A stretch of DNA of 64,000 bases. Source: Escherichia coli (lineage in GTDB: Bacteria; Pseudomonadota; Gammaproteobacteria; Enterobacterales; Enterobacteriaceae). Location of the stretch: the NCBI RefSeq assembly GCF_044647545.1, contig NZ_CP172818.1, one strand, 5' to 3'. The position numbers were made by a program, and so were the translations under genes. How positions within the stretch are numbered: the stretch's first letter is position 1; every line of letters starts with the position of its first letter. Positions 1-64,000 of the stretch are shown piece after piece. Under the pieces are notes generated by a model. The model ran no database searches and was not told where the DNA came from. It saw nothing but the letters and a program-made list of their open reading frames with translations.

Positions 1-346
1 TAAAGATGACCCCGATTTCTCTATTTCTCTCGGCGCAGACGGTATTGAACGCAAACTGGAAATTGAAAAAGCGGTTACTGACGTTGCGGAATTGAACGGT
101 GAATTACGTAATCGTCAGTATCTTGTTGAGCAGCTAACAAAAGCAAATATCAACGATGTGAATTTTACGCCGTTTAAATATCAGTTAAGCCCGTCATTGC
201 CAGTGAAAAAAGACGGTCCGGGTAAGGCGATTATTGTGATCCTTTCTGCGATGATCGGCGGGATGGTGGCTTGTGGTGGCGTGCTGTTGCGCCATGCGAT
301 GGCATCCAGAAAACAGGATGCCGTGATGGAAGAGCACTTAGTTTAA
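1..346 (+). CDS. fepE: FepE (Wzz-like polysaccharide co-polymerase family), 3' portion only; 5' end lies upstream of the window
   Basis: Frame open from window edge (codons from pos 2) to TAA at 344-346; C-terminal hydrophobic helix AIIVILSAMIGGMVACGGVLL; sits divergent to fepC as in the E. coli fep locus. Confidence 0.8.
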   Translation, partial: KDDPDFSISLGADGIERKLEIEKAVTDVAELNGELRNRQYLVEQLTKANINDVNFTPFKYQLSPSLPVKKDGPGKAIIVILSAMIGGMVACGGVLLRHAMASRKQDAVMEEHLV

Positions 347-1158
347 ATCTTGGCAGTTGAAGGTGCCGTTCGTCCGAGCGGCACCACGAGCGGAGTTCCG
401 GCTACCGGATCGTCAATAATCATGCAGCGCAGACCATAAATGCGCTCGATCAATTCAGCAGTGACAATCTCCTTCGGCGCTCCCTGAGCAACAATTTTCC
501 CTTCCCGCAATGCAATCAAATGGCTGGCGTAACGACAGGCCTGATTAAGATCGTGCAGCACCGCCGCCAGGGTATAGCCTTTCTCGCGGTTCAGTTCGCT
601 TAACAGTTCCAGCAAATCAATCTGATGACTGATATCCAGCCAGGTCGTGGGTTCATCGAGCAGCATAATTGCCGTTTCCTGGGCCAGCACCATTGCTATC
701 CACGCTCGCTGGCGTTGTCCGCCAGAAAGGGTATCCACGCTTTGATCTGCCAGATGAGTGATTCCCGTGGCCTGCATCGCTTTCGTTACCGCGTCTTCAT
801 CCTCTTTGCGCCAGCGGGTAAACAGCGGTTGATGCGGGTAACGTCCACGCGCCACCAGCTCCTGCACGGTGATATCGCCCGGCGTGGTAGCATTTTGCGC
901 CAACAGACCAATCCGGCGTGCAACCTCTTTACTGGCGTAATGTTGAATGTGCTCACCATCCAGCCAGACATGCCCGTGAGCAGGTGTCATCAGGCGGCTT
1001 AAAGTACGCAGTAACGTGGATTTACCGCAGCCATTTGGCCCGATAATTGCCGTGAAGTGACCATCAGGTATTTCTACAGTCAGATTCTCCGCAACGGTAT
1101 ATTTGCCATATCCGAGGGTTAACTGTTCGCCGCGCAAACGGGCTACTGATTCGGTCAT
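343..1158 (-). CDS. fepC: Ferric enterobactin ABC transporter ATP-binding protein
   Basis: 271 aa from ATG at 1158 (ORF-track start 1299 is an upstream extension); Walker A GPNGCGKST, ABC signature LSGGQRQR, Walker B LLLDEPT; 4-bp overlap with fepG stop. Confidence 0.93.
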   Translation of the reverse strand: MTESVARLRGEQLTLGYGKYTVAENLTVEIPDGHFTAIIGPNGCGKSTLLRTLSRLMTPAHGHVWLDGEHIQHYASKEVARRIGLLAQNATTPGDITVQELVARGRYPHQPLFTRWRKEDEDAVTKAMQATGITHLADQSVDTLSGGQRQRAWIAMVLAQETAIMLLDEPTTWLDISHQIDLLELLSELNREKGYTLAAVLHDLNQACRYASHLIALREGKIVAQGAPKEIVTAELIERIYGLRCMIIDDPVAGTPLVVPLGRTAPSTAKI

Positions 1159-2147
1159 TTTTTGCGAGACTCCTGAATTAACAAGACGATAAGGTAAATA
1201 CCGCCGAGGCTGACGGTAACGACGCCAACCGGAAGTTGATACGGCATAAACAGTTGTTGGGCGCAGAGATCGGCCGCCAGCAGTAACAACGCCCCGCACA
1301 GCGCCGCCTGGGTCAGCCCCCAGCGAGCGGTGCCGCTAATGCGTCGGGCAATGTGCGGCGCGACTAAAGCAATAAAGGAAATCGGCCCGGCAAGCGCTGT
1401 TGCCGCAGCGGTAAGCACCACTGCAACCAGCATCATTAACAGACGCGAACGTTCGACGCTGACGCCCAGCGCACACGCGGTATCATCGCCCATTTCCAGC
1501 AAGCGCATCCGGCGTACCAGTAAGGCGGCGGCAATTAGCATCAATATAATGATGGGTGCGGAAGGCGAGGTTTTTGCCCACGTCAGGCCGTTGAGCGATC
1601 CGGCATTCCATAAACCCGCTGTTAGCGCCGTTTCTAAAGACGCTTTCAGCAACAGCCAGGTATTAAAGGCCACCAGCATGGCGCGAACGCCGATACCAAT
1701 AATAATCAACCGAAAGGTGTCGATGCCGTTACGCCAGGCGAGCAGCCAGACCAGCAGCGAAGTGACAATGCCGCCCACCATTGCTGCCAGCGCGATAGCC
1801 GTCAGATCCTGACCAAACAGCACCATCGCCACCAGCACGCCGCTCCACGCCCCGGTGTTAAAGCCCATTACGTCAGGGCTACCGAGCGGGTTACGCATCA
1901 GCGACTGAAAAATCGCGCCGCTGACGCCCAGAGCCGCGCCAATTAACAGCGCCATCAGCACGCGTGGTAAACGCCATTCAGTGACCACCATCGTCATACT
2001 GCGCGGCGCATCGCCCATCAGCGCGGCGAATACCTGCGAGGTTTCCAGCGTGACGGTACCGCTGCGTAATCCCCAGATACCTGCAACCACACAGGCGGTA
2101 ATTAGCAGCAAACAGGTGATGATTAATCGGCGAGAGACGTAAATCAT
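1155..2147 (-). CDS. fepG: Ferric enterobactin ABC transporter permease (FecCD family)
   Basis: 330 aa polytopic membrane protein; overlaps fepC and fepD by 4 bp each. Confidence 0.93.
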   Translation of the reverse strand: MIYVSRRLIITCLLLITACVVAGIWGLRSGTVTLETSQVFAALMGDAPRSMTMVVTEWRLPRVLMALLIGAALGVSGAIFQSLMRNPLGSPDVMGFNTGAWSGVLVAMVLFGQDLTAIALAAMVGGIVTSLLVWLLAWRNGIDTFRLIIIGIGVRAMLVAFNTWLLLKASLETALTAGLWNAGSLNGLTWAKTSPSAPIIILMLIAAALLVRRMRLLEMGDDTACALGVSVERSRLLMMLVAVVLTAAATALAGPISFIALVAPHIARRISGTARWGLTQAALCGALLLLAADLCAQQLFMPYQLPVGVVTVSLGGIYLIVLLIQESRKK

Positions 2148-3148
2148 GCGCCACCTCGCGTTTTACGTCGCACGAGGAAGATCAGCACCGGTGCGCCAAT
2201 AAAGGCACTGACTACAGAAACGCGTAACTCGCCGGGCACAATCACCCGCCCGATGATATCGGCAAACAGCAGCAGGGCAGGGGTGGCAAGTAGCGTGACG
2301 GGCAGCGACCAGCGATGATCGGCACCTACCAGCCAGCGCGCCATATGCGGCATCATCAGGCCAATAAAGGCAATCGGGCCAACTACCGCCGTCGCACTAC
2401 CACAAAGCACGGTAATCGCCAGCAGACCAATCAACTGTGTGCGCGCCACGCGGCTGCCCAGCGCCGTCGCGGTGTCACTGCCGAGGCTTAAACTGTTCAG
2501 CGCGCGGCTCAGTAATAGCGCGGTTGCTCCGGCGATCAGCACCGGGATCAGCACAACTTTTAAGGTATATAGATTGCGAATATCCAGCGAACCGGCTTGC
2601 CAGAAACGCAGTTGATCGTAGACGTCAGGATTAAGCAGGGCGATGCCGCTGGTCAGCCCTTCCAGCACCGCCGCCAGCGCCACGCCCGCCAGGGTTAAAC
2701 GCACCGGACTTAACTGCCCGCCGCCCTGGCTGCCGGTAAAGGCAACAATCAACGAGGCCACTAGCGCCCCGGCGAAGGCCATCGCCAGTTGTTCCTGCGC
2801 GGATGAGTATCCAAACAGCGCCGCACCCAGCACAATGGCAAAGCTGGCTCCGGCGTTTACGCCAAGCAAGCCGGGGTCGGCAAGTGGGTTTCGGGTGAGG
2901 GTTTGCATCAACGCCCCGGCAAGGCCAAGCGCACCGCCGGCCAGTAAACCGGCAAGGGTGCGCGGCAGTCGTGCGTCGAGCACGATGGTGCAGTCGGCGC
3001 TCTGGCAGGTGCCGGAGAGGGCCTCCAGCACTACGGAAGCGGGGAGTGATTTTGCTCCAATGAGCAGGCTTAATGCCGTCGCGATAATCAGTAATAACAG
3101 CAATCCGGGCACGGCAATGGCGCGTGTCACGGCAACAGAACCAGACAT
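2144..3148 (-). CDS. fepD: Ferric enterobactin ABC transporter permease (FecCD family)
   Basis: 334 aa from ATG at 3148 (MSGSVAVTRAIAV...); ORF-track start at 3160 adds 4 residues and remains a possible alternative. Confidence 0.9.
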   Translation of the reverse strand: MSGSVAVTRAIAVPGLLLLLIIATALSLLIGAKSLPASVVLEALSGTCQSADCTIVLDARLPRTLAGLLAGGALGLAGALMQTLTRNPLADPGLLGVNAGASFAIVLGAALFGYSSAQEQLAMAFAGALVASLIVAFTGSQGGGQLSPVRLTLAGVALAAVLEGLTSGIALLNPDVYDQLRFWQAGSLDIRNLYTLKVVLIPVLIAGATALLLSRALNSLSLGSDTATALGSRVARTQLIGLLAITVLCGSATAVVGPIAFIGLMMPHMARWLVGADHRWSLPVTLLATPALLLFADIIGRVIVPGELRVSVVSAFIGAPVLIFLVRRKTRGGA

Positions 3149-3160
3149 ACGAACTTCCAT

Positions 3161-3185
3161 GATAATGAAATTAATTATCGTTATC
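3161..3185. promoter_or_regulatory. Fur-box-like sequence in the divergent fepD / entS promoter region
   Basis: gataatgaaattaattatcgttatc resembles the GATAATGATAATCATTATC iron-box consensus; placed between divergent iron-uptake genes. Confidence 0.6.
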
Positions 3186-3258
3186 GATCTTATTTGGATA
3201 TGTTAGCATGTGCAGCCTAAGAATAGGTATTTAAAATATTTGATGGCAAGGCATTGTA

Positions 3259-4509
3259 ATGAATAAACAATCCTGGCTGCTTAACCTCAGCCTGTTGAAA
3301 ACGCACCCGGCGTTTCGCGCAGTATTCCTCGCTCGTTTTATCTCAATTGTGTCTCTGGGTTTGCTCGGCGTCGCGGTGCCGGTGCAGATCCAGATGATGA
3401 CGCATTCTACCTGGCAGGTGGGGCTTTCGGTGACGCTGACCGGCGGCGCGATGTTTGTTGGCCTGATGGTCGGCGGTGTGCTGGCGGATCGCTATGAGCG
3501 TAAAAAAGTGATTTTGCTGGCGCGCGGCACCTGTGGCATTGGCTTCATTGGACTGTGCCTGAACGCGCTGCTGCCGGAGCCGTCATTGCTGGCAATCTAT
3601 TTACTTGGTTTATGGGATGGTTTTTTCGCATCACTTGGCGTTACGGCGCTACTGGCGGCGACACCTGCACTGGTAGGGCGTGAAAACCTAATGCAGGCCG
3701 GGGCGATCACCATGTTGACTGTGCGTCTGGGATCGGTGATTTCGCCCATGATTGGCGGTTTACTGCTGGCGACCGGAGGCGTAGCCTGGAACTACGGGCT
3801 GGCGGCGGCGGGCACGTTTATTACCTTGCTACCGTTGTTAAGCCTTCCGGCGTTGCCACCACCGCCGCAGCCGCGTGAGCATCCGTTGAAATCATTACTG
3901 GCAGGATTTCGTTTTCTACTCGCCAGCCCGCTGGTGGGAGGGATTGCGTTGCTGGGTGGTTTATTGACGATGGCGAGCGCGGTGCGGGTCCTGTATCCGG
4001 CGCTGGCTGACAACTGGCAGATGTCGGCGGCACAGATTGGTTTTCTCTATGCGGCGATTCCGCTCGGCGCGGCTATTGGCGCGTTAACCAGCGGGAAGCT
4101 GGCACATAGTGCGCGACCAGGGTTATTGATGCTGCTCTCCACGCTGGGATCGTTCCTTGCCATTGGTCTGTTTGGCCTGATGCCGATGTGGATTTTAGGC
4201 GTGGTTTGCCTGGCGCTGTTCGGTTGGTTGAGCGCGGTTAGTTCGTTGCTGCAATATACAATGCTGCAAACGCAAACCCCGGAAGCGATGTTAGGGCGGA
4301 TTAACGGTTTGTGGACGGCGCAAAACGTGACGGGCGATGCCATAGGCGCAGCGCTGCTGGGCGGTTTGGGCGCGATGATGACACCGGTTGCTTCCGCAAG
4401 CGCGAGCGGTTTTGGTTTGTTGATTATCGGCGTGTTGTTATTGCTGGTGCTGGTGGAGTTGCGACGTTTTCGCCAGACGCCGCCGCAGATGACAGCGTCC
4501 GACAGTTAA
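3259..4509 (+). CDS. entS: Enterobactin exporter, MFS transporter
   Basis: 416 aa, about 12 hydrophobic segments; divergent from fepD with an iron-box-like sequence between them. Confidence 0.93.
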
Positions 4510-4512
4510 TGC

Positions 4513-5469
4513 TTAAAACAGCGCCTTAAGTCGTTCCAGCACTTGCATGGCGCTGTAGTAATCCAGGCGGAACGTCTCGGTTCCCAGCGCATAAACCTGC
4601 TTGTTTTGTACTGCAGGCAGGTGCGCGAGCAGTGGATTGGCATAAATCGCATCGGCATCTTTCTGATCACCAGCGAACAGGAATAGTGAATCGCCATTTA
4701 ACCCTGCAGCCAGATTTTCTCCACCAAGCTGAATGATGTCATGGCGTTTGCCCTGGCTTTGGCTGGCGTTTAACCCTGCGGGCAATTTCGCCAACGTAAA
4801 GCCGAGTTGTTCCAGCATCTGCCCTTGTGCTGATTCCGGCGTCCAGAGATTGGCACTGTGTGCAGCGGCGGTATAGACAATGGCAGTGACCGGCTGCGGC
4901 GGTAATTTGATTTGCTCTTTCGCCGCCGCCAGTTGCTTATCAAACTGTGCAATCCGCTCTGCCGCTTGTTTCTCATGCCCGGTAATTTCGCCAAGCTGCG
5001 TTAACAGCGACTGCCAGCTTTTGTCGTCGTAATTGATGATTAATGTTGGGGCGATGGTAGAAAGCTGATCGTACAGCGCCAGCGCCGAATCGCCGCCGGT
5101 TGCGCTAATTAAAATCAGATCCGGCATTTGCGCGGCAACGGCTTCGGCGCTCGGTTCGCCGATATAGATCCGTTGCAGTTTGCGTTCTTTCGCCACCTTG
5201 CTCCACTGGCGTAAAAAGCCCTGGTCATCCGCGACGCGGTTATTTGGCGTGGTCGCGCCGCTGGCGATCACCGGAGCATCAATCGCCAGCAGTGAGCCGG
5301 TCAGGGTGACGCTGGTGGAAACTATACGCTGCGGCTGGCTTTCCAGGGTATGAGTGCCCCGGCTGTCAGTAATCTGACGCGGCCAGTCGGCGGCCTGAAC
5401 TGCGACTATTCCTGAAAGCAAAAGTCCTGTTAATAGAAGGGCGTTGCGGTAGAGCGGGGCGAGTCTCAC
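4513..5469 (-). CDS. fepB: Ferric enterobactin periplasmic binding protein
   Basis: 318 aa; N-terminal signal peptide [26 protein letters not shown]; convergent with entS (3-bp gap). Confidence 0.93.
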
Positions 5470-5610
5470 AAATTAGCTTCCTGTTATTAATAGAGTTAAT
5501 GCTTCTCATTTTCATTGTAACCACAAACAGATGCAACCCCGAGTTGCAGATTGCGTTACCTCAAGAGTTGACATAGTGCGCGTTTGCTTTTAGGTTAGCG
5601 ACCGAAAATA

Positions 5611-5631
5611 TAAATGATAATCATTATTAAA
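5611..5631. promoter_or_regulatory. Fur box in the divergent fepB / entC promoter region
   Basis: taaatgataatcattattaaa is a near-consensus iron box; a second AT-rich half-match (ttattaatagagttaatg) lies near 5485-5505. Confidence 0.7.
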
Positions 5632-5657
5632 GCCTTTATCATTTTGTGGAGGATGAT

Positions 5658-6833
5658 ATGGATACGTCACTGGCTGAGGAAGTACAGCAGACCATGGCAA
5701 CACTTGCGCCCAATCGCTTTTTCTTTATGTCGCCGTACCGCAGTTTTACGACGTCAGGATGTTTCGCCCGCTTCGATGAACCGGCTGTGAACGGGGATTC
5801 GCCCGACAGTCCCTTCCAGCAAAAACTCGCCGCGCTGTTTGCCGATGCCAAAGCGCAGGGCATCAAAAATCCGGTGATGGTCGGGGCGATTCCCTTCGAT
5901 CCACGTCAGCCTTCGTCGCTGTATATTCCCGAATCCTGGCAGTCGTTCTCCCGTCAGGAAAAACAAGCTTCCGCACGCCGTTTCACCCGCAGCCAGTCGC
6001 TGAACGTGGTGGAACGTCAGGCCATTCCGGAACAAGCCACGTTTGAACAGATGGTTGCCCGTGCTGCCGCACTTACCGCCACGCCGCAGGTCGACAAAGT
6101 GGTGTTGTCACGGTTGATTGATATCACCACTGACGCCGCCATTGATAGTGGCGTATTGCTGGAACGGTTGATTGCGCAAAACCCGGTTAGTTACAACTTC
6201 CATGTTCCGTTGGCTGATGGTGGCGTTCTGCTGGGGGCCAGCCCGGAACTGCTGCTACGTAAAGACGGCGAGCGTTTTAGCTCCATTCCGTTAGCCGGTT
6301 CCGCGCGTCGTCAGCCGGATGAAGTGCTCGATCGCGAAGCGGGTAATCGTCTGCTGGCGTCAGAAAAAGATCGCCATGAACATGAACTGGTGACTCAGGC
6401 GATGAAAGAGGTACTGCGCGAACGCAGTAGTGAGTTACACGTTCCTTCCTCTCCACAACTGATCACCACGCCGACGCTGTGGCATCTCGCAACGCCCTTT
6501 GAAGGTAAAGCGAATTTGCAAGAAAACGCACTGACTCTGGCCTGTCTGCTGCATCCGACCCCCGCGTTGAGCGGTTTCCCGCATCAGGCCGCGACTCAGG
6601 TTATTGCTGAACTGGAGCCGTTCGACCGCGAACTGTTTGGCGGCATTGTGGGTTGGTGTGACAGCGAAGGTAACGGCGAATGGGTTGTGACCATCCGCTG
6701 CGCGAAGCTGCGGGAAAATCAGGTGCGTCTGTTTGCCGGAGCGGGGATTGTGCCTGCGTCGTCACCGTTGGGTGAGTGGCGCGAAACGGGCGTCAAACTT
6801 TCTACCATGTTGAACGTTTTTGGATTGCATTAA
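5658..6833 (+). CDS. entC: Isochorismate synthase
   Basis: 391 aa from ATG at 5658 (ORF-track GTG at 5646 is an extension); first gene of entCEBAH operon; Fur-box-like sequence upstream. Confidence 0.93.
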
Positions 6834-6842
6834 GGAGCGAGG

Positions 6843-8453
6843 ATGAGCATTCCATTTACCCGCTGGCCGGAAGAGTTTGCCTGTCGCTATCGGGAAAAAG
6901 GCTACTGGCAGGATTTGCCGCTGACCGACATTCTGACGCGACATGCTGCGAGTGACAGCATCGCGGTTATCGACGGCGAGCGGCAGTTGAGTTACCGGGA
7001 GCTGAATCAGGCGGCGGATAACCTCGCGTGTAGTTTGCGCCGTCAGGGCATTAAACCTGGTGAAACCGCGCTGGTACAGCTGGGTAACGTCGCTGAATTG
7101 TATATTACCTTTTTCGCGCTGCTGAAACTGGGCGTTGCGCCGGTGCTGGCGCTGTTCAGCCATCAGCGTAGTGAACTGAACGCCTACGCCAGCCAGATTG
7201 AACCGGCGTTACTGATTGCCGATCGCCAACATGCGCTGTTTAGCGGGGATGATTTCCTCAACACATTTGTTGCAGGGCATTCTTCCATTCGCGTGGTGCA
7301 ACTTCACAACGACAGCGGTGAGCATAACTTGCAGGATGCGATTAACCATCCGGCTGAGGATTTTACTGCCACGCCATCTCCTGCTGATGAAGTGGCCTAT
7401 TTCCAGCTTTCCGGCGGAACCACCGGCACACCGAAACTCATCCCACGCACTCATAATGACTATTACTACAGCGTGCGTCGTAGCGTCGAGATTTGTCAGT
7501 TCACACAACAGACGCGCTACCTGTGCGCGATCCCGGCGGCTCATAACTACGCCATGAGTTCACCGGGATCGTTGGGGGTATTTCTCGCTGGCGGCACTGT
7601 CGTTCTGGCTGCCGACCCCAGCGCCACGCTTTGCTTCCCATTGATTGAAAAACATCAGGTGAACGTCACCGCGCTGGTGCCACCAGCAGTCAGCCTGTGG
7701 TTACAAGCGCTGACCGAAGGTGAAAGCCGGACGCAGCTTGCTTCCCTGAAACTGTTACAGGTCGGCGGCGCCCGTCTTTCTGCCACGCTGGCAGCGCGTA
7801 TTCCCGTAGAGATTGGCTGCCAGTTACAGCAGGTGTTCGGTATGGCGGAAGGGCTGGTGAACTACACCCGACTTGATGATAGCGCGGAGAAAATTATCCA
7901 TACCCAGGGTTACCCAATGTGTCCGGACGATGAAGTGTGGGTTGCCGATGCCGAAGGAAATCCACTGCCGCAAGGGGAAGTTGGACGCCTGATGACCCGC
8001 GGTCCGTACACCTTCCGTGGCTATTACAAAAGCCCGCAGCACAATGCCAGCGCCTTTGATGCCAACGGTTTTTACTGTTCCGGCGATCTGATCTCTATTG
8101 ATCCAGAGGGTTACATCACTGTGCAGGGGCGCGAGAAAGATCAGATCAACCGTGGCGGCGAGAAGATCGCTGCCGAAGAGATCGAAAACCTGCTGCTGCG
8201 CCATCCGGCGGTGATCTACGCCGCACTGGTGAGCATGGAAGATGAGCTGATGGGCGAAAAAAGCTGTGCTTATCTGGTGGTAAAAGAGCCGCTGCGCGCG
8301 GTGCAGGTGCGTCGTTTCCTGCGTGAACAGGGTATTGCCGAATTTAAATTACCGGATCGCGTGGAGTGTGTGGATTCACTTCCGCTGACGGCGGTCGGGA
8401 AAGTCGATAAAAAACAATTACGTCAGTGGCTGGCGTCACGCGCATCAGCCTGA
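6843..8453 (+). CDS. entE: 2,3-dihydroxybenzoate-AMP ligase (adenylation enzyme)
   Basis: 536 aa; adenylate-forming core motif SGGTTGTPK. Confidence 0.95.
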
Positions 8454-8466
8454 AGGAGAGAACACG

Positions 8467-9323
8467 ATGGCTATTCCAAAATTACAGGCTTACGCACTGC
8501 CGGAGTCTCACGATATTCCTAAGAATAAAGTCGACTGGGCCTTTGAACCGCAACGTGCCGCGTTGTTAATCCATGATATGCAGGACTATTTTGTCAGCTT
8601 CTGGGGCGAGAACTGCCCGATGATGGAGCAGGTGATCGCGAATATTGCGGCACTACGCGACTACTGCAAACAGCACAATATCCCGGTTTATTACACCGCC
8701 CAGCCGAAAGAGCAGAGCGATGAAGATCGGGCGCTGTTGAATGATATGTGGGGGCCAGGCCTGACCCGTTCGCCGGAACAGCAAAAGGTGGTGGATCGCC
8801 TGACGCCAGATGCCGACGACACGGTGCTGGTGAAGTGGCGCTACAGCGCGTTTCATCGTTCCCCGCTGGAGCAAATGCTGAAAGAGAGTGGACGTAACCA
8901 GCTGATTATTACCGGGGTATATGCCCACATTGGCTGTATGACCACCGCAACGGACGCATTTATGCGCGATATTAAACCGTTTATGGTGGCAGATGCGCTG
9001 GCCGATTTCAGCCGTGACGAGCATTTGATGTCGCTGAAATATGTGGCCGGACGTTCTGGCCGGGTGGTGATGACCGAAGAATTGCTGCCAGCACCTATCC
9101 CCGCCAGCAAAGCGGCGCTGCGTGAGGTGATCCTGCCGTTGCTGGACGAGTCCGATGAACCGTTCGATGATGACAACCTGATCGACTACGGTCTGGATTC
9201 GGTGCGGATGATGGCGCTGGCGGCGCGCTGGCGCAAAGTGCATAGCGATATCGACTTTGTCATGCTGGCGAAAAACCCGACCATCGACGCCTGGTGGAAG
9301 CTACTTTCCCGCGAGGTGAAATA

Positions 9324-9324
<1 letters not shown>
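8467..9324 (+). CDS. entB: Isochorismatase / aryl carrier protein
   Basis: 285 aa; C-terminal carrier domain with phosphopantetheine-site Ser in GLDSVRMM; stop overlaps entA start by 1 bp. Confidence 0.95.
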
Positions 9325-10486
<1,162 letters not shown>

Positions 10487-10666
10487 GCCCGACAGAATTA
10501 AATGAGATTGCAGGAAAACGCGGTTAACGGAGTGATCGAGTTAACATTGTTAAGTTAAATATTGGTTTCAACTCTGATTTACATGGTTGCTGTGTTGTTA
10601 AATTGTACAAAGATGTTATAGAAACAAAATGTAACATCTCTATGGACACGCACACGGATAACAACT
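10487..10666 (+). promoter_or_regulatory. cstA promoter and leader (expected CRP and CsrA control region)
   Basis: 180-bp AT-rich non-coding region upstream of cstA; GGA-containing leader near the start codon; exact sites not resolved by eye. Confidence 0.4.
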
Positions 10667-12772
10667 ATGAACAAATCAGGGAAATACCTCGTCTGGACAG
10701 TGCTCTCTGTAATGGGAGCATTTGCTCTGGGATACATTGCTTTAAATCGTGGGGAACAGATCAACGCGCTGTGGATTGTGGTGGCGTCGGTCTGTATCTA
10801 TCTGATCGCTTACCGTTTTTATGGGTTGTATATCGCCAAAAATGTGCTGGCGGTTGACCCGACGCGTATGACGCCAGCGGTGCGCCATAACGACGGGCTG
10901 GACTATGTGCCGACGGACAAGAAAGTGCTGTTCGGTCACCATTTTGCGGCCATTGCCGGAGCTGGCCCGCTGGTGGGGCCGGTACTGGCGGCGCAAATGG
11001 GTTACCTGCCAGGGATGATCTGGCTGCTCGCCGGGGTGGTTCTCGCCGGTGCGGTGCAGGATTTCATGGTGCTGTTTGTTTCTACGCGCCGTGACGGTCG
11101 CTCGCTGGGTGAGCTGGTCAAAGAAGAGATGGGGCCAACCGCCGGGGTGATAGCGCTGGTGGCCTGCTTTATGATCATGGTCATTATCCTTGCCGTGCTG
11201 GCGATGATCGTGGTGAAAGCCCTGACTCATAGCCCGTGGGGAACGTATACCGTTGCGTTCACCATTCCGCTGGCGCTGTTTATGGGGATCTACCTGCGCT
11301 ATTTGCGTCCGGGGCGTATTGGCGAAGTGTCGGTGATTGGTCTGGTGTTCCTGATTTTCGCCATTATCTCTGGCGGCTGGGTGGCAGAAAGCCCGACCTG
11401 GGCACCGTACTTTGACTTTACCGGCGTGCAGCTGACCTGGATGCTGGTGGGCTACGGTTTTGTGGCGGCGGTGCTGCCGGTGTGGTTGCTGCTGGCCCCG
11501 CGCGACTACCTCTCAACCTTCCTGAAAATCGGGACTATCGTCGGTCTGGCGGTAGGCATTCTGATTATGCGCCCGACGCTGACCATGCCTGCGCTAACTA
11601 AATTTGTCGATGGCACTGGCCCGGTATGGACCGGTAACCTGTTCCCGTTCCTGTTTATCACCATCGCCTGTGGCGCGGTGTCTGGCTTCCATGCACTGAT
11701 CTCTTCCGGCACTACACCGAAGATGCTGGCGAACGAAGGGCAGGCGTGCTTTATCGGCTACGGTGGGATGTTGATGGAATCCTTCGTGGCGATTATGGCG
11801 CTGGTTTCCGCCTGTATCATCGATCCGGGTGTGTACTTCGCCATGAACAGCCCGATGGCGGTGCTGGCTCCGGCAGGGACGGCGGATGTGGTTGCTTCTG
11901 CCGCGCAGGTGGTGAGTAGCTGGGGCTTTGCGATTACCCCGGATACGCTAAACCAGATTGCCAGCGAAGTGGGTGAACAGTCGATCATTTCCCGTGCGGG
12001 CGGTGCGCCGACCCTGGCGGTGGGGATGGCCTACATTCTGCACGGTGCGCTGGGCGGCATGATGGATGTGGCGTTCTGGTATCACTTCGCCATTCTGTTT
12101 GAAGCACTGTTTATTCTGACGGCGGTGGATGCAGGTACGCGTGCTGCGCGCTTTATGTTGCAGGATCTGCTGGGCGTGGTGTCTCCGGGCCTGAAACGGA
12201 CCGATTCACTGCCTGCTAACCTGCTGGCAACGGCGCTGTGCGTACTGGCGTGGGGCTACTTCCTCCATCAGGGCGTGGTCGATCCGCTGGGCGGTATTAA
12301 CACTCTGTGGCCGCTGTTTGGTATTGCCAACCAGATGCTGGCAGGGATGGCGCTGATGCTCTGTGCTGTGGTGCTGTTCAAAATGAAACGTCAACGTTAC
12401 GCCTGGGTGGCGCTGGTACCAACGGCCTGGCTGCTGATTTGTACCCTGACCGCAGGCTGGCAGAAAGCGTTTAGCCTGGATGCAAAAGTCGGCTTCCTGG
12501 CGATTGCTAACAAGTTCCAGGCAATGATCGACAGCGGCAATATTCCGTCGCAGTATACCGAGTCACAGCTGGCGCAACTGGTGTTCAACAACCGTCTGGA
12601 TGCCGGGTTAACCATCTTCTTTATGGTGGTCGTGGTGGTTCTGGCACTGTTCTCGATTAAGACGGCACTGGCGGCATTGAAAGAGCCGAAGCCAACGGCG
12701 AAAGAAACGCCGTATGAGCCGATGCCGGAAAATGTCGAGGAGATCGTGGCGCAGGCAAAAGGCGCGCACTAA
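10667..12772 (+). CDS. cstA: Carbon starvation protein A (peptide/pyruvate transporter family)
   Basis: 701 aa polytopic membrane protein. Confidence 0.95.
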   Translation: MNKSGKYLVWTVLSVMGAFALGYIALNRGEQINALWIVVASVCIYLIAYRFYGLYIAKNVLAVDPTRMTPAVRHNDGLDYVPTDKKVLFGHHFAAIAGAGPLVGPVLAAQMGYLPGMIWLLAGVVLAGAVQDFMVLFVSTRRDGRSLGELVKEEMGPTAGVIALVACFMIMVIILAVLAMIVVKALTHSPWGTYTVAFTIPLALFMGIYLRYLRPGRIGEVSVIGLVFLIFAIISGGWVAESPTWAPYFDFTGVQLTWMLVGYGFVAAVLPVWLLLAPRDYLSTFLKIGTIVGLAVGILIMRPTLTMPALTKFVDGTGPVWTGNLFPFLFITIACGAVSGFHALISSGTTPKMLANEGQACFIGYGGMLMESFVAIMALVSACIIDPGVYFAMNSPMAVLAPAGTADVVASAAQVVSSWGFAITPDTLNQIASEVGEQSIISRAGGAPTLAVGMAYILHGALGGMMDVAFWYHFAILFEALFILTAVDAGTRAARFMLQDLLGVVSPGLKRTDSLPANLLATALCVLAWGYFLHQGVVDPLGGINTLWPLFGIANQMLAGMALMLCAVVLFKMKRQRYAWVALVPTAWLLICTLTAGWQKAFSLDAKVGFLAIANKFQAMIDSGNIPSQYTESQLAQLVFNNRLDAGLTIFFMVVVVVLALFSIKTALAALKEPKPTAKETPYEPMPENVEEIVAQAKGAH

Positions 12773-12778
12773 AGTCAG

Positions 12779-12870
12779 AGTGAGGGGGGATGTTGGCGAA
12801 TGTTGGCATGGTGCCGAGGGTTCCCCCTCACCCTAACCCTCTCTCCTGTGGGGCGAGGGGACTGACCGAG
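12779..12870. repeat. GC-rich imperfect palindromic intergenic repeat element between cstA and ybdD
   Basis: tgagggggga (12781-12790) pairs with ttccccctca (12821-12830), followed by ccctaaccctctctcctgtggggcgagggga; resembles E. coli intergenic palindromic repeat families, family not assigned. Confidence 0.5.
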
Positions 12871-12915
12871 CGCGTTGATAGCACCCTCTCAGCAACCTGT
12901 TTACCGGAGGTTTAG

Positions 12916-13113
12916 ATGTTTGATTCACTGGCAAAAGCCGGAAAATATTTAGGTCAGGCGGCGAAACTGATGATTGGTATGCCTGATTACGACAACTATG
13001 TCGAACATATGCGGGTTAACCATCCCGATCAAACGCCGATGACCTACGAAGAGTTTTTCCGTGAGCGGCAGGACGCGCGCTACGGTGGAAAAGGCGGCGC
13101 GCGCTGCTGCTAA
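12916..13113 (+). CDS. ybdD: Small protein co-located with cstA (DUF466 family)
   Basis: 65 aa; SD-like ggagg 7 nt upstream of ATG; conserved partner downstream of cstA-type transporters. Confidence 0.85.
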
Positions 13114-13122
13114 ATCTGTACG

Positions 13123-14211
13123 TCAGGCTTTAAACGATTCCACTTTTTCGAACGCTGCACGCAACGTATCCGGTGTCAGCGTGACCGGCAGGTAATGAAT
13201 GGATTCCACCGGACGTAAGGTGTGGGCAATCACTTTGTCGATCTCCGCCTGATTATTGATATCCACTTCCAGCTCCGCCAGCGTAGTCGGCAGATGAAAA
13301 CGCTGATACGCTCCAGTTAATTGCGCCAGCACATCATCCTGACCCAGCAAGGCGCTTTGCACCAGAATTCCGTAGGCGACTTTGGTGCCGTGGAGAAACT
13401 TCTCGGTTTGCGGCAGCACGGTCAGACCGTTATGCACGGCATGAGCTGCCGCCACACGCGTAAAACGATCGCCCAGACCACCAACCATCCCACCACCAGC
13501 AATAATGGCATCCACCACATCGCAAAATGATTGCGTTAACTGGTGATTTTGCTGATCGCTCAGCGCCTGTTCGCTACTGTTTAACAAGACGTCGCGAATG
13601 GCCTGCGCATTATTGATCCCCAGTCGCACGGTTAGCGGCAACGTTTCTGGTTGCGGGGCCAGCACCACCGCTTCATACCATTTCGCCAGCGTGTCACCGA
13701 TCCCCGCCAGCAGATATTGTTGCGGCGCGTTGAGGATAATCTCCGGTTCCACCAGCACCATAAAATTGGCGTCGTCGAAAATCTCATAATGCAGCGCCTG
13801 TCCGGCATCGTTATACCAGACAGAGAGCGGTGTCCAGGCGGCGCAGGTAGCGGCGATCGTCGGAACGGCAACAAATGGCAGACCGAGACGGCGGGCGAGG
13901 GCTTTCGCGGTGTCGAGCAGTGCGCCGCCGCCGACGCCAATCACCACGTTGCGATCGTCAGCGGATTCAGCCGCCAGTTGCTGTACATCGCTTTCGCTGC
14001 AATGACCACGAAACAAAATATGCTTTGCCCCTGGCAGTTCAAACGCTGGCGGCAGTTTGGTTTGCGCCGCAGCAATGGCGCGTTCGCCGTAGATCCACAC
14101 CGCGCGAGAAAGCTGTTCATCAGTGAAAAAATCGTGCAGGTGATTGAAACTTCCTGGATGTGAAAAGTAGTTAGCCGGGCCGACGACCACGCGGATAGGA
14201 TTGTGAGGCAT
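13123..14211 (-). CDS. ybdH: Iron-containing alcohol/glycerol dehydrogenase family oxidoreductase
   Basis: 362 aa; dinucleotide-binding motif GVGGGALLDTAKA. Confidence 0.9.
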   Translation of the reverse strand: MPHNPIRVVVGPANYFSHPGSFNHLHDFFTDEQLSRAVWIYGERAIAAAQTKLPPAFELPGAKHILFRGHCSESDVQQLAAESADDRNVVIGVGGGALLDTAKALARRLGLPFVAVPTIAATCAAWTPLSVWYNDAGQALHYEIFDDANFMVLVEPEIILNAPQQYLLAGIGDTLAKWYEAVVLAPQPETLPLTVRLGINNAQAIRDVLLNSSEQALSDQQNHQLTQSFCDVVDAIIAGGGMVGGLGDRFTRVAAAHAVHNGLTVLPQTEKFLHGTKVAYGILVQSALLGQDDVLAQLTGAYQRFHLPTTLAELEVDINNQAEIDKVIAHTLRPVESIHYLPVTLTPDTLRAAFEKVESFKA

Positions 14212-14319
14212 GTTGTGTTGTCCTTATTGTTTTATTTAGACATCTAAACGTCTTGATTGCCAAATACTAGCATCGTGTTATAGTGCCTTCAACACGCAAC
14301 TTCATCAGGCACAATAAAA

Positions 14320-15480
14320 ATGACAAATAACCCTCTGATTCCACAAAGCAAACTTCCACAACTTGGCACCACTATTTTCACCCAGATGAGTGCACTGGCG
14401 CAGCAACACCAGGCGATTAACCTGTCGCAAGGCTTTCCTGATTTTGATGGTCCGCGCTATTTGCAGGAACGGCTGGCGTACCACGTTGCCCAGGGGGCAA
14501 ACCAATACGCACCCATGACCGGCGTGCAAGCATTACGCGAGGCGATTGCTCAGAAAACGGAACGGCTGTATGGCTATCAACCAGATGCCGACAGCGATAT
14601 CACCGTAACAGCAGGGGCGACGGAAGCGCTATACGCAGCGATTACTGCATTGGTTCGCAATGGCGATGAAGTGATTTGCTTTGATCCCAGCTATGACAGT
14701 TACGCGCCCGCCATCGCGCTTTCTGGGGGAATAGTGAAGCGTATGGCACTGCAACCACCGCATTTTCGCGTGGACTGGCAGGAATTTGCCGCATTGTTAA
14801 GCGAGCGCACCCGACTGGTGATCCTCAACACCCCGCATAACCCCAGTGCAACTGTCTGGCAGCAGACTGATTTCGCCGCTCTGTGGCAGGCGATTGCCGG
14901 GCACGAGATTTTTGTCATTAGCGATGAAGTTTACGAGCACATCAACTTTTCACAACAGGGCCATGCCAGCGTACTGGCGCATCCGCAGCTGCGTGAGCGG
15001 GCGGTGGCGGTGTCATCGTTTGGCAAGACCTATCATATGACCGGCTGGAAAGTGGGTTATTGCGTTGCGCCAGCGCCCATCAGTGCCGAAATTCGCAAGG
15101 TACACCAGTATCTGACCTTTTCGGTGAATACCCCGGCACAGCTGGCACTTGCGGATATGCTACGTGCAGAACCTGAGCATTATCTTGCGTTACCGGACTT
15201 TTATCGCCAGAAGCGCGATATTCTGGTGAATGCCTTAAATGAAAGTCGGCTGGAGATTTTACCGTGCGAAGGTACATACTTTTTGATGGTGGATTACAGC
15301 GCCGTATCTACGCTGGATGATGTTGAGTTTTGCCAGTGGCTGACGCGGGAGCACGGCGTAGCGGCGATTCCGCTGTCGGTGTTTTGCGCCGATCCCTTCC
15401 CACATAAACTGATTCGTCTCTGTTTTGCCAAGAAGGAATCGACGTTGCTGGCAGCAGCAGAACGCCTGCGCCAGCTTTAG
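14320..15480 (+). CDS. ybdL: PLP-dependent aminotransferase (class I; methionine aminotransferase)
   Basis: 386 aa; PLP-lysine motif SSFGKTY. Confidence 0.92.
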   Translation: MTNNPLIPQSKLPQLGTTIFTQMSALAQQHQAINLSQGFPDFDGPRYLQERLAYHVAQGANQYAPMTGVQALREAIAQKTERLYGYQPDADSDITVTAGATEALYAAITALVRNGDEVICFDPSYDSYAPAIALSGGIVKRMALQPPHFRVDWQEFAALLSERTRLVILNTPHNPSATVWQQTDFAALWQAIAGHEIFVISDEVYEHINFSQQGHASVLAHPQLRERAVAVSSFGKTYHMTGWKVGYCVAPAPISAEIRKVHQYLTFSVNTPAQLALADMLRAEPEHYLALPDFYRQKRDILVNALNESRLEILPCEGTYFLMVDYSAVSTLDDVEFCQWLTREHGVAAIPLSVFCADPFPHKLIRLCFAKKESTLLAAAERLRQL

Positions 15481-16110
15481 TTATTTAACCGTCCAGGCGC
15501 GGGAAAATTGACGGTCGGCAAACAACTCTTGCAGGCCGTTAATTTGCTTCAGGCGCAACACTTCGTCGCTGTCCATTCCCAGCTCTTTGCCAATTTTATT
15601 ATCGTCCCATCCCAACTGGCTGAGTTCTCGGACGATTTCTGACATGGCAGTGATTTGGTGACGTCCACGAGCGCGATTATGACGAATAGTTGCGGCGATG
15701 CGTTGATTACGCGTACCTTCCAGACAGGTCACCGGCAAATAACCTTTTAAGCGTAATTTTAACGATGATGAGCCTTTACCAATTTCATGGCGGTGAAAAC
15801 CATCCACGATTTCCAGGGCATTTTTATCCGTATGCGTGACCACAATGGGTTGGGTAAAACCATCTATTTCAATGGATTTTTTCAGCAGTTTTTTTTCGGG
15901 TGGTGCCACGTTGTTTGGGTTGTAATCATTAGGCATAAGTTGGCTGTTTTTAACCCACAGAACGCAATCCACTGGCTCTTCACGAAAGGGGCTAACCTGA
16001 TGGATCGCCATGCGGATTTCATTAATCGCTTTGATGCGATCATCTTCCGGCAAGCTGGCGAGAAATTGGGTTAAATCCTGCGTTAATCGTTGTTGCATAG
16101 TATCCCCCAT
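15481..16110 (-). CDS. ybdM: ParB/sulfiredoxin-like domain protein
   Basis: 209 aa; ParB/Srx signature IVDGFHRHE; 28-bp overlap with upstream ybdN; stop abuts ybdL stop. Confidence 0.88.
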   Translation of the reverse strand: MGDTMQQRLTQDLTQFLASLPEDDRIKAINEIRMAIHQVSPFREEPVDCVLWVKNSQLMPNDYNPNNVAPPEKKLLKKSIEIDGFTQPIVVTHTDKNALEIVDGFHRHEIGKGSSSLKLRLKGYLPVTCLEGTRNQRIAATIRHNRARGRHQITAMSEIVRELSQLGWDDNKIGKELGMDSDEVLRLKQINGLQELFADRQFSRAWTVK

Positions 16111-17303
16111 TCCTGACGTTTTCCTTTTATCCGTTCGTTATAACGCTGATAGTTCTTCGCTTTCGTAGGACTAAATGATAATGCCCGGCACCAGTAATCG
16201 TTATTGAGTAAAACTTTGCATATTCGCCGCCAGGAGGGGATATCTTTCGCGCCAATGTCCCCTTGCTGGGTTTGTGGAACTTCGATGCCTTTTTTCTGAT
16301 ACCAGTGCAAATAAATGGCGATTTTATTGCGGTAATGCTCAGCTGTTTTTTCCGGCATGCTATTGAGCAGCAATAATGCATATTCTTGCCAGTCTAAATG
16401 TTCTGGCTTGAGGATTTTCCGATGACCATAAAAATGATTATCATGTCCGGCGTAAATGCCGCCACTTTTTACCCCGCTGACTCGTGCGCACATAGCAGCC
16501 CAGCGATCCGGTTCGATAACGTGATAGAGCCATAATCCTTGCCGTTGCTCCGGGCCAAAAGGTTCGCAAATTCGCATATGACGCAGAGGAACGCCTGCCT
16601 GATACATTATATTATACAGTGGGTTACAGAGCTGTTGATGGTTAGCATACCAGGTCCAGATATCAGCCACTTTCCAGTCGTAGATGGGGTAAATGTACCA
16701 ACTATGACCGCCTGGTGCGGCGGTGGTCCAGGGCTTATCATCGGCAAAACGTTGTTTATTTAAACTGGCGATGGCGACAAAACGGTTGTAGGACTCATCT
16801 GCACGGATGCCGATCATCATCGCCGCCGGACGTTTTTGTGAAAACCATTCAGCAAACTCACGCACAAATTGTTCGAAGGTCATGCCAGGCTGGTAAAAGG
16901 AGAAAAAGTCAGGATCGGTTATCGCATCTTGCGGGGGCTGACGCACCCATTCGACATCAGGTTCCCAGCACTGCCATTCGGGTTGGTATTGAGAAAGGGA
17001 ATTTTGCGTCGTAAGCGGGAGCGCAACCCAGTAAAACTCTTCGATGACATCGGCGTAAAACTCACGTAATGACTGAACATAGTTAATAGTGCATGAGAAC
17101 TGCGCTTCCCAGTCGATAAACAAAACGCAGATTTTTTTGCCCATTTGTCGGGCAATTTCGGCGGTCAGATGCAGCATTAATCCGGAATCTTTACCACCCG
17201 AAAAAGAAACGCAGACACGGGGTAGGGTATTAAGTGTCCAGGTAATACGTTCTTTTGCAGCTTCCAGAATATTCAGTGGAAGCGGGATTTTATAAATAGA
17301 CAT
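16083..17303 (-). CDS. ybdN: PAPS-reductase-like PP-loop ATP pyrophosphatase family protein
   Basis: 406 aa; PP-loop motif SFSGGKDS near N-terminus. Confidence 0.88.
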   Translation of the reverse strand: MSIYKIPLPLNILEAAKERITWTLNTLPRVCVSFSGGKDSGLMLHLTAEIARQMGKKICVLFIDWEAQFSCTINYVQSLREFYADVIEEFYWVALPLTTQNSLSQYQPEWQCWEPDVEWVRQPPQDAITDPDFFSFYQPGMTFEQFVREFAEWFSQKRPAAMMIGIRADESYNRFVAIASLNKQRFADDKPWTTAAPGGHSWYIYPIYDWKVADIWTWYANHQQLCNPLYNIMYQAGVPLRHMRICEPFGPEQRQGLWLYHVIEPDRWAAMCARVSGVKSGGIYAGHDNHFYGHRKILKPEHLDWQEYALLLLNSMPEKTAEHYRNKIAIYLHWYQKKGIEVPQTQQGDIGAKDIPSWRRICKVLLNNDYWCRALSFSPTKAKNYQRYNERIKGKRQEWGILCNND

Positions 17304-17449
17304 CTAAAAACGCTCTCTGAACGTTACGGGGTGACTCGTGAGATGAATCCGCTAATTATAGGATAAACGAAGCAAGATAGAGCACATTATTTTATATTCA
17401 CATAATGAATTAATTGATGCGTAATATATTATTTGCCAGTGGTAATGAA

Positions 17450-18352
17450 TCAGAAGCTATCATTTAAACGATCTATGAATCGGGAGAAGACAAGGTTGTT
17501 CAACGAAGCCTTGTTATAGGAAATATAAAGTTTAACCGCAGGAAGAGGTTGTTCCAGTTTTATTTCTTTTAACTTCAAAAAGTCACGATGTAAATTGTAC
17601 AGTTCGGTGGGCACAATGCCTAATAAGTCAGTAACAGAAATACTATTAATTATAGTCATCAAAGAAGAACTGCGAAATGAAACTTTACGGTTCATAAAAC
17701 GTTCATCTATGTCCATTTGAATTTCGTCAATCCCTGCTGATTTAGATATCAACAGGGTGAATTCTTCGGCGATAATTTGTTCATAGTTACTGGTATCGGT
17801 AATACGAGGATGTTTGTTGCTACATATAAGAGAATTGCGAATAGTATGTAACGGCATGCAGATGACAGAGCGGCTAATTACTGGTTGTAGTGTAATTGCC
17901 AGGTCAGTTTTGCGTTGAACCAACAGTTCTTCGGCATTTTCAGCTGAAAGCAGTATGTCATGGCATTCTATATCGATTGAAGTATCTTGTCTAAGACAGC
18001 GGATTAGCATGTTGTTATTAGTACAAGAAATAAGCTGAGGACCGTAGATAATAAAATTTTTCTTTAGCTCAGACTTATTAACAATATTGATCGTTTGTTC
18101 AATGCCTCTGAGATTTTTCTCAAGATGATGATGCAGATTTAACCCTGTCGTAGTCGGCGCGATACCTTTCCCTGAACGAATGAATAACGGGTCATTAAAT
18201 TGCGCACGTAAACGTTGTAACGACTGACTAACAGCAGAGGGCGTTATATATAATGATTCTGCCGCTTTACTAATGCTGAGATGTTGATAAATACATTCAA
18301 ATATGACCAGTAAATTGAGGTCAAATTTTTTTAGATCATAAAGATTCGCCAT
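17450..18352 (-). CDS. ybdO: LysR-family transcriptional regulator
   Basis: 300 aa from ATG at 18352 (alternative upstream ATG at 18388); N-terminal HTH; markedly AT-rich coding sequence. Confidence 0.85.
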   Translation of the reverse strand: MANLYDLKKFDLNLLVIFECIYQHLSISKAAESLYITPSAVSQSLQRLRAQFNDPLFIRSGKGIAPTTTGLNLHHHLEKNLRGIEQTINIVNKSELKKNFIIYGPQLISCTNNNMLIRCLRQDTSIDIECHDILLSAENAEELLVQRKTDLAITLQPVISRSVICMPLHTIRNSLICSNKHPRITDTSNYEQIIAEEFTLLISKSAGIDEIQMDIDERFMNRKVSFRSSSLMTIINSISVTDLLGIVPTELYNLHRDFLKLKEIKLEQPLPAVKLYISYNKASLNNLVFSRFIDRLNDSF

Positions 18353-18556
18353 AACATACTCCGTTGTATTGTCTCTTCCATAAATCATTCACTTGATCAA
18401 TATTGTTGTTGTATTTATATGTGTTATGTTTTTCTGCTTAACTTTGGATTAAGATTTTCTAAAATAGCATAGCTGTCAGGTGGGTTACGAGCAATTCATG
18501 CTTTTTTAGGATGGTTGAAAAGCAGGAATATATTTCAACCATCCATAAATTATCTT

Positions 18557-19303
18557 TTATTTATTCCCCATAATGATATTAAGCGTTTTCTGATCGGGCA
18601 ACCCCACGGCCTGTTGCAGTGTATTTTCCTTACTCATGTAATAGATAGCTGGCGTGACATTTGCCCCCAGATCGTCCATCAGTTTCTCGTTATCGCTTAA
18701 CACTTTCATTTGCTCTGTACTTACGTTTGCAGGCACGTTTAGTTTAAGCTTGCCACCAGAGGCTTCATATTCTTGCCAGGTTTTTGCGGGATCTTTGGAG
18801 GCAAGAATTGCCGCTGCTGTCGCCGGGCTTTCTGGCTTGATAACGCCAACCAACAATGTTCTTAATTGCACTTTGCCAGAATCTACCCACGGGCGAGCCT
18901 GCTGCCAGAACTGTTTACAATATGGGCAGAACGGATCGGCGAAGACGTAGACAATGACCGGCGCGTCTTTTTTACCGTCGAGGAGCCAGTGGGATTGTTC
19001 CATCCGTTGCCACATTTCGCGTCCGGCGGGTGCGTAAATTTCTTTTTCGATAAGTGTGTTACTCAGGTTTTCACCTTTCTCGTTGTACATGTAACCGGAG
19101 ATAGCGTGCTTACCATCTGGAGTCAGGTAGATGGTGACGCCCATATCCTGATACTTGCCGAGATAACCTTTCATTCCTCCGGGAGCATCGAACGTTTTGA
19201 TGATTGTAATGCCCTGTTTTTCAATCGCTTTTACTGGGGCAGGAAGTTCCTCTGCGAAGGCGATTGCAGGAAGCAGAGCCAGTAAAAGTATCTTTTTTAA
19301 CAT
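18557..19303 (-). CDS. dsbG: Periplasmic thiol:disulfide interchange protein
   Basis: 248 aa from ATG at 19303; signal peptide [17 protein letters not shown]; thioredoxin CPYC motif. Confidence 0.92.
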
Positions 19304-19589
19304 TAATTTGTCCTTTTCAGTCAGTGCAAAAGTCGAGTAAAAGGCATAACCTATCACTGTCATAGGTAAGAGCTTAGATCAGGTGATTGCCCTTTGTTTA
19401 TGAGGGTGTTGTAATCCATGTCGTTGTTGCATTTGTAAGGGCAACACCTCAGCCTGCAGGCAGGCGCTGAAGATACCAAAGGGTAGTTCAGATTACACGG
19501 TCACCTGGAAAGGGGGCCATTTTACTTTTTATCGCCGCTGGCGGTGCAAAGTTCACAAAGTTGTCTTACGAAGGTTGTAAGGTAAAACT

Positions 19590-19640
19590 TATCGATTTGA
19601 TAATGGAAACGCATTAGCCGAATCGGCAAAAATTGGTTAC
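19590..19640. promoter_or_regulatory. Putative OxyR-controlled ahpC promoter region
   Basis: AT-rich segment (gataatggaaacgcattagccgaatcggcaaaaattggttacc) about 40-90 bp upstream of ahpC; ahpCF is a classical OxyR target; site boundaries approximate. Confidence 0.35.
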
Positions 19641-19674
19641 CTTACATCTCATCGAAAACACGGAGGAAGTATAG

Positions 19675-20238
19675 ATGTCCTTGATTAACACCAAAATTAA
19701 ACCTTTTAAAAACCAGGCATTCAAAAACGGCGAATTCATCGAAATCACCGAAAAAGATACCGAAGGCCGCTGGAGCGTCTTCTTCTTCTACCCGGCTGAC
19801 TTTACTTTCGTATGCCCGACCGAACTGGGTGACGTTGCTGACCATTACGAAGAACTGCAGAAACTGGGCGTAGACGTATACGCAGTATCTACCGATACTC
19901 ACTTCACCCACAAAGCATGGCACAGCAGCTCTGAAACCATCGCTAAAATCAAATATGCGATGATCGGCGACCCGACTGGCGCCCTGACCCGTAACTTCGA
20001 CAACATGCGTGAAGATGAAGGTCTGGCTGACCGTGCGACCTTCGTTGTTGACCCGCAGGGTATCATCCAGGCAATCGAAGTTACCGCTGAAGGCATTGGC
20101 CGTGACGCGTCTGACCTGCTGCGTAAAATCAAAGCAGCACAGTACGTAGCTTCTCACCCAGGTGAAGTTTGCCCGGCTAAATGGAAAGAAGGTGAAGCAA
20201 CTCTGGCTCCGTCTCTGGACCTGGTTGGTAAAATCTAA
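19675..20238 (+). CDS. ahpC: Alkyl hydroperoxide reductase, peroxiredoxin subunit
   Basis: 187 aa; peroxidatic Cys motif FTFVCPTE. Confidence 0.97.
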
Positions 20239-20255
20239 TCGCAATCGCGTAATTA

Positions 20256-20282
20256 ATCGGGTGCTGCGGCACCCGATTTTCT
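20256..20282 (+). terminator. Hairpin plus T-tract immediately after ahpC (partial terminator/attenuator before ahpF)
   Basis: atcgggtgc ... gcacccgat stem followed by ttttctt. Confidence 0.5.
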
Positions 20283-20363
20283 TCCCCGCACCATGATGCA
20301 AGCTGCATCCAGGTAGCCGCAGAGGCCGCTTGCATGATGATGTTTAAAGCCCAGGAGATAAAC

Positions 20364-21929
20364 ATGCTCGACACAAATATGAAAACTCAACTCAAGGCTT
20401 ACCTTGAGAAATTGACCAAGCCTGTTGAGTTAATTGCCACGCTGGATGACAGCGCTAAATCGGCAGAAATCAAGGAACTGTTGGCTGAAATCGCAGAACT
20501 GTCAGACAAAGTCACCTTTAAAGAAGATAACAGCTTGCCGGTGCGTAAGCCGTCTTTCCTGATCACTAACCCAGGTTCCAACCAGGGGCCACGTTTTGCA
20601 GGATCCCCGCTGGGCCACGAGTTCACCTCGCTGGTACTGGCGTTGCTGTGGACCGGTGGTCATCCGTCGAAAGAAGCGCAGTCTCTGCTGGAGCAGATTC
20701 GCCATATTGACGGTGATTTTGAATTCGAAACCTATTACTCGCTCTCTTGCCACAACTGCCCGGACGTGGTGCAGGCGCTGAACCTGATGAGCGTACTGAA
20801 CCCGCGCATCAAGCACACTGCAATTGACGGCGGCACCTTCCAGAACGAAATCACCGATCGCAACGTGATGGGCGTTCCGGCAGTGTTCGTAAACGGGAAA
20901 GAGTTTGGTCAGGGCCGCATGACGTTGACTGAAATCGTTGCCAAAATTGATACTGGTGCGGAAAAACGTGCGGCAGAAGAGCTGAACAAGCGTGATGCTT
21001 ATGACGTATTAATCGTTGGTTCCGGCCCGGCGGGTGCAGCGGCAGCAATTTACTCCGCACGTAAAGGCATCCGTACCGGTCTGATGGGCGAACGTTTTGG
21101 TGGTCAGATCCTCGATACCGTTGATATCGAAAACTACATTTCTGTACCGAAGACCGAAGGCCAGAAACTGGCAGGTGCGCTGAAAGTTCATGTTAATGAA
21201 TACGACGTTGATGTGATCGACAGTCAGAGCGCGAGCAAACTGATCCCGGCAGCGGTTGAAGGCGGCCTGCATAAGATTGAAACAGCTTCTGGCGCGGTAC
21301 TGAAAGCACGCAGCATTATCGTGGCGACCGGTGCAAAATGGCGCAACATGAACGTTCCGGGCGAAGATCAGTATCGCACCAAAGGCGTGACCTACTGCCC
21401 GCACTGCGACGGCCCGCTGTTTAAAGGCAAACGCGTAGCGGTTATCGGCGGCGGTAACTCCGGCGTGGAAGCGGCAATTGACCTGGCGGGTATCGTTGAG
21501 CACGTAACGCTGCTGGAATTTGCGCCAGAAATGAAAGCCGACCAGGTTCTGCAGGACAAACTGCGCAGCCTGAAAAACGTCGACATTATTCTGAATGCGC
21601 AAACCACGGAAGTGAAAGGCGACGGTAGCAAAGTCGTAGGTCTGGAATATCGCGATCGTGTCAGCGGCGATATTCACAACATCGAACTGGCCGGTATTTT
21701 CGTCCAGATTGGTCTGCTGCCGAACACCAACTGGCTCGAAGGCGCAGTCGAACGTAACCGCATGGGCGAGATTATCATTGATGCGAAATGCGAAACCAAC
21801 GTCAAAGGCGTGTTCGCAGCGGGTGACTGTACGACGGTTCCGTACAAGCAGATCATCATCGCTACTGGCGAAGGTGCCAAAGCCTCTCTGAGTGCTTTTG
21901 ACTACCTGATTCGCACCAAAACTGCATAA
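20364..21929 (+). CDS. ahpF: Alkyl hydroperoxide reductase, flavoprotein subunit
   Basis: 521 aa from ATG at 20364 with SD aggag upstream; redox CHNC and CPHC motifs; FAD-binding GSGPAG. Confidence 0.96.
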
Positions 21930-21958
21930 GAAGAAGTAAGATTCACCTGCAATTGCTT

Positions 21959-21990
21959 AGCCGCCGGGGTCAAACCTGGCGGCTTTTTTA
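21959..21990 (+). terminator. Intrinsic terminator after ahpF
   Basis: agccgccgggg / cctggcggct stem followed by ttttttatt. Confidence 0.7.
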
Positions 21991-21995
21991 TTGCA

Positions 21996-22031
21996 TTAAA
22001 AAGCCCTGCAGGGATGGCTCCGGGCAGGGCG
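21996..22031 (-). terminator. Intrinsic terminator after uspG (minus strand)
   Basis: gccctgc ... gcagggc inverted repeat; on the minus strand the hairpin is followed by a T-run. Confidence 0.55.
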
Positions 22032-22049
22032 GGATATTTATTCTGGCAA

Positions 22050-22478
22050 TTAACGCACAACCAGCACCGGCAGATTGGCGTGGCGGATCACGCTCGAGGC
22101 GTTAGAACCCAACAGATGAGTTGAAATTGATGGGTTACGCGAACCAATCACTACTACATCTGCATCAAGTTCTTTCGCTAACTCGTTAACTTCATCCCGC
22201 ACACTACCAAAACGGACATGTTGCTTAATGCGGGAAGGATCGATGGTGAAGTGGCTGACCATCGTTTGCAGACGTTCTTCTGCTTCATGTTGCAGATGCT
22301 CTTCAAAACGACGTACATCAGCGGCAAAACGGTGCAGACTCAGGCTGGCGGACCCCGGTAGTACGTGAAGTAGATGAATAACTCCGTCATCCTGGGCGAG
22401 GAATTCAGCGTGGCGAACCGCTTTGTCGCTCAATTCCATTTCGAAAACATCCACTGGCATGATGATTGTTTTGTACAT
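22050..22478 (-). CDS. uspG: Universal stress protein G
   Basis: 142 aa from ATG at 22478; Usp fold, C-terminal GSRNPS ATP-binding-type motif. Confidence 0.9.
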
Positions 22479-22699
22479 AAGCATTCTCTCCTTGTTTTTG
22501 CATGTTATAAAGAACTAAAGCGTTGTTCAAGGTATAGCACTGCAGCACACAATAATTGCTGCTATGAATATATAAATATGCAGTGATATCGAGAGCTTCG
22601 CTCATATGAGGTTATTCCGCAGATGAATAACCAGTTCAGATTAGAATGCTGCAGCATAAGAGAAAAATGATAAATCTGGATAAATTGATATTTGAGCGG

Positions 22700-22725
22700 A
22701 AAGAGGATGCGAGTGCATCCTCTGG
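22700..22725 (-). terminator. Putative terminator hairpin after rnk
   Basis: Perfect 9-bp stem agaggatgc / gcatcctct with 4-nt loop, 34 bp past the rnk stop; weak U-tract. Confidence 0.35.
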
Positions 22726-22756
22726 GCAAAGCGAGTTGTCGCTTGTGCAGATGGGA

Positions 22757-23167
22757 TTAAAGCAGGTAGTCGCCAGCAGCTTCTGGCTGGTATTCGAGTT
22801 CCAGCACTTCAAGGTGGGTTGCAACGCCGCCCGGAAGTTCCCAGTGAATGGAATCGCCAACGCGCAGCCCCAGCAGTGCGGCACCTACCGGAGCCATAAC
22901 GGAAAGCTGAGTATTGCTGTCGGTCATTTTTGCCGGATACACCAGCGTGCGCACACGCACTTCGCCATCGCTAAGATTGCGGAATTTAACCCGGCTGTTC
23001 ATTGTCACCACGTCGTGTGGCATCTCTTCTGGCGAACACATTTGGGCGCGATCCAACTCTGCGTTTAACGCGTCGGCGATTGGCAAACCAGCATAGGCGG
23101 GTTGCTCCAGCAGAATATCGATGCGTTCGGCATCCAGGTCGTTAATGATGATAGTTGGTCTGGACAT
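22757..23167 (-). CDS. rnk: Regulator of nucleoside diphosphate kinase (GreA/GreB-like)
   Basis: 136 aa. Confidence 0.9.
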
Positions 23168-23221
23168 TTTTACTCCATGTCGTCGGTACTGCGAGTGTCG
23201 CAGATAAACATACCCAAAAGA

Positions 23222-23259
23222 AAACCCTCACCGTCAGGCGGCGAGGGTTTAACTCACAT
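23222..23259 (-). terminator. Intrinsic terminator downstream of rna (minus strand)
   Basis: aaccctc / gagggtt stem; minus-strand transcript continues with ttcttttggg. Confidence 0.5.
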
Positions 23260-23396
23260 GATGATACTGACTGTTGCTCACTCTTTGAAGTGATTTGCGT
23301 CACATTCAGGGAATTCCTCAATGTAGCGCATTATGTATAAATCTTAATCGTCATGGTTTATGGAAGACGAATTAGCGTGTTTTGTAAATCAGAGGA

Positions 23397-24203
23397 TTAA
23401 TAACCAGCTTTATCAATCACAAAGGTTTTGCCACAGTTGCCTGGGTGTGGTTGTGGCAAGAATGAGTTGGCAGAAAGCGGAGCGTTGATGGCGTCAGCTT
23501 TGATCGAGATCTGAATTTCAGTCAAATACGCAGGGTTACCCTGGCACGTTAGCTTAACTGCTTTCACGTTCTCTTTTCCCCAGCTTTTGGCAAAGGCGGC
23601 ATCAAAGTCACGGCGGCTCACTGTTTTACCGTAGTTATCCGCAAGGAATTTTCCGGCTTCGCTCTCTTTAATTTCTTGATTCAGGCGTACCATCGTGCCG
23701 AAGTATGCGTCTGGATCAAAACCAAAGCAGGCACCGTGTTTGGCATATTCGTAGCGTTCCAGGCAGGAACGTCCGCCAGCTCCTGGCATGACTTCACTTA
23801 GTTTAGCGGCCGTTTCCAGCGATAACCCGGTTTCCGGAGATGAACACATTCGGCTGGCGCGCGCTTCTGGTAGATTCGGGATTGGGCGAGTAGCGCAACC
23901 GAAGCGCATCCAGCGGCGTTCATCAACACCACGGGCAGCAACCGATTTAGGCAATCCTGGCCACAGACCATGTACGGTCAGAAAATCAGCTTTGTTGGTC
24001 GTTTCGGTTTGCAGGCGACATTCATCTCGTTCGTTACGATTTCGATCGTGTTGACTCTGGCAAAATCCGGTTTGCCAGGAGAGGGCCAGGACATAGCGAT
24101 CAAAATCGCCATACTGTTTTGCCTGCAACGCCACGGCGTTGGCAGAAGAGAAGGGAAGCAGAGAAACCGCGAGCAACGCGGCGTTACGCCAGAATGCTTT
24201 CAT
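23397..24203 (-). CDS. rna: Ribonuclease I (RNase T2 family), periplasmic
   Basis: 268 aa from ATG at 24203; signal peptide; T2 catalytic motif FLTVHGLWP. Confidence 0.93.
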   Translation of the reverse strand: MKAFWRNAALLAVSLLPFSSANAVALQAKQYGDFDRYVLALSWQTGFCQSQHDRNRNERDECRLQTETTNKADFLTVHGLWPGLPKSVAARGVDERRWMRFGCATRPIPNLPEARASRMCSSPETGLSLETAAKLSEVMPGAGGRSCLERYEYAKHGACFGFDPDAYFGTMVRLNQEIKESEAGKFLADNYGKTVSRRDFDAAFAKSWGKENVKAVKLTCQGNPAYLTEIQISIKADAINAPLSANSFLPQPHPGNCGKTFVIDKAGY

Positions 24204-24249
24204 AATGGGTGTGGAACTCATACATATACTGAATACTATCTATTAAATC

Positions 24250-24286
24250 ATAAAAAAGCCCGCCAGGTGGGCTTACCTGGCGGGCG
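24250..24286 (-). terminator. Intrinsic terminator after citT, end of the cit operon
   Basis: 11-bp stem gcccgccaggt / acctggcgggc with 6-nt loop; minus-strand transcript continues with tttttt. Confidence 0.75.
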
Positions 24287-24316
24287 TGATGATTTATTCA
24301 GCGTTTGGCGAACGTA

Positions 24317-25780
24317 TTAGTTCCACATGGCGAGAATCGGCCAGCCAACCAACAGCAGCATAGAGATGTAAATCACCCCGAAGATTGCACCAAGTCGCCA
24401 GTAATCTTTTGATTTCACATAGCCACAGCCGTAAATAATCACCCCAGGACCGGTTGCATACGGCGTCAGACAGCCCATGATACCGATAGACAGCACCAGC
24501 AGAATACACAGTTGTTCCATTGGTACGCCCGGAATACCTTTACCGACGGCCAGAATAACCGGCAGCATGGTTGCGGTGTGCGCAGACAGGCTGGCAAACA
24601 GGTAGTGTGCAAAGTAGAACACCAGAACCAGTACAATCACCGTTGCGTTTGGTGAGAAGCCTTCCAGGTGTGTACTCATCGTGTTGGCGAACCAGTCGAT
24701 AAAGCCAGAACGGGTCAGGCCATTCGCCATAACAACCAGCGTTGCCAGGTTGACCAGCGTGTTCCATGCGCTGTTATAGCGAGTAATGTCTTTCCACGGC
24801 ACAACGTGCAGCGCCAGCATCAGCGAAACTGCCAGCAGACCTACCGCAGTAGCATTAATGACTTCACTGCCAAATACCCACAAACCTAAGCTGAGCAATA
24901 CAAGGCCAATCAGCGTCCACTCTCTGCGCGTCAGCGCACCCATGGTTTTTAGTTCATCACCCGCCCAGGTTGCCACTTCTTCACTGTGTGTGATTTCCGG
25001 TTTGTACAGCACGTAGGAAAGCCACGGCGCAATGATAAGCAAGATAACCCCAACCGGCAGGAAGCAGAGGAACCACTGCAACCAGCTAATCTGGATACCA
25101 GCAATTTTGCTGACGAACTCCAGACCCAGCACGTTTGGTGCCGCACCGGTGACAAACATGGACGAACTCAGACTGGTACTAATGACCATCATCCACATCA
25201 AATAGCCGCCAATACGACGCGCGGACGGATCGTTCGGGAATGATTTAAACAGCGGCGGCAGGTTTTTAATGACCGGAAAAACCGTACCCCCGGTACGCGC
25301 GGTGTTGGACGGTGTAAACGGTGCCAGCAGAATGTCGATAATGACAATCGCATAACCCAACGTCAGCGTGCGTTTGCCCATGAATTTCACCAGGAAAAGG
25401 GCAATGCGACGACCTAACCCGGAAACTTCATACCCTAATGCAAAAATAAATGCGCCAAATACCAGCCATACCGTGGTGCTGGAAAAACCAGCCAGACCCC
25501 ATTTCAGCGCCTGTTTTTGCGCATTAAACGCTGGGTCAGCTAATTCTTTGGCATCAAAGAGCAGGTAATTACTGCCAATAACGCAAATAGTAACCGCAAT
25601 AAAACTGATCGCCGTTGCCGGAATTGGCTCGAGGATCATGCCGACAATCATTGCCACAAACACTGCAAAGTAATGCCACGCCTGCGGCGGCATACCGTCA
25701 GGTACAGGGATAAGAAACATGACACCCATCACCACCAGGGGCGCCAATAATTTCCATATATTATCTTTTGCTAAAGACAT
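24317..25780 (-). CDS. citT: Citrate:succinate antiporter
   Basis: 487 aa polytopic membrane protein; last gene of the cit operon. Confidence 0.93.
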   Translation of the reverse strand: MSLAKDNIWKLLAPLVVMGVMFLIPVPDGMPPQAWHYFAVFVAMIVGMILEPIPATAISFIAVTICVIGSNYLLFDAKELADPAFNAQKQALKWGLAGFSSTTVWLVFGAFIFALGYEVSGLGRRIALFLVKFMGKRTLTLGYAIVIIDILLAPFTPSNTARTGGTVFPVIKNLPPLFKSFPNDPSARRIGGYLMWMMVISTSLSSSMFVTGAAPNVLGLEFVSKIAGIQISWLQWFLCFLPVGVILLIIAPWLSYVLYKPEITHSEEVATWAGDELKTMGALTRREWTLIGLVLLSLGLWVFGSEVINATAVGLLAVSLMLALHVVPWKDITRYNSAWNTLVNLATLVVMANGLTRSGFIDWFANTMSTHLEGFSPNATVIVLVLVFYFAHYLFASLSAHTATMLPVILAVGKGIPGVPMEQLCILLVLSIGIMGCLTPYATGPGVIIYGCGYVKSKDYWRLGAIFGVIYISMLLLVGWPILAMWN

Positions 25781-25829
25781 ACGGGTTCTCCGACAATTAA
25801 TATTCCAATTTTATCAAGTGCTTAAATTA

Positions 25830-27234
<1,405 letters not shown>

Positions 27235-27237
27235 GGC

Positions 27238-28770
27238 TTATTCCTTCACCTGATGCACAACATCGATCACCGAGCCATCGCGGTAACGCACAACGGCAAC
27301 GACGCGGTCGGTGAATTCAATCGGCTGTGGTTCACCGGTCAGCAGACGCGCACGTTCACGCAGCCACTCAATAGAAACCACTTTGATCCCCGCTTCCTGC
27401 AGACGTTCTGCCAGCTCCGGACGTGCCGGGTTAACAGCGATGCCGTGGTCTGTGACCAGAATATCGACACTGGAGCCCGGGGTGATGCAGGTCAGCACGT
27501 TATCCACCAGCGTCGGAATACGACCGCGTACCAGCGGCGCGACGATGATGGAAAGCGCAGAGGCAATCGCGGTATCGCAGTGACCACCGGAAGCACCACG
27601 CAGTACGCCGTCAGAGCCGGTCAGCACGTTAACGTTGAACTGGGTGTCAATTTCCAGCGCACTCAGTACCACCACGTCGAGACGATCAACCGATGCGCCT
27701 TTCGACCCCCAGTTAGCGTACTGGTTGGCGCTGATTTCGATGTGATTGGGGTTACGGGCCAGCGATTGCGCAGCATGGCTGTCAAAGCTCTGCACATCCA
27801 GCAGTTTGCGGATCAAACCTTTTTCGTGCAGCTCAACCATCGTTGCGGTAATACCGCCGAGGGCGAAGTCGGCGCGAATATCGCGGCTACGCATTTTGTC
27901 TTCCAGGAAACGGGTTACCGCCAGCGAAGCGCCGCCGGTGCCGGTCTGCATGGAGAAACCTTCTTTGAAGTAGCCAGAGTTAACAATCACATCCGCAGCG
28001 CTACGGGCAATAAGCAGTTCGCGCGGGTTAGTGGTCATACGGGTAGCACCAGCGCCGATTTTTGCAGCATCGCCAACGCGATCAACTTTGACGATCAGAT
28101 CAACCTGATCTTGCTCAATGCTTGCCGGATTATGCGGATAAGGCAGCAGTTCTTCGGTAAGCATCACGACCTGTTTTGCGTTGTCGGCATCAACCATTGC
28201 ATAGCCGAGGGAGCCGCAGCAGGCTTTACCGGAGTAGCCGTTGGCATTACCGAATTCATCACAGGACGGGACGCCGAGGAAAGCCACGTCGATATTCAGT
28301 TCGCCGCTCTGTACCAGATGCACACGTCCGCCGTGAGAGTGGATTTGCACCGGTTCCGCCAGCAGACCACGGGAGATTTCTTCCGCCAGTGGACCGCGCA
28401 GGCCAGAGGTATAAATGCGGGTAACCACGCCCTGGCGAATGTGTTCTACCAGCGGCGCATGGCAATCACTCAGGGAGCTGGAGGCCAGAGTCAGGTTTTT
28501 AAAGCCCATCTTCGCGATGACGTCCATCACCATATTGACGGTCAGGTCACCGCCACGGAAAGCGTGATGGAAGGAAACCGTCATACCGTCCTGTAAGCCA
28601 GAGCGACGAATCGCTTCTTCCAGGTTGGCGCACAGTTTGCGATCGCGCGCTTTTTCAGCCTGGTAGGTTTGCTTTGGCGAGTTCTGGAAAGCGGCAAGAT
28701 CGCATTCAGCGCGACGATTCCAGGCCGCTACCCGTTCTTGTCGTTGAGATTGTTCAATTTTCTGCGTCAT
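27238..28770 (-). CDS. citF: Citrate lyase alpha subunit (citrate CoA-transferase)
   Basis: 510 aa. Confidence 0.95.
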   Translation of the reverse strand: MTQKIEQSQRQERVAAWNRRAECDLAAFQNSPKQTYQAEKARDRKLCANLEEAIRRSGLQDGMTVSFHHAFRGGDLTVNMVMDVIAKMGFKNLTLASSSLSDCHAPLVEHIRQGVVTRIYTSGLRGPLAEEISRGLLAEPVQIHSHGGRVHLVQSGELNIDVAFLGVPSCDEFGNANGYSGKACCGSLGYAMVDADNAKQVVMLTEELLPYPHNPASIEQDQVDLIVKVDRVGDAAKIGAGATRMTTNPRELLIARSAADVIVNSGYFKEGFSMQTGTGGASLAVTRFLEDKMRSRDIRADFALGGITATMVELHEKGLIRKLLDVQSFDSHAAQSLARNPNHIEISANQYANWGSKGASVDRLDVVVLSALEIDTQFNVNVLTGSDGVLRGASGGHCDTAIASALSIIVAPLVRGRIPTLVDNVLTCITPGSSVDILVTDHGIAVNPARPELAERLQEAGIKVVSIEWLRERARLLTGEPQPIEFTDRVVAVVRYRDGSVIDVVHQVKE

Positions 28771-28780
28771 TTTGATTGCC

Positions 28781-29689
28781 TTATTCTTCGCGGATGCCGG
28801 AAAGTTCTGCGCGGGAGAGCACCAGACGGGCGCGATCGATAACCGGACCGTCTACCATCTTGCCGTTCAGGGAAACCACGCCGAGGCCTTCGCGAGCGGC
28901 GGCTTCAGCGGCTTCTACGACGCGGCGGGCGTGATCCACTTCTTTCTGAGTCGGTGCGTAGAGGTTGTGCAGCAGATCAATCTGACGCGGGTTGATCAGC
29001 GATTTGCCGTCAAAGCCCAGCTGTTTGATGTGGGCGGCTTCTTGCAGGAATCCGGCTTCGTTGTTAGCGTCGGAATAGACGGTATCGAACGCCTGAATAC
29101 CCGCAGAGCGCGCGGCCTGCAAAATGGAGCAGCGTGCGAACAGCAGTTCAGTTCCTTCCGGAGAGCGTTCTGTACGCAGGTTGCGCACATAGTCTTCTGC
29201 ACCGAGGGCGATACCGATCAAACGCTCGGAAGCGTGAGCGATTTCCACTGCGCGGGTAATGCCCAGCGGAGATTCAATCGCTGCCAGCAGGCCGGTGCTG
29301 CCGGGTTCACGACCACAGGCTTTTTCGATGCGCAGGATCTCTTTTTCGATATCCAGAACATCCTGAGCGGTATCGGTTTTCGGCAGACGCACAACGTCCG
29401 CACCACCGCGAACGACGGCTTCCAGGTCGTTAACACCCCATTCGGAATCCAGCGCGTTTACACGCACAATGGTTTCAATATCGCGATACAGCGGATGTTG
29501 CAGCGCGTGGTAAACCATGCGGCGGGCTGTGTCTTTTTCACGCAATGCCACGGAGTCTTCGAGGTCAAACATCAGGGCATCAGCCGGGTAGATGAATGAG
29601 TTGCTGACCATCGCGGCATTGGCACCTGGCACAAACAGCATGCTGCGGCGGGTGCGAGTTTTACGTTGTTGCAGCGAAGCGGAAATCAT
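28781..29689 (-). CDS. citE: Citrate lyase beta subunit (citryl-CoA lyase)
   Basis: 302 aa from ATG at 29689; 4-bp ATGA overlap with citD stop. Confidence 0.93.
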
Positions 29690-29982
29690 TGGCAATCCTC
29701 CCATGGCAGAGCCGGGATACCGCTGGCGCGTGCCAGCAGGGCTTCCAGTCGTGCACGTAAAATGCAGTCCAGTGCGCCTTTGTCATCGACATTCAGCTGT
29801 ACGCCGCGCACGTTGTAGCGGGCGAGAACGTCCAGAATGGTGGTGCGAATTGCATCGCCAAACTGTTTCTCAACGCTGCTGTTGATTTGCAGGTCGATAT
29901 CCTGCGTATCGAGTGGGGCGATGCGTATCATCACATCCCCAGACTCAAGGGTGCCTGCAACGGCGGGCTGGTTTATTTTCAT
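29686..29982 (-). CDS. citD: Citrate lyase gamma subunit (acyl carrier protein)
   Basis: 98 aa. Confidence 0.93.
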
Positions 29983-29996
29983 TTTTCACCTGTTTC

Positions 29997-31055
29997 TCAT
30001 GCGGGGGTCTTTTGACGAGCTGCCGCGTCCTGGCGGGAGTGCTCAAGCAGGTTCTGCAAATAATGCAGCGTGACTGCAGGGACCAGCGGCGCGATAGCCG
30101 TGAGATCGTTTTTCGCCAGCAGTTGACGTACCCGGGAAGCGGATATCGGCATCTCCTGGTAACGCAGCCGCTCAATTTCAACCAGTTCGATGGGCGGTGC
30201 GGAGATAGTCGGCGTTTCCAGCCAGTAGCGCATATCCTGGTTGTACTGGGCGGTAACGCGACAAAAGGGTTCAGTACCGACAAAGCGGTGAGTTACACCC
30301 AGCGCGGGAGCGAGGTACTGACGGAAAATCTTCAGATCAATTTCGGTGTAACAATGGTTAATGACGCTCTGTTCTTTAATGAAGTAGCAAGGGAACGTAG
30401 CGCGGGAGATGATGTATTCGGAGCCGCGATGCACAGTCAGGCGTGGAATATCGGCGGTGCCTTTTAACACCAGATCCAGCCGGTCTTCATAGGGGAAGCG
30501 TGAAGAATCTTCTTTGACTAAAAACAGATGCAACCAGTCGCACTGTGCCGCAGCCTGTTGAATCAGATAACGGTGACCATTCGTAAAGGGATTGGCGTTC
30601 ATCACAATGCAGCCAATCTTGTTCCCTGGATGACGAAATTTTTTCAGCGATTCGGCATAGCGTTTCAGTCGCGTGGCGCTGTTTTCCATCAGCACCATCA
30701 CGCCGGGTACGCTGGTCAGCGTGGAAAAACCGCACTGGCGGAACAGCGCCTCGTATTCGGTTTTGGTATAAATAAACAGATGCGTGCTGTGCCGCTCATA
30801 GGCGAGGTTTATCAATTCAGTGGCTAATGTCAGCGCCAGTCCTTCACCGCGAACGGATTCACTGATAGCAACGCATTTAATAATATTTCCGGCAATTCCA
30901 CCGCACGCGATAAGCTTTTCATCGCGGGTTACGGTAATAAATACTTCGACTGTGGTGTCAACGCTCAAATCATTTTCATGCAGGAATTGGGCGATTTCCG
31001 CCATTTTTTTATTTTCTGAACGTTTTACACGGGTGAAAATATCATTGCCGAACAT
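29997..31055 (-). CDS. citC: [Citrate (pro-3S)-lyase] ligase
   Basis: 352 aa from ATG at 31055 (ORF-track start 31142 is an extension); first gene of citCDEFXG-citT. Confidence 0.9.
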   Translation of the reverse strand: MFGNDIFTRVKRSENKKMAEIAQFLHENDLSVDTTVEVFITVTRDEKLIACGGIAGNIIKCVAISESVRGEGLALTLATELINLAYERHSTHLFIYTKTEYEALFRQCGFSTLTSVPGVMVLMENSATRLKRYAESLKKFRHPGNKIGCIVMNANPFTNGHRYLIQQAAAQCDWLHLFLVKEDSSRFPYEDRLDLVLKGTADIPRLTVHRGSEYIISRATFPCYFIKEQSVINHCYTEIDLKIFRQYLAPALGVTHRFVGTEPFCRVTAQYNQDMRYWLETPTISAPPIELVEIERLRYQEMPISASRVRQLLAKNDLTAIAPLVPAVTLHYLQNLLEHSRQDAAARQKTPA

Positions 31056-31434
31056 AATAAATAGTATCCTGAAGGTGCATGTTGTTATCGATTTGCAACG
31101 AATGTTGTTCGATGTTGCAAACTGATAACCTTTTATTTTCACTTGGGAGAAAGGGGGGCGATCGAGGTATATCTTTTTCTCCTTTCGCTATACATCCTAA
31201 GGAGTATTGCTGCGTGAAATTTTGATTTATTTCACATAGAGTTAGTGGTTTTTTATTTATTTAATGGTTTTAAGTTTTTTAATTAATGTAATTACGAAAT
31301 GACCCGCAGGTTTAAGTGATTTAATTGATTTAATGAATAAAATTTGCCACGATTATATTTAATATCTATGTATTTTGATTCAACATTTTAATTACATCTG
31401 TCAAAGAGGCTCGGGACAACCCGCAAGGAAAACA
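31056..31434. promoter_or_regulatory. Divergent citC / dpiB control region
   Basis: 379-bp very AT-rich intergenic region with tandem gatttaat direct repeats (31318-31325 and 31327-31334) and further ttaatg/ttaatt motifs; expected location of DpiA and CRP sites. Confidence 0.5.
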
Positions 31435-33093
31435 ATGTTGCAGCTTAACGAGAATAAACAGTTTGCATTTTTCCAAAGACTGGCATTTCCGCTGCGTATC
31501 TTTTTGCTGATTCTGGTGTTCTCAATATTTGTCATTGCAGCCCTGGCGCAATATTTTACGGCCAGTTTTGAGGACTATTTAACGCTTCATGTGCGCGACA
31601 TGGCAATGAATCAGGCAAAAATTATTGCTTCTAATGACAGTATCATCAGCGCAGTGAAAACGCGTGACTACAAGAGGCTGGCGACCATCGCTGACAAATT
31701 ACAAAGAGATACTGATTTCGATTATGTGGTGATTGGCGATCGGCACTCGATTCGTCTTTACCATCCTAATCCGGAGAAAATTGGTTATCCTATGCAGTTC
31801 ACCAAACCGGGCGCGCTGGAGAAAGGGGAGAGCTACTTCATCACCGGGAAAGGGTCAATTGGCATGGCGATGCGTGCCAAAACGCCAATCTTTGATGACG
31901 ATGGAAAAGTCATCGGCGTGGTGTCGATTGGCTACCTGGTGAGTAAAATCGATAGCTGGCGGGCTGAGTTTTTATTACCGATGGCTGGCGTGTTTGTCGT
32001 GCTGTTAGGGATTCTGATGTTGCTATCGTGGTTCCTGGCCGCGCATATCCGTCGGCAAATGATGGGCATGGAGCCAAAGCAAATCGCACGCGTGGTCCGT
32101 CAGCAAGAGGCGCTGTTTAGTTCGGTTTATGAAGGGCTCATTGCGGTGGATCCGCATGGTTACATTACCGCCATCAATCGTAACGCAAGAAAGATGCTGG
32201 GTCTGAGTTCCCCCGGACGGCAATGGTTGGGTAAACCCATTGCTGAAGTGGTCAGGCCCGCCGATTTCTTTACCGAACAGATTGATGAAAAACGTCAGGA
32301 TGTGGTGGCGAACTTTAACGGTCTGAGCGTTATTGCCAATCGGGAAGCTATTCGTTCAGGTGATGATTTGCTGGGGGCCATTATCAGCTTTCGTAGTAAA
32401 GACGAAATTTCCACCCTCAATGCACAACTGACGCAAATTAAACAATACGTCGAGAGCCTGCGCACATTGCGACACGAGCATCTCAATTGGATGTCGACGC
32501 TCAATGGTCTGTTGCAGATGAAAGAGTATGATCGCGTGTTGGCGATGGTGCAGGGGGAGTCTCAGGCCCAGCAACAGCTTATTGATAGCCTGCGCGAGGC
32601 GTTTGCCGATCGCCAGGTGGCGGGGCTGCTTTTTGGTAAAGTGCAGCGCGCCCGCGAACTGGGGCTAAAAATGGTCATCGTCCCCGGAAGTCAGCTTTCG
32701 CAACTGCCGCCAGGACTGGACAGCACCGAGTTTGCCGCCATTGTTGGCAATTTACTTGATAACGCCTTCGAAGCCAGCCTGCGTAGCGATGAAGGAAACA
32801 AGATCGTTGAATTATTCCTCAGCGATGAAGGCGATGATGTGGTGATTGAAGTCGCCGATCAGGGCTGCGGCGTTCCAGAGTCTCTACGAGACAAAATATT
32901 TGAGCAGGGTGTCAGTACGCGTGCTGACGAGCCCGGCGAACATGGCATTGGGTTGTACTTGATTGCCAGTTACGTAACGCGCTGCGGTGGTGTTATCACT
33001 CTCGAAGATAATGATCCCTGCGGTACCTTATTTTCAATCTATATTCCGAAAGTGAAACCTAATGACAGCTCCATTAACCCTATTGATCGTTGA
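31435..33093 (+). CDS. dpiB: Sensor histidine kinase of the citrate two-component system
   Basis: 552 aa from ATG at 31435; two TM segments flanking a periplasmic domain; H-box LRHEHLNWMSTL; 32-bp overlap with dpiA. Confidence 0.93.
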   Translation: MLQLNENKQFAFFQRLAFPLRIFLLILVFSIFVIAALAQYFTASFEDYLTLHVRDMAMNQAKIIASNDSIISAVKTRDYKRLATIADKLQRDTDFDYVVIGDRHSIRLYHPNPEKIGYPMQFTKPGALEKGESYFITGKGSIGMAMRAKTPIFDDDGKVIGVVSIGYLVSKIDSWRAEFLLPMAGVFVVLLGILMLLSWFLAAHIRRQMMGMEPKQIARVVRQQEALFSSVYEGLIAVDPHGYITAINRNARKMLGLSSPGRQWLGKPIAEVVRPADFFTEQIDEKRQDVVANFNGLSVIANREAIRSGDDLLGAIISFRSKDEISTLNAQLTQIKQYVESLRTLRHEHLNWMSTLNGLLQMKEYDRVLAMVQGESQAQQQLIDSLREAFADRQVAGLLFGKVQRARELGLKMVIVPGSQLSQLPPGLDSTEFAAIVGNLLDNAFEASLRSDEGNKIVELFLSDEGDDVVIEVADQGCGVPESLRDKIFEQGVSTRADEPGEHGIGLYLIASYVTRCGGVITLEDNDPCGTLFSIYIPKVKPNDSSINPIDR

Positions 33094-33742
33094 GGACGAA
33101 ACGCCGCTGGCAGAGATGCATGCGGAATATATTCGTCACATTCCCGGATTCAGTCAGATATTACTGGCGGGAAACCTGGCGCAGGCCCGAATGATGATCG
33201 AGCGTTTTAAGCCGGGGCTAATCTTGCTCGATAACTATCTTCCTGACGGTAGAGGGATTAATTTACTGCATGAACTGGTGCAGGCGCATTATCCCGGCGA
33301 CGTGGTGTTTACCACTGCAGCCAGCGATATGGAAACGGTGTCTGAAGCCGTACGTTGTGGTGTATTTGATTATCTCATTAAGCCCATTGCCTATGAACGG
33401 CTGGGGCAAACGCTAACCCGTTTCCGCCAGCGTAAACATATGCTGGAAAGTATTGATAGCGCCAGCCAGAAGCAAATCGATGAGATGTTTAATGCCTATG
33501 CTCGCGGTGAACCCAAAGACGAACTGCCGACCGGCATTGACCCCTTGACGCTAAACGCGGTGCGAAAACTGTTTAAAGAGCCTGGTGTCCAACATACGGC
33601 AGAAACGGTGGCGCAGGCACTGACCATCAGTCGCACCACTGCCAGGCGTTATCTTGAATATTGCGCCAGCCGCCATCTGATTATTGCTGAAATTGTTCAC
33701 GGCAAAGTTGGCAGACCGCAACGCATATACCACAGTGGGTGA
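33062..33742 (+). CDS. dpiA: Response regulator of the citrate two-component system
   Basis: 226 aa; receiver domain with ILLDNYLPDG phospho-acceptor region. Confidence 0.93.
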   Translation: MTAPLTLLIVEDETPLAEMHAEYIRHIPGFSQILLAGNLAQARMMIERFKPGLILLDNYLPDGRGINLLHELVQAHYPGDVVFTTAASDMETVSEAVRCGVFDYLIKPIAYERLGQTLTRFRQRKHMLESIDSASQKQIDEMFNAYARGEPKDELPTGIDPLTLNAVRKLFKEPGVQHTAETVAQALTISRTTARRYLEYCASRHLIIAEIVHGKVGRPQRIYHSG

Positions 33743-33750
33743 CATGATAA

Positions 33751-33775
33751 AGCCGGAGGAAGCTTGCCTCCGGCA
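33751..33775. terminator. Shared hairpin between convergent dpiA and dcuC
   Basis: 8-bp stem gccggagg / cctccggc with 7-nt loop in the 40-bp gap between the two stop codons. Confidence 0.5.
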
Positions 33776-33782
33776 TGACTAT

Positions 33783-35168
33783 TTACTTGCCTGTGACCGC
33801 GGCTGCCGTTCCTGGCACCATCAGCTCTGTAGCAACGATAACAATCACCAGCCCAACAAGCACCGGTACCGAGGTGCGTTTTACGACTTCAAATGGTGAG
33901 ATTTTCGCCATCCCGGCAACCGCAACGACTACGCCAGAAACGGGTGACAGGGTACGACCGAGGTTTGACGCCTGCAGCATTGGGATAGTCAAATACGCCG
34001 GGTTAATGCCGGAAGAGTGCGCCAGTTTCGGGATCATCTCAACAAACGCATAAAACGGCGCATTGCCTGAACCGGTCGTGACTGCCGCCAGCATTGTCAG
34101 GATCACTAATACCAGCATCAGGATGATACTCGCCGAACCAAACGAGGTGGCGATAGAAATCAGACTTTGAATAAAGCCGATGGTGCTAAGCCCCTGAGCG
34201 AATACCCCAGCGGCAACCAGCAGCATCACCACGTTAGCAAACGCATCGGCCATCCCGCGATAAGCCACTTCCAGACCAGAGAAAACTTTCTGGGTATTAA
34301 AGCTGCGGATGAACTCCAGAATGGAGGCAATCAGCATACAAATCACCAGAATAGTGATGATGTGTAATTGCGGACCCCATTTGCCGTCAAAAATCAGCAC
34401 TCCGATGATCGGCGTGAACGGCAAAATGGCATAAAACGCAGGAGCAGTAGTGGTGATTTCACTGACATCTAACATTTCATGAGAGATATGCTCTTTTTTA
34501 TCCAGATAACGTTGCCAGAAGAAGTGGGCGATCGCCATGCCGATAATTGCAGCAATTGAGATAGGCAGCGTCGTTTTGAAGGCGAAGTCAATCAGCGACA
34601 TTTCGGAAGCCTGCGCCGCCAGCACCACATCCCCTGAAGTCGGTGCGAGAATAATCGCCGCCGGGGAGGCACAAATAGCAGCAGCTGCACCACGGCTGAT
34701 ACCAACGTTTACCATCACCGGAAACAGGGTTGCCATCAGCAAAACACCCAGACCGGTTGCGGAAGAGACGGCCAGAGACATCAGACAGGCGACAAAATAG
34801 GCGGCAATCATCAGCAGGTAAGGGGAGTTAATATACTGCAATGGTTTTGACGCCAGCTTGACCACCATATCATTCGCGCCGATATGGGTCATGTAAGCGG
34901 CAAAGCCACACAGCATCATAATCATCATGCCGAGGTCGCCGCCGCGGCTCATTAGCAATATTTTAACGTATTCAACGATATCCGTGGCGCTGTAGCCTGT
35001 TGAAGCCTGGCTGGACGGTAACACTTTGTGCCCCATAATGGCACTGATAATCAGCAATAACAGGCCACCGACAAATAACACGCCAGTGGCGGAATACCCT
35101 TTAATGATGTAGCGAGCTACACCCACAATAACCATAACCCCAATAAGGAGTTCAATGAATGTCAGCAT
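33783..35168 (-). CDS. dcuC: Anaerobic C4-dicarboxylate transporter
   Basis: 461 aa polytopic membrane protein; intact, no insertion. Confidence 0.93.
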   Translation of the reverse strand: MLTFIELLIGVMVIVGVARYIIKGYSATGVLFVGGLLLLIISAIMGHKVLPSSQASTGYSATDIVEYVKILLMSRGGDLGMMIMMLCGFAAYMTHIGANDMVVKLASKPLQYINSPYLLMIAAYFVACLMSLAVSSATGLGVLLMATLFPVMVNVGISRGAAAAICASPAAIILAPTSGDVVLAAQASEMSLIDFAFKTTLPISIAAIIGMAIAHFFWQRYLDKKEHISHEMLDVSEITTTAPAFYAILPFTPIIGVLIFDGKWGPQLHIITILVICMLIASILEFIRSFNTQKVFSGLEVAYRGMADAFANVVMLLVAAGVFAQGLSTIGFIQSLISIATSFGSASIILMLVLVILTMLAAVTTGSGNAPFYAFVEMIPKLAHSSGINPAYLTIPMLQASNLGRTLSPVSGVVVAVAGMAKISPFEVVKRTSVPVLVGLVIVIVATELMVPGTAAAVTGK

Positions 35169-35756
35169 AATTTTTCCTGTCTCCAGGCCCCAAAGTAAAT
35201 AATAAAAAATTCCTAAAAATTAAGGAAAAAATATGCCCAATAAATTGGCGGTGAATGCTGATTAAAATCAAGAAAAACTGCCATTAAGACATTGAAGTTG
35301 CTGTTTTTATACGTAGATAACAAAACGCATATTTAGCGGTTGGCAAATATCACATAATAATGTGTGTAAATTGATGGTGGATTGATGCAAATTTGTTAAT
35401 TGCAATGGTGTTAGCTGCGGCCATGCGCTCAAAAAATAATCTAATATGAGCATGGGTTGACGATATATATTATATACTTCGTTAAGATGATTGTTGTATC
35501 TCGTTAAAAAATAAAATAATTTTTCCTTGATTGCATTTTGTCATCAAAAAAGACTTGGTTTTTCTTTTTTGACTATTCCCATCGCAGAAAACGACGCATC
35601 ATCTTTAATCGATGCGCGGAAATATTTAACTTAAACAAGCGGAAATAAATAGAGCAGCTATTCAGATTATTTTTTATGTTGGGGCTATTAAGGTTATGTT
35701 AATTGTAGCTTTGCTATGCTAGTAGTAGATTTTTGATAAATGTTTAATGGTCACAA

Positions 35757-36317
35757 ATGAACGTGAGTAAATATGTCGCTATATTTTTCTTTGTTTTTAT
35801 TCAGTTAATCAGTGTTGGTAAAGTTTTTGCTAACGCTGATGAGTGGATGACAACGTTTAGAGAAAATATTGCACAAACCTGGCAACAGCCAGAACATTAT
35901 GATTTATATATTCCTGCCATCACCTGGCATGCGCGTTTTGCCTATGACAAAGAAAAAACCGATCGCTATAACGAGCGACCGTGGGGCGGCGGTTTTGGTC
36001 AGTCGCGTTGGGATGAAAAAGGAAACTGGCATGGCCTGTATGCCATGGCATTTAAGGACTCGTGGAACAAATGGGAACCGATTGCCGGATACGGATGGGA
36101 AAGTACCTGGCGACCGCTGGCGGATGAAAATTTTCATTTAGGCCTGGGATTTACCGCTGGCGTAACGGCGCGCGATAACTGGAATTACATCCCTCTTCCG
36201 GTTCTACTGCCATTGGCCTCTGTGGGGTATGGCCCCGCGACGTTTCAGATGACCTACATTCCGGGTACCTACAACAATGGCAATGTGTACTTTGCCTGGA
36301 TGCGCTTTCAGTTTTGA
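35757..36317 (+). CDS. pagP: Lipid A palmitoyltransferase (outer-membrane beta-barrel)
   Basis: 186 aa; signal peptide [25 protein letters not shown]. Confidence 0.93.
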
Positions 36318-36491
36318 GACAAATGAAGTTTTAGTAAATTCTTTAAAATCAACCACTAAAATAATTAACATCAAAAATAACGCGACTTTTATCACTTTTT
36401 AGTAAAGTTGCACTGGACAAAGCGTACCACAATTGGTGTACTGGTAACCGACACAGCATTTGTGTCTATTTTTCATGTAAAGGTAATTTTG

Positions 36492-36701
36492 ATGTCTAAG
36501 ATTAAAGGTAACGTTAAGTGGTTTAATGAGTCCAAAGGATTCGGTTTCATTACTCCGGAAGACGGCAGCAAAGACGTGTTCGTACACTTCTCTGCAATCC
36601 AGACTAATGGTTTTAAAACTCTTGCTGAAGGTCAGCGCGTAGAGTTCGAAATCACTAACGGTGCCAAAGGCCCTTCTGCTGCAAACGTAATCGCTCTGTA
36701 A
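36492..36701 (+). CDS. cspE: Cold-shock-domain protein
   Basis: 69 aa from ATG at 36492; RNP1 motif KGFGFI; ORF-track start 36408 is an extension. Confidence 0.95.
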
Positions 36702-36718
36702 GATACGTCAGCAAGAAT

Positions 36719-36750
36719 TCAAAACCCGCTTAATCAGCGGGTTTTTTTTG
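36719..36750. terminator. Bidirectional intrinsic terminator between convergent cspE and crcB
   Basis: aaaacccgct taat cagcgggtttttttt: A-tract, GC stem, T-tract. Confidence 0.8.
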
Positions 36751-36754
36751 GTCT

Positions 36755-37138
36755 TTAGTGTGCGGTTGAGGCGGAAAACAGCCAGAAAGCCAGTGCGGTC
36801 ATGGCAAAAGACCCCAGAAGGTTGACGAAAACGTTCAGTAACGCCCAGCCAAAGCGGCCCTCTTGTAACAAAAACACCACTTCTGCCGAAAATGTTGAGA
36901 AGGTTGTTAGACCGCCACAAAATCCGGTGGTGATTAATACTTTCCACACTGGATCAATGTTCGTCATCCTGCTAAACCAGGCGAATCCCATTCCTATGAT
37001 GAATGCCCCAATCAGGTTTGCAGCCAGCGTCCCCAACGGAATCGCCTGATGCAGCGGGTTAAATCGCATACTTAACAGCCATCTCGCCACGCTTCCCGTA
37101 CCACCGCCTATAAAAACTGCTAAAAGAAGTTGTAACAC
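36755..37138 (-). CDS. crcB: Fluoride channel (CrcB/Fluc family)
   Basis: 127 aa, four hydrophobic helices. Confidence 0.92.
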
Positions 37139-37233
37139 TGCAAAATCCTGCTATTTGATTTGTATGAGTGATAAGTGTAACGCCGAATAATCGCCGTTGG
37201 CGAATTTTACGACTCTGACAGGAGGAGGTGGCA

Positions 37234-38022
37234 ATGCTGGTTGCCGCAGGACAGTTTGCTGTTACATCTGTGTGGGAAAAGAACGCTGAGATTTGTGCCT
37301 CGTTGATGGCGCAGGCGGCGGAAAACGACGTTTCGCTGTTTGTCCTGCCGGAAGCATTGTTGGCGCGTGATGATCATGATGCAGATCTATCGGTTAAATC
37401 AGCACAGCTGCTGGAAGGCGAATTCCTCGGACGTTTACGGCGAGAAAGTAAACGTAACATGATGACGACAATTCTGACGATTCATGTTCCTTCAACGCCG
37501 GGGCGCGCATGGAATATGCTGGTGGCGCTACAGGCAGGAAACATCGTCGCCCGTTATGCCAAACTGCATCTCTATGATGCATTTGCCATTCAGGAATCAC
37601 GCCATGTTGATGCTGGTAATGAAATAGCTCCATTACTGGAGGTGGAAGGGATGAAGGTCGGTCTGATGACCTGTTATGACTTACGCTTTCCAGAGCTGGC
37701 GCTGGCACAGGCATTACAGGGAGCTGAAATCCTGGTACTTCCTGCCGCCTGGGTTCGCGGGCCGCTCAAAGAGCATCACTGGTCAACGTTGCTTGCCGCT
37801 CGTGCGCTGGATACCACCTGTTATATGGTGGCGGCGGGGGAGTGCGGGAACAAAAATATCGGGCAAAGCCGGATTATAGATCCCTTTGGCGTCACCATTG
37901 CGGCAGCGTCAGAAATGCCTTCACTCATTATGGCGGAAGTGACGCCCGAACGTGTGCGTCAGGTGCGCGCGCAACTGCCCGTCTTAAACAACCGTCGCTT
38001 TGCGCCGCCGCAATTATTATGA
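37234..38022 (+). CDS. ybeM: Nitrilase-superfamily C-N hydrolase (Nit1-like amidase); intact reading frame here
   Basis: 262 aa from ATG at 37234 with SD aggagg upstream; Glu (LPE), Lys (AKLHL) and Cys (MTCYD) triad residues all present, no frameshift or stop. Confidence 0.85.
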
Positions 38023-38150
38023 TGTTTTTTTACTCGGCGCTTGATTCACCTTGTTACAGATTGCTATTGTGTGCGCGCGTCGAATGACCGTTAATATTCT
38101 CTGGTTTTTAAGGCGCGTTCTGTTGCCGGTTATATGTCAAGAAGGTATCT

Positions 38151-38354
38151 ATGGGTGAGATTAGTATTACCAAACTGCTGGTAGTTGCGGCGCTGGTCGT
38201 TCTGCTGTTTGGGACTAAGAAGTTACGTACGCTGGGCGGAGACCTTGGAGCGGCCATTAAAGGGTTCAAGAAGGCGATGAATGATGACGATGCTGCGGCG
38301 AAAAAAGGCGCAGACGTTGATCTTCAGGCTGAAAAGCTCTCTCATAAAGAGTGA
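38151..38354 (+). CDS. tatE: Twin-arginine translocase subunit (TatA/E family)
   Basis: 67 aa; N-terminal TM helix followed by amphipathic helix. Confidence 0.93.
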
Positions 38355-38394
38355 CGTGGCGAGCAGGACGCTCCCTCAATATCTTGTTCGATAC

Positions 38395-38426
38395 AAAAAA
38401 CCCGCTTCAAAAAGCGGGTTTTTTAT
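38395..38426. terminator. Bidirectional intrinsic terminator between convergent tatE and lipA
   Basis: aaaaaacccgc ttcaaaaa gcgggtttttt: A-tract, stem, T-tract. Confidence 0.8.
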
Positions 38427-38454
38427 CAGACAGATGTAAGTAATTATTACAGGA

Positions 38455-39420
38455 TTACTTAACTTCCATCCCTTTCGCCTGCAAATCGGCGTGGTAAGAC
38501 GAGCGGACAAACGGACCGCATGCAGCATGGGTAAAGCCCATCGCCAGCGCTTCGGCTTTCATTTCGTCGAACTCATCCGGGCTAACGTAACGTTGAACCG
38601 GCAGGTGATGGCGGCTTGGCTGCAAATATTGCCCCAGCGTTAACATCGTCACACCATGACGGCGCAGGTCGCGCATTACCTCAATAATTTCTTCATTGGT
38701 TTCACCCAGACCCACCATCAGACCAGACTTGGTCGGGATTTCCGGATGCGCTTCTTTAAAGCGTTCCAGCAGCTTCAGCGACCAGTTGTAATCTGCACCA
38801 GGCCGTACCTGACGGTAAATACGCGGTACGTTTTCCAGGTTATGGTTGAACACATCTGGTGGTGTGGCGGTCAGAATATCCAGAGCACGATCCATACGAC
38901 CGCGGAAATCAGGCACCAGAGTTTCAATTTTGATTTGCGGGCTTTTTTCCCGAATGGCAGTAATGCAATCCGCAAAGTGCTGGGCACCGCCATCGCGCAG
39001 GTCATCACGGTCAACGGAGGTGATAACCACATAACGCAGCGCCATATCGGCAATGGTTTGCGCCAGTTTCACTGGTTCATTGGCATCCGGAGCTACCGGG
39101 CGACCGTGGGCAACGTCACAGAACGGACAACGGCGGGTACAAATAGCGCCGAGGATCATAAACGTTGCTGTGCCGTGGTTGAAGCATTCCGCCAGGTTAG
39201 GGCAGGAGGCTTCCTCGCAGACAGAATGCAGGCCATTTTTGCGCATTGCGGCTTTGATGCCCTGGATACGTGTAGAGTCCGCTGGAAGCTTGATTTTCAT
39301 CCATTCCGGCTTGCGCAGCAGGGCTTCGCGCTCTGTTGCCACGTTTTTAACCGGGATAAGGGCCATCTTATCGGCATCGCGGTATTTAACACCGCGTTCC
39401 ATCACAATGGGTTTACTCAT
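38455..39420 (-). CDS. lipA: Lipoyl synthase (radical SAM)
   Basis: 321 aa; radical-SAM CxxxCxxC as CTRRCPFC. Confidence 0.96.
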
Positions 39421-39628
39421 AGCGTGCGTGTTCCAGTTGCGAATTACGAAGGAAAGCGTTTCAATTCAATAGATTGTTGTAATTATCAACTATTTTTGAA
39501 TTAACGACTGGCAGTATATCATTGAAACGGACCTGAAAGCAGCCAAAGCGGTCGCGAAAATGTAAAATTGTTGTTGGATTGTGCCATTTTTTCGTTCTTC
39601 GCTGTGATCTGGCTGTAACAATACTTTT

Positions 39629-40582
39629 TCAAAATGCATTACGGATAACATCTATTACCCCGTGCAGGATGGGATCACGCAGGCTGAATTTGTTGTAGTG
39701 GATAGAGAAATCTATTTGCTCCTCATTTAAGGACGGAAAAGGCAGTTTTTCCAGCGGCCAGCAACGGCTAAACAGGTTATAAAAACGGCTGGGAATAATC
39801 GCTAACATGTCACTGTTGGCAACCAGTGCAGCGATTGTCAAAATGTTGTAGCTGGTGAAACTGATTTGCCGGTCCGGAAACATCTCTTGAACTCTCTGCC
39901 GCAGACCGCTGAAATTTTGCCCTTCCGGTAACAGGAGTATATGCGCAGCGTTGTCGATAGTCTCTCTGTCATCTTCTAAAGAGAGTAGTGGATTTCCCTC
40001 ACGGCAAATTAACACCATATTGTCGGTGAACAGAACATGATGTTGCACCGTACGATTGGTGCAAAACATGTTATCGATGATGAGATCGGTTTGAAACTGA
40101 CTGAGTTGGTTTTCCGCGTCGCTGATGGGGGGGTTGCGCAGTAAAAGCTGCGGATAGTGAGATTTAATCGCCCGATAGATGACAGGAAGGACCAGGGCTC
40201 CGACCGAGGGGGTGGTCGCAATAGTTATCGTTCGTTGCTTATCATAGCTTCCTTCGATATCCAGCGCGCCAAGAATGGACTCAAGGCCCTGACTGATATA
40301 CTCATGTAGATGCATCGCAAATGCGGTAGGAGTGACACCCTGGCCTTTGCGAATAAACAATGGGTCAGGGAATATAACGCGCAGTTTCTGAATAGACTGA
40401 CTGATTGCCGAGGGTGTCAGATTAAGCACTTTCGCTGCATTAACGATCCCTTTATGTACATATACAGCTTCAAAAATAGTCAGAAGGTTAAGATCAATAT
40501 TTCGTAAGGTTGTAAATATTTGTGGTTTACCTTCTGACGACTTTCTGCTTAAACAGGTTTCAATTTGATTATTACTATCCAC
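39629..40582 (-). CDS. ybeF: LysR-family transcriptional regulator
   Basis: 317 aa; N-terminal HTH closely similar to YbdO; AT-rich coding sequence. Confidence 0.87.
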   Translation of the reverse strand: MDSNNQIETCLSRKSSEGKPQIFTTLRNIDLNLLTIFEAVYVHKGIVNAAKVLNLTPSAISQSIQKLRVIFPDPLFIRKGQGVTPTAFAMHLHEYISQGLESILGALDIEGSYDKQRTITIATTPSVGALVLPVIYRAIKSHYPQLLLRNPPISDAENQLSQFQTDLIIDNMFCTNRTVQHHVLFTDNMVLICREGNPLLSLEDDRETIDNAAHILLLPEGQNFSGLRQRVQEMFPDRQISFTSYNILTIAALVANSDMLAIIPSRFYNLFSRCWPLEKLPFPSLNEEQIDFSIHYNKFSLRDPILHGVIDVIRNAF

Positions 40583-40841
40583 GCACTTACTCCAATTTTA
40601 TTCATGGAAAAATAATATTAAAAAAAATTACAATAATCTTATGTCTAATTGGAACGGAACGCTTTTGCTCACCATAATCAACTATTTCAATAAGTTAATC
40701 AATGGGGTGAGTTACGGAGCAAGGCGTAGCATCGCATTTCTGCTAGTGATAAAGAAAATATACAAACGCGAAGGAGATGTAAAGCATTAGCAGGTATTAT
40801 GAGTAATGACCCAGTGTAAATTGGGCCATTGATGTATGCAA

Positions 40842-41483
40842 TTAAGCGGTAATATATTCGAAGTCAGGATTGTTTAGTAGCGCTAAAATATTTTCCAGTA
40901 AACGCGGTGCAATATTATTAGTCGTCGCTTCGGGTTTCCATTGTGATATTTTAGCCATTTCCATTCCGGCATACCCACAAGGATTAATACGTAAAAATGG
41001 TGAAAGATCCATATTGACGTTTAATGCCAGACCGTGGAATGAACAACCGCGTCGAATACGTAAACCCAGTGAGCAAATTTTCTTTTCCCCGACATAGACA
41101 CCAGGCGCGTCAGCCCGAGGATGCGCTTCTATACCCAGTTCAGCCAGGGTATTCACCACTGTTTGCTCAAGCAAGGTTACCAGTTCACGCACACCGAGTT
41201 TACGGCGTTTCAGGTTAAGCAACACATACATCACCTGTTGCCCCGGCCCGTGATAAGTCACCTGCCCACCGCGATCGCTCTTAATCACCGGAATATCACC
41301 CGGCATTAAAATGTGCTCCGCTTTTCCTGCCTGCCCTTGGGTAAATACCGGATAGTGCTCGACCAGCCAGATTTCATCAAGGGTACTTTCATCGCGGGTA
41401 TCGGTGAATTCATGCATAGCCTGGGAGATTGGCTCGTAAGGCTGAAGACCGAGCTGGCGGACAAGAATTTTATCCTGATACAA
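40842..41483 (-). CDS. lipB: Octanoyltransferase (lipoate-protein ligase B)
   Basis: 213 aa. Confidence 0.92.
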
Positions 41484-41583
41484 AACGGCATCTCCGTGGA
41501 GAATGAGTAAAAGTGGGGGAAAAGTATATCACAGCGAGGAGAGGGGAGTTACCCGACCAGGAGCCGGGTAACGGAGAAGCGAG

Positions 41584-41847
41584 TTACAGAACCATGCGGA
41601 CAATATCGATTTTGCCCAGTTCTTCATACAGTGTTTCAACCTGCTCGATATGAGTCGCGTTGATAGTGATAGATACCGAGTGGTAGTTGCCTTTGCTGCT
41701 TGGTTTTACCGTTGGGGTGTAGTCACCTGGCGCATGGCGCTGTACCACTTCAACCACCTGATCAACCAGCTCAGGTAACGCCTGCCCCATAACTTTGTAA
41801 GTAAAAGGAGTAGGGAATTCAAGCAGTTCGTTAAGTTTGGTTTTCAT
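41584..41847 (-). CDS. ybeD: UPF0250 family small protein
   Basis: 87 aa; lies between dacA and lipB. Confidence 0.9.
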
Positions 41848-41876
41848 GTCAGCTCCGGCGTAACGTAATTAAATAG

Positions 41877-41908
41877 CAACTCCCGCCAGAAGGCGGGAGT
41901 TTTTTACT
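41877..41908. terminator. Terminator-like hairpin between dacA and ybeD
   Basis: 9-bp stem actcccgcc / ggcgggagt with 4-nt loop, followed on the plus strand by tttttt; both flanking genes are on the minus strand. Confidence 0.55.
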
Positions 41909-41956
41909 GATGCTTAGTATATGGGGACGGAAATTACACTTTCAAGTGTTCGATTT

Positions 41957-43168
41957 TTAACCAAACCAGTGATGGAACATTAATTTAATGTAATCAATGA
42001 TTTTGCCGAAGAAGTTGCCTTCCGGGATTTCTTGCAGCACAACCAGCGGGCGTTGTTCGATCGTTTTGCCATCAAGCTGGAAGTTGATAGTACCGACGAC
42101 CTGATTCTTTTGCAGCGGCGCATGCAATTCACTGCTGTTCAGCACATAGCTGGCTTTCAGATCTTTCATGCGGCCACGCGGAATGGTCAGATACACGTCT
42201 TTATCAACACCTAACGAAGCGCGATCAGAATCACCAAACCAAACCGGTTCAGAGGCGAACTCTTTACCTACTTTCAGTGGGTTAACGGTTTCGAAGAAAC
42301 GGAAGCCCCAGGTTAGCAGTTTTTTACTTTCGGCTTCACGGCCTTTAAAAGTACGTCCGCCCATCACCGCAGAGATCAAGCGCATCTGGCCTTCAGTCGC
42401 AGAAGCAACAAGGTTGTAACCTGCTTTGTCAGTGTGTCCGGTTTTGATGCCGTCGACATTCAGGCTGTTATCCCATAACAGGCCGTTACGGTTCAGCTGG
42501 CGAATACCGTTAAACGTAAATTCTTTTTCTTTATAGATCGAGTATTCATTCGGTACGTCACGGATCAACGCCTGGCCGATCAGCGCCATATCTCGCGCGG
42601 AGCTGTACTGACCATCAGCATCCAGACCATGTACCGTCTGGAAGTGGGTATTTTTCAGGCCCAGGGCGTTAACGTAGCTGTTCATCAAGCCAACAAAAGC
42701 GTCCTGGCTACCAGCGGCAAAATCGGCCATGGCGACACAAGCATCGTTACCCGATTGCAGGTTAATACCGCGGATTAGCTGAGAAACCGGAACCTGCATG
42801 CCCGGTTTGAGGAACATCAGTGAAGAACCTTTAAACACCGGGTTACCGGTGGCCCATGCGTCGTTGCCGATAGTGACTAAATCAGTTTCTTTAAATTTAC
42901 CGGCTTTCATTGCCTGGCCGATAACGTAACTGGTCATCATTTTGGTCAGGCTGGCAGGATCGCGGCGGACATCTGCGTTCTGTTCGGCGAGCACTTTGCC
43001 GGAGTTATAGTCAATCAGGATGTAGGACTCCGCATCGATCTGCGGTACACCCGGGATCATAGTTTTGATATTCAGGTCATCGGCATGTGCAGCAGAGATA
43101 AAGGCTGTGCAAAGAGCCGTGGTGAGCGCCAGGCGCTTCATGATACGAGCGGAAAAAATGGTATTCAT
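41957..43168 (-). CDS. dacA: D-alanyl-D-alanine carboxypeptidase (PBP5)
   Basis: 403 aa; signal peptide; active-site SxxK as SLTK. Confidence 0.96.
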
Positions 43169-43307
43169 GGTCTGAACTACGACATCCGTGATGGAATTAA
43201 AAAAAGTGCCCTACTATAGCAAATGCACTACCGGCAGGCATCTGACTTTCCGCGTGACTTTGTTAACGTCATTTACAGAAATTGACACATCAGATGCCTG
43301 CTTTACG

Positions 43308-44396
43308 CTACTGCGCGGTGGTAATAAATGACTGTAATTGGGCTTCGGTTTGCAAACGTTGCTGCAAGGTACTGGCTTCGGCTTTGCTGGCGAATGGGCC
43401 AAGCTGGATCCGCCAGACCGCGCCATTTTGAGTTACGCGACCGGGGACGCCGAACTTCTGTCCCAGTTGCTGTTGGTACTGTTGCGCACGAGCCTGATCG
43501 CTAACGGCCCCGACTTGCACCATAAAGTTGCCGCTGGCGCTTTGTGAGGCGGCTTGCGGTGTCACCATTGCAGGCGAGGTTGCAGGCGTTGTCGAGGGGG
43601 CTGTAACAACGGGCTGTGGTGCAGGTGTTGGTTCGCTGCCTTCCAGAACACCAGGCGCTAAGGTCGTTGGTGCACCGAGGAAACCGCTGCTGGTTACCGG
43701 CGCGCCGGTCGGATCTTCGCTTTTTAGCGTCGAATTACTGACCGGAAGAATGTCACCCTGCGGGCCAGACACTGAACTTGTTCCCGCGCCGCCGCTTAAA
43801 TCGGGAGGTGCAGGCAGGGCGTAAGTCTGTTTAGCAACTGTGGTACAGGCCATACCAGGACCAGAAAGCGAACCATCCTGGGCGACAATAATCGGATCGA
43901 TACGAACTTTGGTGTTGTTTGACGTGTTAAGACGGTCAGCTGCCGCGCGAGAAAGCGAAATAACGCGGTCGTTGCCGTAAGGACCGCGATCATTAATGCG
44001 CACCACGATCATTCGCCCGTTAGCCAGGTTAGTGATTCTGGCGTAGCTGGGGATCGGAAGCGTTGGATGGGCCGCCGTCAGCTGTGTCGGATCGAAAGCT
44101 TCGCCAGAGGCCGTCAGGTTACTGCCGGGTTCGGCATCATAGATTGCCGCCAGTCCCGCCTGGCTAAATCGAGACGGATCCTGCACGATTTTGTAGCTTT
44201 TACCGTCGCGCTGGTAATCCTGATTTGCCGTCGCGTTCAGTGGTTCGAAACGCGGGTCCGCCCCGCTAATTTCAACTATGGGGCCGTTACATACCGCAGG
44301 CTGCGGTACACTTACCGTCTGTTGCTGACCATCATCGCTTGTACATGCCGCGAGCATTCCTGCCGCGATGCAGATCCCGAGCCACTGCTTACGCAT
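43308..44396 (-). CDS. rlpA: Septal lytic transglycosylase lipoprotein RlpA (DPBB plus SPOR domains)
   Basis: 362 aa; lipobox LAACTS; Pro/Thr-rich linker; C-terminal SPOR-like region. Confidence 0.93.
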   Translation of the reverse strand: MRKQWLGICIAAGMLAACTSDDGQQQTVSVPQPAVCNGPIVEISGADPRFEPLNATANQDYQRDGKSYKIVQDPSRFSQAGLAAIYDAEPGSNLTASGEAFDPTQLTAAHPTLPIPSYARITNLANGRMIVVRINDRGPYGNDRVISLSRAAADRLNTSNNTKVRIDPIIVAQDGSLSGPGMACTTVAKQTYALPAPPDLSGGAGTSSVSGPQGDILPVSNSTLKSEDPTGAPVTSSGFLGAPTTLAPGVLEGSEPTPAPQPVVTAPSTTPATSPAMVTPQAASQSASGNFMVQVGAVSDQARAQQYQQQLGQKFGVPGRVTQNGAVWRIQLGPFASKAEASTLQQRLQTEAQLQSFITTAQ

Positions 44397-44406
44397 TGCG
44401 CACCTC

Positions 44407-45519
44407 TTACACGCTTTTCGACAACATTTTCCTGTGGGTGTGGATTGACATTACAATCCCGAACCCAGCCATCAGCACAATTAGCGCCGATCCTCCATAA
44501 CTGACCAGTGGGAGCGGAACCCCTACAACCGGCAGAATACCGCTTACCATACCAATATTTACGAAGACATAAACGAATAATATCAGCATTAAGCCGCCAG
44601 CCATGACGCGACCAAAGGTGGTTTGCGCTCTGGCGGCTATCCACAGCCCGCGCATGATCAGCAGAATGTAAAGAGCGAGCAGAATCAAAATGCCCACTAA
44701 TCCCAGCTCTTCCGCCAGTACCGCGAAGATAAAGTCGGTATGGCGTTCGGGGAGAAATTCAAGCTGTGACTGAGTGCCATGCAGCCAGCCTTTGCCGCGT
44801 AATCCGCCGGAGCCAATAGCAATTTTAGACTGAATAATGTGATAGCCCGCGCCGAGTGGGTCTGATTCCGGGTCCAGGAGCATCATTACGCGCTGGCGCT
44901 GGTAATCATGCATCAGGAAGAACCACAGAATCGGAATGAACGCCGCTACCAGCACTACTGCGACGCCAATCAGACGCCAGCTAAGGCCAGAGAGGAACAG
45001 TACAAACAGACCGGAAAGCGCAACGAGGATTGATGTTCCCAGGTCAGGCTGTGCAGCCACCAGCAGCGTGGGCATAAATATCAGCACCAGCGCGATAGCT
45101 GTATTCTTCAATGAAGGTGGGCAAACGTCGCGGTTGATAAAGCGTGCAACCATCAGTGGTACGGCTATCTTGGCAATTTCCGACGGTTGAAAACGAACAA
45201 TACCGAGGTCCAGCCAGCGTTGAGCGCCTTTAGAGATGGCACCGAAAGCATCTACCGCCACCAGCAAAATAATACAGATGATATAGAGATAGGGGGCCCA
45301 GCCTTCATAAACGCGTGGAGGAATTTGCGCCATCACCACCATGATGACCAGACCCATCGCAATCTGGCCGATTTTACGCTCCATCATGCCAATATCCTGA
45401 CCGCTGGCGCTCCAGATAACCAGGGCGCTGTAAACCAGCAATGCCAGTAAGATCAGCAGCATTGTGGGATCGAGATGGACTTTATCCCAGAATGTTTTTT
45501 TATTCGGATTATCCGTCAT
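44407..45519 (-). CDS. mrdB: Peptidoglycan glycosyltransferase RodA (SEDS family)
   Basis: 370 aa polytopic membrane protein. Confidence 0.95.
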
Positions 45520-45521
45520 GA

Positions 45522-47423
45522 TTAATGGTCCTCCGCTGCGGCAACCGCTGGATTTTCCGCAGGCAGATCGGTGTTGTTATCACCCAGCATAATGTGGTCG
45601 AGGATCTGGCGCATCAGCGTACCAACCGCCGGACCCGCGCCACCGTTCTCCAGAATCATGGCGACAGCCACTTGCGGATTGTTGTATGGCGCAAAGGCGG
45701 TCATCAGTTTGTGGTCACGTAAACGCTCGGCAATTTTGTGCGCATTATAGGTTTCGTTCGCTTTCAGGCCGAAGACCTGAGCCGTACCGGATTTTGCTGC
45801 AATTTTGTACGGTGCGCTGGCAAAGTATTTATGCGCCGTACCGTTAGGGCGGTTAGCAACACCGTACATACCGTCTTTTGCCAGCTCCCAGTAACCGGAA
45901 TGAATATCGCCGACGGGCGGTTCATGCGGTTGTACCCATGGCACCTGTTTGCCGTCTTCGGCGGTGCTCATCAGCAAATGCGGAACCTTCACGATACCGT
46001 CATTAATCAGGATCATCAGTGCCTTACTCATCTGGATTGGGGTCGCTGTCCAGTAACCCTGACCGATACCAACCGGAATGGTGTCACCCTGATACCACGG
46101 TTTTTTAAAGCGTTTCTGTTTCCATTCGCGGGTAGGCATGTTGCCGGAACGTTCTTCCGCCAGGTCGATACCGGTGTAATGACCATAACCGAATTTACCC
46201 ATCCATTCGGAGAGGCGATCGATTCCCATATCGTAGGCCACCTGATAGAAGAAGGTATCCGCAGATTCTTCCAGCGATCTTGTGACATTCAGACGCCCGT
46301 GGCCCCATTTTTTCCAGTCACGATAACGTTTTTCTGAACCTGGCAGTTGCCACCAGCCTGGGTCAAACAGCGTCGTATTGCGCGTGATCACCCCGGCACT
46401 CAATGCCGAAACCGCAACATAGGGTTTAACTGTAGACGCGGGAGGATAAACTCCCTGTGTGGCGCGGTTCACCAGCGGTGTATTCGGGTCGTTCAGCAAG
46501 GCGGAATAATCTTTGCTGGAGATACCGTCAACAAACAGGTTTGGGTCATAACTAGGCGTGGAAACCAGCGCCAACACCCCACCTGTACGCGGATCGGTGA
46601 CTACCACAGCTGCGCGGCTACCCGCCAGCAGCGTTTCAATATATTGCTGGAGTTTGAGATCCAGCGTCAGGTAAATATCGTGTCCGGCTTGCGGTGGTAC
46701 TTCTTTTAACTGGCGGATAACACGCCCACGGTTGTTAACTTCAACCTCTTCATAACCAGTCTGACCGTGCAGCACGTCTTCATAGTAACGCTCAATGCCC
46801 AGCTTACCTATATCATGCGTTGCCGCATAGTTGGCCAGTTTGCCGTCATTATTCAGGCGTTCGACGTCTTTATCGTTGATTTTCGACACATAGCCGATGA
46901 CGTGGGTCAACGCCGAACCGTAAGGATAGTAACGACGTTTATAGCCTTTAACTTCAACACCCGGAAAACGGTACTGATTGACGGCAAAGCGAGCTACTTG
47001 TACTTCGGTCAGGTTAGTTTTCACCGGAATAGAGGTGAAACGGTGTGAACGTGCGCGCTCTTTTCGGAATGCAGCAATATCATCATCGGTCAGATCAACC
47101 ACGCTGCGCAAAGCGTCCAGCGTTTGCTGCACATTATCGACTTTCTCCGGCATCATTTCTATCTGGTAGATAGTGCGGTTGAGAGCCAGAGGGATACCGT
47201 TACGGTCGTAGATAATGCCGCGGCTGGGTGCGATAGGCACCAGCTTAATGCGGTTTTCATTAGAGCGGGTCTGGTAGTCGGTAAAGCGAACAATTTGCAG
47301 ATTATACAGGTTGGCGATAAGCACGCCGGTCAGCAGCAAAATCCCCAAAAAGGCGACCAGCGCCCGGCGCACAAACAGCGCGGACTCTGCCGTATAGTCG
47401 CGAAAAGAGTTCTGTAGTTTCAT
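45522..47423 (-). CDS. mrdA: Peptidoglycan transpeptidase PBP2
   Basis: 633 aa; N-terminal TM anchor; transpeptidase STVK motif. Confidence 0.96.
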
Positions 47424-47453
47424 CCGCTGCGTTTTCTACTCAAAGCTCACTTA

Positions 47454-47921
47454 TCACTCACGGTGATAAGGATGGTTGGTGGTGATGCTCCACGCCCGGT
47501 ACAGACTCTCTGCGACCAGCACGCGAACCAGCGGATGGGGGAGGGTAAGCGCCGACAGCGACCAGCTCTGCTCCGCCGCCGCTTTACAGGCAGGCGACAA
47601 CCCTTCAGGCCCGCCAATCAGTAGACTGACGTCGCGACCATCCAGCTTCCAGCGTTCCAGCTCAGCGGCTAACTGCGGCGTATCCCAGGGCTTGCCTGGA
47701 ATATCGAGGGTGACAATGCGGTTTTTGCCTGCGGCCGCCAACATCTGCTCACCCTCTTTGTCGAGTATGCGCTTGATGTCCGCATTCTTGCCGCGTTTTC
47801 CGGCCGGAATTTCAATCAGCTCGAAGGGCATATCTTTCGGAAAACGACGCAGGTACTCGGTAAAACCGGTTTGTACCCAGTCCGGCATTTTCGTTCCCAC
47901 GGCGACAAGTTGCAGCTTCAC
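47454..47921 (-). CDS. rlmH: 23S rRNA (pseudouridine1915-N3)-methyltransferase
   Basis: 155 aa SPOUT-fold protein. Confidence 0.93.
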
Positions 47922-47924
47922 GCA

Positions 47925-48260
<336 letters not shown>

Positions 48261-48501
48261 TCAAATAGATAAAAATGGTCTGTCAGTATACCTGAACCAG
48301 AGGCGATTTCGGGACAATTGTCGCCGAATCGGCTTTCGAAAGTGGGCTATCATCCCACCCCGCGCCGCAGATTGCATCGCCATTTTTGTAAAACAATTTC
48401 TACAAAGTCGTGTCTGGCGAAAAAAGTCTGGCTGCGGAGAATATCAGCCTGCCCGGGGCTGTCAATGGTCGTTGCGGCTTACCCGTAAAAAAACAGAAAA
48501 G

Positions 48502-49113
48502 TCATGCATTCTCGACCCCGATGGCACGGCTATTGAGGACGCGTAGCGTCGCGAATTTTTGGTTGATATCAATGGCGCTCCAACACCCCTGGTCAACGCG
48601 AAAATGCCACATAGCCTCGGCAGGCATGCCAATTAAACGAGCGATTAACAGACTCAGTACACCCTGATGGCTGACGACTAAAATATTCTGATAGTGCTGA
48701 AATTCACTAAGCCTTGCGATAAACCGTTCCACACGTTGTGAAAATGCCTGAAATCCTTCACCGTTCGTGGGGATAGCATGCTGCCAGTCATTGCACCACG
48801 CGCTATAGTTTTCGGCATCTTCTTGCATGAGGTCGCGATGATGTCGCATCTCCCAGTCGCCAAAAAACATTTCGTTGAGTTCAGGGATGATTTGCACGGG
48901 GAGCTGGCGATCACTGAGAACCCGTCGAGCGGTATGCTGTGCCCGTTCCAGTTCACTGCATAAAACCAGGTCAAAGGAAACACCATGTAGCAGCGTATGC
49001 AGATTTTGCGCTTGCTCAATACCGCGCGCCGTCAGGGGAGTGGGCGCATGACCGCTGTACAGACCATCGACATTCGCTTGCGTTTCGCCATGACGAATTA
49101 ACCACAGTCGCAT
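48502..49113 (-). CDS. cobC: Phosphoglycerate-mutase-family phosphatase (adenosylcobalamin/alpha-ribazole phosphatase)
   Basis: 203 aa from ATG at 49113; catalytic RHGET motif. Confidence 0.9.
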   Translation of the reverse strand: MRLWLIRHGETQANVDGLYSGHAPTPLTARGIEQAQNLHTLLHGVSFDLVLCSELERAQHTARRVLSDRQLPVQIIPELNEMFFGDWEMRHHRDLMQEDAENYSAWCNDWQHAIPTNGEGFQAFSQRVERFIARLSEFQHYQNILVVSHQGVLSLLIARLIGMPAEAMWHFRVDQGCWSAIDINQKFATLRVLNSRAIGVENA

Positions 49114-49136
49114 CATGCCCTCCGTAACGACAGGTA

Positions 49137-49778
49137 TCAGCGATACAAGCCTTGTTGGTTAATGTAAGTCAGTACCGGTTCCGGCAATAAATCCTCACAC
49201 GATTCACCGTTTTGCAAACGTTCGCGGATGATGGTCGCCGAGATGTTAAACCACGGCGTTTCAGCCAGATAAATTTTACCGGCAGGCTGAAGGTGAAGAT
49301 CTTCCGGGTTATGTGTCAAATGATCTTCCAGCCATTGCTGGTATTGCGGTTGCGCCATTTCAAGTGGGTAACCTGGACGCCGACAGACGATCAAATGTGC
49401 ATTGTCGAGTATCGTTTCGTATTCGTACCAGGTCGGAAAGGTCAGCAATGAATCCTGACCTATAATAAACGCCAGCGGCACGTCCGGCCCTTGTTCCTGC
49501 CGCCACTCTTTCAGTGTTTGCGCAGTGTAAGAAGGGGCATTGCGCTTTAGCTCGCGTTCATCAAGAGTAAATAATGGCTTGTCGGCAATCGCCAGTTCAA
49601 GCATGTGTTTACGCTGTACGCTGTTCGCTTCCGGCTGGGGACGATGCGGAGGAACATTATTAGGGATGATTGTGACCCGCGTCAGACCAATCAAATTCGC
49701 CAGCGTTTCCACGGGTTTAAGATGACCATAGTGCACCGGATCAAAGGTGCCACCAAACAGAGCCTGTAAAGATTTCAT
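49137..49778 (-). CDS. nadD: Nicotinate-mononucleotide adenylyltransferase
   Basis: 213 aa; nucleotidyltransferase motif [11 protein letters not shown]. Confidence 0.95.
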
Positions 49779-49779
49779 A

Positions 49780-50811
49780 TCAACCGTCGATAAATACGTC
49801 CGCCAGGGGTTTATGGCACAACAGAAGAGATAACCCTTCCAGCTCTGCCCACACTGACTGACCGTAATCTTGTTTGAGGGTGAGTTCCGTTCGTGTCAGG
49901 AGTTGCACGGCCTGACGTAACTGCGGCTGGCTTAAGCGATTTAACGCCTCGCCCATCATGCCCCGGCGGTTCTGCCATACCCGATGCTTATCAAACAATG
50001 CTCGCAGTGGCGTATGGGCAGACTGGCGTTTCAGGTTAACCAGTAACAACAGTTCACGTTGTAATGTGCGCAACAAAATAACCGGTTCGCTGCCTTCCAG
50101 ACGCAGTTGCTGAAGAATATGCAACGCGCGCTTACTTTTTCCCATCAACAAAGCATCAACCCAATGAAAAGGGGTGAAATGCGCGGCATCATTCACCGCC
50201 TGTTCAACGCGAGGTAATGTCAGTTTGCCGTCTGGCCAGAGTAGCGATAAACGCTCCAGTGCCTGAGCCAGCGCCAGCAGGTTACCTTCATAACAGTAGC
50301 AGAGCACCTGATTCGCCGCGTCATCCAGTTCTAAGTTGAGCTGTTTTGCGCGCGCAGCAACCCAGCGGGGAAGCTGAGCCTGCTCCGGCGTCTGACAGGT
50401 CACCTGCACGCTGCGATTCGCAAGAGCAGTAAACCAGGCGGCATTTTCTTGCGCTTTGCTTAATTTATTACCGCGGACGATCAACAGCAGGTCGTCATGC
50501 AGAAGTCCGGTGAGTGTGAGAAGTTGTTCATTGATCGCCGCATTCGGTCCGTTTTCTGGTAACAACAGCAATAGCGTTTGTCGACTGGCAAACAGACTCA
50601 TGGCCTGGCATAACGAAAAGATCGCATTCCAGTCAGTGTTGGGATCAATGGAAAAAGTGTGGTGTTCTTCGAATCCTTGTACCGCAGCTACCTGACGAAT
50701 AGCGTCCTGGCTTTCCTGCAATAACAGAGGATCGTTACCAAGTAAAAGATACGCCGCGCGCAGCCCTTCATTGAGCTGCGCGCGGAGTTGTTCCGGGTAC
50801 AACCGAATCAT
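49780..50811 (-). CDS. holA: DNA polymerase III delta subunit
   Basis: 343 aa; 1 bp after nadD start, 1-bp overlap with lptE. Confidence 0.93.
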
Positions 50812-51392
50812 CAGTTACCCAGCGTGGTAGAGACGCGTGCAGGCGTTGCCGGAGTATCCGTTGTGGTCGACGTCTGTTCTTCGTCGGAACGAATATCCGC
50901 AGCACGGATGCTTGGCAGCTTACGAATCAGCTGTTCGGCAGCACGGTCGTACATCTCTTTTACGATCATGTCTTGTTCGTTATCTTTCGCTAACGCCATT
51001 TGCGGGTTATCGAAGAACGAACGGAAGACTTTGGCGCTAATCGGGTAGATGTCACGGCCGGGGATCAACACGGTCGCATTGACCGTCATGATCATCTGAT
51101 ACTCTGCTGTTTGACCGTTACGGAATACCGATGCGGTATCTTTCGCGATGCTCACTTTACCCAAACGCAGGGATGGAACGTCCTTACGCGTGGTTTCTTT
51201 ATCAAGCAACTCGACACCATTCAGACGTAACTGGTTACGCACCGCACGGCTTAATGGCCCGTTCGGATCGCCTGAGTCCAGGATCATGACCTTCATAGTG
51301 GAAGGAACCTGCGTGGTATCACGCAGATGCCAGCCACACCCGGCGGTGATTAACACCGCCAGAGATAACAACAATGTTGCCAGATATCGCAC
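50811..51392 (-). CDS. lptE: LPS assembly lipoprotein LptE
   Basis: 193 aa; lipobox LITAGCG. Confidence 0.93.
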
Positions 51393-51406
51393 GCTTCCTC
51401 CCGCGC

Positions 51407-53989
51407 TTAGCCAACGACCAGATTGAGGAGTTTACCGGGTACGTAAATCACTTTACGCACGGTAACGCCATCAAGATATTTTGCTACCAGATGTTCCTGG
51501 CCAGCACGTTCGCGAACCTGTTCTTCCGTTGCGTCCACCGGAACGGTGATTTTTGCACGGACTTTACCGTTAACCTGCACCACGACCAGCGTGGAGTCTT
51601 CCACCATCGCTTTTTCGTCGGCAACCGGCCACGGCGCGTTGTCGATATCGCCTTCGCCTTTCAGTTCCTGCCACAGCGTGAAGCAGATGTGCGGGGTGAA
51701 CGGGTTAAGCATACGGACAACGGCCAGCAGTGCTTCCTGCATCAGGGCGCGGTCCTGCTCGCCATCGGTCGGTGCTTTCGCCAGTTTGTTCATCAGCTCC
51801 ATAATCGCCGCAATTGCGGTGTTGAAGGTCTGACGACGGCCGATATCATCGGTCACTTTAGCGATCGTTTTATGCACATCGCGACGCAGCGCTTTCTGAT
51901 CTTCAGTCAGCGCATCAACGTTCAGTGCTGCAACATCACCTTTCGCTGTGTGCTCGTAAACCAGTTTCCAGACACGTTTCAGGAAGCGGTTAGCCCCTTC
52001 CACGCCGGATTCCTGCCATTCGAGAGTCATATCAGCCGGAGAAGCAAACATCATAAACAGACGAACGGTGTCCGCGCCGTAACGTTCAACCATCACCTGC
52101 GGGTCGATACCGTTGTTCTTCGACTTGGACATTTTGCTCATGCCGGTATAAACCAGTTCATGGCCTGCCGCATCTTTCGCTTTCACGATACGGCCTTTCT
52201 CGTCACGTTCAACGATAGCATCAACCGGGGAAACCCAGTTACGTTCGCCGTTTTCGCCAACATAGTAGAAGGCATCTGCCAGCACCATACCCTGACACAG
52301 CAACTGTTTTGCTGGTTCGTCAGAGTTCACCATGCCTGCATCACGCATCAGTTTGTGGAAGAAGCGGAAGTAGAGCAGGTGCATAATGGCGTGTTCGATA
52401 CCACCAATGTAGATATCCACCGGCAGCCAGTAGTTAGCCGCTTTGGAATCCAGCATACCTTCTTTGTACTCCGGGCAAGTGTAGCGCGCATAGTACCAGG
52501 AGGACTCCATAAAGGTGTCGAAAGTGTCGGTTTCACGCAGCGCTGGCATACCGTTAACGGTAGTTTTTGCCCACTCCGGATCTGCTTTAATCGGGCTGGT
52601 AATGCCGTCCATCACCACATCTTCCGGCAGGATCACCGGCAGCTGGTCGTCCGGGGTCGGCATTACGGTACCGTCTTCCAGCGTCACCATCGGAATCGGC
52701 GCGCCCCAGTAACGCTGACGAGAAACACCCCAGTCGCGCAGGCGGTAGTTCACTTTACGCTCGCCAACGCCCATCGCAGTCAGTTTATCGGCGATGGCGT
52801 TGAAGGCCGCTTCATGGTCAAGACCGTTGAACTCGCCAGAGTTGAACAGCACGCCTTTTTCAGTCAGGGCTTGCTGAGAAAGATCTGGCTCAGAGCCGTC
52901 AGCTGCCAGGATAACCGGTTTGATATTCAGGCCGTATTTAGAGGCAAACTCGTAGTCGCGCTGGTCGTGACCCGGAACCGCCATAACTGCGCCCGTGCCG
53001 TATTCCATCAATACGAAGTTTGCTGCCCAAACGGGAATTTCTTCGCCCGTTAATGGGTGAACCGCTTTAAAGCCAGTATCGACGCCTTTTTTCTCCATCG
53101 TCGCCATTTCAGCTTCGGCAACTTTGGTGTTACGGCATTCGTCAATAAAGGCCGCCAGTTCAGGATTATTTTCCGCCGCTTTCTGCGCCAGCGGATGACC
53201 CGCCGCTACCGCCAGGTAGGTACAACCCATAAAGGTGTCCGGACGGGTAGTGTAAACGGTCAGCGTGTTGTCATAGTCGTTAACGTTGAAGGTGATTTCC
53301 ACGCCTTCGGAACGACCGATCCAGTTACGCTGCATGGTTTTAACGGTGTCTGGCCAGTGATCCAGTTTATCCAGATCGTTAAGCAGCTCGTCAGCGTAAG
53401 CGGTGATTTTGATAAACCACTGCGGGATCTCTTTACGTTCAACTTTGGTATCGCAGCGCCAGCAGCAGCCGTCGATAACTTGTTCGTTCGCCAGTACGGT
53501 CTGGTCGTTCGGGCACCAGTTGACCGCAGAAGTCTTTTTATATACCAGGCCTTTTTTATACAGCTCGGTGAAGAATTTCTGTTCCCAACGGTAGTATTCC
53601 GGCGTACAGGTTGCCAGCTCGCGGCTCCAGTCATAACCAAAGCCCAGCATTTTGAGCTGGTTTTTCATGTATGCGATGTTGTCGTACGTCCACGGTGCCG
53701 GAGCGGTGTTGTTTTTTACCGCCGCGCCTTCCGCAGGCAGACCAAATGCGTCCCAGCCAATCGGCTGCAGAACGTTTTTGCCCAGCATGCGCTGGTAACG
53801 GGCGATCACGTCACCGATGGTGTAGTTACGTACGTGGCCCATGTGTAGTCGACCAGAAGGATAGGGAAGCATAGACAGGCAGTAATACTTCTCTTTGCTC
53901 TCGTCTTCGGTTACTTCAAATGTGCGCTTCTCATCCCAATGAAGCTGTACTTTGGATTCTATCTCTTCCGGGCGGTATTGCTCTTGCAT
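51407..53989 (-). CDS. leuS: Leucyl-tRNA synthetase
   Basis: 860 aa from ATG at 53989 (ORF-track start 54130 is a 47-codon extension); class I HMGH and KMSKS motifs. Confidence 0.96.
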
Positions 53990-54223
53990 GGCAGCCAGTG
54001 GTCCTGTTTTCAATACGGCTACAAATGTAGCGTTGAGGTGGTTTTTCAGATCCGCATAGCATAGCCCAAACGTCCGCGTCAAAACAGCCTTTCGCGCACT
54101 CGACGTTGAAATGATGCCCGGATTATTCATACATTAATTTACAGAGTTTGTGGGCGTATTAGCAAAGCAAGGAACAAAGAACGTCTATTATTATAGTCAG
54201 TTAACGACCCGGGAGATGAAACG

Positions 54224-54706
54224 ATGAACAAGGTTGCTCAATATTACCGTGAACTGGTCGCGTCACTGAGCGAACGCCTGCGTAATGGCGAACGTGATAT
54301 CGACGCACTGGTGGAACAGGCGCGCGAGCGCGTAATAAAAACAGGGGAGTTAACGCGAACCGAGGTCGATGAGCTGACGCGAGCTGTCAGACGTGACCTG
54401 GAAGAGTTCGCCATGAGCTATGAAGAGAGCCTGAAAGAAGAATCTGACAGCGTCTTTATGCGGGTGATTAAAGAAAGCTTGTGGCAGGAGCTGGCAGACA
54501 TCACCGATAAAACGCAGCTTGAATGGCGCGAAGTTTTCCAGGACCTCAATCATCATGGGGTTTATCACAGCGGAGAAGTGGTAGGGCTGGGAAATCTGGT
54601 CTGCGAGAAATGTCACTTCCATCTCCCGATCTACACACCGGAAGTGCTGACGCTATGCCCGAAATGTGGTCATGACCAGTTCCAGAGACGCCCGTTCGAG
54701 CCTTAA
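54224..54706 (+). CDS. ybeL: Conserved protein of unknown function (DUF1451-type, C-terminal zinc-ribbon-like CxxC pairs)
   Basis: 160 aa; C-terminal CEKC...CPKC; divergent from leuS. Confidence 0.88.
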   Translation: MNKVAQYYRELVASLSERLRNGERDIDALVEQARERVIKTGELTRTEVDELTRAVRRDLEEFAMSYEESLKEESDSVFMRVIKESLWQELADITDKTQLEWREVFQDLNHHGVYHSGEVVGLGNLVCEKCHFHLPIYTPEVLTLCPKCGHDQFQRRPFEP

Positions 54707-54736
54707 TGGTCTGATTTCGCACAGCAATAAAGATAT

Positions 54737-54771
54737 ATGGGCCGAATAAAATTCCCCGGCCCTTGTTTTTA
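54737..54771 (+). terminator. Putative terminator after ybeL
   Basis: gggccg ... cggccc short stem followed by ttgttttta; weak. Confidence 0.35.
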
Positions 54772-54775
54772 TCTC

Positions 54776-55753
54776 TTACAGTAAATCTTCAATCTCACGG
54801 ATTTTTTGACTGACATCCCTGGTACCGGATGACTGAGCTTTACGATACAGATCGAGAGCCTGTCGGAGATCGACAGGTCTTCCTTCTCCGTAATGATACA
54901 TAATGGCAAGGTTATACCAGGCAGTGGCATTATCGCATTCAGCGGCTTTCGTAAACCATTCAAAGGCGGCCTGATAATCTTTCTCAACGCCTTGTCCATG
55001 TTTATACATATAACCGATGTTGACGTAAGCGCCGACGCTTTCCTGAGCGGCAGCCTTCAGATACCAGTACATCGCTTGCTTATAGTCCTGGTCCACCCCT
55101 TCGCCAGCGTTATAATCCCATGCAATTTGAAACTGGGCATGCCGATTACCCTGCTGTGCGCTTTTCAAATACCAGAATGCGGCGAGTGTCTTATTTTGAG
55201 CAACGCCTTCTCCGTCTTTATAGAGATCGGCCAGGTTGTCTTGCGCGTAACTATGGCCTTGTAATGCAGCTTGTTTGTACCAGAAAAATGCCAGCGCATA
55301 GTCTTGTGCGACTCCGTTGCCATTTCTGTACATCCACCCAAGATTATTTTGCGCATAAGACATTCCGCTCTCCGCGGCTATCTGATACCAGGCAACCGCT
55401 TCTTTATAGTTGGGGTCTTCTCCACGATCCTGTATCCAGCCAAGGGCGTTGGAAGCGAAAGTATGGCCTTGTAGGGCAGCTTTTTTCAGCCAAAAGATGG
55501 CTTGCCCATTATCTTTATGACGGCTTTTATCCTCGGTATACTTTTGCCCTAAGGAATATTGTGCTTCACAATGACCTTGCTCAGCGGCAAGCTTCAGCCA
55601 GTAAAAGGCCTTTTCGTCGTCCGGAGAGTCAATTGCGCTATCGCGATTATAATAAAACCCAATAATATATTGAGCCTCGCAATCGCCTTTTTCAGCACGT
55701 TCGATAATCTCATCTATTGATAAATTATCGCAGCAACTTGACGTAAAAATCAT
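54776..55753 (-). CDS. ybeQ: Sel1-repeat (TPR-like) protein, no signal peptide
   Basis: 325 aa from ATG at 55753; tandem roughly 36-aa repeats with recurring A-x-QG-x-x-A-Q-x-x-L-G / YxxG motifs. Confidence 0.88.
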   Translation of the reverse strand: MIFTSSCCDNLSIDEIIERAEKGDCEAQYIIGFYYNRDSAIDSPDDEKAFYWLKLAAEQGHCEAQYSLGQKYTEDKSRHKDNGQAIFWLKKAALQGHTFASNALGWIQDRGEDPNYKEAVAWYQIAAESGMSYAQNNLGWMYRNGNGVAQDYALAFFWYKQAALQGHSYAQDNLADLYKDGEGVAQNKTLAAFWYLKSAQQGNRHAQFQIAWDYNAGEGVDQDYKQAMYWYLKAAAQESVGAYVNIGYMYKHGQGVEKDYQAAFEWFTKAAECDNATAWYNLAIMYHYGEGRPVDLRQALDLYRKAQSSGTRDVSQKIREIEDLL

Positions 55754-55916
55754 TATCATTTCCTTATGGTTGCATATAAAGCATATTATATTTTTATGTG
55801 TTCCATTTTTGCGTAAGCCTTATTTTATGCGTATTATGTTGCGTCAGAAAAGTATAAATAAATGAGCCTCGCAACGTGGTTAATATTCATTGAATGAATA
55901 TTTAAGGATAAATTAT

Positions 55917-56624
55917 ATGGACATGGAGTCGCAAAAAATATTGTTTGCACTTTCCACTCCGATGGAAATACGCAATGAATGCTGTTTACCTTCGCATTCA
56001 TCCCCCAAAATGTATTTAGGTACACGCTTTTTTGACCTTTCTTCCTCCTGGGGAATTGATGACCGTGATGACCTGCTGCGCACAATTCACCGAATGATCG
56101 ATAACGGTCATGCCGCTCGGTTGGCAGGGCTTTATCACCGCTGGTTTCGTTATTCTCCGTGTGAATGGCGTGACTATCTTGCTGAACTAAATGAGCAAGG
56201 TCAGGCTTATGCGCAATTTGTCGCCAGCACCGCCGAATGCTGTGGCGAAGGGGGAATCAAAGCCTGGGATTATGTCCGGATGGGTTTTTTAAGCCGAATG
56301 GGCGTACTTAATAACTGGTTGAGTGAAGAAGAAAGCCTGTGGATCCAGTCGCGCATTCATCTACGGGCTCTACGTTATTATAGTAACTGGCAGCAATACT
56401 TTGCCGGTTATACCTTTGGTCGGCAATATTGGCAGTCTCCCGAGGATGATGATCTGCCTTTATTACGTGAATTCTTAGCGCGTAAAGAATACGACGATTC
56501 CGGCAATGATATGTTTTATCAATTATTTGCCAGTGACGATGCATATTACGCGACCTTACCCTGGCAACCACTGGCTGACTACCCCACATGCCCGGAAACG
56601 CTTAAGGATATGAGCGACCTATGA
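55917..56624 (+). CDS. ybeR: DUF1266-family protein, paralog of YbeU
   Basis: 235 aa from ATG at 55917; stop overlaps djlB start (ATGA). Confidence 0.88.
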
Positions 56625-58048
56625 AAAATTGCTGGAAGATTCTCGAAATAGAGGAAACGACTGACGTCGATATTATCCGCCGCGCTTATCTGGCGCTGTT
56701 ACCGTCCTTTCATCCAGAAACCGATCCGCAGGGTTTTAAACAACTTCGTCAGGCGTATGAGGACGCGCTACGGATTGCGCAGTCGCCTGCTAAATCTGTT
56801 TGGCAACCAGAAGAACATGAAGTTGCAGAACATGAAATTCTGCTCGCCTTTCGTGCGTTACTCGCCTCTGATAGCGAACGTTTTCTGCCCTCTGCCTGGC
56901 AGCGATTCATTCAGCAATTAAATTATTGCTCGATGGAAGATATTGATGAATTACGCTGGTCGCTGTGCACAATAGCCATGAACACTGCCCATTTATCCTT
57001 CGAGTGCGTGGTGTTATTAGCAGAAAGATTGCGGTGGTTGCAGGAGGAAAACGTCGGGGAAATAGACGAAGAAGAACTGGAATCCTTTTTATATGCCATT
57101 GCGAAGGGGAATGTTTTTAACTTCCAGACCATTCTGCATCTGCCCGTTGCCGTACAAAATGACACCATTGATTTTTACCAAATGTTCGCTCGGATTTGGT
57201 CATCGCATCCAGAATGGCTGACATTGTATTTAGCGCAACATCGCGCAGTGATTATCCCCGATGATGCAAATTTGCACAGAAATTTACTCCGCTGGTATAG
57301 CACAAGCCGTCTGGATATCCCCGAACTTCTGGATTACGCCCGGTCGTGGCGGGAAGCTGAACCTGATAATGAAGATGCGCGTTATTATGAATACGCGCAA
57401 CGCGTCTATTGTGGAGAAGGCGAAAGCCTGCTGGCAGAACTTTGTGACTACTGGCGCGAGTATCCCTCCACCCAGGCGGATGCTTTAATGTTGCAATGGT
57501 GCCGTCAGCATCGGGTCGATTATTACCCGTTAGTGGTGATGATGATTGAAGCGCGTGATCTGGTTAACGATCAGGGAAAACCGCTACTTTATGTCCCTGG
57601 TGACAGCGCTCGTACGCGTTTTCATTTATACGAAATACTCAGTGATGAAAAACTCTCTGCGCTGGGGCGTTCTCTGGTCGAGATGGTTTTGCACAAAGGA
57701 CGTAAGCCGCGGATCTCACTCACGCGTGATACAGAACATACCTTATGGTCATTATATCTAGTTGCCAAACAATTAGTGCAGGCCAGCCAACCGACAGAAG
57801 AATCATTAATGCCGATTGTGAGCCGCCTTGATGCAGAAGATCGTTGTCCTCTGGAAGCATTAATTATTCGACGGTTATTAATTCAGGCGGCGAATTTTAC
57901 CGAGAAGCAAACCGTCGAACCGGAGCCGCAACCGCAGTCGATGCCCGTTGACGATGGTGGGCCGGGCTGTCTGGGCGTCATCAAAATTATTTTCTACATT
58001 TTTATCTTTGCCGGTTTAATAGGGAAAATACTCCATCTGTTCGGGTGA
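56621..58048 (+). CDS. djlB: J-domain-like protein with C-terminal membrane anchor, paralog of DjlC
   Basis: 475 aa; N-terminal J-like helix pair with HPE where HPD is expected (HPETDP); C-terminal hydrophobic tail [20 protein letters not shown]. Confidence 0.9.
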
Positions 58049-58057
58049 CAGTCGACG

Positions 58058-58612
58058 TTAATGTGCGGGAAGCCCGGCAAGTAATCTTTCCGCGTTTTTG
58101 TAATGTTGTTTGGCGGCCAGTTTTAACCATTTTTGAGATTCATAATGGTTAACATTAATACCTGAGCCATTTCTGTAGATCAAACCCAAAGTATATTGAG
58201 CATGAGCATACCCTTGTTCAGCTGCTTCCTTATACCAGAGAATTGCTTTACGGGTATCGGGTTTGACCCCCAGACCTTTGAGGTAGATCCACCCCAGTTT
58301 ACTTTGCGCGCGTGGATTTTCCTGTTCCGCTGATTGCTCATACCAGTATCTCGCCTGTGTATAATCCAGTGGTTTACCGTCGCTACCATGAAGATAAAAT
58401 TCTCCAAGGCGATATTGCGACGTTGAGTGACCATGAATCGCGGAAAGCTCCGTGGCTGCCGTGGTGAATGGAAGACTGCCCGGTGAGCTTAAATAATCAA
58501 AGGCATAATTCGCCATGGCTTTATCACGCAACGTCGTTTTCTTGGGTTGGCTAATACAGGTTATTGCTGCAACTATAAATATTGCGAATGTATACATTAA
58601 TTTTTTATTCAT
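58058..58612 (-). CDS. ybeT: Sel1-repeat protein with N-terminal signal/anchor sequence
   Basis: 184 aa; hydrophobic N-terminus [21 protein letters not shown] then Sel1-type repeats. Confidence 0.88.
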
Positions 58613-58713
58613 GTGTGAATGCTTCGATTTTCTTTTTATTTTGAAAGCGTCAAGTTTATACTCATCAATAATAAAAAAGTAGTCAGTTAATGCACTTAAG
58701 GGATTATTAACAA

Positions 58714-59421
58714 ATGAATAAGGAAGAACAATATCTTCTTTTTGCGCTTTCTACGCCCATGGAAATACTTAATCAGGGTTGCAAGCCCGCGCATGACTCG
58801 CCAAAAATGTATACCGGGATAAAAGAATTCGATCTCTCATCATCCTGGGGAATAAATAATCGTGATGATTTAATTCAGACTATTTATCAGATGACCGATG
58901 ATGGTCATGCCAATGATTTAGCTGGCTTATATCTGACATGGCATCGCTCTTCCCCTGAAGAGTGGAAAGCATTAAATGCTGGTGGCTCGGAGAGAGGGTT
59001 GATTTATACCCAATTCGTTGCCCAAACCGCTATGTGTTGTGGGGAAGGGGGAATCAAAGCCTGGGATTATGTGCGGATGGGTTTTTTATCACGGGTTGGT
59101 GTGCTCAACAAGTGGCTGACGGAAGACGAGAGTTTATGGCTGCAATCGCGCGTCTATATACGAGCACACCATTACTATCACAGCTGGATGCACTATTTTT
59201 CCGCCTATTCGTTAGGGCGTCTCTACTGGCAATCTTCTCAGTGCGAAGACAACGCTTCGCTACGCGAGGCGCTAACCCTGTACAAATACGATAGCGCCGG
59301 GAGTCGGATGTTCGAAGAGCTGGCAGCGGGAAGCGACCGTTTCTATGCCACGCTTCCCTGGCAGCCATTAACTGTCCAGCCTGAATGCCCGGTAACGCTT
59401 AAGGATGTGAGCGACCTATGA
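58714..59421 (+). CDS. ybeU: DUF1266-family protein, paralog of YbeR
   Basis: 235 aa; stop overlaps djlC start (ATGA). Confidence 0.9.
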
Positions 59422-60869
59422 AAACATGTTGGCAAATCCTCGAAATTGAAAGCACGACGCAAATAGACATTATCCGCCAGGCTTATCTTGTTCGCTTACC
59501 GTTGTGTCATCCCGAAACCGATCCGCAGGGGTTTAAAGCATTACGCCAGGCCTATGAAGAGGCGCTGCGACTGGCGGTAAATCCTGTCGAGGAGGCAGAT
59601 GATGAAGAAAAAGATGCCGCCGCTGAACATGAAATACTACGTGCATTCAGGGCATTACTGGATTCTGAAAGTGATCGTTTTCAGCCCTCCGCCTGGCAGA
59701 AATTTATTCAGCAATTAAATACCTGGAACATGGAGGATGTCGATCAATTACGCTGGCCGCTGTGTGCAGTCGCTATAGAAGCGCGATATCTTTCATTAAA
59801 TTGTGCTTCTTTGCTGGCAGAGCGTTTGAACTGGCATTCGTTTAATGACAGCGAAGGAATGGATGAGGAAGAAAGGGAGGCTTTTCTTGAGGCCATTCAG
59901 GCTGGTGATTGTTTCGATTTCCTTAGCCTTCTGGAATATCCCGTCGCGTTGCAGAACCAGACTGTTGAGTATTACTTCGCGCTGGAACGCTGCTGCCGTT
60001 ACCATCCTGACTATGTCACTGCGTTTATGGCAATGGAAGGTCCGTGGTTCATTCCTGATGATGTCAAGTTACATCGCAAACTGTTGCGCTGGTACAGCTC
60101 GGTGAAAACAGGTATGGCGGAACTTATTCCTGTTGCCCAACAGTGGCAAGCAGAAAATCCAGAAAGCGAAGATGCCCGTTATTACCAGTGTGCGCAACGG
60201 TTGTACTGTGGCGAGGGGGAAAGCCTGCTTGCCGATCTCTGCGCATACCGGGAGAGTTACCCATCTACACAAGCTGATAATTTGTTGTTGCAGTGGAGCA
60301 AGCGTCATTGCCCGGATTATTTCGCGTTATTAGTGATGGTTATCGAAGCGCGAAGCATGATAGATGCGCAAGGTCAACCGTTGAAATATGTTCCTGGTGA
60401 GAGCGCCCGGACGCGGCTGTTATGGGCGGAAATTTTACATAGCGGAAAATTATCGCCGTTAGGTCAATCGTTTATTGAGTCGTTATTCTTCAAGCGCAAA
60501 GCATGGGCATGGTGGAAATCGAGAGTCGGTAGCGAGACAGAACAAGATTCACCGTTACTGGATTTGTATCGGGTAGCGGAACAGGTTGTGCTGGAAGCGT
60601 TCCCGAAACAAGAGATGCTGGCCCGTCTTAATACAAGGCTGGAAGGTGGAGATGCTCATCCATTAGAGGCCATTATCACGCGGATGCTGTTGACGAAAGT
60701 GAAACTCGAGCCGGAGGATGAAGATGTCGATGAGCCAACACCTGAAAACCACGAAGAAAAAAATGATGAGGATGAAAAACCACAGAGCATTACCAGCATT
60801 ATCAAAATCAGCTTAACGGTGCTGGTGATAGGTTATGCTCTCGGAAAAATCGCGATGTTGTTTAGCTGA
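59418..60869 (+). CDS. djlC: J-domain-like co-chaperone of HscC with C-terminal membrane anchor
   Basis: 483 aa; N-terminal J-like region with HPETDP; acidic linker; C-terminal TM tail [17 protein letters not shown]. Confidence 0.92.
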
Positions 60870-60884
60870 GGATGTGTTTTTTGC

Positions 60885-60925
60885 GCCGATGCCGGATGCA
60901 GCGTTTATGCCGCATCCGGCAGCCG
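60885..60925. repeat. REP (repetitive extragenic palindrome) element between convergent djlC and hscC
   Basis: gccggatgcagcgtttatgccgcatccggc matches the GCCGGATGCGGCG... REP consensus family. Confidence 0.6.
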
Positions 60926-60928
60926 TGT

Positions 60929-62599
60929 TTAAGGGATCTCAATAGCCAAATAATCGCTCGCCCGTCGCCGAACTTCATCGACGCGGGCCATATCGTTTGA
61001 CTGCAACGCCGCATCAAAATCGGTGATCACCCGGCCGATCTCTTCTCGCTCGTCACCCAGCGCCCGCGCCCACAACTCTTCCAGTTTGGCCTTAAAGGTG
61101 CGGTTGATGAGCATATCGCGCGGATAAATTTTCAATGCGGATAACCGCGTCCGACTCTCTTCAATCTGCTGTGCGCTCAATGTTACAGGACTGTGATTAA
61201 TGACTCTGGACTTAACGCTGCCGTCTTCCAGAAGCACGTCAACTTCAAGCAACCCGTTGATATCATAACTAAAGCGAATATCAATCGACTGATAAGCCCC
61301 GGTTTTCTTCAACGGCACATCGAAGGATTCCACCAGAATGTTATTTTTAACTTTGTGGTTTTCTCCCTGATAGACGTTAACCGTAATTGAATCCTGTTCC
61401 CGGTGCATGGTCGAGTAAGTTTCTACACGCGACACCGGTACAGTGGTGTTTCGTTCAATAATCGGCGAGAAAATGCCGGAAACGCCCTGGCGGTTAACTT
61501 CAACACCCAACGAGTAAGGGCAAATATCAGTGAGGATCACCTCTTCAATATCTTCACTGCGTAAGCGGCAGGCGGCCTGGATTGCTGCGCCCAGCGCGAC
61601 AATGGTGCTCGGATCGTAACTTTGATACGGTAATTTGCCAAACAGACGCACGGCGATTCGCTGCACCAGCGGCATTTGTGATGCGCCGCCAACCAGCACC
61701 AGACTGTCGATTTGACTTGGCTTCAGACGTGCATCGCGCAACGCCTGTTCAATCGGTACTCGCAAGCGATTGAGCAGCGGCAACCACAAATCTTCCAGTT
61801 CGTTCTCGTAAAATTCGCACTCACGCGTTTCTTCCTGACACTGCCAGCTAATTTGCAGCGGTAATTGATTGCTGCATTTTGCCGCTTCCACGCTGGTGTA
61901 CAGGGCTGCCAGCTCACTTTCGTTGAGCATGTTTTTAGCCACTGCGGCGCGTTTTAAAACTTCATCCACCAGCATATGAGTAAAATCTTCGCCGCCAAGA
62001 AAGTTGTCGCCAGCGGAGGCGTGAACTTCAATCACCGGCGTGGCGTATTCGAGCACCGTGACGTCAAACGTGCCGCCACCGAGATCAAAAACCAGCGAGC
62101 GGGTATTTTGTTGCGTATGCAGGCCATATGCCATCGCAGCTGCTGTGGGTTCATTAATTAAGCGTACCGCATTTAACCCGGCTAACTCCGCTGCTAAACG
62201 GGTATGCTTGCGTTGTTCATCGCTGAAATAAGCCGGAACGGAGATCACCACATCTTTAATCGGACGTTGCAGAAATTCTTCGGCATCTTCTTTTAATGAG
62301 CGTAATACCAAAGAGGACAGTTCTGGCGCGTTAAATGTGTCGCTGCCTAACCGCCAGTTGGTATTACTGCCCATTGCACGTTTAAATAACGCTGCCGTTT
62401 TATCCGGATGCGAAGTACGCCGTGATACAGCCGGTTTTCCGACTAAAATATGATTATTTTCATCCATGCTAATTATGGATGGTGTTAAATATTCACCGAA
62501 CTTATTTGGAATTAATTGCGCGGCACCGTCTTTCCAGACGGCAATTAAACTATTGGTAGTACCGAGATCGATACCAATGGCGAGTTCTGCATTATCCAT
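60929..62599 (-). CDS. hscC: Specialised Hsp70-family chaperone (Hsc62)
   Basis: 556 aa; Hsp70 ATPase motifs IDLGTTNS and DLGGGTFD; shorter C-terminus than DnaK. Confidence 0.95.
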   Translation of the reverse strand: MDNAELAIGIDLGTTNSLIAVWKDGAAQLIPNKFGEYLTPSIISMDENNHILVGKPAVSRRTSHPDKTAALFKRAMGSNTNWRLGSDTFNAPELSSLVLRSLKEDAEEFLQRPIKDVVISVPAYFSDEQRKHTRLAAELAGLNAVRLINEPTAAAMAYGLHTQQNTRSLVFDLGGGTFDVTVLEYATPVIEVHASAGDNFLGGEDFTHMLVDEVLKRAAVAKNMLNESELAALYTSVEAAKCSNQLPLQISWQCQEETRECEFYENELEDLWLPLLNRLRVPIEQALRDARLKPSQIDSLVLVGGASQMPLVQRIAVRLFGKLPYQSYDPSTIVALGAAIQAACRLRSEDIEEVILTDICPYSLGVEVNRQGVSGIFSPIIERNTTVPVSRVETYSTMHREQDSITVNVYQGENHKVKNNILVESFDVPLKKTGAYQSIDIRFSYDINGLLEVDVLLEDGSVKSRVINHSPVTLSAQQIEESRTRLSALKIYPRDMLINRTFKAKLEELWARALGDEREEIGRVITDFDAALQSNDMARVDEVRRRASDYLAIEIP

Positions 62600-62682
62600 T
62601 GCATTTATATCTTGAAAGAAAAAGAGATAAACAGATTAAGACCACCCAGGTAACGCGTGGTGATCTTAATCAATGACGTGTG

Positions 62683-63618
62683 TTAAGCGTAAAATTTCAG
62701 ACGATCGGCCAGTAAATCAACAAAGCCCTGACGATCAACATCGACCATTACAGTGGCATTCGGTTTATTGCCAGTCAGATAATAATAATCAACAACCGTC
62801 ATACCCTGGGTATATTTCCCTTGTGTTTCCACGCCAACCCAGCGCTCAACAGTGGTAAACAACTCCGGTTTTAACAGCCAGGCGATGGTGCATGGGTCAT
62901 GCAGCGGTGCGCCGACAAAGCCCCATTTTTCGTCTTTATGATATTCGAGGAAGAAATCCAGCAGTTCGGCAACAATGGTTGAAACAGGGTTGCCAATCGC
63001 GCGGAAACGCTCAGTGTCTTCAACGTGGATTTGTGCTTTGTGAGTAACATCCAGACCGGCCATCACCACCGGAATTCCTGACTGGAAGACAATTTCTGCC
63101 GCTTCCGGGTCAACGTAAATATTAAATTCAGCCGCAGGCGTCCAGTTACCAAGCCCCATTGCGCCGCCCATAATCACGATACGGGCAATTTTGCTATGCA
63201 GTTCCGGGTGGCTATTGAGCAGCAAGGCAACGTTCGTTTGCGGTCCGGTAGAAACAATGGTGACAGGTTCCGCACTTTCACGCAGCGTTTTCGCCATCAG
63301 CTCCACCGCCGTACAGTTTTGCGGTGCGAACGTCGGTTCCGGTAATGCAGGGCCGTCGAGACCGCTTTCGCCGTGCACATTGTCCGCGATAATCAAATCA
63401 CGCATTAATGGTTTTACCGCACCGCTTGCTACCGGAATATCGGTGCGATTAAGCAAGGTCAGCATACGCAGAACATTGCGTAAGGTTTTTTCTGGTGTCT
63501 GGTTTCCGGCGGAAGACGTAATTGCTTTGACATCAAGCTCTGGTGAGGCGAGGGCGAGAACGATTGCGATAGCGTCATCATGACCAGGGTCGCAATCTAA
63601 CAGAATTGGCAGTGCCAT
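62683..63618 (-). CDS. rihA: Pyrimidine-specific ribonucleoside hydrolase
   Basis: 311 aa from ATG at 63618; nucleoside hydrolase motif DCDPGHDD. Confidence 0.93.
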
Positions 63619-63735
63619 TGTTGCTCCTTGTTGTGTGCTTCTTTGCGACAAGGGTACCGCCAGGATGTAACAGATACGAGGAGCGAAACGATAAAGCGTG
63701 AGATGGCGCGCACTTGGGTATGCGCGCCAGAGTGA

Positions 63736-64000
63736 TTAATGCAGGATTTTTGCGAGGAAGTCTTTTGCGCGGTCCGATTTCGGATCATCGAAGAAAGCGT
63801 CTTTCGGCGAGTCTTCGACAATTTTACCCTCGTCCATAAAGATCACCCGATTCGCCACTTTACGGGCAAAGCCCATTTCGTGGGTCACCACCATCATGGT
63901 CATTCCTTCGTTCGCCAGTTCCACCATCACGTCCAGCACTTCGTTGATCATCTCCGGATCCAGCGCCGATGTCGGTTCGTCGAACAGCATCGCGATAGGA
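63736..64000 (-). CDS. gltL: Glutamate/aspartate ABC transporter ATP-binding protein, 3' portion only (5' end beyond window)
   Basis: C-terminal ABC ATPase region: Walker [11 protein letters not shown] and H-loop VVTHEM; frame open to window edge. Confidence 0.85.

Follow-up and report, generated by a model that had tools for sequence, protein, structure and literature searches.

Release of the RNA at an intrinsic terminator requires a U-tract, and H-NS promotes both pausing and Rho-dependent termination. REP/BIME elements are extragenic palindromes at mRNA 3' ends, which they stabilize and where they can block 3'-5' exonucleases. Dar and Sorek (2018) described Rho-dependent transcripts of E. 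coli that have precise steady-state 3' ends right after stable stem-loops lacking U-rich tails (PMC6061677). These ends arise from diffuse Rho termination sites via trimming by PNPase or RNase II, and the class shows a mild enrichment of C over G downstream of the stem-loop (PMC6061677). An A-rich tract upstream of the stem is typical of intrinsic terminators and not of Rho-dependent termini (PMC6061677).

The palindrome that follows dsbG in E. coli shares features with each of these systems. Like a canonical intrinsic terminator, it is located just after the stop codon on the coding strand, with an A-rich tract upstream, but in Escherichia a UAAAAAAG tract replaces the U-tract, the stem is AT-rich and the loop has 12 nt. 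Like the stem-loops of Dar and Sorek, it is a stable stem-loop soon after a stop codon, without a U-rich tail, although that class is typically without an A-rich upstream tract, which is present here (AAUAAAUAAAAGAUAAUUUAU), and the loop is unusually large. It resembles the REP/BIME stabilizers in its extragenic position at a putative mRNA 3' end, and the LysR-type (T-N11-A) CitR box in having dyad symmetry within the ybdO upstream region. The best explanation for the palindrome is an RNA stem-loop within the 3' UTR of the dsbG mRNA (minus strand), of which it is the DNA counterpart.

The window, meaning the whole 64,000-nucleotide (64-kb) stretch of E. coli DNA that was analyzed, contains a perfect inverted repeat at 18509-18544, identified by direct inspection of the sequence. 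The arms GGATGGTTGAAA (18509-18520) and TTTCAACCATCC (18533-18544) are exact complements and form a 12-bp stem with a 12-nt loop, in agreement with the first-pass annotation of this DNA, which had reported such a hairpin past the dsbG stop. The order on the plus strand is gcttttttag, GGATGGTTGAAA, agcaggaatata, TTTCAACCATCC, ataaattatctt, tta. The dsbG gene (248 aa; 18557-19303, minus strand), present in the ORF list and in the RefSeq annotation of an identical E. coli locus, ends with a TAA stop codon at 18559-18557, leaving a gap of 12 nt before the stem. On the dsbG transcript, the core stem-loop (18509-18544, minus strand) is predicted from the perfect repeat, the minimum free energy (MFE) fold and the covariation of its core 9 bp, and comprises a 5' arm GGAUGGUUGAAA (18544-18533), a loop UAUAUUCCUGCU (18532-18521) and a 3' arm UUUCAACCAUCC (18520-18509). 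It is preceded by the A/U-rich 12-nt spacer AAGAUAAUUUAU (18545-18556, minus strand), and followed directly by the UAAAAAAG tract (18501-18508, minus strand), which occupies the place of a U-tract.

Folding of the 36-mer as dsbG-sense RNA (minus strand) gave -16.1 kcal/mol (z = -6.5 versus shuffles), a stable stem-loop downstream of the gene on its coding strand, as expected of an intrinsic terminator. The antisense RNA (plus strand) gave -15.2 kcal/mol (z = -5.6 versus shuffles). Other features expected of an intrinsic terminator are absent. The tail after the stem on the dsbG strand, UAAAAAAGC, has 1 U in its first 8 nt, where about 5 or more would be expected, and the 12-nt loop and AT-rich stem (5 of 12 pairs are G-C) stand against an expected loop of 3-8 nt and a G+C-rich stem. 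The absence of a U-tract on the dsbG strand bears out the view in the first-pass annotation that the hairpin is no canonical terminator there.

Two further pairings are possible at the locus. In an optional outer helix, the last 7 nt of the spacer (18545-18551) provide the 5' strand and pair with 18493-18499 (AUGAAUU, minus strand), adding 7 bp around the hairpin together with a 9-nt A-rich bulge. The underlying repeat, AATTCAT...ATGAATT, is perfect in most E. coli alleles and contains one U·G pair in the allele of the window, and the pairing of AAUU(U/C)AU with AUGAAUU enters the predicted MFE structure of K-12-type alleles. Alternatively, 18494-18505 could pair with 18518-18529 at 11 of 12 positions, joining the 3' half of the loop region to the downstream AAAAGCAUGAAU; this pairing is broken in at least one natural allele, that of strain E1. 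Both the outer helix and the AAAAGCAUGAAU pairing are regarded as putative. The 3' half of the outer helix lies within the block GCATGAATTGCTCG (18486-18501, minus strand), in the interval from the hairpin to the -10 element of ybdO. This block shows no variation among the sampled E. coli alleles, although strong divergence sets in immediately downstream of it, and its CTCG is kept in Citrobacter too. Either promoter DNA or the 3' strand of the outer RNA helix could account for the block.

Just two perfect hairpins with a stem of 12 bp or longer and a loop of 3-20 nt occur in the window, compared with a chance expectation of 0.07 ± 0.25 per window (60 dinucleotide-preserving shuffles); the second, at 38395-38424, is a canonical bidirectional terminator. 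Using a 48-nt query centered on the hairpin, we found it in 5352 of 5426 complete E. coli genomes (~98.6%), at essentially one copy each, and it is therefore not a dispersed repeat. No other copy of either arm was found within the window with one mismatch allowed. An Rfam scan with permissive thresholds showed no family at gathering score over the hairpin; a plus-strand match to the Plastid-psbM 3'UTR family (30.2 bits versus a gathering score of 52.7, E = 0.07) was judged to be due to chance. Membership in the REP/BIME or another dispersed palindrome family was also rejected, the dsbG hairpin being single-copy, without the REP consensus and not GC-rich, unlike REP/BIME elements. Origin by chance, or from a dispersed repeat such as REP/BIME or a MITE, has nothing in its favor beyond the presence of a hairpin in AT-rich intergenic DNA; given the low chance expectation, the single copy per genome, the Rfam result and conservation of the hairpin across genera, such an origin is excluded. 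RefSeq has no annotated feature under the hairpin, and no description of it was found in the ybdO literature searched.

Other perfect hairpins in the window, of 10-11 bp, are located at 20255-20278, 24258-24285, 36721-36745, 41878-41901, 50754-50785 and 60890-60921. They are GC-rich, several are flanked by short A and T runs, and by eye they look like ordinary terminators; the one at 20255 lies just after ahpC, and the one at 60890 is REP-like (TGCCGGATGC...). The Rfam family STnc70, an enterobacterial sRNA, matches positions 19437-19530 on the plus strand (44.1 bits versus a gathering score of 40, E = 3.8e-07), in the dsbG-ahpC intergenic region upstream of ahpC.

To survey the hairpin across species, one genome was taken per species with DsbG, giving 70 loci. 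The dsbG stop was located in 67 of these, and the downstream sequence was folded. In most of the 67, a strong stem-loop starts 0-21 nt after the dsbG stop, whichever gene lies downstream, and its sequence differs by genus. An automated count of 66/68 loci with a "strong hairpin" was not used as a statistic, because it is inflated by GC-rich Kosakonia-type loci. The E. coli hairpin is best explained as the Escherichia version of one that follows the dsbG stop throughout the Enterobacteriaceae. In Salmonella enterica subsp. arizonae and diarizonae (L022, L023), a GC-rich palindrome, GCCCGATA...TATCGGGC, located ~35 nt after the dsbG stop, stands in place of the AT-rich hairpin family; it is REP-like by eye only, and a ybdO homolog is still the next gene.

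Homologous hairpins could be aligned in register for 27 sequences from Escherichia, Citrobacter and Pseudocitrobacter. The core arms are GGATGGTTG/CAACCATCC in E. coli, GGATAACTG/CAGTTATCC in Escherichia sp. E1V33, GAGTGATTG/CAATCACTC in most Citrobacter, GGGTGA(T/C)TG/CAGTCACCC in another Citrobacter group, and GGTGATTG/CAATCACC in Pseudocitrobacter. The half-site sequence differs between genera while the pairing stays, and the loop varies freely. From the alignment alone, RNAalifold recovered exactly the 9-bp core, with double compensatory changes in 7 of the 9 pairs. The covariation score of this core was 0.350, compared with 0.215 ± 0.016 for column shuffles, none of which (0/500) reached 0.350, and the score was at most 0.20 when the 3' partners were slid by 1-3 columns. 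The hairpin is an evolutionarily conserved helix that has been kept by compensatory change. A palindrome that is not conserved, which the first-pass annotation had named as an argument against its proposal, is not what we found; it is conserved in E. coli and in related genera.

The aligned cores also indicate which strand is under selection. Standard pairs account for 241 of 243 cells (99.2%) when the core is read on the dsbG-sense strand, versus 232 of 243 (95.5%) on the antisense strand. Where only one partner of a core pair has changed, the dsbG-sense strand shows G·U in 10 cells and A·C in a single cell (raw binomial p = 0.006; ~7 versus 1 when counted as independent events, p ~0.035). 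The excess of G·U on the sense strand points to selection on an RNA helix of the dsbG transcript, and a double-stranded DNA site or an antisense RNA is disfavored because neither would give this asymmetry. The conserved strand is the dsbG sense strand.

The gene order around the hairpin leads to the same owner. In E. coli, ybdO (now annotated citR) is the next gene after dsbG, on the same (minus) strand, and a ybdO homolog follows dsbG in 38 of the species loci surveyed. The homologous hairpin is kept in four Citrobacter loci without ybdO (L021, L024, L025 and L076). In two of these (L021 and L025) a 407-aa ORF, taken to be ybdN-like from its size, is found after dsbG in the place of ybdO. Genera in which dsbG is followed by unrelated genes, such as Pectobacterium, have non-homologous hairpins at this position. 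Since the hairpin is retained where ybdO has been lost, it accompanies dsbG and not ybdO, and is an element of the dsbG 3' end that does not belong to the ybdO promoter. The "RNA stability element" considered in the first-pass annotation fits these observations, namely the compensatory changes, the G·U pairs confined to the sense reading, the variable loop, and the persistence of the hairpin without ybdO.

Within E. coli, the stem is nearly invariant. Variation across the 11 sampled alleles that are intact affects 2 of 24 stem positions, both at helix ends, compared with 8 of 12 loop positions. The innermost stem pair is broken in the K-12 and O157 alleles, and the outermost pair in strains clone D i2 and R12, leaving 11 bp; the perfect 12 bp is allele-specific. 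A CsrA-type GGA motif in the loop on the plus strand was rejected, given the variability of the loop from one E. coli allele to another. In a twelfth sampled strain, E. coli Res13-Lact-PEA14-20 (L081), IS1B is inserted inside the 3' arm of the hairpin, and in E. coli 2018-01-1CC (L006), which is among the 11 intact alleles, IS1A stands in place of the ybdO promoter immediately after the hairpin. The "nmpC/dsbG" intergenic region is listed as a mutation hotspot in E. coli B lines (PMC10195153).

The dsbG-ybdO intergenic DNA surrounding this stem is unusually polymorphic, with most E. coli genomes being 80-90% identical to the window over 191 bp. Such polymorphism fits the H-NS-associated diversification described by Higashi et al. 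(PMC4720273). The window carries a minority allele of ybdO/citR and its promoter (17450-18556), with at least 99% identity over 191 bp in 81 of 5307 E. coli genomes. Compared with K-12, the intergenic region of the window is ~84% identical, and the YbdO protein 88.7% identical. The ybdO promoter of the window is similar to the sequence given for E. fergusonii in PMC9068703 (Fig. S2).

The hairpin overlaps DNA that has been studied as the regulatory region of ybdO. In K-12, transcription of ybdO starts 107 bp upstream of the ATG (Higashi et al. 2016, PMC4720273), and this transcription start site (TSS) corresponds, via alignment to K-12, to about position 18455 in the window. An extended -10 element, TGCTATTTT (18461-18469, minus strand), is assigned from this mapped TSS, and the motif is kept in Citrobacter. 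Relative to the TSS, the hairpin extends from -54 to -89, and the UAAAAAAG tract from -46 to -53. The hairpin was found 157-192 bp before the annotated ATG (18352), in accordance with its earlier placement inside the ybdO upstream region. RefSeq places the ybdO start at 18352 (300 aa), the longest ORF begins at 18388 (312 aa), and cross-species homology sets in with the shorter form. Removal of -250 to -176 (counted from the ATG) relieved H-NS repression of ybdO and so defined an H-NS-dependent element upstream of the gene (PMC4720273). The -176 endpoint of this deletion cuts through the hairpin, which straddles the edge of the H-NS-dependent element. DNA downstream of the hairpin has been shown experimentally to be bound by H-NS (PMC4720273; PMC9141747).

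A second dyad in this region is the predicted operator of CitR (YbdO), CTTAA-N7-TTAAG, published in Fig. S2 of Rodionova et al. 2022 (PMC9068703) and located at 18437-18453 (minus strand). It is the sole operator proposed in the ybdO upstream region, and a CitR ChIP-exo peak is present upstream of citR (PMC9068703). The predicted box spans +3 to +19 of the ybdO TSS, overlapping the start site, a position that fits autorepression, and the box stays conserved between Escherichia and Citrobacter amid diverging flanks. The possibility that the hairpin itself is the CitR operator was rejected, as the published predicted box is a separate dyad. The two differ in size (17 bp versus 36 bp for the hairpin), in position (+3 to +19 versus -54 to -89), and in what is conserved, namely the sequence of the CitR box and the pairing of the hairpin. 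The hairpin also departs from what is expected of a LysR-type operator: it has a 12+12+12 bp architecture, its half-sites are not conserved in sequence across genera, and in Citrobacter it is kept without ybdO, whereas an operator would be present only with its regulated promoter or regulator.

We therefore consider it very unlikely that the palindrome acts as a DNA site in the ybdO/citR promoter, either as an operator for CitR or another dimeric regulator or as part of the H-NS element. Its position relative to the mapped TSS, the H-NS-relieving deletion that cuts through it, and the CitR ChIP-exo peak upstream of citR would be consistent with such a site. These are outweighed by the compensatory half-site changes and the tolerance of G·T and not A·C, which are a signature of RNA, by the persistence of the hairpin where ybdO is lost, and by the misfit between 12-bp arms with a 12-bp spacer and a LysR-type T-N11-A box. 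For H-NS, the AT-rich spacer by the stop codon would be a more natural site than the stem. The "protein-binding palindrome" proposed in the first-pass annotation is accordingly not upheld, given that the half-sites change with pairing kept and that the published operator lies elsewhere.

Comparison of the tails of the homologous hairpins suggests how the Escherichia form arose. The homologous stem in Pseudocitrobacter is followed by the tail UUUUCU, and that of C. youngae-type loci by UUCUUUUCU, both of which are U-rich, and these hairpins look like ordinary intrinsic terminators. The unrelated hairpins downstream of dsbG in Pectobacterium, Silvania and Leclercia also look like intrinsic terminators. 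In all sampled Escherichia, the tail instead consists of U1-3 followed by A4-6, with 0-3 U in 8 nt outside E. coli. Efficient RNA release by the hairpin alone is therefore not expected, and in Escherichia it probably releases RNA polymerase inefficiently when acting by itself. From these sequence comparisons, the Escherichia hairpin is best read as a terminator hairpin after loss of its U-tail.

It is possible, but unlikely, that the hairpin itself ends transcription of dsbG, or makes RNA polymerase pause strongly on that strand, acting as a weak intrinsic terminator without a U-tract, possibly assisted by NusA/NusG or by an H-NS roadblock just downstream, with no need for Rho or trimming. The hairpin stands exactly at the site expected for a dsbG terminator, homologous stems elsewhere have U-tails, and the A-rich tract before the stem is as in intrinsic terminators. 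In a consensus promoter/terminator scan, no alternative terminator was found between dsbG and ybdO; the hairpin itself was not flagged, because the scan has a loop limit of 8 nt. The argument against termination by the hairpin alone is the requirement of a U-tract for RNA release, when the 8 nt behind the stem contain 1 U in E. coli and 0-3 in the rest of Escherichia, together with the atypical 12-nt loop and AT-rich stem.

A role on the opposite strand appears quite doubtful. The hairpin would there serve as a terminator or insulator, possibly bidirectional, against antisense or spurious transcripts running from the H-NS-silenced ybdO region into dsbG. On the plus strand, the stem extends to 16 bp with a single bulge (-16.9 kcal/mol) and has UUAUCUUUUAUUUAUU after it, and a promoter-like site is present at 18438-18465. 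However, the U-rich tail is accounted for by the dsbG coding sequence, being complementary to its final codons plus stop, AAUAAAUAA, and the number of promoter-like sites, 7 versus 6.9 in shuffles, shows no excess. No plus-strand gene reads into the hairpin, and the 10 cells with G·U on the sense strand would become A·C mismatches on the plus strand.

By analogy with the transcripts of Dar and Sorek, we consider it moderately likely that the hairpin sets and protects the 3' end of the dsbG mRNA after factor-dependent termination, and limits read-through into ybdO. Transcription of dsbG would pass the hairpin and enter the untranslated, AT-rich, H-NS-bound ybdO promoter region. Rho may end transcription there, helped by H-NS-induced pausing, and the 3'-to-5' exonucleases PNPase and RNase II may then remove the tail as far as the hairpin base. 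The outcome would be a precise, stable 3' end of the dsbG mRNA, the hairpin presumably conferring the stability, and less read-through into ybdO/citR. The first 100 nt downstream are untranslated and contain 19 C versus 11 G and 46% A; this C>G bias is modest and is gone beyond ~100 nt.

Searches of the accessible literature and supplements found no dsbG 3'-end mapping, Rho, bicyclomycin or exonuclease data, and the four supplementary files of PMC7815308 contain no dsbG or ybdO entries. Nothing relevant was found in the literature searched on a link of dsbG with a terminator or with ProQ/Hfq, or of ybdO with bicyclomycin.

A more elaborate role, to which we give little credence, is that the U-less hairpin forms a leaky, conditional boundary between OxyR-activated dsbG and H-NS-silenced ybdO/citR. 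Peroxide-driven read-through would then express or de-silence YbdO, closing a negative feedback. YbdO has been reported to repress oxyR, ahpC, katG and other genes in an avian pathogenic E. coli strain (PMC11681634). The nested pairings, that is, the outer helix (18493-18499 with 18545-18551) and the pairing of the loop with AAAAGCAUGAAU, could tune such read-through.

As a conserved 3' stem-loop, the hairpin is otherwise an ordinary element of a well-known kind, and would be of more interest only if read-through from dsbG controls ybdO. It would fill a gap in annotation by marking where the dsbG transcription unit of E. coli ends. The "upstream regulatory region" of ybdO/citR used in H-NS studies contains an RNA element of the upstream gene dsbG, and the promoter-deletion data need care, because the -176 endpoint falls within the hairpin. 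The locus would also offer a clean natural example of a terminator stem that is kept by compensatory evolution after loss of its U-tract.

Follow-up and report, generated by a model that had tools for sequence, protein, structure and literature searches.

The window, by which we mean the whole stretch of 64,000 nucleotides analyzed here, is a segment of the Escherichia coli chromosome in which the divergent genes dsbG and ahpC are separated by 371 bp (19304-19674). The preliminary description had given this distance, and it is confirmed by the open reading frame list and by the RefSeq annotation of MG1655, where dsbG (637827-638573, minus strand) and ahpC (638945-639508, plus strand) also leave a gap of 371 bp (638574-638944). 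The two gaps differ by a single base, G in the window and A in MG1655 at 19466, so that experimental coordinates from K-12 can be transferred to the window (window = U00096.3 − 619270 = U00096.2 − 618493). The region is widespread in the species: a 571-bp query spanning the gap found matches in 5422 of 5426 complete E. coli genomes, and the gap segment is at least 99% identical in 5021 of the 5422. The dsbG reading frame can be extended by 60 nt to an ATG at 19363, which gives the 268-aa form of an older annotation. We rejected this start, as the extension is poorly conserved and interrupted by indels in the alignment with other genera, and therefore regard the 248-aa start at 19303 as the right one.

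A DsbG scan with one genome per species yielded 70 loci. ahpC lies divergently beside dsbG in all Enterobacteriaceae loci of this survey; the exceptions are three truncated contigs and eight Pectobacterium loci, in which no ahpC was found adjoining dsbG. Across about 58 Enterobacteriaceae species the gap measures 350-440 bp in nearly all cases, with exceptions of 155, 261 and 325 bp, and its length is thus not due to chance. Alignments of 25 and of 60 unique Enterobacteriaceae gap sequences display conserved blocks with sharp edges and variable sequence between them, and in the larger alignment large parts of the gap show more conservation than a neutral spacer would (Table 1). The variable spacer that begins at 19533 carries up to about 45 extra nucleotides in Klebsiella and Raoultella. 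The conserved block GTTCACAAAGTTG downstream of it was considered as a CRP or ArcA half-site, but the pattern does not fit by eye. The positions of the OxyR sites, promoters P1 and P2, transcription start sites (TSSs) and RNA 3′ end, as well as the conservation and RNA structure described below, rest on sequence, conservation and published maps.

Table 1 Features of the dsbG-ahpC region, in window coordinates.
Feature	Position	Strand	Sequence or detail	Source
dsbG coding sequence, 248-aa form	18557-19303	-	left boundary of the region	open reading frame list, MG1655 annotation
Candidate constitutive dsbG promoter	19336-19363	-	ATGACA-16-TTTACT, under the distal OxyR site	RpoD SELEX table, PMC3946193
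Distal (dsbG-proximal) OxyR site	19340-19376		AAAG-N7-CTAT-N7-ATAG-N7-CTTA	13/16 consensus match; literature reports two sites
Conserved block	19350-19365		CCTAT-N7-ATAG	alignments of 25 and 60 gaps
Conserved block	19385-19392		GATTGCCC	alignments of 25 and 60 gaps
Promoter P2, for long ahpCF transcript and leader RNA	19387-19415	+	-35 TTGCCC (19387-19392), 17-nt spacer, extended -10 TGtTGTAAT (19407-19415)	
Conserved block	19407-19416		TGnTGTAATC	alignments of 25 and 60 gaps
P2 leader RNA	19423-19526	+	about 104 nt; orthologue of the Salmonella candidate sRNA STnc70	Rfam RF02069, mapped ends, covariation
Conserved paired segments	~19437 to 19529			alignments of 25 and 60 gaps
dsbG start and extended -10	19461-19478	-	TSS 19461, 158-nt leader; TGgTATCTT (19470-19478)	PMC3415461
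Intrinsic terminator of the leader	19499-19529	+	hairpin GGUCACCUGGAAAGGGGGCC (19499-19518), then AUUUUACUUUU; mapped 3′ end 19526	
Variable spacer with small hairpin, then conserved block	19533-19563		hairpin CGCCGCTGGCGG (19533-19544); block GTTCACAAAGTTG (19551-19563)	alignments
Weak promoter-like sequence inside the proximal OxyR site	19575-19604	+	TTGTAA-18-GATAAT	generic promoter scan
Conserved block, nearly invariant	19575-19619		45 bp	alignments of 25 and 60 gaps
Proximal (ahpC) OxyR site	19578-19614		TAAG-N7-TTAT-N7-ATAA-N7-GCAT	alignments; literature reports two sites
Promoter P1, main OxyR-dependent ahpC promoter	19615-19651	+	-35 TAGCCG (19615-19620), -10 TACCTT (19638-19643)	
Conserved block	19638-19643		TAnCTT	alignments of 25 and 60 gaps
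Conserved block	19651-19677		transcription start through ahpC ATG	alignments of 25 and 60 gaps
ahpC Shine-Dalgarno and start codon	19662-19677	+	GGAGG (19662-19666), start codon 19675-19677	invariant across genera
ahpC coding sequence	19675-20238	+		open reading frame list, MG1655 annotation

OxyR sites and ahpCF promoters

The preliminary description had proposed an OxyR-type operator shared by both directions, to be sought by a motif scan and in transcription start maps. We scanned the 64-kb window for ATAG-N7-CTAT-N7-ATAG-N7-CTAT, allowing up to 3 mismatches, and the scan was positive: the distal site agrees with 13 of the 16 consensus positions, where 0.1 matches per 64-kb window are expected by chance. 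Its center is some 55 bp away from the dsbG start codon. Its core, CCTAT-N7-ATAG, hardly varies among the 60 aligned sequences, with scores for individual species of 9-13 out of 16.

The second, proximal site emerged from the alignments. Its four elements are nearly invariant across the 60 Enterobacteriaceae sequences, and the invariant bases of the alignment coincide with these elements and their 11-bp spacing. The match to the consensus is 11/16 in most genera but only 10/16 in E. coli, too poor to pass a simple consensus scan. The centers of the two sites are 238 bp apart. The four-element spacing expected of an OxyR operator fits both, and both lie just upstream of the -35 element of the activated promoter: the proximal site occupies -73 to -37 relative to the P1 start (19651), and the distal site occupies -83 to -47 relative to the P2 start (19423), one helical turn further upstream. 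An 11-bp shift of the distal site would mimic the geometry seen at P1, but we rejected it, as the ATAG and CTAT elements would then change places.

These positions agree with a description from 2001. The abstract by Zheng and co-workers reportedly centers a new OxyR site 54 bp upstream of dsbG and, counted from the ahpC site, 238 bp upstream; both figures fit the distances measured here. The dsbG-proximal site is said there to induce a second ahpCF transcript, and the assignment of each OxyR site to its transcript follows this reported description. Earlier OxyR footprints at ahpC are said to come from the Ames and Storz laboratories.

In the simplest arrangement, one shared OxyR operator would drive both divergent genes, as at oxyR-oxyS, and the remainder of the 371 bp would be spacer. 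The proximal site would be the candidate. It is the most strongly conserved block of the gap, it reportedly induces dsbG as well as ahpC, and it is the only one of the two sites retained in a natural variant (L030) with a gap of 155 bp. Nevertheless, we consider a single operator highly improbable, as the better consensus match is the distal site, which, like the promoter that goes with it, is conserved in 59 of 60 sequences, and as the supposed spacer contains a structured RNA that is conserved, along with a mapped terminator. The literature likewise reports two sites. According to PMC6389858, which cites Zheng et al. 2001, OxyR activates ahpC and the divergent dsbG via two intergenic OxyR sites, and another paper confirms that OxyR binds the control region of dsbG. 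Binding of OxyR and induction by peroxide are taken here as reported in the literature. Hence the OxyR control foreseen in the preliminary description stands, on the motifs and on PMC6389858, while its single shared operator gives way to two sites.

The preliminary description had also suggested that a gap of this length leaves room for additional promoters, and published TSS maps indeed show P1, P2 and further starts, with ahpC starts at 19651 and 19423 and a dsbG start at 19461. The P1 start (638144 in U00096.2, window 19651) is the main ahpC start in two independent maps. It gives a 24-nt leader and is supported by 126 reads in PMC3415461; in Cappable-seq its relative read score is 362. The TAnCTT of the -10 element and the A at the TSS are invariant in both alignments. 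The -35 element is a poor match that follows directly on the proximal OxyR site, which is typical of an activator-dependent promoter. A minor plus-strand TSS at 638104 (U00096.2; window 19611) has a Cappable-seq relative read score of 10.6, and its position fits the promoter-like TTGTAA-18-GATAAT within the proximal OxyR site. That sequence was the one promoter-like site returned by a generic promoter and terminator scan, which returned no terminator; the scan misses P1, P2 and the mapped terminator described below and was not used as negative evidence.

P2 is well formed in sequence. A -35 TTGnnn and TGnT[G/C]TAAT occur at an exact spacing of 17 nt in 59 of the 60 unique sequences, and an RpoD genomic SELEX table lists TTGCCC-17-TGTAAT as a constitutive ahpCF promoter of this spacer (PMC3946193). 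A Cappable-seq TSS on the plus strand (637916 in U00096.2, window 19423) lies 7 nt after the -10 hexamer. P2 thus has what is expected of a sigma-70 extended -10 promoter: TGn adjoins the -10 hexamer, the -35 stands 17 nt away, and the TSS falls within the usual 6-8 nt downstream. In unstressed cells it is weak, with a relative read score of 4.2 versus 362 for P1 (Cappable-seq). The same data contain many minor plus-strand starts within the gap, so the start at 19423 would by itself be weak evidence. A leader peptide was also considered. Its sole candidate start, an ATG at 19418 opening six codons, lies upstream of the TSS and is missing in other genera, and was rejected.

A terminator-ended leader RNA of the STnc70 family

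A leader structure, which the preliminary description had thought the gap long enough to hold, is present downstream of P2 as a structured RNA of the STnc70 family that ends at an intrinsic terminator, as evidenced by Rfam, Term-seq and covariation. The Rfam model RF02069 (STnc70) matches 19437-19530 on the plus strand with 44.1 bits against a gathering score of 40. It also matches in 14 of 20 other genera with 44-186 bits, always on the ahpC strand; Salmonella scores 186 and the others 44-80. Further Rfam matches (plastid UTRs, rncO, mir-204 and a snoRNA) fell below gathering and were set aside as chance. In Salmonella Typhimurium, STnc70 was predicted as a candidate between dsbG and ahpC in the orientation <- -> -> (Sittka et al. 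2008, Table S3), and the window copy has the same genomic context and strand as this founding locus.

The 3′ end of the RNA has been mapped. Term-seq places an end at 638796 in U00096.3 (window 19526) under all three growth conditions with about 1800 reads, and assigns it a Rho score of 0.27 (‘No’) and an intrinsic-terminator score of 5.17, well over the value of 3 above which termination is predicted to be intrinsic (PMC7815308 supplements). This end lies 8 nt beyond the terminator stem, inside AUUUUACUUUU. The site therefore has the marks of an intrinsic terminator, a G+C-rich hairpin with a U-tract directly after it and an RNA 3′ end in the tract, and in the 56-sequence alignment the hairpin is conserved with compensatory changes. 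The E. coli stem contains a mismatch. The generic scanner missed this terminator because stem and T-tract are interrupted. The 5′ end (Cappable-seq) and the 3′ end (Term-seq) of the E. coli RNA stem from separate experiments, and our literature search found no Northern showing it as a discrete small RNA.

Folded from the P2 start onward, the E. coli leader forms four hairpins, H1 (19425-19446), H2 (19452-19465), H3 (19467-19491) and H4 (19499-19518). RNAalifold on 56 sequences recovered H2, H3 and the terminator. In the proposed structure 96.9% of cells are paired, compared with 31-51% in slid controls, and seven pairs (44 cells) carry compensatory changes versus 1-4 pairs (at most 8 cells) in the controls; none of 500 column shuffles reached the observed values. 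Measured against shuffled sequences, the fold is clearly favored in Citrobacter (z = -3.8), Klebsiella (-4.4) and Kosakonia (-3.0). The E. coli leader, with its shortened H1 and imperfect terminator stem, is only marginally better than its shuffles (z = -1.4). Between H1 and H2 lies the nearly invariant GAGCGCAACAC, which is unpaired in the consensus and in most genera and paired within H1 in E. coli.

Since the dsbG promoter occupies part of the same block, the conservation might in principle serve the opposite strand, namely the dsbG promoter and the beginning of its 5′ UTR, with the hairpins as by-products. The dsbG TSS at 19461 and its -10 element, which together lie inside H2 and H3, would fit. 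The base pairs point the other way: 138 cells hold G·U pairs on the plus strand, versus 7 A·C cells, which would read as G·U on the opposite strand, and the paired share is 96.9% for the plus and 86.1% for the minus strand. This asymmetry indicates that the fold was selected on the ahpC-sense RNA and not on the dsbG leader. In addition, a T-tract follows the hairpin on the plus strand only, the mapped 3′ end is on that strand as well, and the extended -10 TGg of the dsbG start shows no conservation outside Escherichia in the alignment. Conservation for the sake of dsbG is accordingly very unlikely.

Two natural variants bear on what the RNA does. L030 lacks the leader RNA altogether, and L031 keeps P2 without hairpins and terminator. 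One possible if doubtful reading is that the terminator is a mere insulator, which would keep basal P2 or stray plus-strand transcription off the proximal OxyR site and P1, the RNA itself having no function. P2 is of the constitutive type and lies upstream of a much stronger regulated promoter, and the 3′ end is present in unstressed cells under all three conditions, as such a role would imply. Insulation does not need H1-H3 or the stretch between H1 and H2, yet these are conserved with covariation, and L031 has P2 without any terminator.

Alternatively, the central block could be a free-standing gene for a trans-acting sRNA, STnc70, inducible by OxyR via the distal site and linked to ahpC merely by position. 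The RNA has its own promoter and terminator with mapped 5′ and 3′ ends, Rfam classes STnc70 as an sRNA, and conservation exceeds what a terminator needs, including GAGCGCAACAC, which is left unpaired in other genera. We nonetheless regard a trans-acting gene as unlikely. GAGCGCAACAC is sequestered in H1 in E. coli, and both natural variants lack the RNA but have ahpC control elements. A long ahpCF transcript from P2 has reportedly been observed, which implies read-through into the operon. Hfq enrichment is absent in Salmonella, with 5 reads in the control and 7 in the Hfq co-immunoprecipitation and a Northern column marked ‘np’ (Sittka et al. 2008, Table S3). Our literature search found no target or discussion of such an sRNA and no study of the STnc70-family leader RNA.

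dsbG transcription and the proposed two-module control region

The dsbG TSS at 19461 corresponds to 637954 in U00096.2 on the minus strand and is supported by 25 reads (PMC3415461). A second, candidate constitutive dsbG promoter listed by RpoD SELEX has hexamers that are not conserved in other genera and is apparently specific to E. coli. The start at 19461 faces P2, so that the P2 and dsbG transcripts overlap over 19423-19461. It lies 135 bp from the center of the proximal OxyR site, which is too distant for simple activation of this start.

The literature is clear on the OxyR- and H2O2-dependent response of ahpC. Reports on the effect of OxyR on dsbG conflict, with activation stated in PMC6389858 and, in other work, possible repression and no change at sublethal H2O2. 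As the dsbG leader runs across both P2 and the distal OxyR site, dsbG may be influenced by OxyR bound there and by transcription from P2. Such interference with the dsbG transcript could, in this model, reconcile the conflicting reports.

Overall, the region is very probably the classical OxyR-controlled dsbG-ahpCF control region, built from two tandem promoter modules. In the first, the proximal OxyR site abuts the weak -35 of P1, and H2O2-oxidized OxyR bound there would recruit RNA polymerase and yield abundant ahpCF mRNA with the 24-nt leader that starts at 19651. In the second, the distal site would act upstream of P2, a well-formed extended -10 promoter with basal activity and a start at 19423. 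Transcription from P2 would produce the four-hairpin leader. We infer that part of it stops at the intrinsic terminator, freeing the STnc70-type RNA of about 104 nt, and that the rest reads through to give a second ahpCF mRNA with a long leader. dsbG would be transcribed leftwards from 19461 and possibly also from the E. coli-specific promoter under the distal OxyR site, with a leader that would cross P2 and the distal site, run antisense to the P2 RNA over its first 39 nt and thereby possibly affect dsbG output.

Neither the OxyR control of this region nor the RNA family is new (Zheng et al. 2001; Rfam RF02069): ahpCF belongs to the core of the OxyR regulon, and the mapping of the dsbG-ahpC OxyR sites dates from 2001. 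The value of the locus here is that of a positive control, in which a real regulatory hub proved detectable by reading the sequence alone. The STnc70-family leader, with mapped ends, covariation across genera and a head-on position to the dsbG promoter, could bear on the discordant dsbG data. With low probability, the RNA at 19423-19526 is a second OxyR-controlled regulatory RNA of enterobacteria, whether attenuator, cis-antisense or trans-acting. As an attenuator, the leader could set how much P2 transcription reaches ahpCF. As an antisense or trans-acting RNA, it could use its first 39 nt, which are complementary to the 5′ end of dsbG mRNA, or the near-invariant GAGCGCAACAC that it carries. 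If so, a regulatory leader RNA would couple cytoplasmic peroxide scavenging to the expression of periplasmic DsbG.

One known parallel is oxyR-oxyS, where an OxyR site drives a structured short RNA in a divergent region; that RNA, OxyS, is an independent sRNA that binds Hfq and has known targets. The window likewise has a divergent gene pair and an OxyR site upstream of a promoter that yields a short, structured, terminator-ended RNA. Unlike OxyS, this RNA is the 5′ part of an mRNA leader and is not Hfq-enriched in the Salmonella data. It also resembles the 5′ UTR termination products found by Term-seq (Adams et al. 2021, PMC7815308), where the 638796 end is catalogued as an ‘upstream ORF’ 3′ end and predicted to be intrinsic; ahpC is absent from the main text of that study, and this end was not followed up there. 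The ahpC-associated motif PBC-28-3 is unrelated and was set aside.

Compared with the K-12 dsbG-ahpCF region (Zheng et al. 2001), the window has the same locus, the same 371-bp gap, two OxyR sites and the P1 start. In the linker that joins H2 to H3 it has G where K-12 has A (19466), and it is without the ERIC-like insert that K-12 has between ahpC and ahpF. With Salmonella STnc70 (RF02069) the window shares the flanking genes, the strand, H2-H4 and the terminator. The E. coli copy differs by its shortened H1 and weaker terminator stem, and the 59-nt insert in the H2 loop is present only in the Salmonella copy and in neither E. coli nor the other copies. The Rfam STnc70 model leaves out H1, as it begins 14 nt further downstream than the 5′ end mapped in E. 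coli.

Variants of the STnc70 leader and of the dsbG-ahpC gap

Cross-genus alignment together with the Rfam comparison revealed a 59-nt insertion in the H2 loop of the STnc70 leader RNA that is found only in Salmonella. It is carried by the loci of Salmonella enterica arizonae (L017, 2204-2352, minus strand) and Salmonella enterica diarizonae (L018), and it holds a hairpin of its own, TTGCAGAC...GTCTGCAA. In all other genera compared the RNA has a short form of ~93 nt. At the Escherichia albertii locus (L059), which scores under the Rfam gathering score for STnc70, the leader hairpin is followed by a degraded U-tract (CCCTGGTTGCTTTT). The leader terminator may be weakened in this species.

Two Enterobacter loci are natural deletion variants of the gap between dsbG and ahpC. 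Enterobacter sp. ENT03 (L030, 2346-2500) has a 155-bp gap in which only the proximal OxyR site and the main ahpC promoter P1 are present. The 261-bp gap of Enterobacter sp. kpr-6 (L031, 2240-2500) has kept the distal OxyR site and the upstream promoter P2 and has lost the leader hairpins and the terminator.

Further elements in and around the gap

Alignments showed that the short block that precedes the proximal OxyR site, downstream of the leader terminator, is conserved in most genera; inspection by eye gave no obvious CRP or ArcA pattern in it. Cappable-seq places a plus-strand start at U00096.2 637852, equivalent to window position 19359 (relative read score 15.8). This start falls inside the distal OxyR site, and a search for a good promoter to serve it found none. 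Scanning the window with the four-element OxyR consensus yielded a second 13/16 match at 30776-30812 on the plus strand, which may be due to chance.

Coordinates of the additional features in the window
Feature	Position	Strand	Remarks
Conserved block GTTCACAAAGTTG	19551-19563		Between leader terminator and proximal OxyR site
ahpC-ahpF spacer	20239-20363		125 bp
Hairpin, GGGTGCTGCGGCACCC then ATTTTCTT	20258-20285		Directly 3' of ahpC
LysR-type regulator ORF	17450-18388	minus	Directly downstream of dsbG

The ahpC-ahpF spacer and the gene downstream of dsbG

The spacer between ahpC and ahpF measures 244 bp in MG1655 as opposed to 125 bp in the window strain. Compared by eye with the consensus, the extra K-12 sequence of ~119 bp resembles an ERIC/IRU repeat. 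The hairpin behind ahpC corresponds to strong 3' ends in K-12 Term-seq data at 639668/639670 (PMC7815308) and therefore probably acts as an attenuator or a terminator between ahpC and ahpF.

On the other side, the LysR-type ORF is annotated as citR/ybdO in K-12, and its transcription start site has been mapped within the 3' end of dsbG (PMC3415461).

Follow-up and report, generated by a model that had tools for sequence, protein, structure and literature searches.

Our analysis of the ahpC-ahpF spacer of Escherichia coli points to two RNA elements that act in series. We consider it likely that a leaky terminator-type hairpin just after ahpC (hairpin 1) stops part of transcription, and that RNase III then cuts a second, longer hairpin (hairpin 2) in the RNA, so that one operon yields more AhpC than AhpF. 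Hairpin 2 is an already published RNase III site; it was shown for the K-12 sequence, which is identical to ours from hairpin 1 through the ahpF ATG.

The spacer lies in a 64,000-nucleotide stretch of E. coli DNA (the window), whose dsbG-ahpC-ahpF region is of the E. coli type, with dsbG on the minus strand. A 325-nt query that spans the spacer found matches in 5422 of the 5426 complete E. coli genomes, at 95-100% identity. The features of the locus are as follows.

19675-20238, plus strand: ahpC coding sequence, 187 amino acids, with its TAA stop at 20236-20238 (open reading frame list and RefSeq annotation of 99-100% identical E. coli loci).
20239-20363, plus strand: ahpC-ahpF spacer, 125 nt.
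20239-20254, plus strand: variable linker from the ahpC stop to hairpin 1, delimited by alignment of the 125-, 128-, 170- and 244-nt alleles.
20255-20278, plus strand: hairpin 1, a perfect 10-bp stem with a TGCG loop; terminator-like, and a candidate for protecting the 3' end of ahpC mRNA.
20277-20283, plus strand: interrupted T-tract TTTTCTT after the core of hairpin 1, read from the sequence.
20289-20309, plus strand: left arm of hairpin 2 (CACCATGATGCAAGCTGCATC), which holds the published RNase III coverage minimum at 20306.
20310-20321, plus strand: apical region of hairpin 2, which varies in sequence and length between species and carries E. coli SNPs.
20322-20342, plus strand: right arm of hairpin 2 (GAGGCCGCTTGCATGATGATG), which includes GCTTGCATGATGATG.
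20343-20363, plus strand: ahpF translation initiation region, made up of TTT, an A-rich stretch, the Shine-Dalgarno (SD) sequence AGGAG at 20353-20357 and a 6-nt spacer.
20364-21929, plus strand: ahpF coding sequence, starting MLDTNM (open reading frame list and RefSeq ahpF start).
21959-21994, plus strand: terminator-like hairpin with TTTTTATT 3' of ahpF, at the operon end (promoter/terminator consensus scan).

Upstream of ahpC, in the dsbG-ahpC intergenic region, we also observed an Rfam match to the enterobacterial sRNA STnc70 (RF02069) at 19437-19530 on the plus strand, with 44.1 bits (gathering score 40; E = 2.6e-07). The PBC-28-3 motif described by Breaker's group, which lies upstream of ahpC-like genes in other bacteria, was considered and set aside as unrelated.

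The RNA from 20239 to 20370 was folded with RNAfold, a check that the sequence-only reading of this spacer had proposed, and both hairpins formed, with a minimum free energy (MFE) of -46.4 kcal/mol (z = -2.48; 2 of 200 shuffles were as good). That reading had described a hairpin with a T-tract after ahpC, and we found both: the arms of hairpin 1, AATCGGGTGC at 20255-20264 and GCACCCGATT at 20269-20278, are complementary at 10 of 10 positions and are followed by TTCTTCCCC, a T-rich tail. Counted from the GC core of the stem (CGGGTGC/GCACCCG), the tail reads ATTTTCTT, with six Ts in eight positions after a 7-8-bp stem and a longest T run of four. The hairpin energy, computed on the identical core in locus L005, was -15.8 kcal/mol, and a perfect 10-bp hairpin turned up in 0.1% of shuffled spacers (2000 dinucleotide shuffles of the 125-nt spacer). 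Hairpin 1 has the GC-rich stem-loop of an intrinsic terminator; a consensus scan for promoters and terminators did not list it as a terminator, most likely because the maximal stem absorbs the first Ts. An Rfam search of 19400-20600 at permissive thresholds returned nothing significant in the spacer, where the sole hit was rncO on hairpin 1 (19.4 bits, threshold 43; E = 0.14).

Hairpin 2 had been noticed as an exact 12-bp inverted repeat. The coordinates of that repeat held and its exactness did not: the reverse complement of GCTTGCATGATG is CATCATGCAAGC, which agrees with the left arm CATGATGCAAGC at 11 of 12 positions and leaves a G·G mismatch at 20295/20336. A longer imperfect helix, between 20289-20309 and 20322-20342, is built around the 12-nt repeat; 17 of its 21 positions pair (81% complementary). 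RNase III substrates have a helix of about two turns (~20-22 bp) in which internal mismatches are tolerated, and the 17 pairs over 21 positions of hairpin 2 agree with this. Folded alone, hairpin 2 had an energy of -21.0 kcal/mol (z ~ -2.6). The right arm of the 12-nt repeat ends at 20339, 13 nt 5' of the AGGAG SD and 24 nt 5' of the ahpF ATG at 20364.

The suggestion that the inverted repeat serves in RNA processing was borne out by the literature, since mapped coordinates identify it with a published RNase III site in the ahpC-ahpF spacer. Table 1 of Gordon, Cameron and Pfleger (2017, mBio 8:e00128-17, PMC5371410) reports MG1655 position 639695, labeled 'Intergenic (ahpC-ahpF)', as a new RNase III site, the second-strongest among the new ones. 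The reads there numbered 4 per wild-type replicate versus 3,598 in the rnc mutant, a ratio of ~900 from RNA-seq that was not strand-specific (PMC5371410). In the same paper, an 'ahpFC' template was cut by purified RNase III in vitro (scored 'Y'), and RNase III cleavage positions were confirmed by 5' RACE and shown on Mfold structures with long double-stranded regions (PMC5371410). Using NC_000913.3 (ahpC at 638945-639508, ahpF start at 639753), we mapped 639695 to the C of aagcTGCatcc, that is, to window position 20306 in the upper left arm of hairpin 2. The published primers for the in vitro template map to 20165 and 20786, so the template contained both hairpins. An independent in vivo screen (Altuvia et al. 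2018) observed cleavage in 9 of 10 of the Gordon targets, and its main text does not name ahpC; a 2022 paper counts ahpC among the positive RNase III targets of unelucidated mechanism.

The same work reported that the ahpC half-life was ~14 min in the wild type versus ~6 min in the rnc mutant, and that ahpF stability was the same in both (PMC5371410). Its authors proposed that the hairpin remaining 3' of ahpC after cleavage is a barrier to exonucleases, and tied this to AhpC:AhpF stoichiometry. Furthermore, the 3,598 reads in the rnc mutant lie downstream of hairpin 1, so read-through past that hairpin is abundant. The sequence-only reading had suggested a partial terminator, and for hairpin 1 this agrees with its sequence, with the covariation described below and with this read-through RNA. 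Termination itself we infer, because the searchable literature yielded no direct 3'-end mapping, that is, no usable Term-seq, Rend-seq, SEnd-seq, Northern or monocistronic data for an E. coli ahpC terminator; that termination would be partial is suggested by the interrupted U-tract.

We then compared the spacer across genera, using AhpC-anchored loci with one genome per species. Further variants came from metagenomes, which were scanned for a right-arm pattern chosen so as not to match the Escherichia form; chance matches in that scan, including one 26-copy sequence, were removed by requiring an ahpF start. Two arrangements were seen. Hairpin 1 occurs on its own in Pantoea, Erwinia, Providencia, Brenneria, Arsenophonus, Mangrovibacter and 'Enterobacter sp. 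Ag1', usually as CGGGTGC-loop-GCACCCG followed by 4-8 T, ~20 nt before the ahpF ATG. Hairpins 1 and 2 occur together in Escherichia, Citrobacter, Enterobacter, Leclercia, Superficieibacter and several other genomes, with 84-92 nt from hairpin 1 to the ATG. Hairpin 2 thus looks like a module of ~65 nt that was inserted between an old hairpin 1 and the ahpF ribosome-binding site.

Pairing was counted on 42 distinct related sequences, 29 of which had been ascertained via the right arm of hairpin 2, which biases that arm. For hairpin 1, both sides change in 6 of the 7 core pairs across Enterobacterales and 97.3% of cells are paired, which is strong evidence of selection on its RNA structure. The compensatory changes include C-G/U-A at the base of the stem and U-A/C-G/U-G at position 5, with G·U intermediates. 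Judged from these alignments, hairpin 1 is an old, structurally constrained terminator-type hairpin. For hairpin 2, 79.5% of cells are paired; five pairs are invariant, five vary on one side and one varies on both sides, namely columns 67/86, which read U-A, U-G, C-G or G-C. True covariation is confined to this 1 of 21 pairs, with an RNAalifold covariation term of -0.06, so the comparative support for hairpin 2 comes from conservation. Its mismatches are also kept, the G·G in 42 of 42 sequences and the A·G in 41 of 42. For most measures, the observed pairing exceeded all 500 shuffles and the slid controls, and several lineages carry uncompensated left-arm mismatches. The alternation of U·G and C·G fits pairing in plus-strand RNA and not a DNA palindrome.

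The two arms of hairpin 2 differ in how strictly they are conserved (20328-20345 versus 20289-20303 in the window). In 13 genomes found independently of the right-arm sequence, GCTTGCATGATGATG plus GTTT is nearly invariant, with ~2 variable sites; the left arm has ~7 in those genomes, including uncompensated U-to-C and G-to-U changes. The tail of hairpin 1 differs as well between spacers with and without hairpin 2. The longest T run after hairpin 1 averaged 3.6 where hairpin 2 is present (n = 57) versus 5.6 where it is absent (n = 8; Mann-Whitney p ~0.001, ignoring phylogeny), and relatives without hairpin 2 have runs of 6-8 T. A weaker U-tract alongside hairpin 2 is suggestive of a shift from termination to processing.

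Beyond these relatives, the ahpC-ahpF spacers of Pseudomonas, Comamonadaceae, Snodgrassella and others also contain strong GC hairpins followed by T-tracts, reaching -37 kcal/mol with 7-8 T (loci L026, L028, L030, L032, L033, L041, L057, L076, L077 and L080). Their occurrence suggests that an intercistronic terminator may be a widespread design for the ahpC-ahpF operon.

Within E. coli, four spacer alleles were compared (125 nt in the window, 128, 170 and 244 nt), and their differences are confined to the stretch from the ahpC stop to hairpin 1. The linker measures 16 nt in the window versus 135 nt in K-12 (MG1655, locus L207, 30-175), where it carries a 77-nt dispersed repeat that occurs at a median of 8 places per genome and that we take to resemble boxC. 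The linker is a hotspot of length variation: such elements, or REP-like palindromes, sit there in Citrobacter, Enterobacter, Superficieibacter and metagenome contigs (spacers inspected: window 20239-20254, L207, L007, L008, L013 and L018). The allele after the stop in the window (20236-20254, TAATCGCAATCGCG) had no exact match among the 5,426 complete E. coli genomes; the nearest alleles are of the O157:H7 type, a 3-nt indel apart and 99.1% identical. The E. coli SNPs that we inspected fall in the apical loop of hairpin 2 or in the linker, and none falls in the arms. One DH5alpha assembly (L004, NZ_CP045741.1) is without hairpin 2 and the first ahpF codons at ~430-560, and its ahpF is annotated 9 nt shorter; this absence reflects either an assembly error or a laboratory deletion.

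Several observations concern the ahpF leader. In the MFE fold, a 7-bp inverted repeat, ATGTTTA/TAAACAT at 20340-20346 and 20359-20365, loops out the ahpF SD and engages the first two start-codon bases in pairing; it is present in Escherichia sequences only. The right-arm ATGATGATG is in frame with ahpF in E. coli, where a mechanical open reading frame from 20334 adds 10 codons. Most other genera hit TAA or run in another frame, so these codons are not a conserved extension or upstream open reading frame; they could cause errors in start-site annotation. A conserved small open reading frame in either arm of hairpin 2 was considered and rejected, because an SD is missing and both reading frame and stop codon change from genus to genus.

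Other functions for hairpin 2 have to be weighed against processing by RNase III. In addition or instead, it might form a tandem with hairpin 1 as another weak intrinsic terminator or attenuator. A conserved U run does follow its closing pair directly (GTTT is invariant in the 13 independent genomes, and many genera have 4-6 T), and a crude hairpin-plus-T scan chose hairpin 2 as its top pick in L010, L011 and L013. However, E. coli has only three Us there, the consensus scan does not call hairpin 2, and the base of the helix is AU-rich and mismatched, unlike that of efficient terminators; the U/A-rich stretch is equally explicable as part of the ahpF ribosome-binding region, and we regard a tandem terminator as unlikely. 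We give a similarly low probability to control of ahpF translation through access to the SD and start codon in the unprocessed or processed leader, a role that the sequence-only reading had also raised. The short distance from the right arm to the SD (13 nt) and the conservation of that arm beyond what pairing needs would suit it, and some folds predict that the right-arm GCAUG, once freed by cleavage, pairs with CAUGC at the start codon. However, the SD and AUG lie outside the helix, and their unpaired probabilities shift without consistent direction and depend on the chosen ends; the Escherichia-specific pairing around the SD is not conserved in other genera; and ahpF mRNA is as stable in the rnc mutant as in the wild type. 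Translation data were not found, and we found no evidence that supports this claim.

Instead, the inverted repeat could work as DNA, either by providing ahpF with an internal promoter or by serving as a regulator's palindromic operator. The right-arm sequence TTGCAT is similar to a -35 hexamer, and sequence conservation in both arms would suit a protein-binding site; against this, the consensus scan showed no promoter-like site in the spacer, no -10 element lies 16-18 bp from TTGCAT, pairs 61/92 and 67/86 vary through U·G, which pairs only in plus-strand RNA, and the RNA is a demonstrated RNase III substrate. A DNA-level role is thus very unlikely. We also considered that hairpin 2 might be left over from a dispersed palindromic repeat (REP/BIME/boxC-like) and serve no specific function, given that the adjacent segment from the ahpC stop to hairpin 1 collects such repeats. 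A 60-nt hairpin 2 query was found at one place per genome (median 1) in 5421 of the 5426 E. coli genomes, whereas the K-12 insert, our positive control, had a median of 8, and hairpin 2 holds the same position across genera, making a remnant highly improbable. Membership of hairpin 2 in the REP, BIME or boxC families was rejected, as it lacks the many copies of such families and no further E. coli copies were found. Chance complementarity in a GC-rich spacer has next to no probability. A 12-nt inverted repeat with at most one mismatch occurred in 1.25% of shuffled spacers (2000 dinucleotide shuffles, 125 nt), so that on its own such a repeat is not rare genome-wide, but this explanation is refuted by the conservation of hairpin 2 across genera, by its invariant mismatch pattern and by the published RNase III biochemistry.

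We thus return to leaky termination followed by RNase III processing as the likely mechanism. Hairpin 1 and its interrupted U-tract would probably stop part of transcription after ahpC. In read-through transcripts, RNase III cuts hairpin 2, as shown for the identical K-12 sequence in vivo and in vitro, and separates the ahpC and ahpF messages. The ahpC part would presumably be trimmed back to hairpin 1, which, as proposed in the literature, may serve as an exonuclease-resistant 3' cap, and this part is longer-lived after the cut; the ahpF part would keep a leader of ~40 nt, its stability unchanged. The net effect of one set of promoters would be more AhpC than AhpF. The idea that the spacer sets ahpC:ahpF stoichiometry is in this sense right in outline, with a consequence at the protein level that we infer.

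Unequal expression of the genes in one operon can be set by leaky intrinsic terminators located between the cistrons. Hairpin 1 resembles this class in its GC-rich stem and its short or interrupted U-tract right after an abundant first gene, with a termination step that is probable here. The K-12 ahpC-ahpF site of Gordon 2017 is the same element as ours, as 639695 falls at 20306 inside the helix, and only the stretch from the ahpC stop to hairpin 1 differs, with 135 nt and a repeat insert in K-12 versus 16 nt in the window. In that paper (PMC5371410), the pflB-pflA spacer likewise has an intercistronic hairpin that RNase III cuts 3' of a terminator-type hairpin, and the upstream mRNA is likewise stabilized in the wild type versus the rnc mutant; it differs in locus and sequence, and its site lies beside the pflA promoter. 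The R1.1-type signals of phage T7 early mRNA (PMC9032294) are likewise imperfect, mismatched intercistronic hairpins whose cleavage frees mRNAs with a stable 3' hairpin. In T7, however, a single-strand cut leaves the cleaved hairpin itself in place as the 3' cap, whereas in ahpC-ahpF the proposed cap is the separate upstream hairpin 1.

A further scenario, which we offer tentatively as a possibility on the less likely side, concerns the history of the spacer. Insertion of the ~65-nt hairpin 2 in core Enterobacteriaceae may have replaced in part a strong ancestral terminator, whose U-tract then decayed, and the right arm (GCTTGCATGATGATGTTT) might have a second, sequence-specific role in the ahpF leader. 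Such a role is conceivable because this nearly invariant arm is retained in the ahpF leader after processing, whereas uncompensated changes are tolerated in the left arm. Candidate functions are enhancing translation, acting as a standby site, being bound by an sRNA or a protein, and contributing to a tandem attenuator.

Both AhpC and AhpF belong to the most abundant proteins of E. coli, and together they make up its principal scavenger of low-level peroxide. The AhpC ring, a decamer, works together with a dimer of AhpF (cited in PMC5371410), so one operon has to deliver the two proteins in unequal amounts. The spacer illustrates a route to unequal output after transcription initiation, in which a leaky terminator-type hairpin is followed by an RNase III site that uncouples the two messages and prolongs the life of the first. 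The K-12 mechanism is already in the literature, and what we describe is fine-tuning of an operon in textbook style, not a discovery. Our comparative additions are modest: an ancient, covarying hairpin 1; a clade-specific hairpin 2 with conserved mismatches; and a weaker U-tract where hairpin 2 exists. Overall, these additions could guide mutational work on the ahpC-ahpF spacer.

Follow-up and report, generated by a model that had tools for sequence, protein, structure and literature searches.

The tandem repeats in the divergent spacer between citC and dpiB of Escherichia coli are very likely half-sites of an operator for the response regulator DpiA (CitB), whose gene lies 1.6 kb downstream, and the tandem is the visible tip of a larger phased structure that lies far beyond chance. 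Four independent lines of evidence point to this assignment: the repeats fall among the best-conserved columns of an alignment of 19 spacers from seven genera, an 18-bp module built from them scores highest of all sites ahead of dpiB/citA-like kinase genes at 35 of 35 distant loci, the MaeR operator shares both sequence class and 9-bp period, and the promoter truncation DTR305 abolishes citrate induction. The original prediction had read the repeats as plausible DpiA half-sites arranged as direct repeats, and these results support that reading. Its two copies were correctly recognized, but the picture was incomplete, since they represent only two of seven half-sites. Anaerobic citrate fermentation in E. 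coli is switched on and off from this region, and that CitB/DpiA binds the spacer and is required for induction is taken from the literature. Since locus, regulator and binding were all known beforehand, our finding mainly confirms and sharpens textbook-level regulation; the half-site grammar, the spacing to a CRP-type box and the deep conservation are a modest refinement that comes from the present analysis.

The window analysed here is a stretch of 64,000 nucleotides of E. coli DNA. NCBIfam equivalog models place citC (29997–31055, minus strand) and dpiB (31435–33093, plus strand) on either side of a 379-bp spacer (31056–31434), with bit scores of 593 for CitC, 1227 for DpiB and 520 for DpiA; the minus strand carries citX, citF, citE, citD and citC, the plus strand carries dpiB and dpiA, and dcuC comes next. 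RefSeq annotation of the identical DNA agrees that this is the E. coli citC-dpiB (citA) divergent control region, so the 379-bp divergent spacer was named and delimited correctly at the outset. The 901 bases around the spacer are found, labelled citC and dpiB, in 5419 of 5426 complete E. coli genomes, and the spacer itself is 99% identical to that of K-12 MG1655. The extreme AT-richness remarked on originally is borne out by a GC content of 31.9% in the spacer and 22.6% in its AT core (31211–31400), compared to 51% in the whole window. The dpiA gene at the locus encodes a Response_reg domain and an HTH_64 domain (Pfam PF20714, ‘DpiA-like’, E-value 1.6e-48); a search for solved structures found none covering the HTH_64 domain of DpiA.

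The tandem itself is exact. GATTTAAT starts at precisely 31318 and 31327, as had been claimed, and the full repeat unit is the 9-bp sequence TGATTTAAT. The repeated hexamers noticed alongside it are also present in three copies each, TTAATG at 31261, 31283 and 31330 and TTAATT at 31279, 31321 and 31388. An exact-match search for the tandem gave two matches in none of 100 shuffles of the window. The perfect 9+9 tandem alone is nonetheless weak evidence: when the spacer was dinucleotide-shuffled 2000 times, 99 shuffles had a run of at least nine matches at some period between 6 and 15, and for the AT core the count was 158 of 2000, that is, 5–8% of composition-matched shuffles equal it.

That frequency would suit an account in which slippage or accidental substitution recently produced the perfect TGATTTAAT duplication in Escherichia and the duplication as such does nothing, and so would the history of the first copy, half-site B2. 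Outside Escherichia B2 reads TTGTTTAAT (in Edwardsiella TTGCTTAAT or TTGCGTAAT), and it does so in E. whittamii as well, unlike the other nine Escherichia spacers. In those nine of the ten examined, including E. coli and E. albertii, two substitutions make it identical to the second copy, B3, which is TGATTTAAk in Escherichia, Salmonella, Citrobacter, Hafnia and Buttiauxella. However, conserved half-sites occupy both positions in every enterobacterial genus aligned, which indicates that the two substitutions swapped one functional half-site variant for another; the repeat did not arise de novo. Furthermore, the copy number of the tandem is constant among the ten Escherichia sequences. A functionless accident is therefore unlikely, and we favor the reading of both copies as DpiA half-sites.

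The array around the tandem provides much stronger statistics. On its plus strand the spacer contains ten TTTWAK cores, against a single one on the minus strand. Seven of the ten follow exact 9-bp steps, in a run of four (Table 1) and then at 31311, 31320 and 31329. Five pairs of cores lie 9 bp apart, a number that none of 2000 shuffles matched; likewise, none of 2000 shuffles had five core pairs at any single spacing between 6 and 15. The TTTWAK pattern was defined post hoc, after the E. coli sequence had been seen, and it was for this reason then tested, and confirmed, in other genera. The cores pair into three 18-bp modules of the form GGTTTTwAK-nnnyTTAAT, which we call A12, A34 and B12, with an additional half-site after the third. 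In these terms, the two copies originally noticed are the second half of the putative third module and the extra half-site. With a position matrix derived from non-Escherichia genera, A12 and A34 are the top two matches in the 64-kb window and B12 is the third. Each half-site approximates T[T/G][A/G]TTWAA plus one spacer base, and the module consensus is GGTTTTTAT-TTGTTTAAT (GGTTTTTATTTGTTTAAT). All three modules and the extra half-site point in the direction of dpiB, and the distance from A34 to B12 is 42 bp, or four helical turns. On the K-12 chromosome the predicted sites fall at about 652048–652083 and 652108–652134.

Table 1 Features of the citC-dpiB spacer, in window coordinates.
Feature	Position	Strand	Remarks
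Predicted citC −10, TAGGAT	31194–31199	−	TAnnAT at a kept distance from the box
CRP/FNR-type box, TTTGA-N6-TCACA	31221–31236 (centre 31228.5)		Invariant columns of the 19-spacer alignment
Modules A12 (31248–31265) and A34 (31266–31283)	31248–31283	+	Four 9-bp-phased cores at 31251, 31260, 31269 and 31278
Module B12, AGGTTTAAG-TGATTTAAT	31308–31325	+	Predicted DpiA dimer site
Perfect tandem, TGATTTAAT x2	31317–31334	+	Half-site B2 (31317–31325) and extra half-site B3 (31326–31334)
Conserved block AATyTGyMACGAT (AAATTTGCCACGAT in E. coli)	31339–31353		From the 19-spacer alignment
AACA-N6-TTACA	31382–31396		Invariant across seven genera; 39–53 bp ahead of the dpiB start codon (ATG), within the promoter region of that gene

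To follow the array through relatives, we used a scan of reference genomes with DpiB, which gave 80 loci. Divergent citC and dpiB genes with ~330–440 bp between them recur in Escherichia, Salmonella, Citrobacter, Hafnia, Buttiauxella, Atlantibacter, Edwardsiella, Yersinia, Providencia and others. Among 27 spacers from 14 genera, core-to-core distances on the kinase strand were 9 bp in 59 cases, 18 bp in 37 and 27 bp in 12, while any other distance occurred at most nine times; the opposite strand of these spacers showed no peak in core-to-core distances. In the alignment of 19 spacers from seven genera, the repeat and array positions are among the best-conserved columns. The extracted units alternate between a GGTTTTwAK type and an nnnyTTAAT type, and this alternation indicates that the true unit is the 18-bp module. 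The position matrix was trained on nine non-Escherichia enterobacterial spacers, and its performance in close relatives is not an independent test, since the regions are orthologous.

The matrix was also applied to more distant loci, reaching Orbales and Betaproteobacteria. We scanned ~6.5 kb on both strands at 35 loci where the kinase is only 38–61% identical, drawn from Yersinia, Providencia, Moellerella, Pragia, Leminorella, Gilliamella, Frischella, Schmidhempelia, other Orbaceae, Paludibacterium and Aquitalea. At all 35 the best matrix match lay less than 450 bp upstream of the kinase gene and on that gene’s strand, and composition-matched shuffles of these upstream regions reached the observed score in 0–4 of 500 trials. 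Gilliamella has a CitS-like citrate:cation symporter divergent from the kinase gene instead of citC, together with a DpiA-like regulator, and this indicates that the module travels with the two-component system and not with citC.

An array of phased T-rich repeats could instead be structural DNA, either an intrinsically curved or UP-like tract or a site of H-NS, Fis or IHF nucleation, that silences or shapes the promoter region. T-tracts every 9 bp are expected to bend DNA, and the core has a GC fraction of only 0.226. The titles of the papers concerned, moreover, describe DpiA as binding ‘A+T-rich’ targets without a sharp consensus. Against this, the conservation is base-specific and includes G residues in an AT-rich context (GGTTTT, TGATTTAA); it is also strand-specific, and it follows the kinase/regulator pair down to ~40% protein identity and beside other neighbor genes. 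The sequence also fits the MaeR half-site, which is validated by mutagenesis. We thus regard a purely structural role as quite unlikely and retain the interpretation of the repeats as DpiA half-sites.

MaeR of L. casei, a Cit-family response regulator, offers the comparison with a characterized operator that had been put forward as a way of checking the repeats, and it is the only mutagenesis-validated operator of the regulator family that we used for comparison. MaeR protects three direct repeats TTATT(A/T)AA, the first two of which are 1 bp apart; mutation of the central TT in both sites leads to no binding, and acetyl-phosphate enhances binding (PMC5457438). Taken from the primer sequences of that study, the wild-type operator reads TTATTTAA-C-TTATTAAA. 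The two systems share AT-rich 8-mer direct repeats with a 1-bp gap and hence a 9-bp period, and the E. coli sequence TGATTTAA-T-TGATTTAA-T agrees with the TTATTWAA class at seven of eight positions per half-site, as does the consensus of the other genera, TTGTTTAA (7/8). As in E. coli, the L. casei operator lies in a divergent spacer, between maeP and maeK, beside the kinase gene; phosphorylation-enhanced binding is a feature of MaeR. L. casei differs in phylum, in responding to malate and in having three repeats rather than seven, and a GGTTTT-type first half-site and a CRP box are not described for the MaeR operator.

Published experiments on the citrate system itself point the same way. CitB footprinting and genomic SELEX on the E. 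coli citC-citA spacer have been published by Yamamoto et al. (2008, Biosci Biotechnol Biochem 72:3011; 2009), and EcoCyc annotates the sites. Their system, in which CitA/CitB (DpiB/DpiA) controls citCDEFXGT and citAB, has the same locus, regulator and divergent promoters as the one analysed here, with no biological difference. A literature search for a ‘CitB box’ or a DpiA ChIP motif returned nothing beyond PMC12405535, which describes a citrate biosensor built on C. rodentium DpiAB and PcitC. In that work the truncation DTR305 abolished the citrate response, and the authors call it a deletion of the DpiA operator sites, placed by alignment to the EcoCyc annotation of E. coli. The DTR305 forward primer anneals at the equivalent of window positions 31221–31248, so that the CRP-like box and the promoter are kept and the arrays are removed, in a deletion of about 190 bp that takes away more than the repeats alone. 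For the Klebsiella citS-citC spacer, CitB and CRP sites are reported, and by that published description it resembles the E. coli region in its A+T-rich CitB targets, divergent layout and cAMP-CRP co-activation. It differs in being a paralogous locus whose divergent partner is citS rather than a kinase gene.

The paralogous regulator DcuR of the E. coli DcuS/DcuR pair belongs to the same domain family as DpiA. Abo-Amer reportedly described in 2004 a DcuR motif consisting of tandemly repeated (T/A)(A/T)(T/C)(A/T)AA, and ATTTAA and TTTTAA fit that hexamer. Upstream of the DcuR targets dcuB, frdA and dctA we found no 9-bp-phased arrays, and module matrix scores there were at most 7.6. The citC-dpiB array thus does not share its site architecture with these three DcuR targets.

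A conserved CRP/FNR-type box adjoins the modules on their citC side. This box is the canonical TGTGA-N6-TCAnA in Orbales and Paludibacterium; in E. coli it matches TGTGA-N6-TCACA at nine of ten positions, and its left half-site TTGAT fits FNR too. In most enterobacterial genera examined, modules start at +19.5, +37.5 and +79.5 from the box centre, and a few genera lack one or two of these three offsets. The start of B12 at +79.5 recurs in nine enterobacterial genera and in Paludibacterium, where the module offsets are +18.5 and +79.5. On the other side of the box, 12 of the 13 representatives of Enterobacterales have a TAnnAT element on the citC strand, 29.5–34.5 bp from the box centre. From this spacing, we predict that citC transcription starts near 31187 on the minus strand from a class II promoter with the box at −41.5, which would put the modules near −70, −88 and −130. 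A generic scan of the spacer for sigma-70 promoters and terminators returned no −35/−10 pair and no sites, and a missing −35/−10 pair is expected for an activator-dependent promoter. Klebsiella citrate fermentation promoters are reported to be under CRP control, and PcitC is reported to be cross-regulated by cAMP-CRP and NarL (PMC12405535).

These distances lead us to propose, with somewhat less than even confidence, that the DpiA/CitB operator is a rigid composite and not a loose ‘A+T-rich target’: 18-bp modules, each of two 9-bp-phased direct half-sites, would be locked at +19.5, +37.5 and +79.5 from a class II CRP box. Enterobacterales, Orbales and Chromobacteriaceae would all keep this layout, with a half-site grammar shared with the Firmicute MaeR. 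If not described before, such a composite would give HTH_64 response regulators their first usable recognition code at the level of the family, and, if true, it would suggest that CRP and DpiA form a fixed nucleoprotein complex from which both divergent promoters are served. Knowing the half-site grammar precisely would also allow the DpiA/CitB regulon to be predicted across Proteobacteria and would help in the design of citrate biosensors such as that of PMC12405535.

We hypothesize that under anoxia and in the presence of citrate, DpiB would phosphorylate DpiA, and that DpiA-P would then fill the modules head-to-tail, as dimers or higher oligomers. With CRP bound at −41.5, DpiA-P would activate citCDEFXG(T) transcription leftward, and the one array would also let it activate the rightward dpiBA promoter in an autoregulatory fashion. 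We infer both the base contacts and binding stoichiometry of DpiA at the array and the role of the 42-bp (four-turn) gap between the second and third modules.

Orbales (four loci) and Paludibacterium show a simpler layout. Here a canonical CRP box (TGTGAT-N4-ATCAnA) precedes one GGTTTTTATGGTTTTAAA module by 18.5 bp, and the genes for a CitS-like symporter and a citA/dpiB-like kinase flank the two, in what resembles a pared-down form of the E. coli architecture.

Further conserved sequence lies on both sides of the array. By pattern alone, TACTCCT (31200–31206, minus strand) is a NarL-type heptamer. It directly abuts the predicted citC −10, is shared by Escherichia, Salmonella, Citrobacter and Hafnia, and agrees with the nitrate repression that has been reported. 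On the dpiB side of the DpiA array, before the gene starts, sits the block AATyTGyMACGAT (Table 1). The AACA-N6-TTACA element closer to dpiB reads TGTAA-N6-TGTT on the minus strand, an 11-bp direct repeat that resembles an ArcA box. An assignment to ArcA finds no support in the ArcA ChIP paper and its supplements, from which the locus is absent.

These neighboring elements bear on whether the arrays might be bound by another regulator, NarL, ArcA or FNR, instead of DpiA. Nitrate, oxygen and cAMP-CRP are all reported to affect the promoter (PMC12405535), and NarL-like and ArcA-like elements do occur nearby. However, these elements lie elsewhere in the spacer (TACTCCT at 31200–31206 and TGTAA-N6-TGTT at 31382–31396), neither the heptamer of NarL nor the 11-bp repeat of ArcA fits the cores of the array, and the ArcA ChIP paper does not list the locus. 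Binding of the arrays by one of these regulators is thus highly improbable, and DpiA remains our preferred candidate.

DpiA has been linked to plasmid destabilization and to the beta-lactam-induced SOS response. Among other reported DpiA targets, we found no convincing module with the matrix upstream of exuT or appY, in the pSC101 origin or in oriC. In K-12, the mdh-argR spacer contains AGCGTTTATGCATTTAATTGCCGTAAT, three 9-bp-phased units 118–144 bp upstream of mdh, a reported CitB target; this array is weak, with a matrix score of 8.2 and a p of about 0.07 for a region of such size. The module therefore does not account for every reported DpiA interaction, including binding at origins.

Several minor observations concern the region as a whole. 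An Rfam scan for RNA elements in the spacer gave only a chance snoRNA match (E-value 0.057, 17.6 bits compared to a gathering score of 65) and so points to no RNA element. The predicted 132-nt citC leader (31056–31187, minus strand) has a computed fold of −25.2 kcal/mol with a z-score of −2.7; it contains an Escherichia-specific 16-nt inverted repeat (31084–31129) and a block, TGATAACnTTTTnTTTTCA (31121–31141), that is conserved across genera. A 101-residue GTG-initiated reading frame on the plus strand (30820–31125) runs antisense within citC and extends into the spacer. It corresponds to nog1, the EHEC ‘novel overlapping gene’ (PMC4683798), and primer Z0762+21F from that study maps to 31100–31123 with one mismatch.

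Strain differences were also seen within the species. In 60-bp megablast queries for population-level constraint, the identity bands of two queries mostly reflected lineage SNPs of the window strain and were uninformative about constraint. At window position 31267 (about 652067 in K-12, NC_000913.3), only K-12 MG1655 among ten Escherichia spacers has A in place of G. The change replaces the second G of the GG that opens module A34 (TTTAATGATTTTAAG), a G that is invariant in 19 of 19 aligned spacers, and it might weaken the site in the laboratory strain. In the BL21(DE3) assembly NZ_CP081489.1, dpiB is joined to a truncated EF-Tu fragment and secE-nusG, and homology to the window starts only 76 bp before dpiB (~31359), so that this rearrangement parts the whole DpiA array and the citC promoter from dpiBA.

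Follow-up and report, generated by a model that had tools for sequence, protein, structure and literature searches.

The dcuC–pagP intergenic region of Escherichia coli: most probably a divergent promoter region with a drifting AT-rich spacer and without a gene of its own

Introduction

In the window analysed here, a stretch of 64,000 nucleotides of Escherichia coli DNA (contig NZ_CP172818.1, assembly GCF_044647545.1), the genes dcuC and pagP are transcribed away from each other and are separated by a long, AT-rich intergenic region. An earlier interpretation, made from the letters and the open reading frames only (the sequence-only reading), took this gap for an H-NS-bound promoter region with several inputs. 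It expected pagP to be under PhoPQ/EvgAS-type control, and held that the length of the gap leaves room for an unannotated small RNA or small protein. Does the gap carry a gene of its own, or do the promoters of its two neighbours account for it?

Results

Size and composition of the gap

The gap measured 588 bp and was, as the sequence-only reading had it, the longest in the window, followed by citC-dpiB (379 bp) and dsbG-ahpC (371 bp). The ranking was based on gaps between annotated genes, for which PGAP genes were mapped onto the window from the closest genome. The G + C content was 31.3%, compared with 51.0% for the window, and no other 588-bp stretch of the window was lower; only 0.14% of the 588-bp windows had a G + C content as low as this. 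The many A/T runs that had been remarked on were real: we counted 14 homopolymer A/T runs of at least five bases, against 7.0 ± 1.9 in dinucleotide shuffles. Mononucleotide shuffles had 3.6 such runs, and 14 runs were reached by 0 of 500 shuffles. The short palindromes (6-bp arms, spacer of at most 12) were at chance level, with six in the gap and 5.3 ± 3.2 in shuffles, and this part of the description does not hold. The largest ORF inside the gap had 48 aa, in agreement with the statement that none of at least 60 aa is present. The features of the gap are collected in Table 1.

Table 1 Features of the dcuC–pagP gap and of its flanking genes. Positions are those of the window; a dot marks features without a strand. 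Divergence is the mean pairwise divergence within E. coli.
Feature	Position	Strand	Basis or remark	Divergence
dcuC	33783–35168	−	start codon ATG at 35168	0.070 (four-fold degenerate sites)
dcuC–pagP intergenic region	35169–35756	.	genes divergent	
dcuC-proximal segment	35169–35275			0.018
Three A-tracts (A6, A5, A6), 11-bp phasing	35204–35231	.	enclose inverted repeat TTCCTAAAAATTAAGGAA	
Inverted repeat TTCCTAAAAATTAAGGAA	35210–35227	.	at the predicted dcuC start	
Predicted dcuC −10 hexamer CATATT	35235–35230	−	spacing to FNR box; within cross-genus block AATGTGCCnAATAAA	
FNR box CTGATTAAAATCAA	35258–35271	.	motif scan, 9/10 consensus positions (TTGAT-N4-ATCAA); activates dcuC	
Constrained upstream block	35276–35420	.	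compare 0.07–0.11 at four-fold sites	0.027
Escherichia-specific spacer core (centre)	35421–35610	.	not alignable in Citrobacter, Salmonella, Klebsiella	0.130
Inverted repeat ACGCATCA-N8-CGATGCGC	35594–35617	.	scored terminator-like on − strand	
Invariant island TAATCGATGCGCGGAAATATTTAA	35605–35628	.	eight E. coli haplotypes; not conserved outside E. coli	
Segment between centre and PhoP box	35611–35685			0.045
pagP-proximal segment	35686–35756			0.031
PhoP box TATTAAggttaTGTTAA = TATTAA-ggtta-TGTTAA	35686–35702	+	pagP promoter; motif scan, conservation	
Predicted pagP −10 hexamer TATGCT	35715–35720	+	12 nt downstream of PhoP box	
pagP	35757–36317	+		0.114 (four-fold degenerate sites)

The gap was 100% identical to that of E. 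coli FDAARGOS_497 and 97.8% identical to that of K-12, without indels. No feature is annotated inside it in K-12 MG1655, and no PGAP feature was found there in the 20 genomes listed out of 5,381 matching E. coli genomes. From 22685 onward the window was near-identical to FDAARGOS_497 (2 SNPs). Upstream of this point (1–22684) the positional comparison broke at indels at ~22640–22685, and the mapped CDSs were at least 96.6% identical. Because the match differs up- and downstream of 22685, the window strain is a different mosaic.

The dcuC-side promoter

The half of the gap next to dcuC, which the sequence-only reading had left out, is an FNR-activated promoter. The FNR box was kept in all genera aligned. 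The same 14-mer lies at U00096.2 655,281, under an FNR ChIP-seq peak (PMC3688515 Table S6); coordinates of U00096.2 were converted to those of the window by subtracting 620,023, and the conversion was checked on this 14-mer (655,281 = 35258). In the same study, dcuC was placed in category 1, directly FNR-activated, and its expression was ~20-fold higher anaerobically (PMC3688515). The FNR ChIP signal on the dcuC site was the same in an hns stpA mutant (PMC3688515).

An anaerobic sigma-70 ChIP-seq peak at 655,235 corresponds to position 35212 of the window, and the known dcuC start site lies outside the peak region (PMC3688515). The −10-like hexamer CATATT lies at the right distance from the box for FNR class II spacing, and the sigma-70 peak is close by. 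From this spacing, dcuC transcription would start at ~35223, with a 5′ UTR of ~55 nt and the FNR box at −41.5. Compared with the published FNR-activated dcuC promoter (Zientz 1999, cited in PMC3688515), the 14-bp FNR box is identical and has the same position as in K-12; its placement at −41.5 is what we infer in the present analysis.

At the predicted start, phased A-tracts enclose an inverted repeat. Polymorphism in TTCCTAAAAATTAAGGAA among E. coli strains was confined to two central bases, 35218–35219, and the inverted repeat was not conserved in E. whittamii. It matches 13 of the 16 positions of what we take to be the EvgA box (TTCYTACA-N2-TGTARGAA).

Upstream of the FNR box, the block at 35276–35420 was less divergent than four-fold sites within E. 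coli (Table 1), and also against E. whittamii (0.28, compared with 0.42 at four-fold sites). Part of it, TTGATGCAAATTTGTTAAT, was partly common to Citrobacter. Within Escherichia, the block is therefore under purifying selection, and it probably carries more regulatory sites of dcuC. For dcuC/crcA, an upstream ArcA site has been predicted, but no ChIP peak goes with it (Park et al. 2013, PMC3798270).

The pagP-side promoter

On the pagP side, TATTAAggttaTGTTAA fits the direct repeat (T/G)GTTTA-N5-(T/G)GTTTA at 9 of 12 positions. It takes the place of a −35 element, the box ending at 35702 and TATGCT starting at 35715. The input from EvgAS, which had also been expected here, is said to act through PhoPQ. 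Transcription of pagP would start at ~35727, with a predicted 5′ UTR of ~30 nt. The PhoP site of crcA lies 32 bp from the start site (Harari et al. 2010, PMC2908699), and this distance fits the predicted pagP start. The PhoP-dependent transcription of pagP is published (PMC2908699, PMC4147861), and both PhoP and EvgA are positive regulators of pagP (PMC4147861). The expected PhoP control of pagP is thus supported by the conserved box upstream of the −10 hexamer and by the earlier work on this promoter (PMC2908699).

A deletion of hns derepresses pagP, raising pagP-lacZ, and SlyA counteracts the repression (Chalabaev et al. 2014, PMC4147861). SlyA is required for the induction of pagP in biofilm, and three SlyA-like sites were described; this induction is PhoP-independent and SlyA-dependent (PMC4147861).

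The pagP promoter also responded to oxygen. A sigma-70 ChIP-seq peak at 655,742, position 35719 of the window, had a signal of 37 in aerobic and of 366 in anaerobic growth (PMC3688515 Tables S1, S2), and crcA mRNA was ~3.4-fold higher anaerobically (PMC3688515). Sigma-70 occupancy thus increased about tenfold, yet the FNR box is ~450 bp distant.

The K-12 pagP (crcA) promoter (PMC2908699, PMC4147861) occupies the same locus, with an identical PhoP box and −10 hexamer and the same flanking genes. It differs from the window only by strain-level substitutions, and the window joins a K-12-like gap to a B2-like pagP allele. The Salmonella pagP promoter (architecture IV, two PhoP boxes; PMC3335776) has an orthologous divergent dcuC-pagP layout and has the GTTAAG...ATTnA core and the −10 in common with the window. 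However, the Salmonella gap has 391 bp and is without the Escherichia centre, and the footprinted box lies one helical turn further upstream, 43–44 bp from the start site instead of 32 bp.

Occupancy by H-NS and other proteins

Anaerobic H-NS ChIP-chip regions were reported at 654,590–655,558 and 655,584–656,283, which are positions 34567–35535 and 35561–36260 of the window (PMC3688515 Table S3). Together, the two regions span the entire gap and reach into dcuC and pagP. Table S6 of the same study lists the FNR site as free of NAP overlap, whereas the H-NS region of Table S3 covers this site (PMC3688515). In vitro, RpoD holoenzyme and H-NS both bound the spacer in gSELEX (Shimada et al. 2014, PMC3946193). 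The view of the gap as an H-NS-bound promoter region with several inputs is therefore backed by ChIP-chip (PMC3688515), gSELEX (PMC3946193) and the effect of the hns deletion (PMC4147861). With 31% G + C and 14 A/T runs, the gap is DNA of the H-NS type, AT-rich and A-tract-rich.

In the part of the peak tables covered here, the anaerobic sigma-70 peaks at 655,235 and 655,742 were consecutive, one at each predicted promoter, with none between them (PMC3688515). These peaks were recorded in anaerobic growth in glucose minimal medium, and any promoter that H-NS silences during such growth would escape them. No IHF ChIP-chip entry was found over the gap (K-12 coordinate prefixes 6550–6558). Consensus scans of the gap for CRP, IHF, NarL, CpxR, RcsB, SlyA and ArcA yielded no more than the weak matches that AT-rich DNA usually gives.

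A gSELEX peak of RpoN/NtrC has been assigned to the dcuC/pagP spacer (PMC8743547). We rejected a sigma-54 promoter in the gap, where the motif scan gave no good match. Within pagP, at 35815–35831, there is a sense-oriented sigma-54 binding site, TTGGTAAAGTTTTTGCT (PMC4591121), and this intragenic site probably accounts for the RpoN/NtrC peak.

Conservation across the Enterobacteriaceae

A scan for PagP, with one genome per species, gave 80 Enterobacteriaceae loci. Within the DNA fetched, dcuC lay divergent beside pagP, with a start that could be placed, in 44 of the 80. The gap length varied between 284 and 1,015 bp across lineages and is therefore not conserved. It was 284–293 bp in Klebsiella and Raoultella, 391 bp in Salmonella arizonae, ~410–465 bp in Citrobacter and 558–588 bp in Escherichia, and reached up to 1,015 bp in some Enterobacter/Kosakonia, which had foreign fragments in the gap.

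In the alignment, only two cross-genus footprints were recognized, the FNR-box block and the PhoP-box/−10 block. The dcuC-side footprint consisted of AATGTGCCnAATAAA and GCTGATTAAAATCAAGAAA, the second of which holds the FNR box. Upstream of pagP, the columns conserved to at least 90% in the 80 species included GTTAAG-N5-ATTnA together with some of the −10 positions (TA...T). Equally conserved were a TGG upstream of the pagP start and a GTG shortly after the annotated ATG. This GTG, at 35763–35765, lies six bases past the ATG, whose own column was not conserved to this level. From the alignment, the annotated pagP start may differ between genera.

The 1,015-bp gap of Kosakonia oryziphila contained an ORF (278–667) with an AcrB/AcrD/AcrF-family fragment (PF00873, E 9e-17, profile 776–861). 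Evidently, the debris gathered at the dcuC-pagP site differs from lineage to lineage.

The hypervariable centre

Among E. coli haplotypes, of which first five and then eight were compared, the ends of the gap were well conserved and the centre was hypervariable (Table 1). Against E. whittamii, the divergence of the centre was ~0.5, essentially unalignable, with 0.42 at four-fold sites. Of 5,376 genomes, 1,685 had a version of the central 190 bp with only 80–90% identity to the window. With the four-fold-site rate taken as the neutral benchmark, these figures indicate that the centre evolves at this rate or slightly above it.

A segment restricted to Escherichia could also be a decayed gene or the remnant of a mobile element, and not a simple spacer. 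The centre is without counterpart in Citrobacter, Salmonella and Klebsiella, and other lineages have gained foreign fragments at this place, as the AcrB-family pseudogene piece of Kosakonia illustrates. In some E. coli, IS1 and IS3 have inserted at the gap. Strain 873.10 had IS3-family and IS1B insertions within the gap, and strain MINF_8D had an IS1-associated deletion of dpiBA-dcuC plus ~440 bp of the gap (~three quarters of its length). The gap tolerates IS insertions. The centre itself was single-copy in E. coli, had no phage or genuine plasmid match (the matches in the plasmid collection were chromosome-sized records), and showed no protein similarity to ORFs from the longer gaps found in other genera. 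We noticed no terminal repeats. The G + C content of the centre is close to that which AT-biased mutation would be expected to give in E. coli DNA free of constraint, and we counted this against a remnant as well. A decayed gene or element at this place is most improbable, and we regard the centre as a spacer.

In and beside the centre, three islands (35454–35469, 35572–35594 and 35605–35628) were near-invariant, with at most one variable column each among eight haplotypes. The first contains ACGATATATA, which resembles what we take to be the H-NS nucleation motif TCGATATATT. At the third, GCGGAAATA was found at 35616 and recurred 24 bp downstream, at 35640. The third island is a candidate protein-binding site.

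The stretch from dcuC to pagP (33783–36317) was a recombination mosaic. The centre of the gap was K-12-like (0.016), and the four-fold sites of pagP were 0.169 from K-12 and 0.051 from the B2 strain F11. The K-12-like centre next to an F11-like pagP indicates a breakpoint between the spacer and pagP.

Small RNAs

The sole hint of a separate transcript in the gap comes from Shigella flexneri 2a 301, in which the predicted small RNA Ssr31 was placed between pagP and dcuC, from 694,274 to 693,980 (295 nt; PMC4782007 Table 1). Its intergenic region corresponds to the gap, its strand is that of pagP, and it was scored positive by RT-PCR (PMC4782007). An offset taken from Ssr5, in the dacA/ybeD gap, would put it at ~35447–35741 of the window. 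The gSELEX authors proposed a promoter, TTAAGA-17-TAAAAA, at 35482–35510 (PMC3946193). On this reading, an independent small RNA would be transcribed on the pagP strand.

Ssr31 was one of 57 predictions of a promoter/terminator scan. Its RT-PCR was reported without a described strand-specific design, and no Northern blot or RACE was reported with it (PMC4782007). Any signal could be read-through into pagP. In the window, the 3′ end of such an RNA would overlap the −10 and the start of pagP, where the only hairpin had −5.8 kcal/mol (z +0.5), and our scan found no intrinsic terminator on the + strand. Between the anaerobic sigma-70 ChIP-seq peaks at 35212 and 35719 there is no further one, and the putative body of Ssr31 falls on the part of the gap that diverges as fast as four-fold sites. 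No Rfam match and no K-12 annotation correspond to it, and the portion of the term-seq supplements of PMC7815308 covered here has no pagP/dcuC entry. Thus, the prediction and the RT-PCR product were not joined in the window by a terminator, by conservation or by a sigma-70 peak, and an independent Ssr31-like RNA is very unlikely.

The scans of the gap as a whole gave a similar result. The promoter consensus scan found two sites, against 3.7 in shuffles. The single site inside the gap, ATGACA-17-AATTAT at 35544–35516 (−), has lost its −10 in O157 and was treated as fortuitous. The terminator scan gave no terminator-like site on the + strand and one weak site on the − strand, at 35617–35594. The inverted repeat at this site folds with ~−10 kcal/mol on either strand (z −1.6 on the − strand, −2.5 on the + strand). 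As an RNA element it was rejected, since only its left arm varies among eight haplotypes, with two changes that break the pairing and none that is compensatory. Sliding-window folding of both strands gave z values between −1.8 and +2.0, the sole exception being the window over the FNR palindrome. With a permissive Rfam threshold, up to E = 10, nothing in the gap rose beyond noise. Neither a promoter with its own Rho-independent terminator nor conservation of sequence or structure above background was found in the gap.

The one genuine Rfam match lay outside the gap, where the cspA thermoregulator model matched the 5′ UTR and gene of cspE at 36301–36749 (136 bits, E 2e-36). A clear intrinsic terminator at ~36721–36749 ends this match.

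Small proteins

ORFs of 10–48 codons were present on both strands of the gap, and a small protein could in principle be encoded by one of them, for example by the 48-aa ATG ORF at 35307–35453 (−) or by the 35–36-aa ORFs at 35527–35648 (+). We tracked all gap ORFs of at least 10 codons across strains. In the variable part, starts were lost, stops gained or frames shifted, and ribosome-binding sites were missing. The 48-aa ORF had no Shine-Dalgarno sequence; its start codon was lost in O157, and F11 had a frameshift and internal stops. The 35–36-aa ORFs started with TTG, also had no Shine-Dalgarno sequence, and gained stops or many non-synonymous changes. Those ORFs that stayed intact sit in conserved promoter DNA, and their frame was not kept in other genera. 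In no case were a start codon, a ribosome-binding site and a frame kept among strains found together. The four longest gap ORFs had no Pfam or NCBIfam match, and neither the K-12 annotation nor the 20 PGAP genomes listed have a small protein in the gap. That the gap encodes a small protein is hardly credible.

The proposal that the gap has room for an unannotated small RNA or small protein thus found no support, whether from annotation, a conserved frame, a family match or significant structure.

Discussion

The gap is very probably the shared regulatory region of the divergent genes dcuC and pagP, without a gene of its own. This reading draws on two motifs and their conservation, on the occupancy by FNR, sigma-70 and H-NS, and on the genetic control by H-NS, SlyA and PhoP, from the sequence and from published data. 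The sequence-only reading was right on H-NS and PhoP; its idea of a small RNA or small protein was not supported.

We propose that the region works as follows. In the dcuC-proximal ~110 bp, FNR bound at its box would recruit RNA polymerase under anaerobiosis. The next ~145 bp, upstream of the dcuC promoter and constrained within Escherichia, probably provide additional dcuC inputs. At the other end, in the pagP-proximal ~75 bp, phospho-PhoP at its box would activate pagP from TATGCT at low Mg2+, with the box replacing the −35. The ~190 bp between the promoters would be an AT-rich spacer, specific to the lineage, that drifts about as fast as four-fold sites. H-NS, which coats the gap because it is AT-rich and A-tract-rich, would polymerise over this DNA and damp pagP until SlyA or phospho-PhoP counteracts it. 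The centre would thereby contribute composition and distance, and not a specific sequence.

One extension of this scheme would give the spacer more to do. The spacer may hold a second pagP promoter, silenced by H-NS and located upstream of the PhoP-dependent one, from which a long leader or an Ssr31-like transcript would arise. We consider this unlikely. Such a promoter could explain the PhoP-independent, SlyA-dependent induction of pagP in biofilm (PMC4147861), and the three near-invariant islands would then be its control sites.

The region is an ordinary divergent promoter region, already characterised. On the preferred reading, two known promoters and an unconstrained, H-NS-coated spacer fully explain the longest and most AT-rich gap of the window. 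As it is explained without a hidden gene, length and AT-richness alone weakly predict hidden genes. The relevance beyond annotation is small. A second pagP promoter, if true, would refine how the palmitoylation of lipid A is switched on in biofilms.

Follow-up and report, generated by a model that had tools for sequence, protein, structure and literature searches.

An intact ybeM gene in a non-K-12 Escherichia coli strain, predicted to encode a Nit1-type amidase

In the E. coli reference strain MG1655, ybeM is annotated as a pseudogene (b4581; 658031-658818 of NC_000913.3, 788 nt). An open ybeM frame in the E. coli DNA analysed here, a stretch of 64,000 nucleotides referred to below as the window, raises the question of whether it is a working gene, what its product would do, and which of the two states is the ordinary one for the species. 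An earlier note on this DNA had the gene as disrupted in K-12, and the status of b4581 agrees with that. We hold with high confidence that the ybeM of the window is the wild-type, functional allele of a Nit1-type amidase and that K-12 carries a derived loss-of-function allele. The features that enter into this reading are the following.

37139..37233, no strand: 95-nt spacer between the divergent genes crcB (minus strand) and ybeM, holding the 5' regions of both (ORF map)
37220-37228, plus strand: Shine-Dalgarno sequence aggaggagg, separated from the ATG by the 5-nt spacer tggca
37234..38022, plus strand: intact ybeM coding sequence (open reading frame, Pfam PF00795, NCBIfam NF033621, identical annotated DNA)
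37351-37353, plus strand: GAA, Glu40, the triad glutamate, in the motif LPE
37433, plus strand: G present here and deleted in K-12, the second base of codon 67 (CGT, Arg67), placed by alignment to NC_000913.3
37561-37563, plus strand: AAA, Lys110, the triad lysine, in the motif AKLHL
37594..37596, plus strand: Glu121, a second glutamate, eleven residues past Lys110
37672-37674, plus strand: TGT, Cys147, the nucleophile, in the motif MTCYD

Both the sequence and the ORF map give an uninterrupted frame of 789 nt, that is, 262 codons and a TGA. The mechanical list of reading frames starts it at a GTG at 37228, two codons before the ATG at 37234, and it is this ATG that is the RefSeq start in strains with identical DNA. 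The Shine-Dalgarno sequence ahead of it is strong. In MG1655, CFT073, D1 and 2018-01-1CC it reads aggagg, whereas the window has one AGG more; Of the 5,426 complete genomes of E. coli, 848 carry the same expanded form. The earlier description of a 262-codon frame starting at an ATG behind an aggagg is thus correct, with a Shine-Dalgarno sequence that is longer here than described. Judged by its translation, this is not a chance frame, since a CN_hydrolase match extends over 243 of the 262 residues and orthologues of 262 residues are found in the Enterobacteriaceae. The gene is co-linear with these orthologues, drawn from seven genera, with no frameshift, premature stop or insertion, and unlike that of strain JNE21-003 it is free of an IS element. 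Antisense reading frames within ybeM are short, and no further feature was detected within the gene on either strand.

The nearest relatives of the window lie outside K-12. Positions 25001-50000 are 100% identical to MS6198, ECONIH1, IMT16316, RS571 and others, and over the full 64 kb the identity to MS6198 is 99.97% with a few small indels. That the window is MS6198 throughout was considered and rejected because of these indels, the one near 22510 amounting to about 89 nt: this much of the uspG-yldA intergenic region of MS6198 is absent from the window (at about 22510-22518), a difference that may be a repetitive-element polymorphism. The ybeM DNA itself is identical to the gene of FDAARGOS_497 and MS6198, whose protein, WP_001330455.1, has the RefSeq name deaminated glutathione amidase. 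The genes around it, pagP, cspE, crcB (minus), ybeM, tatE, lipA (minus) and ybeF (minus), are in the standard E. coli arrangement. Further away, 22 kb upstream of ybeM, lies ybdL, annotated as a methionine-oxo-acid transaminase, at about 14320-15480 (a position carried over from MS6198 with an offset of about +80). Deaminated glutathione is reported to arise from the action of transaminases (PMC7041631), but the presence of ybdL here is no evidence of a functional link.

The family to which YbeM belongs is clear at the level of the superfamily. Residues 3-245 cover positions 2-255 of the 256 in the Pfam CN_hydrolase profile PF00795 (E = 2.8e-41; 142 bits, where the gathering score is 23.2), and an alpha-beta-beta-alpha sandwich fold is implied by the similarity in sequence to 40 superfamily members of solved structure. 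Within the superfamily, YbeM scores 450.8 bits with NCBIfam NF033621, the model for deaminated glutathione amidases (EC 3.5.1.128; enzymes expected to have little activity on glutathione or glutamine), about 95 bits above the cut-off of 355, although this is an 'exception'-type model that was probably built around YbeM's own group, so that passing it is partly circular. All sister NCBIfam models fall far short of their cut-offs, the next being NF043013 (the Yersinia-type deaminated glutathione amidase), at 83.6 bits against 500. The best matches among solved structures are Caenorhabditis elegans NitFhit (1EMS; 9.4e-30, 107 bits) and yeast Nit2 (4H5U; 8.8e-27, 97 bits), followed at lower scores by mouse Nit2 (2W1V; 3.4e-22, 82 bits) and yeast Nit3 (1F89; 4.8e-20, 75 bits). 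YbeM is thus nearer to the Nit1-type than to the Nit2-type structures, by a modest margin (107 and 97 against 82 and 75 bits). As far as its sequence can tell, YbeM is a Nit1-type carbon-nitrogen hydrolase of the nitrilase superfamily, and it carries all the sequence features, among those that could be tested, by which the superfamily and the Nit1-type family are defined. The earlier suggestion of a Nit1-like amidase is therefore upheld by the score above the NF033621 cut-off and by the Nit1 type of the top structural relatives.

Since Nit1 and Nit2 proteins are closely related, and the Nit2-type structures 2W1V and 1F89 still match YbeM at the values given above, the protein might instead be an omega-amidase of the Nit2 type, with 2-oxoglutaramate or 2-oxosuccinamate as its substrate, or an amidase for some other small substrate. 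This we regard as very unlikely. The E. coli omega-amidase is YafV, and the model for YafV-type amidohydrolases, NF007757, gives YbeM 60.6 bits against a cut-off of 249. The distance by which NF033621 is exceeded and the ranking of Nit1-type proteins as the top structural relatives also speak against an omega-amidase, as does a paper in mSystems in which NIT1 is equated with YbeM and NIT2 with YafV. The role in metabolite repair that had been ascribed to Nit1-like amidases accords with the literature: Nit1 repairs deaminated glutathione, a transaminase by-product formed from glutathione, yielding 2-oxoglutarate and Cys-Gly, which are recycled, and it is conserved in 'many bacteria' (PMC7041631). 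That E. coli YbeM would act on deaminated glutathione accords with its curated naming by NCBI. Peracchi et al. (2017, PNAS) reportedly assayed Nit1 homologues of bacteria, an E. coli YbeM among them.

A functional amidase of this type would need its catalytic residues, and these are in place. The glutamate, lysine and cysteine that had been picked out in the LPE, AKLHL and MTCYD motifs align column for column with the residues of 1EMS: Glu40 with Glu54, Lys110 with Lys127 and Cys147 with Cys169, these 1EMS residues being the catalytic triad of the superfamily (PMC3537687, citing Pace et al. 2000). The two deposited forms of yeast Nit2, 4H5U and 4HGD, differ within the aligned stretch solely in the column opposite Cys147, where the former has Cys and the latter Ser, which marks this column as an engineered active-site position. 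A second glutamate helps catalysis in other nitrilase-superfamily enzymes, and Glu121 aligns with a Glu in the 'mESe' segment of 1EMS. None of the four residues varies when 15 enterobacterial orthologues are aligned, each of 262 residues and 72-99% identical, from Escherichia, Citrobacter, Salmonella, Leclercia, Kosakonia, Enterobacter and Cronobacter. Comparison of intact ybeM alleles within E. coli gives a pN/pS of 0.07-0.13, or about 0.1, which indicates purifying selection.

These residues allow a mechanism to be proposed by analogy with the superfamily. The analysis shows the open frame, the sequence-based family assignment, the catalytic triad, the lesion in K-12, the allele frequencies and the purifying selection; the substrate and the chemistry we infer. 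YbeM would be a cytoplasmic enzyme of 262 residues, the product of an ancestral intact gene kept in a non-K-12 strain. Its expected substrate would be deaminated glutathione arising as a side-product of transaminases. Cys147 would attack the amide carbonyl of the substrate with Glu40 as the general base, and Lys110, together with Glu121, would stabilise the tetrahedral intermediate. A thioacyl-enzyme would form and then be hydrolysed, and the overall products would be 2-oxoglutarate and cysteinylglycine, so that the enzyme would serve in metabolite repair or salvage.

What sets K-12 apart can be read from an alignment of the MG1655 gene with the coding sequence of the window. The two differ by twelve substitutions and one absent base, the only difference in length, and it is this base, the G at 37433, whose loss shifts the K-12 frame at codon 67, so that translation would meet stop codons once about 75 residues have been read. 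The alignment that had been proposed for finding a frameshift does therefore locate one. The earlier alternatives, that the window encodes a functional allele or comes from a non-reference strain, both seem to apply, as this is a non-K-12 strain with an allele that looks functional from its sequence.

The standing of the two alleles in the species was sampled by k-mer searches of complete E. coli genomes, among which the ybeM locus was found in 5,424 of 5,426. The K-12-type deletion, followed by a junction 40-mer that only the deletion allele can match, is carried by 860 genomes (about 16%). The corresponding intact 41-mer of the window is present in 3,680, and a CFT073-type variant (G66D) in 158. 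It was considered whether this variant would account for all of the roughly 880 genomes that match neither the K-12 word nor the window's 41-mer, and this was rejected, the variant being limited to the 158. About 726 genomes (a count reached by subtraction, with word-11 blastn) have a single substitution and no gap over the 41-nt span, and the two of these that were checked are both annotated as intact. About 84% of the 5,424 complete genomes thus have no indel at the K-12 site. Intact ybeM is the ordinary and commoner state in E. coli; the exception is K-12.

The deletion is by no means confined to laboratory strains. Of the 60 carriers listed among the 860, roughly two thirds were isolated from humans, animals, water or soil and are not K-12 derivatives. 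In NCTC86 (622-1409 of the locus sequence) and the bovine strain 26561 (332-1119) the gene is annotated as 'frameshifted', at the same site as in K-12, and when the G is restored their alleles become the intact allele of strain 2018-01-1CC; this identity implies that the deletion is recent and natural. MG1655 with its G restored has two further non-synonymous changes relative to this shared allele, V33A and V37A. These two changes, seen in MG1655 alone, involve three nucleotide changes within 13 nt. A second, independent disruption of ybeM is found in E. coli O166:H15 JNE21-003, where an IS21-family element, ISEc62 (istA-istB), lies near the 3' end of the gene, at roughly 37931 of the window. 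The element occupies 3934-5900 of the JNE21-003 locus sequence, with the insertion at about query position 832. The natural spread of the null allele shows that some lineages, at least, can do without the enzyme.

Tolerance of the null in about 16% of genomes, and of an IS insertion in at least one strain, could also be taken to mean that the gene of the window is open but silent or decaying, a cryptic gene heading for the condition seen in K-12. The scan for consensus sigma-70 promoters fits with this, as it gave no match, under its rules, in the 95-nt crcB-ybeM spacer. However, we give this reading almost no credence, because intact alleles show a pN/pS of about 0.1, neither the catalytic residues nor the length of 262 residues changes across genera, the Shine-Dalgarno sequence is strong, and expression has been both measured and found to be regulated in CFT073. 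In that strain the ybeM transcript is down-regulated (0.30-fold) under NO conditions, and ChIP-seq places an NsrR peak inside the gene, 345 nt past its first base, a point that corresponds to about 37579 of the window; ybeM is also among the targets found by ChIP-chip of NsrR in K-12 (PMC5320621). The response of the transcript to NO means that one strain, at least, expresses an intact ybeM. A functional, selected amidase gene thus remains our reading of the window. As for the possibility that the K-12 difference is a sequencing artefact in the window or the reference, no assembly error is commoner than the single-base indel, but the possibility can be dismissed, since the deleted G lies outside any homopolymer run (acGttt), the census, which has the deletion in 860 complete, independent genomes and intact alleles in over 4,500, effectively refutes it, MG1655 curators have kept b4581 as a pseudogene, and laboratories use 'the pseudo gene ybeM' as a neutral integration site for cassettes (PMC7242477).

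Other signals around ybeM were also sought. The terminator scan around the gene gave a weak 5-bp stem alone, at 38000-38013, overlapping the stop codon. Fluoride riboswitches often accompany crcB genes, and one was considered ahead of the crcB gene here; it was rejected, as an Rfam scan of the 95-nt crcB-ybeM spacer gave no hit at E <= 1. Elsewhere, the cspE region (36301-36749) matches the Rfam family RF01766, 'cspA thermoregulator', with 136 bits, where the gathering score is 78; this presumably reflects the similarity of the paralogous cspE and cspA mRNAs and is no evidence for thermoregulation of cspE. In the convergent tatE-lipA spacer (38389-38527) there are several sub-threshold Rfam hits to leaders and sRNAs (E 0.02-0.8), and a pile-up of this kind is what a shared, Rho-independent terminator hairpin typically produces, rather than any of those RNAs. 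In UTI89, over-expression of short, out-of-frame internal fragments of ybeM from pBAD24 leads to filamentation, whereas the full-length reading frame causes none; one such fragment encodes MFLQRRGAH (PMC6206680). This filamentation is probably an artefact of over-expression.

Two extensions of these findings go further than the allele itself. One is that the K-12 frameshift is a very recent natural null which has come to make up about one-sixth of sequenced E. coli, from human, animal and environmental sources, the repair of deaminated glutathione being unnecessary, if not slightly costly, for one successful lineage; we consider this a rather unlikely, speculative account. The other is a role for YbeM beyond the pure salvage of deaminated glutathione, for example in nitrosative stress, at which the NsrR ChIP peak inside ybeM hints and which it suggests as a further stretch. 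The gene, the name of its product, its family and its pseudogene status in K-12 are all in public annotation and were already known. Mildly informative by-products of the analysis are the presence of the K-12 null in about 16% of genomes and the AGG-expanded Shine-Dalgarno sequence in 848. In practice, K-12 is atypical at ybeM, and work on the repair of glutathione damage in E. coli needs a strain with intact ybeM or a repaired K-12. The sequenced isolates that are natural ybeM nulls, about 16%, are usable for comparison.

Set beside known systems, YbeM scores lower with the omega-amidases of the Nit2 type (2W1V, 1F89 and YafV), with which it has in common the superfamily branch, the triad and presumably the thioacyl-enzyme chemistry, and from which it would differ in substrate, theirs being 2-oxoglutaramate, unlike the one annotated for YbeM. 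With the eukaryotic Nit1 proteins (mouse and human Nit1, 4H5U and the Nit domain of 1EMS) it shares the CN-hydrolase domain over the whole length, an aligned Glu-Lys-Cys triad and the annotated reaction. The similarity is nonetheless distant (E about 1e-27 to 1e-30), and YbeM has neither the Fhit fusion nor the mitochondrial targeting sequence of this group and is shorter, at 262 residues against 341 in the deposited yeast Nit2 chain. K-12 MG1655 has ybeM at the same locus and in the same orientation, with about 98% nucleotide identity, and differs from the window, beyond the frameshift, in V33A and V37A and in one AGG fewer in its Shine-Dalgarno sequence. The YbeM of O157:H7 Sakai (ECs_0664) is identical to the protein of the window at 260 of 262 residues, with Arg in place of His124 and Ala in place of Ser230. 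Thus, the YbeM represented by WP_001330455.1 and ECs_0664 differs from that of the window in nothing of substance, the differences being allelic substitutions and the extra AGG only.

Follow-up and report, generated by a model that had tools for sequence, protein, structure and literature searches.

A hairpin between dacA and ybeD of Escherichia coli as a probable leaky terminator of dacA on the gene strand

The spacer between dacA and ybeD in Escherichia coli contains a hairpin that is followed by six T's on the plus strand, and both neighbouring genes are read from the minus strand. The question raised by this locus is which strand the hairpin serves. An earlier note described it as an intrinsic terminator oriented for the plus strand and proposed that it might work bidirectionally, terminate antisense transcription into dacA or partially insulate ybeD-lipB from dacA read-through. 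Positions given here refer to the window, a stretch of 64,000 nucleotides from contig NZ_CP172818.1 (GCF_044647545.1) that was analysed as a whole. In the dacA-ybeD interval the K-12 coordinate equals the window position plus 620,795, and over the hairpin element the sequences of K-12 MG1655 and the window do not differ. Our answer, to which we assign a probability of roughly 0.8, is that the hairpin is a leaky, intrinsic-type terminator of dacA on the minus strand, placed inside the ybeD-lipB leader and passed by every recorded ybeD transcript. The features on which the argument depends are as follows.

40842-41483, minus strand: lipB
41584-41847, minus strand: ybeD coding sequence (DUF493; open reading frame list), the first gene downstream of the hairpin
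41853-41856, minus strand: Shine-Dalgarno sequence GGAG of ybeD, 5 nt before the ATG, as read from the sequence
41867-41877, minus strand: imperfect U-tract GCUAUUUAAUU, with mapped RNA 3' ends at 41871-41874
41878-41901, minus strand: probable terminator stem-loop AACUCCCGCC-UUCU-GGCGGGAGUU, from sequence, folding and covariation
41900-41905, minus strand: A6, the T6 of the plus strand, which lends the plus face the look of a canonical terminator
41911, minus strand: start site (A) of ybeD-lipB, K-12 662,706, 5 nt after TATACT and 10 nt before the stem
41916-41921, minus strand: -10 hexamer TATACT, from a promoter scan and conservation
41920-41941, minus strand: predicted CRP box AAGTGTAATTTCCGTCCCCATA, which fills the promoter spacer and has TGTAA in place of TGTGA in E. 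coli
41940-41945, minus strand: -35 hexamer TTGAAA, inside the dacA 3' UTR, from the promoter scan
41957-41959, minus strand: dacA stop codon, from which the 3' UTR extends about 86 nt to the mapped 3' ends
41957-43168, minus strand: dacA (open reading frame list)

The genes dacA, ybeD, lipB, ybeF and lipA all lie on the minus strand, and no convergent transcription units meet at the hairpin. The spacer between dacA and ybeD is 109 nt long and contains the inverted repeat of the hairpin. A 1-kb query around the hairpin was present in 5,424 of 5,426 complete E. coli genomes, under dacA, ybeD and lipB. The length of the dacA 3' UTR is also given as 86 nt in Supplementary Data 4 of the TRS study (PMC10687069).

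On the plus strand the hairpin (41878-41901) reads AACTCCCGCC-AGAA-GGCGGGAGTT, with a 10-bp stem, seven G-C pairs and a 4-nt loop, and the 9-bp pairing actcccgcc/ggcgggagt reported in the earlier note lies inside this stem. The first two T's of the T6 run form the outermost stem pairs. The minus-strand reading of the element is AAAAAA-CUCCCGCC-UUCU-GGCGGGAG-UUGCUAUUUAAUUACG. A 43-nt segment containing the hairpin folds at -19.3 kcal/mol as plus-strand RNA and at -20.4 kcal/mol as minus-strand RNA. Shuffled segments had means near -7 kcal/mol (z = -5.7 on both strands), and none of 200 shuffles folded as well. The hairpin was also the top-ranked terminator-like site in a consensus scan of 12 kb, where it was called on both strands; the generic terminator pattern showed no enrichment in that scan (18 found, 13.9 expected). 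Thus, folding against shuffles and the rank in the scan rule out a chance match, and the hairpin with its T6 is real. A literature search found no paper quoting the hairpin sequence, and an Rfam scan of 41000-43500 with a permissive E-value found no family matching it. That scan gave two hits, both dismissed as chance: a miRNA match, and a partial alignment of 19.6 bits with the terminator stem of the Pseudomonas rnk leader, for which the gathering score is 55.

The two faces of the hairpin differ in the tract that follows the stem. The T-tail score of the plus face was 4.46, compared with 2.43 for the minus (sense) tail GCTATTTAATT. The sense U-tract of E. coli has six U's in 11 nt with a longest run of three. 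Its score falls in the top 3.6% of the window's 15-mers, yet well under the 4.5-5.5 of three mapped terminator faces of the window (tatE/lipA, 4.50 on the plus and 4.66 on the minus strand; cspE, 5.47). Judged from its sequence only, the plus face looks like the more canonical terminator in E. coli, and it would probably stop a polymerase arriving from the opposite direction. The convergent tatE/lipA junction (38395-38424) carries a perfectly symmetric A6-stem-T6 hairpin, ACAAAAAACCCGCTTCAAAAAGCGGGTTTTTTATC, a textbook bidirectional terminator that was used as a positive control.

The earlier note proposed strand-specific mapping of RNA 3' ends as the check and took an absence of ends from both strands as the outcome that would speak against a terminator. 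Published maps place 3' ends at the hairpin on the minus strand, at K-12 662,666-662,669 (window 41871-41874), 4-7 nt past the stem. The TRS study (PMC10687069) reports a minus-strand terminus with its dominant position at K-12 662,666-662,668 (window 41871-41873), found in libraries made by the authors as well as in two re-analysed data sheets, and classes it as "Primary" for dacA. The p values of this terminus range from about 1e-42 to below 1e-150, its low-read-through statistic R is 0.88-0.98, and the dacA RNA ends ...GGCGGGAGUUGCUAUUU. SMRT-Cappable-seq, in which full-length 5'-triphosphate transcripts are sequenced (Yan et al. 2018, PMC6131387), places a termination site at 662,669 (window 41874) in both M9 and Rich medium, with dacA-only transcripts starting at 664,001. 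The label "novelTTS" given to this site means that it matched no experimentally known EcoCyc terminator at the time. The Term-seq lists of Adams 2021 did not call the minus-strand dacA 3' end, though the flanking ybeD and rlpA ends were called. The TRS authors noted that many termini are unique to each dataset (PMC10687069), so we read the missing call as a difference in threshold or dataset. The site was also absent from the bicyclomycin-responsive read-through list in file 2 of Adams 2021, and the Cappable-seq 2016 tables contained no match for it.

A plus-strand transcript stopped by the T6 face would be expected to end near K-12 662,703-662,705. No plus-strand 3' end at 662,70x was found in the Term-seq lists of Adams 2021, in TRS or in the complete SMRT-Cappable TTS table, an absence that may merely reflect a lack of antisense transcription. 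It carries some weight, however, since the TRS tables do report both strands at tatE/lipA in the same window (K-12 659,220 plus and 659,185 minus; PMC10687069). The dacA element resembles the tatE/lipA terminator in having an A-run on one side of a hairpin and a T-run on the other, and the plus-face scores are similar (4.46 and 4.50). The tatE/lipA terminator is symmetric (4.50/4.66), lies between convergent genes and has ends on both strands, whereas the dacA element is asymmetric (2.43/4.46), lies between co-directional genes and has ends only on its weaker-looking strand. The plus-strand orientation given in the earlier note is thus not supported by the mapped ends, and its bidirectional or antisense roles are plausible from the sequence, with no sign of use.

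Termination at this site is partial, at about two-thirds in M9 for polymerases that arrive from dacA. In M9, 36 SMRT-Cappable-seq reads end at 662,669, 17 pass and two end within 50 bp downstream; in Rich medium, 29 end, two pass and 48 end within 50 bp downstream (PMC6131387). The operon table of the same study contains the read-through variants dacA-ybeD-lipB and rlpA-dacA-ybeD. The M9 reads and the existence of dacA-ybeD-lipB transcripts support the partial insulation of ybeD-lipB from dacA that the earlier note had proposed.

The hairpin also lies downstream of a promoter. The pair TTGAAA-18-TATACT (minus strand, 41945-41916) agrees at 10 of 12 positions and was the best promoter-like match in 12 kb. 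Its hexamers were kept in all 19 of the Enterobacteriaceae genera examined, related versions were present in Erwinia, Tatumella, Yersinia, Budvicia, Proteus and Utexia, and in every lineage examined the promoter lies upstream of the whole hairpin. The start site at 662,706 is listed from the dRNA-seq of Thomason 2015 in Supplementary Data 4 of TRS (PMC10687069) and was found independently by SMRT-Cappable-seq for the operon b0631|b0630 (ybeD-lipB), which matches a RegulonDB operon (PMC6131387). Counted from this start, the stem occupies +11 to +34, the mapped 3' ends fall at +38 to +41 and the ybeD ATG is at +65. The terminator therefore lies between a start site and the start codon of the gene, which is the placement of an attenuator. 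The ybeD transcripts of the operon table begin only at 662,706, at 664,001 (the dacA promoter) and at 665,332 (upstream of rlpA) (PMC6131387). Because the nearest of these promoters lies between the dacA stop codon and the hairpin, every recorded ybeD transcript crosses the hairpin. Expression of ybeD therefore requires a leaky terminator, with which the weak U-tract and the measured read-through agree. Folding of the ybeD leader gave no competing antiterminator, only the terminator hairpin and a weak closing helix of 5 bp, and no leader peptide or open reading frame was evident in the leader from the open reading frame list. In this fold (41848-41911), the closing helix pairs the 5'-terminal UCAGU with GCUGA between the Shine-Dalgarno sequence and the AUG, a pairing to which no weight was given.

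The predicted CRP box is degenerate in E. coli. The TGTGA half is present in most of the other Enterobacteriaceae genera examined. In EMSA experiments (PMC4398509), the E. coli probe showed no CRP binding, and the site-1 probes of Enterobacter, Klebsiella and Salmonella were bound. Both the overlapping CRP site and the U-tract of the terminator therefore appear to have been weakened in Escherichia. A study of Shigella predicted an sRNA, "Ssr5", from a promoter and a terminator on the gene strand of the dacA-ybeD spacer; Table 1 of that study holds no positive RT-PCR entry for it.

Two neighbouring junctions were also inspected. At the rlpA-dacA junction (43195-43225, minus strand), the dacA start site (K-12 664,001) is the A in brackets in GGGC[A]CTTTTTT. 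It lies just before a U-run with 3' ends at 663,995, and more ends occur at 664,014-664,018. The K-12 offset shifts by 1 above about 43200, since the window has T7 where K-12 has T6. The downstream promoter of this junction starts near or inside the upstream terminator region, and the ybeD promoter instead starts upstream of the entire hairpin. Among the 3' ends that Adams 2021 called in this region, that of ybeD (K-12 662,335-662,338; window 41540-41572, minus strand) was the strongest. It is preceded by a hairpin, GUUACCCGGCUCCUGGUCGGGUAAC (-17.2 kcal/mol), and next by UCCCCUCUCCUCGCU, a C/U-rich stretch that lacks a U-run. Such an arrangement is no canonical intrinsic terminator, and the end may be protected or factor-dependent. 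The own start site of lipB is just downstream of it, at K-12 662,309 (window 41514).

The orientation of the hairpin was further examined in 80 ybeD loci, taken from the reference genomes of three families (Enterobacteriaceae, Erwiniaceae and Pectobacteriaceae), together with four distant loci (Proteus, Yersinia, Budvicia and Utexia). A hairpin was found within 50 nt upstream of the ybeD ATG, mostly at 20-31 nt, in 72 of 74 distinct sequences, and T-tail scores were computed from the G-C-bounded stem core. The sense tail exceeded the antisense tail in 62 of these 72 loci (median 3.44 versus 2.18), with typical sense tails such as ATTTTTTGATG, TTTTTTGTCG and CTGTTTTTTATG and runs of T5-T7 in the orthologues. 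The antisense tail was the higher in nine of the 72, among them each of the four Escherichia sequences (antisense 4.0-4.5, sense 2.43). Compared with ATTATTTTTTTACG of Salmonella, the tail of Escherichia, GCTATTTAATTACG, shows a loss of three T's; the Salmonella-type form of the E. coli tail GCTATTTAATT is ATTATTTTTTT. Relative to Salmonella, the upstream A-run grew from A4 to A5-A6 in Escherichia. Runs of A5-A6 were found only in Escherichia and A4 in a few relatives, and the A-run is absent from Klebsiella and from most Citrobacter and Enterobacter-group genera. These comparisons also count against a plus orientation, the T-run being on the gene strand in most loci and the A-run being mostly a trait of Escherichia.

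Of the 11 stem pairs in a 63-sequence alignment, eight vary in both arms, over 70 cells, and the covariation score was 0.289, compared with 0.146 in shuffles (none of 500 reached the observed value) and 0.03-0.07 when the partners were slid. The wobble pairs of the core stem favour the sense RNA by five to one, a number too small to stand alone. Yersinia, Budvicia, Proteus and Utexia have the same order of promoter, hairpin and sense T-run. The side of the T-run, the covariation, the wobble pairs and the distant lineages together indicate that the gene strand is the conserved, ancestral orientation. On this comparison, the T6 of the plus strand only complements an upstream A-run that is lineage-specific and occurs mainly in Escherichia.

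The stem core CUCCC/GGGAG (alignment columns 29-33 and 46-50) was nearly invariant, being kept in 60-63 of the 63 distinct sequences, and the outer and inner stem pairs covary freely around it. It is also kept in Yersinia and Budvicia and not in Proteus or Utexia. This conservation would fit a constrained G+C-rich stem that turns over slowly. A few loci of Erwinia and Pantoea (L040, L048 and L059) have AGGGGAGGC...GCCTCCCT instead, 72-74 nt upstream of ybeD. The palindrome was also considered as a DNA site for a dimeric protein. This was rejected, since the arms covary rather than keep one half-site sequence, and since loops of 3-8 nt, stems of 7-17 pairs and G.U wobbles on the sense strand occur across the loci.

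The mechanism we propose is as follows. A polymerase coming from dacA passes the inverted repeat, which is rich in G+C, before it reaches the interrupted U-tract GCUAUUUAAUU. The majority of dacA transcripts end 4-7 nt past the stem, as the published 3'-end maps show. A fraction would read through because the U-tract is weak, and the resulting dacA-ybeD-lipB mRNA is seen among the full-length reads. The dacA terminator would be deliberately incomplete. The conserved sigma-70-type promoter in the dacA 3' UTR starts transcription 10 nt upstream of the stem, so that the hairpin becomes +11 to +34 of the ybeD-lipB leader. We infer that the hairpin would also cap the output of ybeD-lipB from its own promoter, which would yield a short RNA (about 40 nt), and that the 5' end of the transcripts that escape may be protected or stabilised by it. 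The hairpin with T6 on the plus strand would be the mirror image of the upstream A-run. The poor sense U-tract of E. coli, the better plus face and the missing call of this 3' end in Adams 2021 count against reading the hairpin as the dacA terminator. In addition, a mapped 3' end alone could arise by termination, by exonuclease trimming up to a stable hairpin or by RNase E cleavage.

Three other readings were weighed against a leaky dacA terminator. A functional bidirectional or antisense terminator, whose plus face would have been selected to keep antisense transcripts arriving from the ybeD/lipB side out of dacA, seems very unlikely to us. The fold of the plus-strand RNA (-19.3 kcal/mol, z = -5.7) and a plus tail that matches both tatE/lipA faces agree with it, and the A-run rose to A5-A6 in Escherichia as the sense tail decayed. 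The three 3'-end datasets nevertheless hold no plus-strand end at 662,70x, and upstream of the hairpin the plus strand has neither a gene nor, within about 1 kb, a consensus-like promoter; the nearest promoter-like site on that strand is at 40829-40858, and such matches were not enriched. Moreover, the neighbours are co-directional, whereas known bidirectional terminators have a convergent setting, the antisense tail is the higher in only nine of 72 loci, and most genera that keep the hairpin lack the A-run. The missing gene, promoter and mapped end on the plus strand and the unconserved A-run are what make a selected antisense or bidirectional function unlikely.

RNA processing, in which transcripts read through and are then trimmed to the hairpin by an exonuclease or cut by RNase E, is a quite unlikely source of the minus-strand 3' end. 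The weak U-tract (2.43) is in its favour, the ends lie within AUUU/AAUU in an AU-rich unpaired segment, and cleavage between AU and UUA fits the loose preference of RNase E. The 48 Rich-medium reads ending within 50 bp downstream suggest heterogeneous ends, and the ybeD 3' end, after a hairpin without a U-run, indicates that hairpin-protected ends occur at this locus. However, the sense T-run at the same position in 62 of 72 orthologous hairpins is a signature of intrinsic termination and not of a stability hairpin, and the spacing of 4-7 nt from stem to end is what intrinsic termination would give. A sharp end is also seen in SMRT-Cappable-seq, even though the method selects primary transcripts by their 5'-triphosphate (PMC6131387), and the bicyclomycin-responsive list lacks the site. 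The conserved sense T-run of the other genera speaks for termination as the ancestral mechanism. A regulated leader, either a conditional attenuator of ybeD-lipB or a gene for an sRNA of about 40 nt (41911 to 41871), is improbable to a similar degree. The promoter that precedes the whole hairpin in every lineage, the nearly invariant stem core across families, the Ssr5 prediction and the different read-through in M9 (17 pass) and Rich medium (two pass) are in its favour, but for the M9/Rich contrast the read counts are small and the "within 50 bp" class is ambiguous. An antiterminator fold, a leader peptide and an Rfam match were all lacking, Ssr5 has no positive RT-PCR entry, and no abundant short RNA was present in the datasets checked, which would miss an RNA of about 40 nt. 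A short U-tail is also a poor 3' end of the Hfq type, which counts against an sRNA.

A leaky terminator of dacA has close relatives among known systems. The SMRT-Cappable-seq catalogue includes leaky intrinsic terminators between co-directional genes, for example dapA-bamC and prs-dauA, and a less well defined U-tract goes with more read-through (PMC6131387). The dacA element is like these in having a G+C-rich hairpin, a U-containing tract and a sharp 3' end a few nt past the stem, with part of the transcripts continuing into the next gene to give operon variants. Unlike them, it is also part of the downstream leader, because the ybeD-lipB promoter lies upstream of the hairpin in the 3' UTR. 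Type I 3'-UTR-derived sRNAs such as MicL and DapZ have a promoter in the 3' UTR and share the terminator of the parent gene. The dacA-ybeD arrangement is similar, with a promoter after or inside the upstream gene and a transcript that meets the terminator ending the upstream mRNA, but its documented product is a read-through ybeD-lipB mRNA and not a stable small RNA.

From public E. coli datasets the 3' end of dacA, the start site of ybeD-lipB and the read-through variants are already known, and the significance of the finding is little beyond correct annotation. It does hold a lesson of method, that in a hairpin flanked by A- and T-runs the longer T-run is an unreliable guide to the working strand. 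At dacA-ybeD the weaker-looking face is the one used and conserved, and its weakness lets ybeD-lipB be expressed. Throughout Enterobacterales the ybeD-lipB promoter lies upstream of the dacA terminator, so that all ybeD transcription must pass it. This order-wide placement of a promoter that fires into a hairpin 4-10 nt downstream, together with the nearly invariant CUCCC/GGGAG core, may be a dedicated control device of ybeD-lipB, beyond its part as the dacA terminator, that Escherichia has retuned, a reading that we regard as unlikely. If it were true, read-through would depend on the start site or the condition, or the terminated RNA of about 40 nt would have an activity of its own, and the erosion of the U-tract, together with that of the overlapping CRP box, would be how Escherichia adjusted the device.
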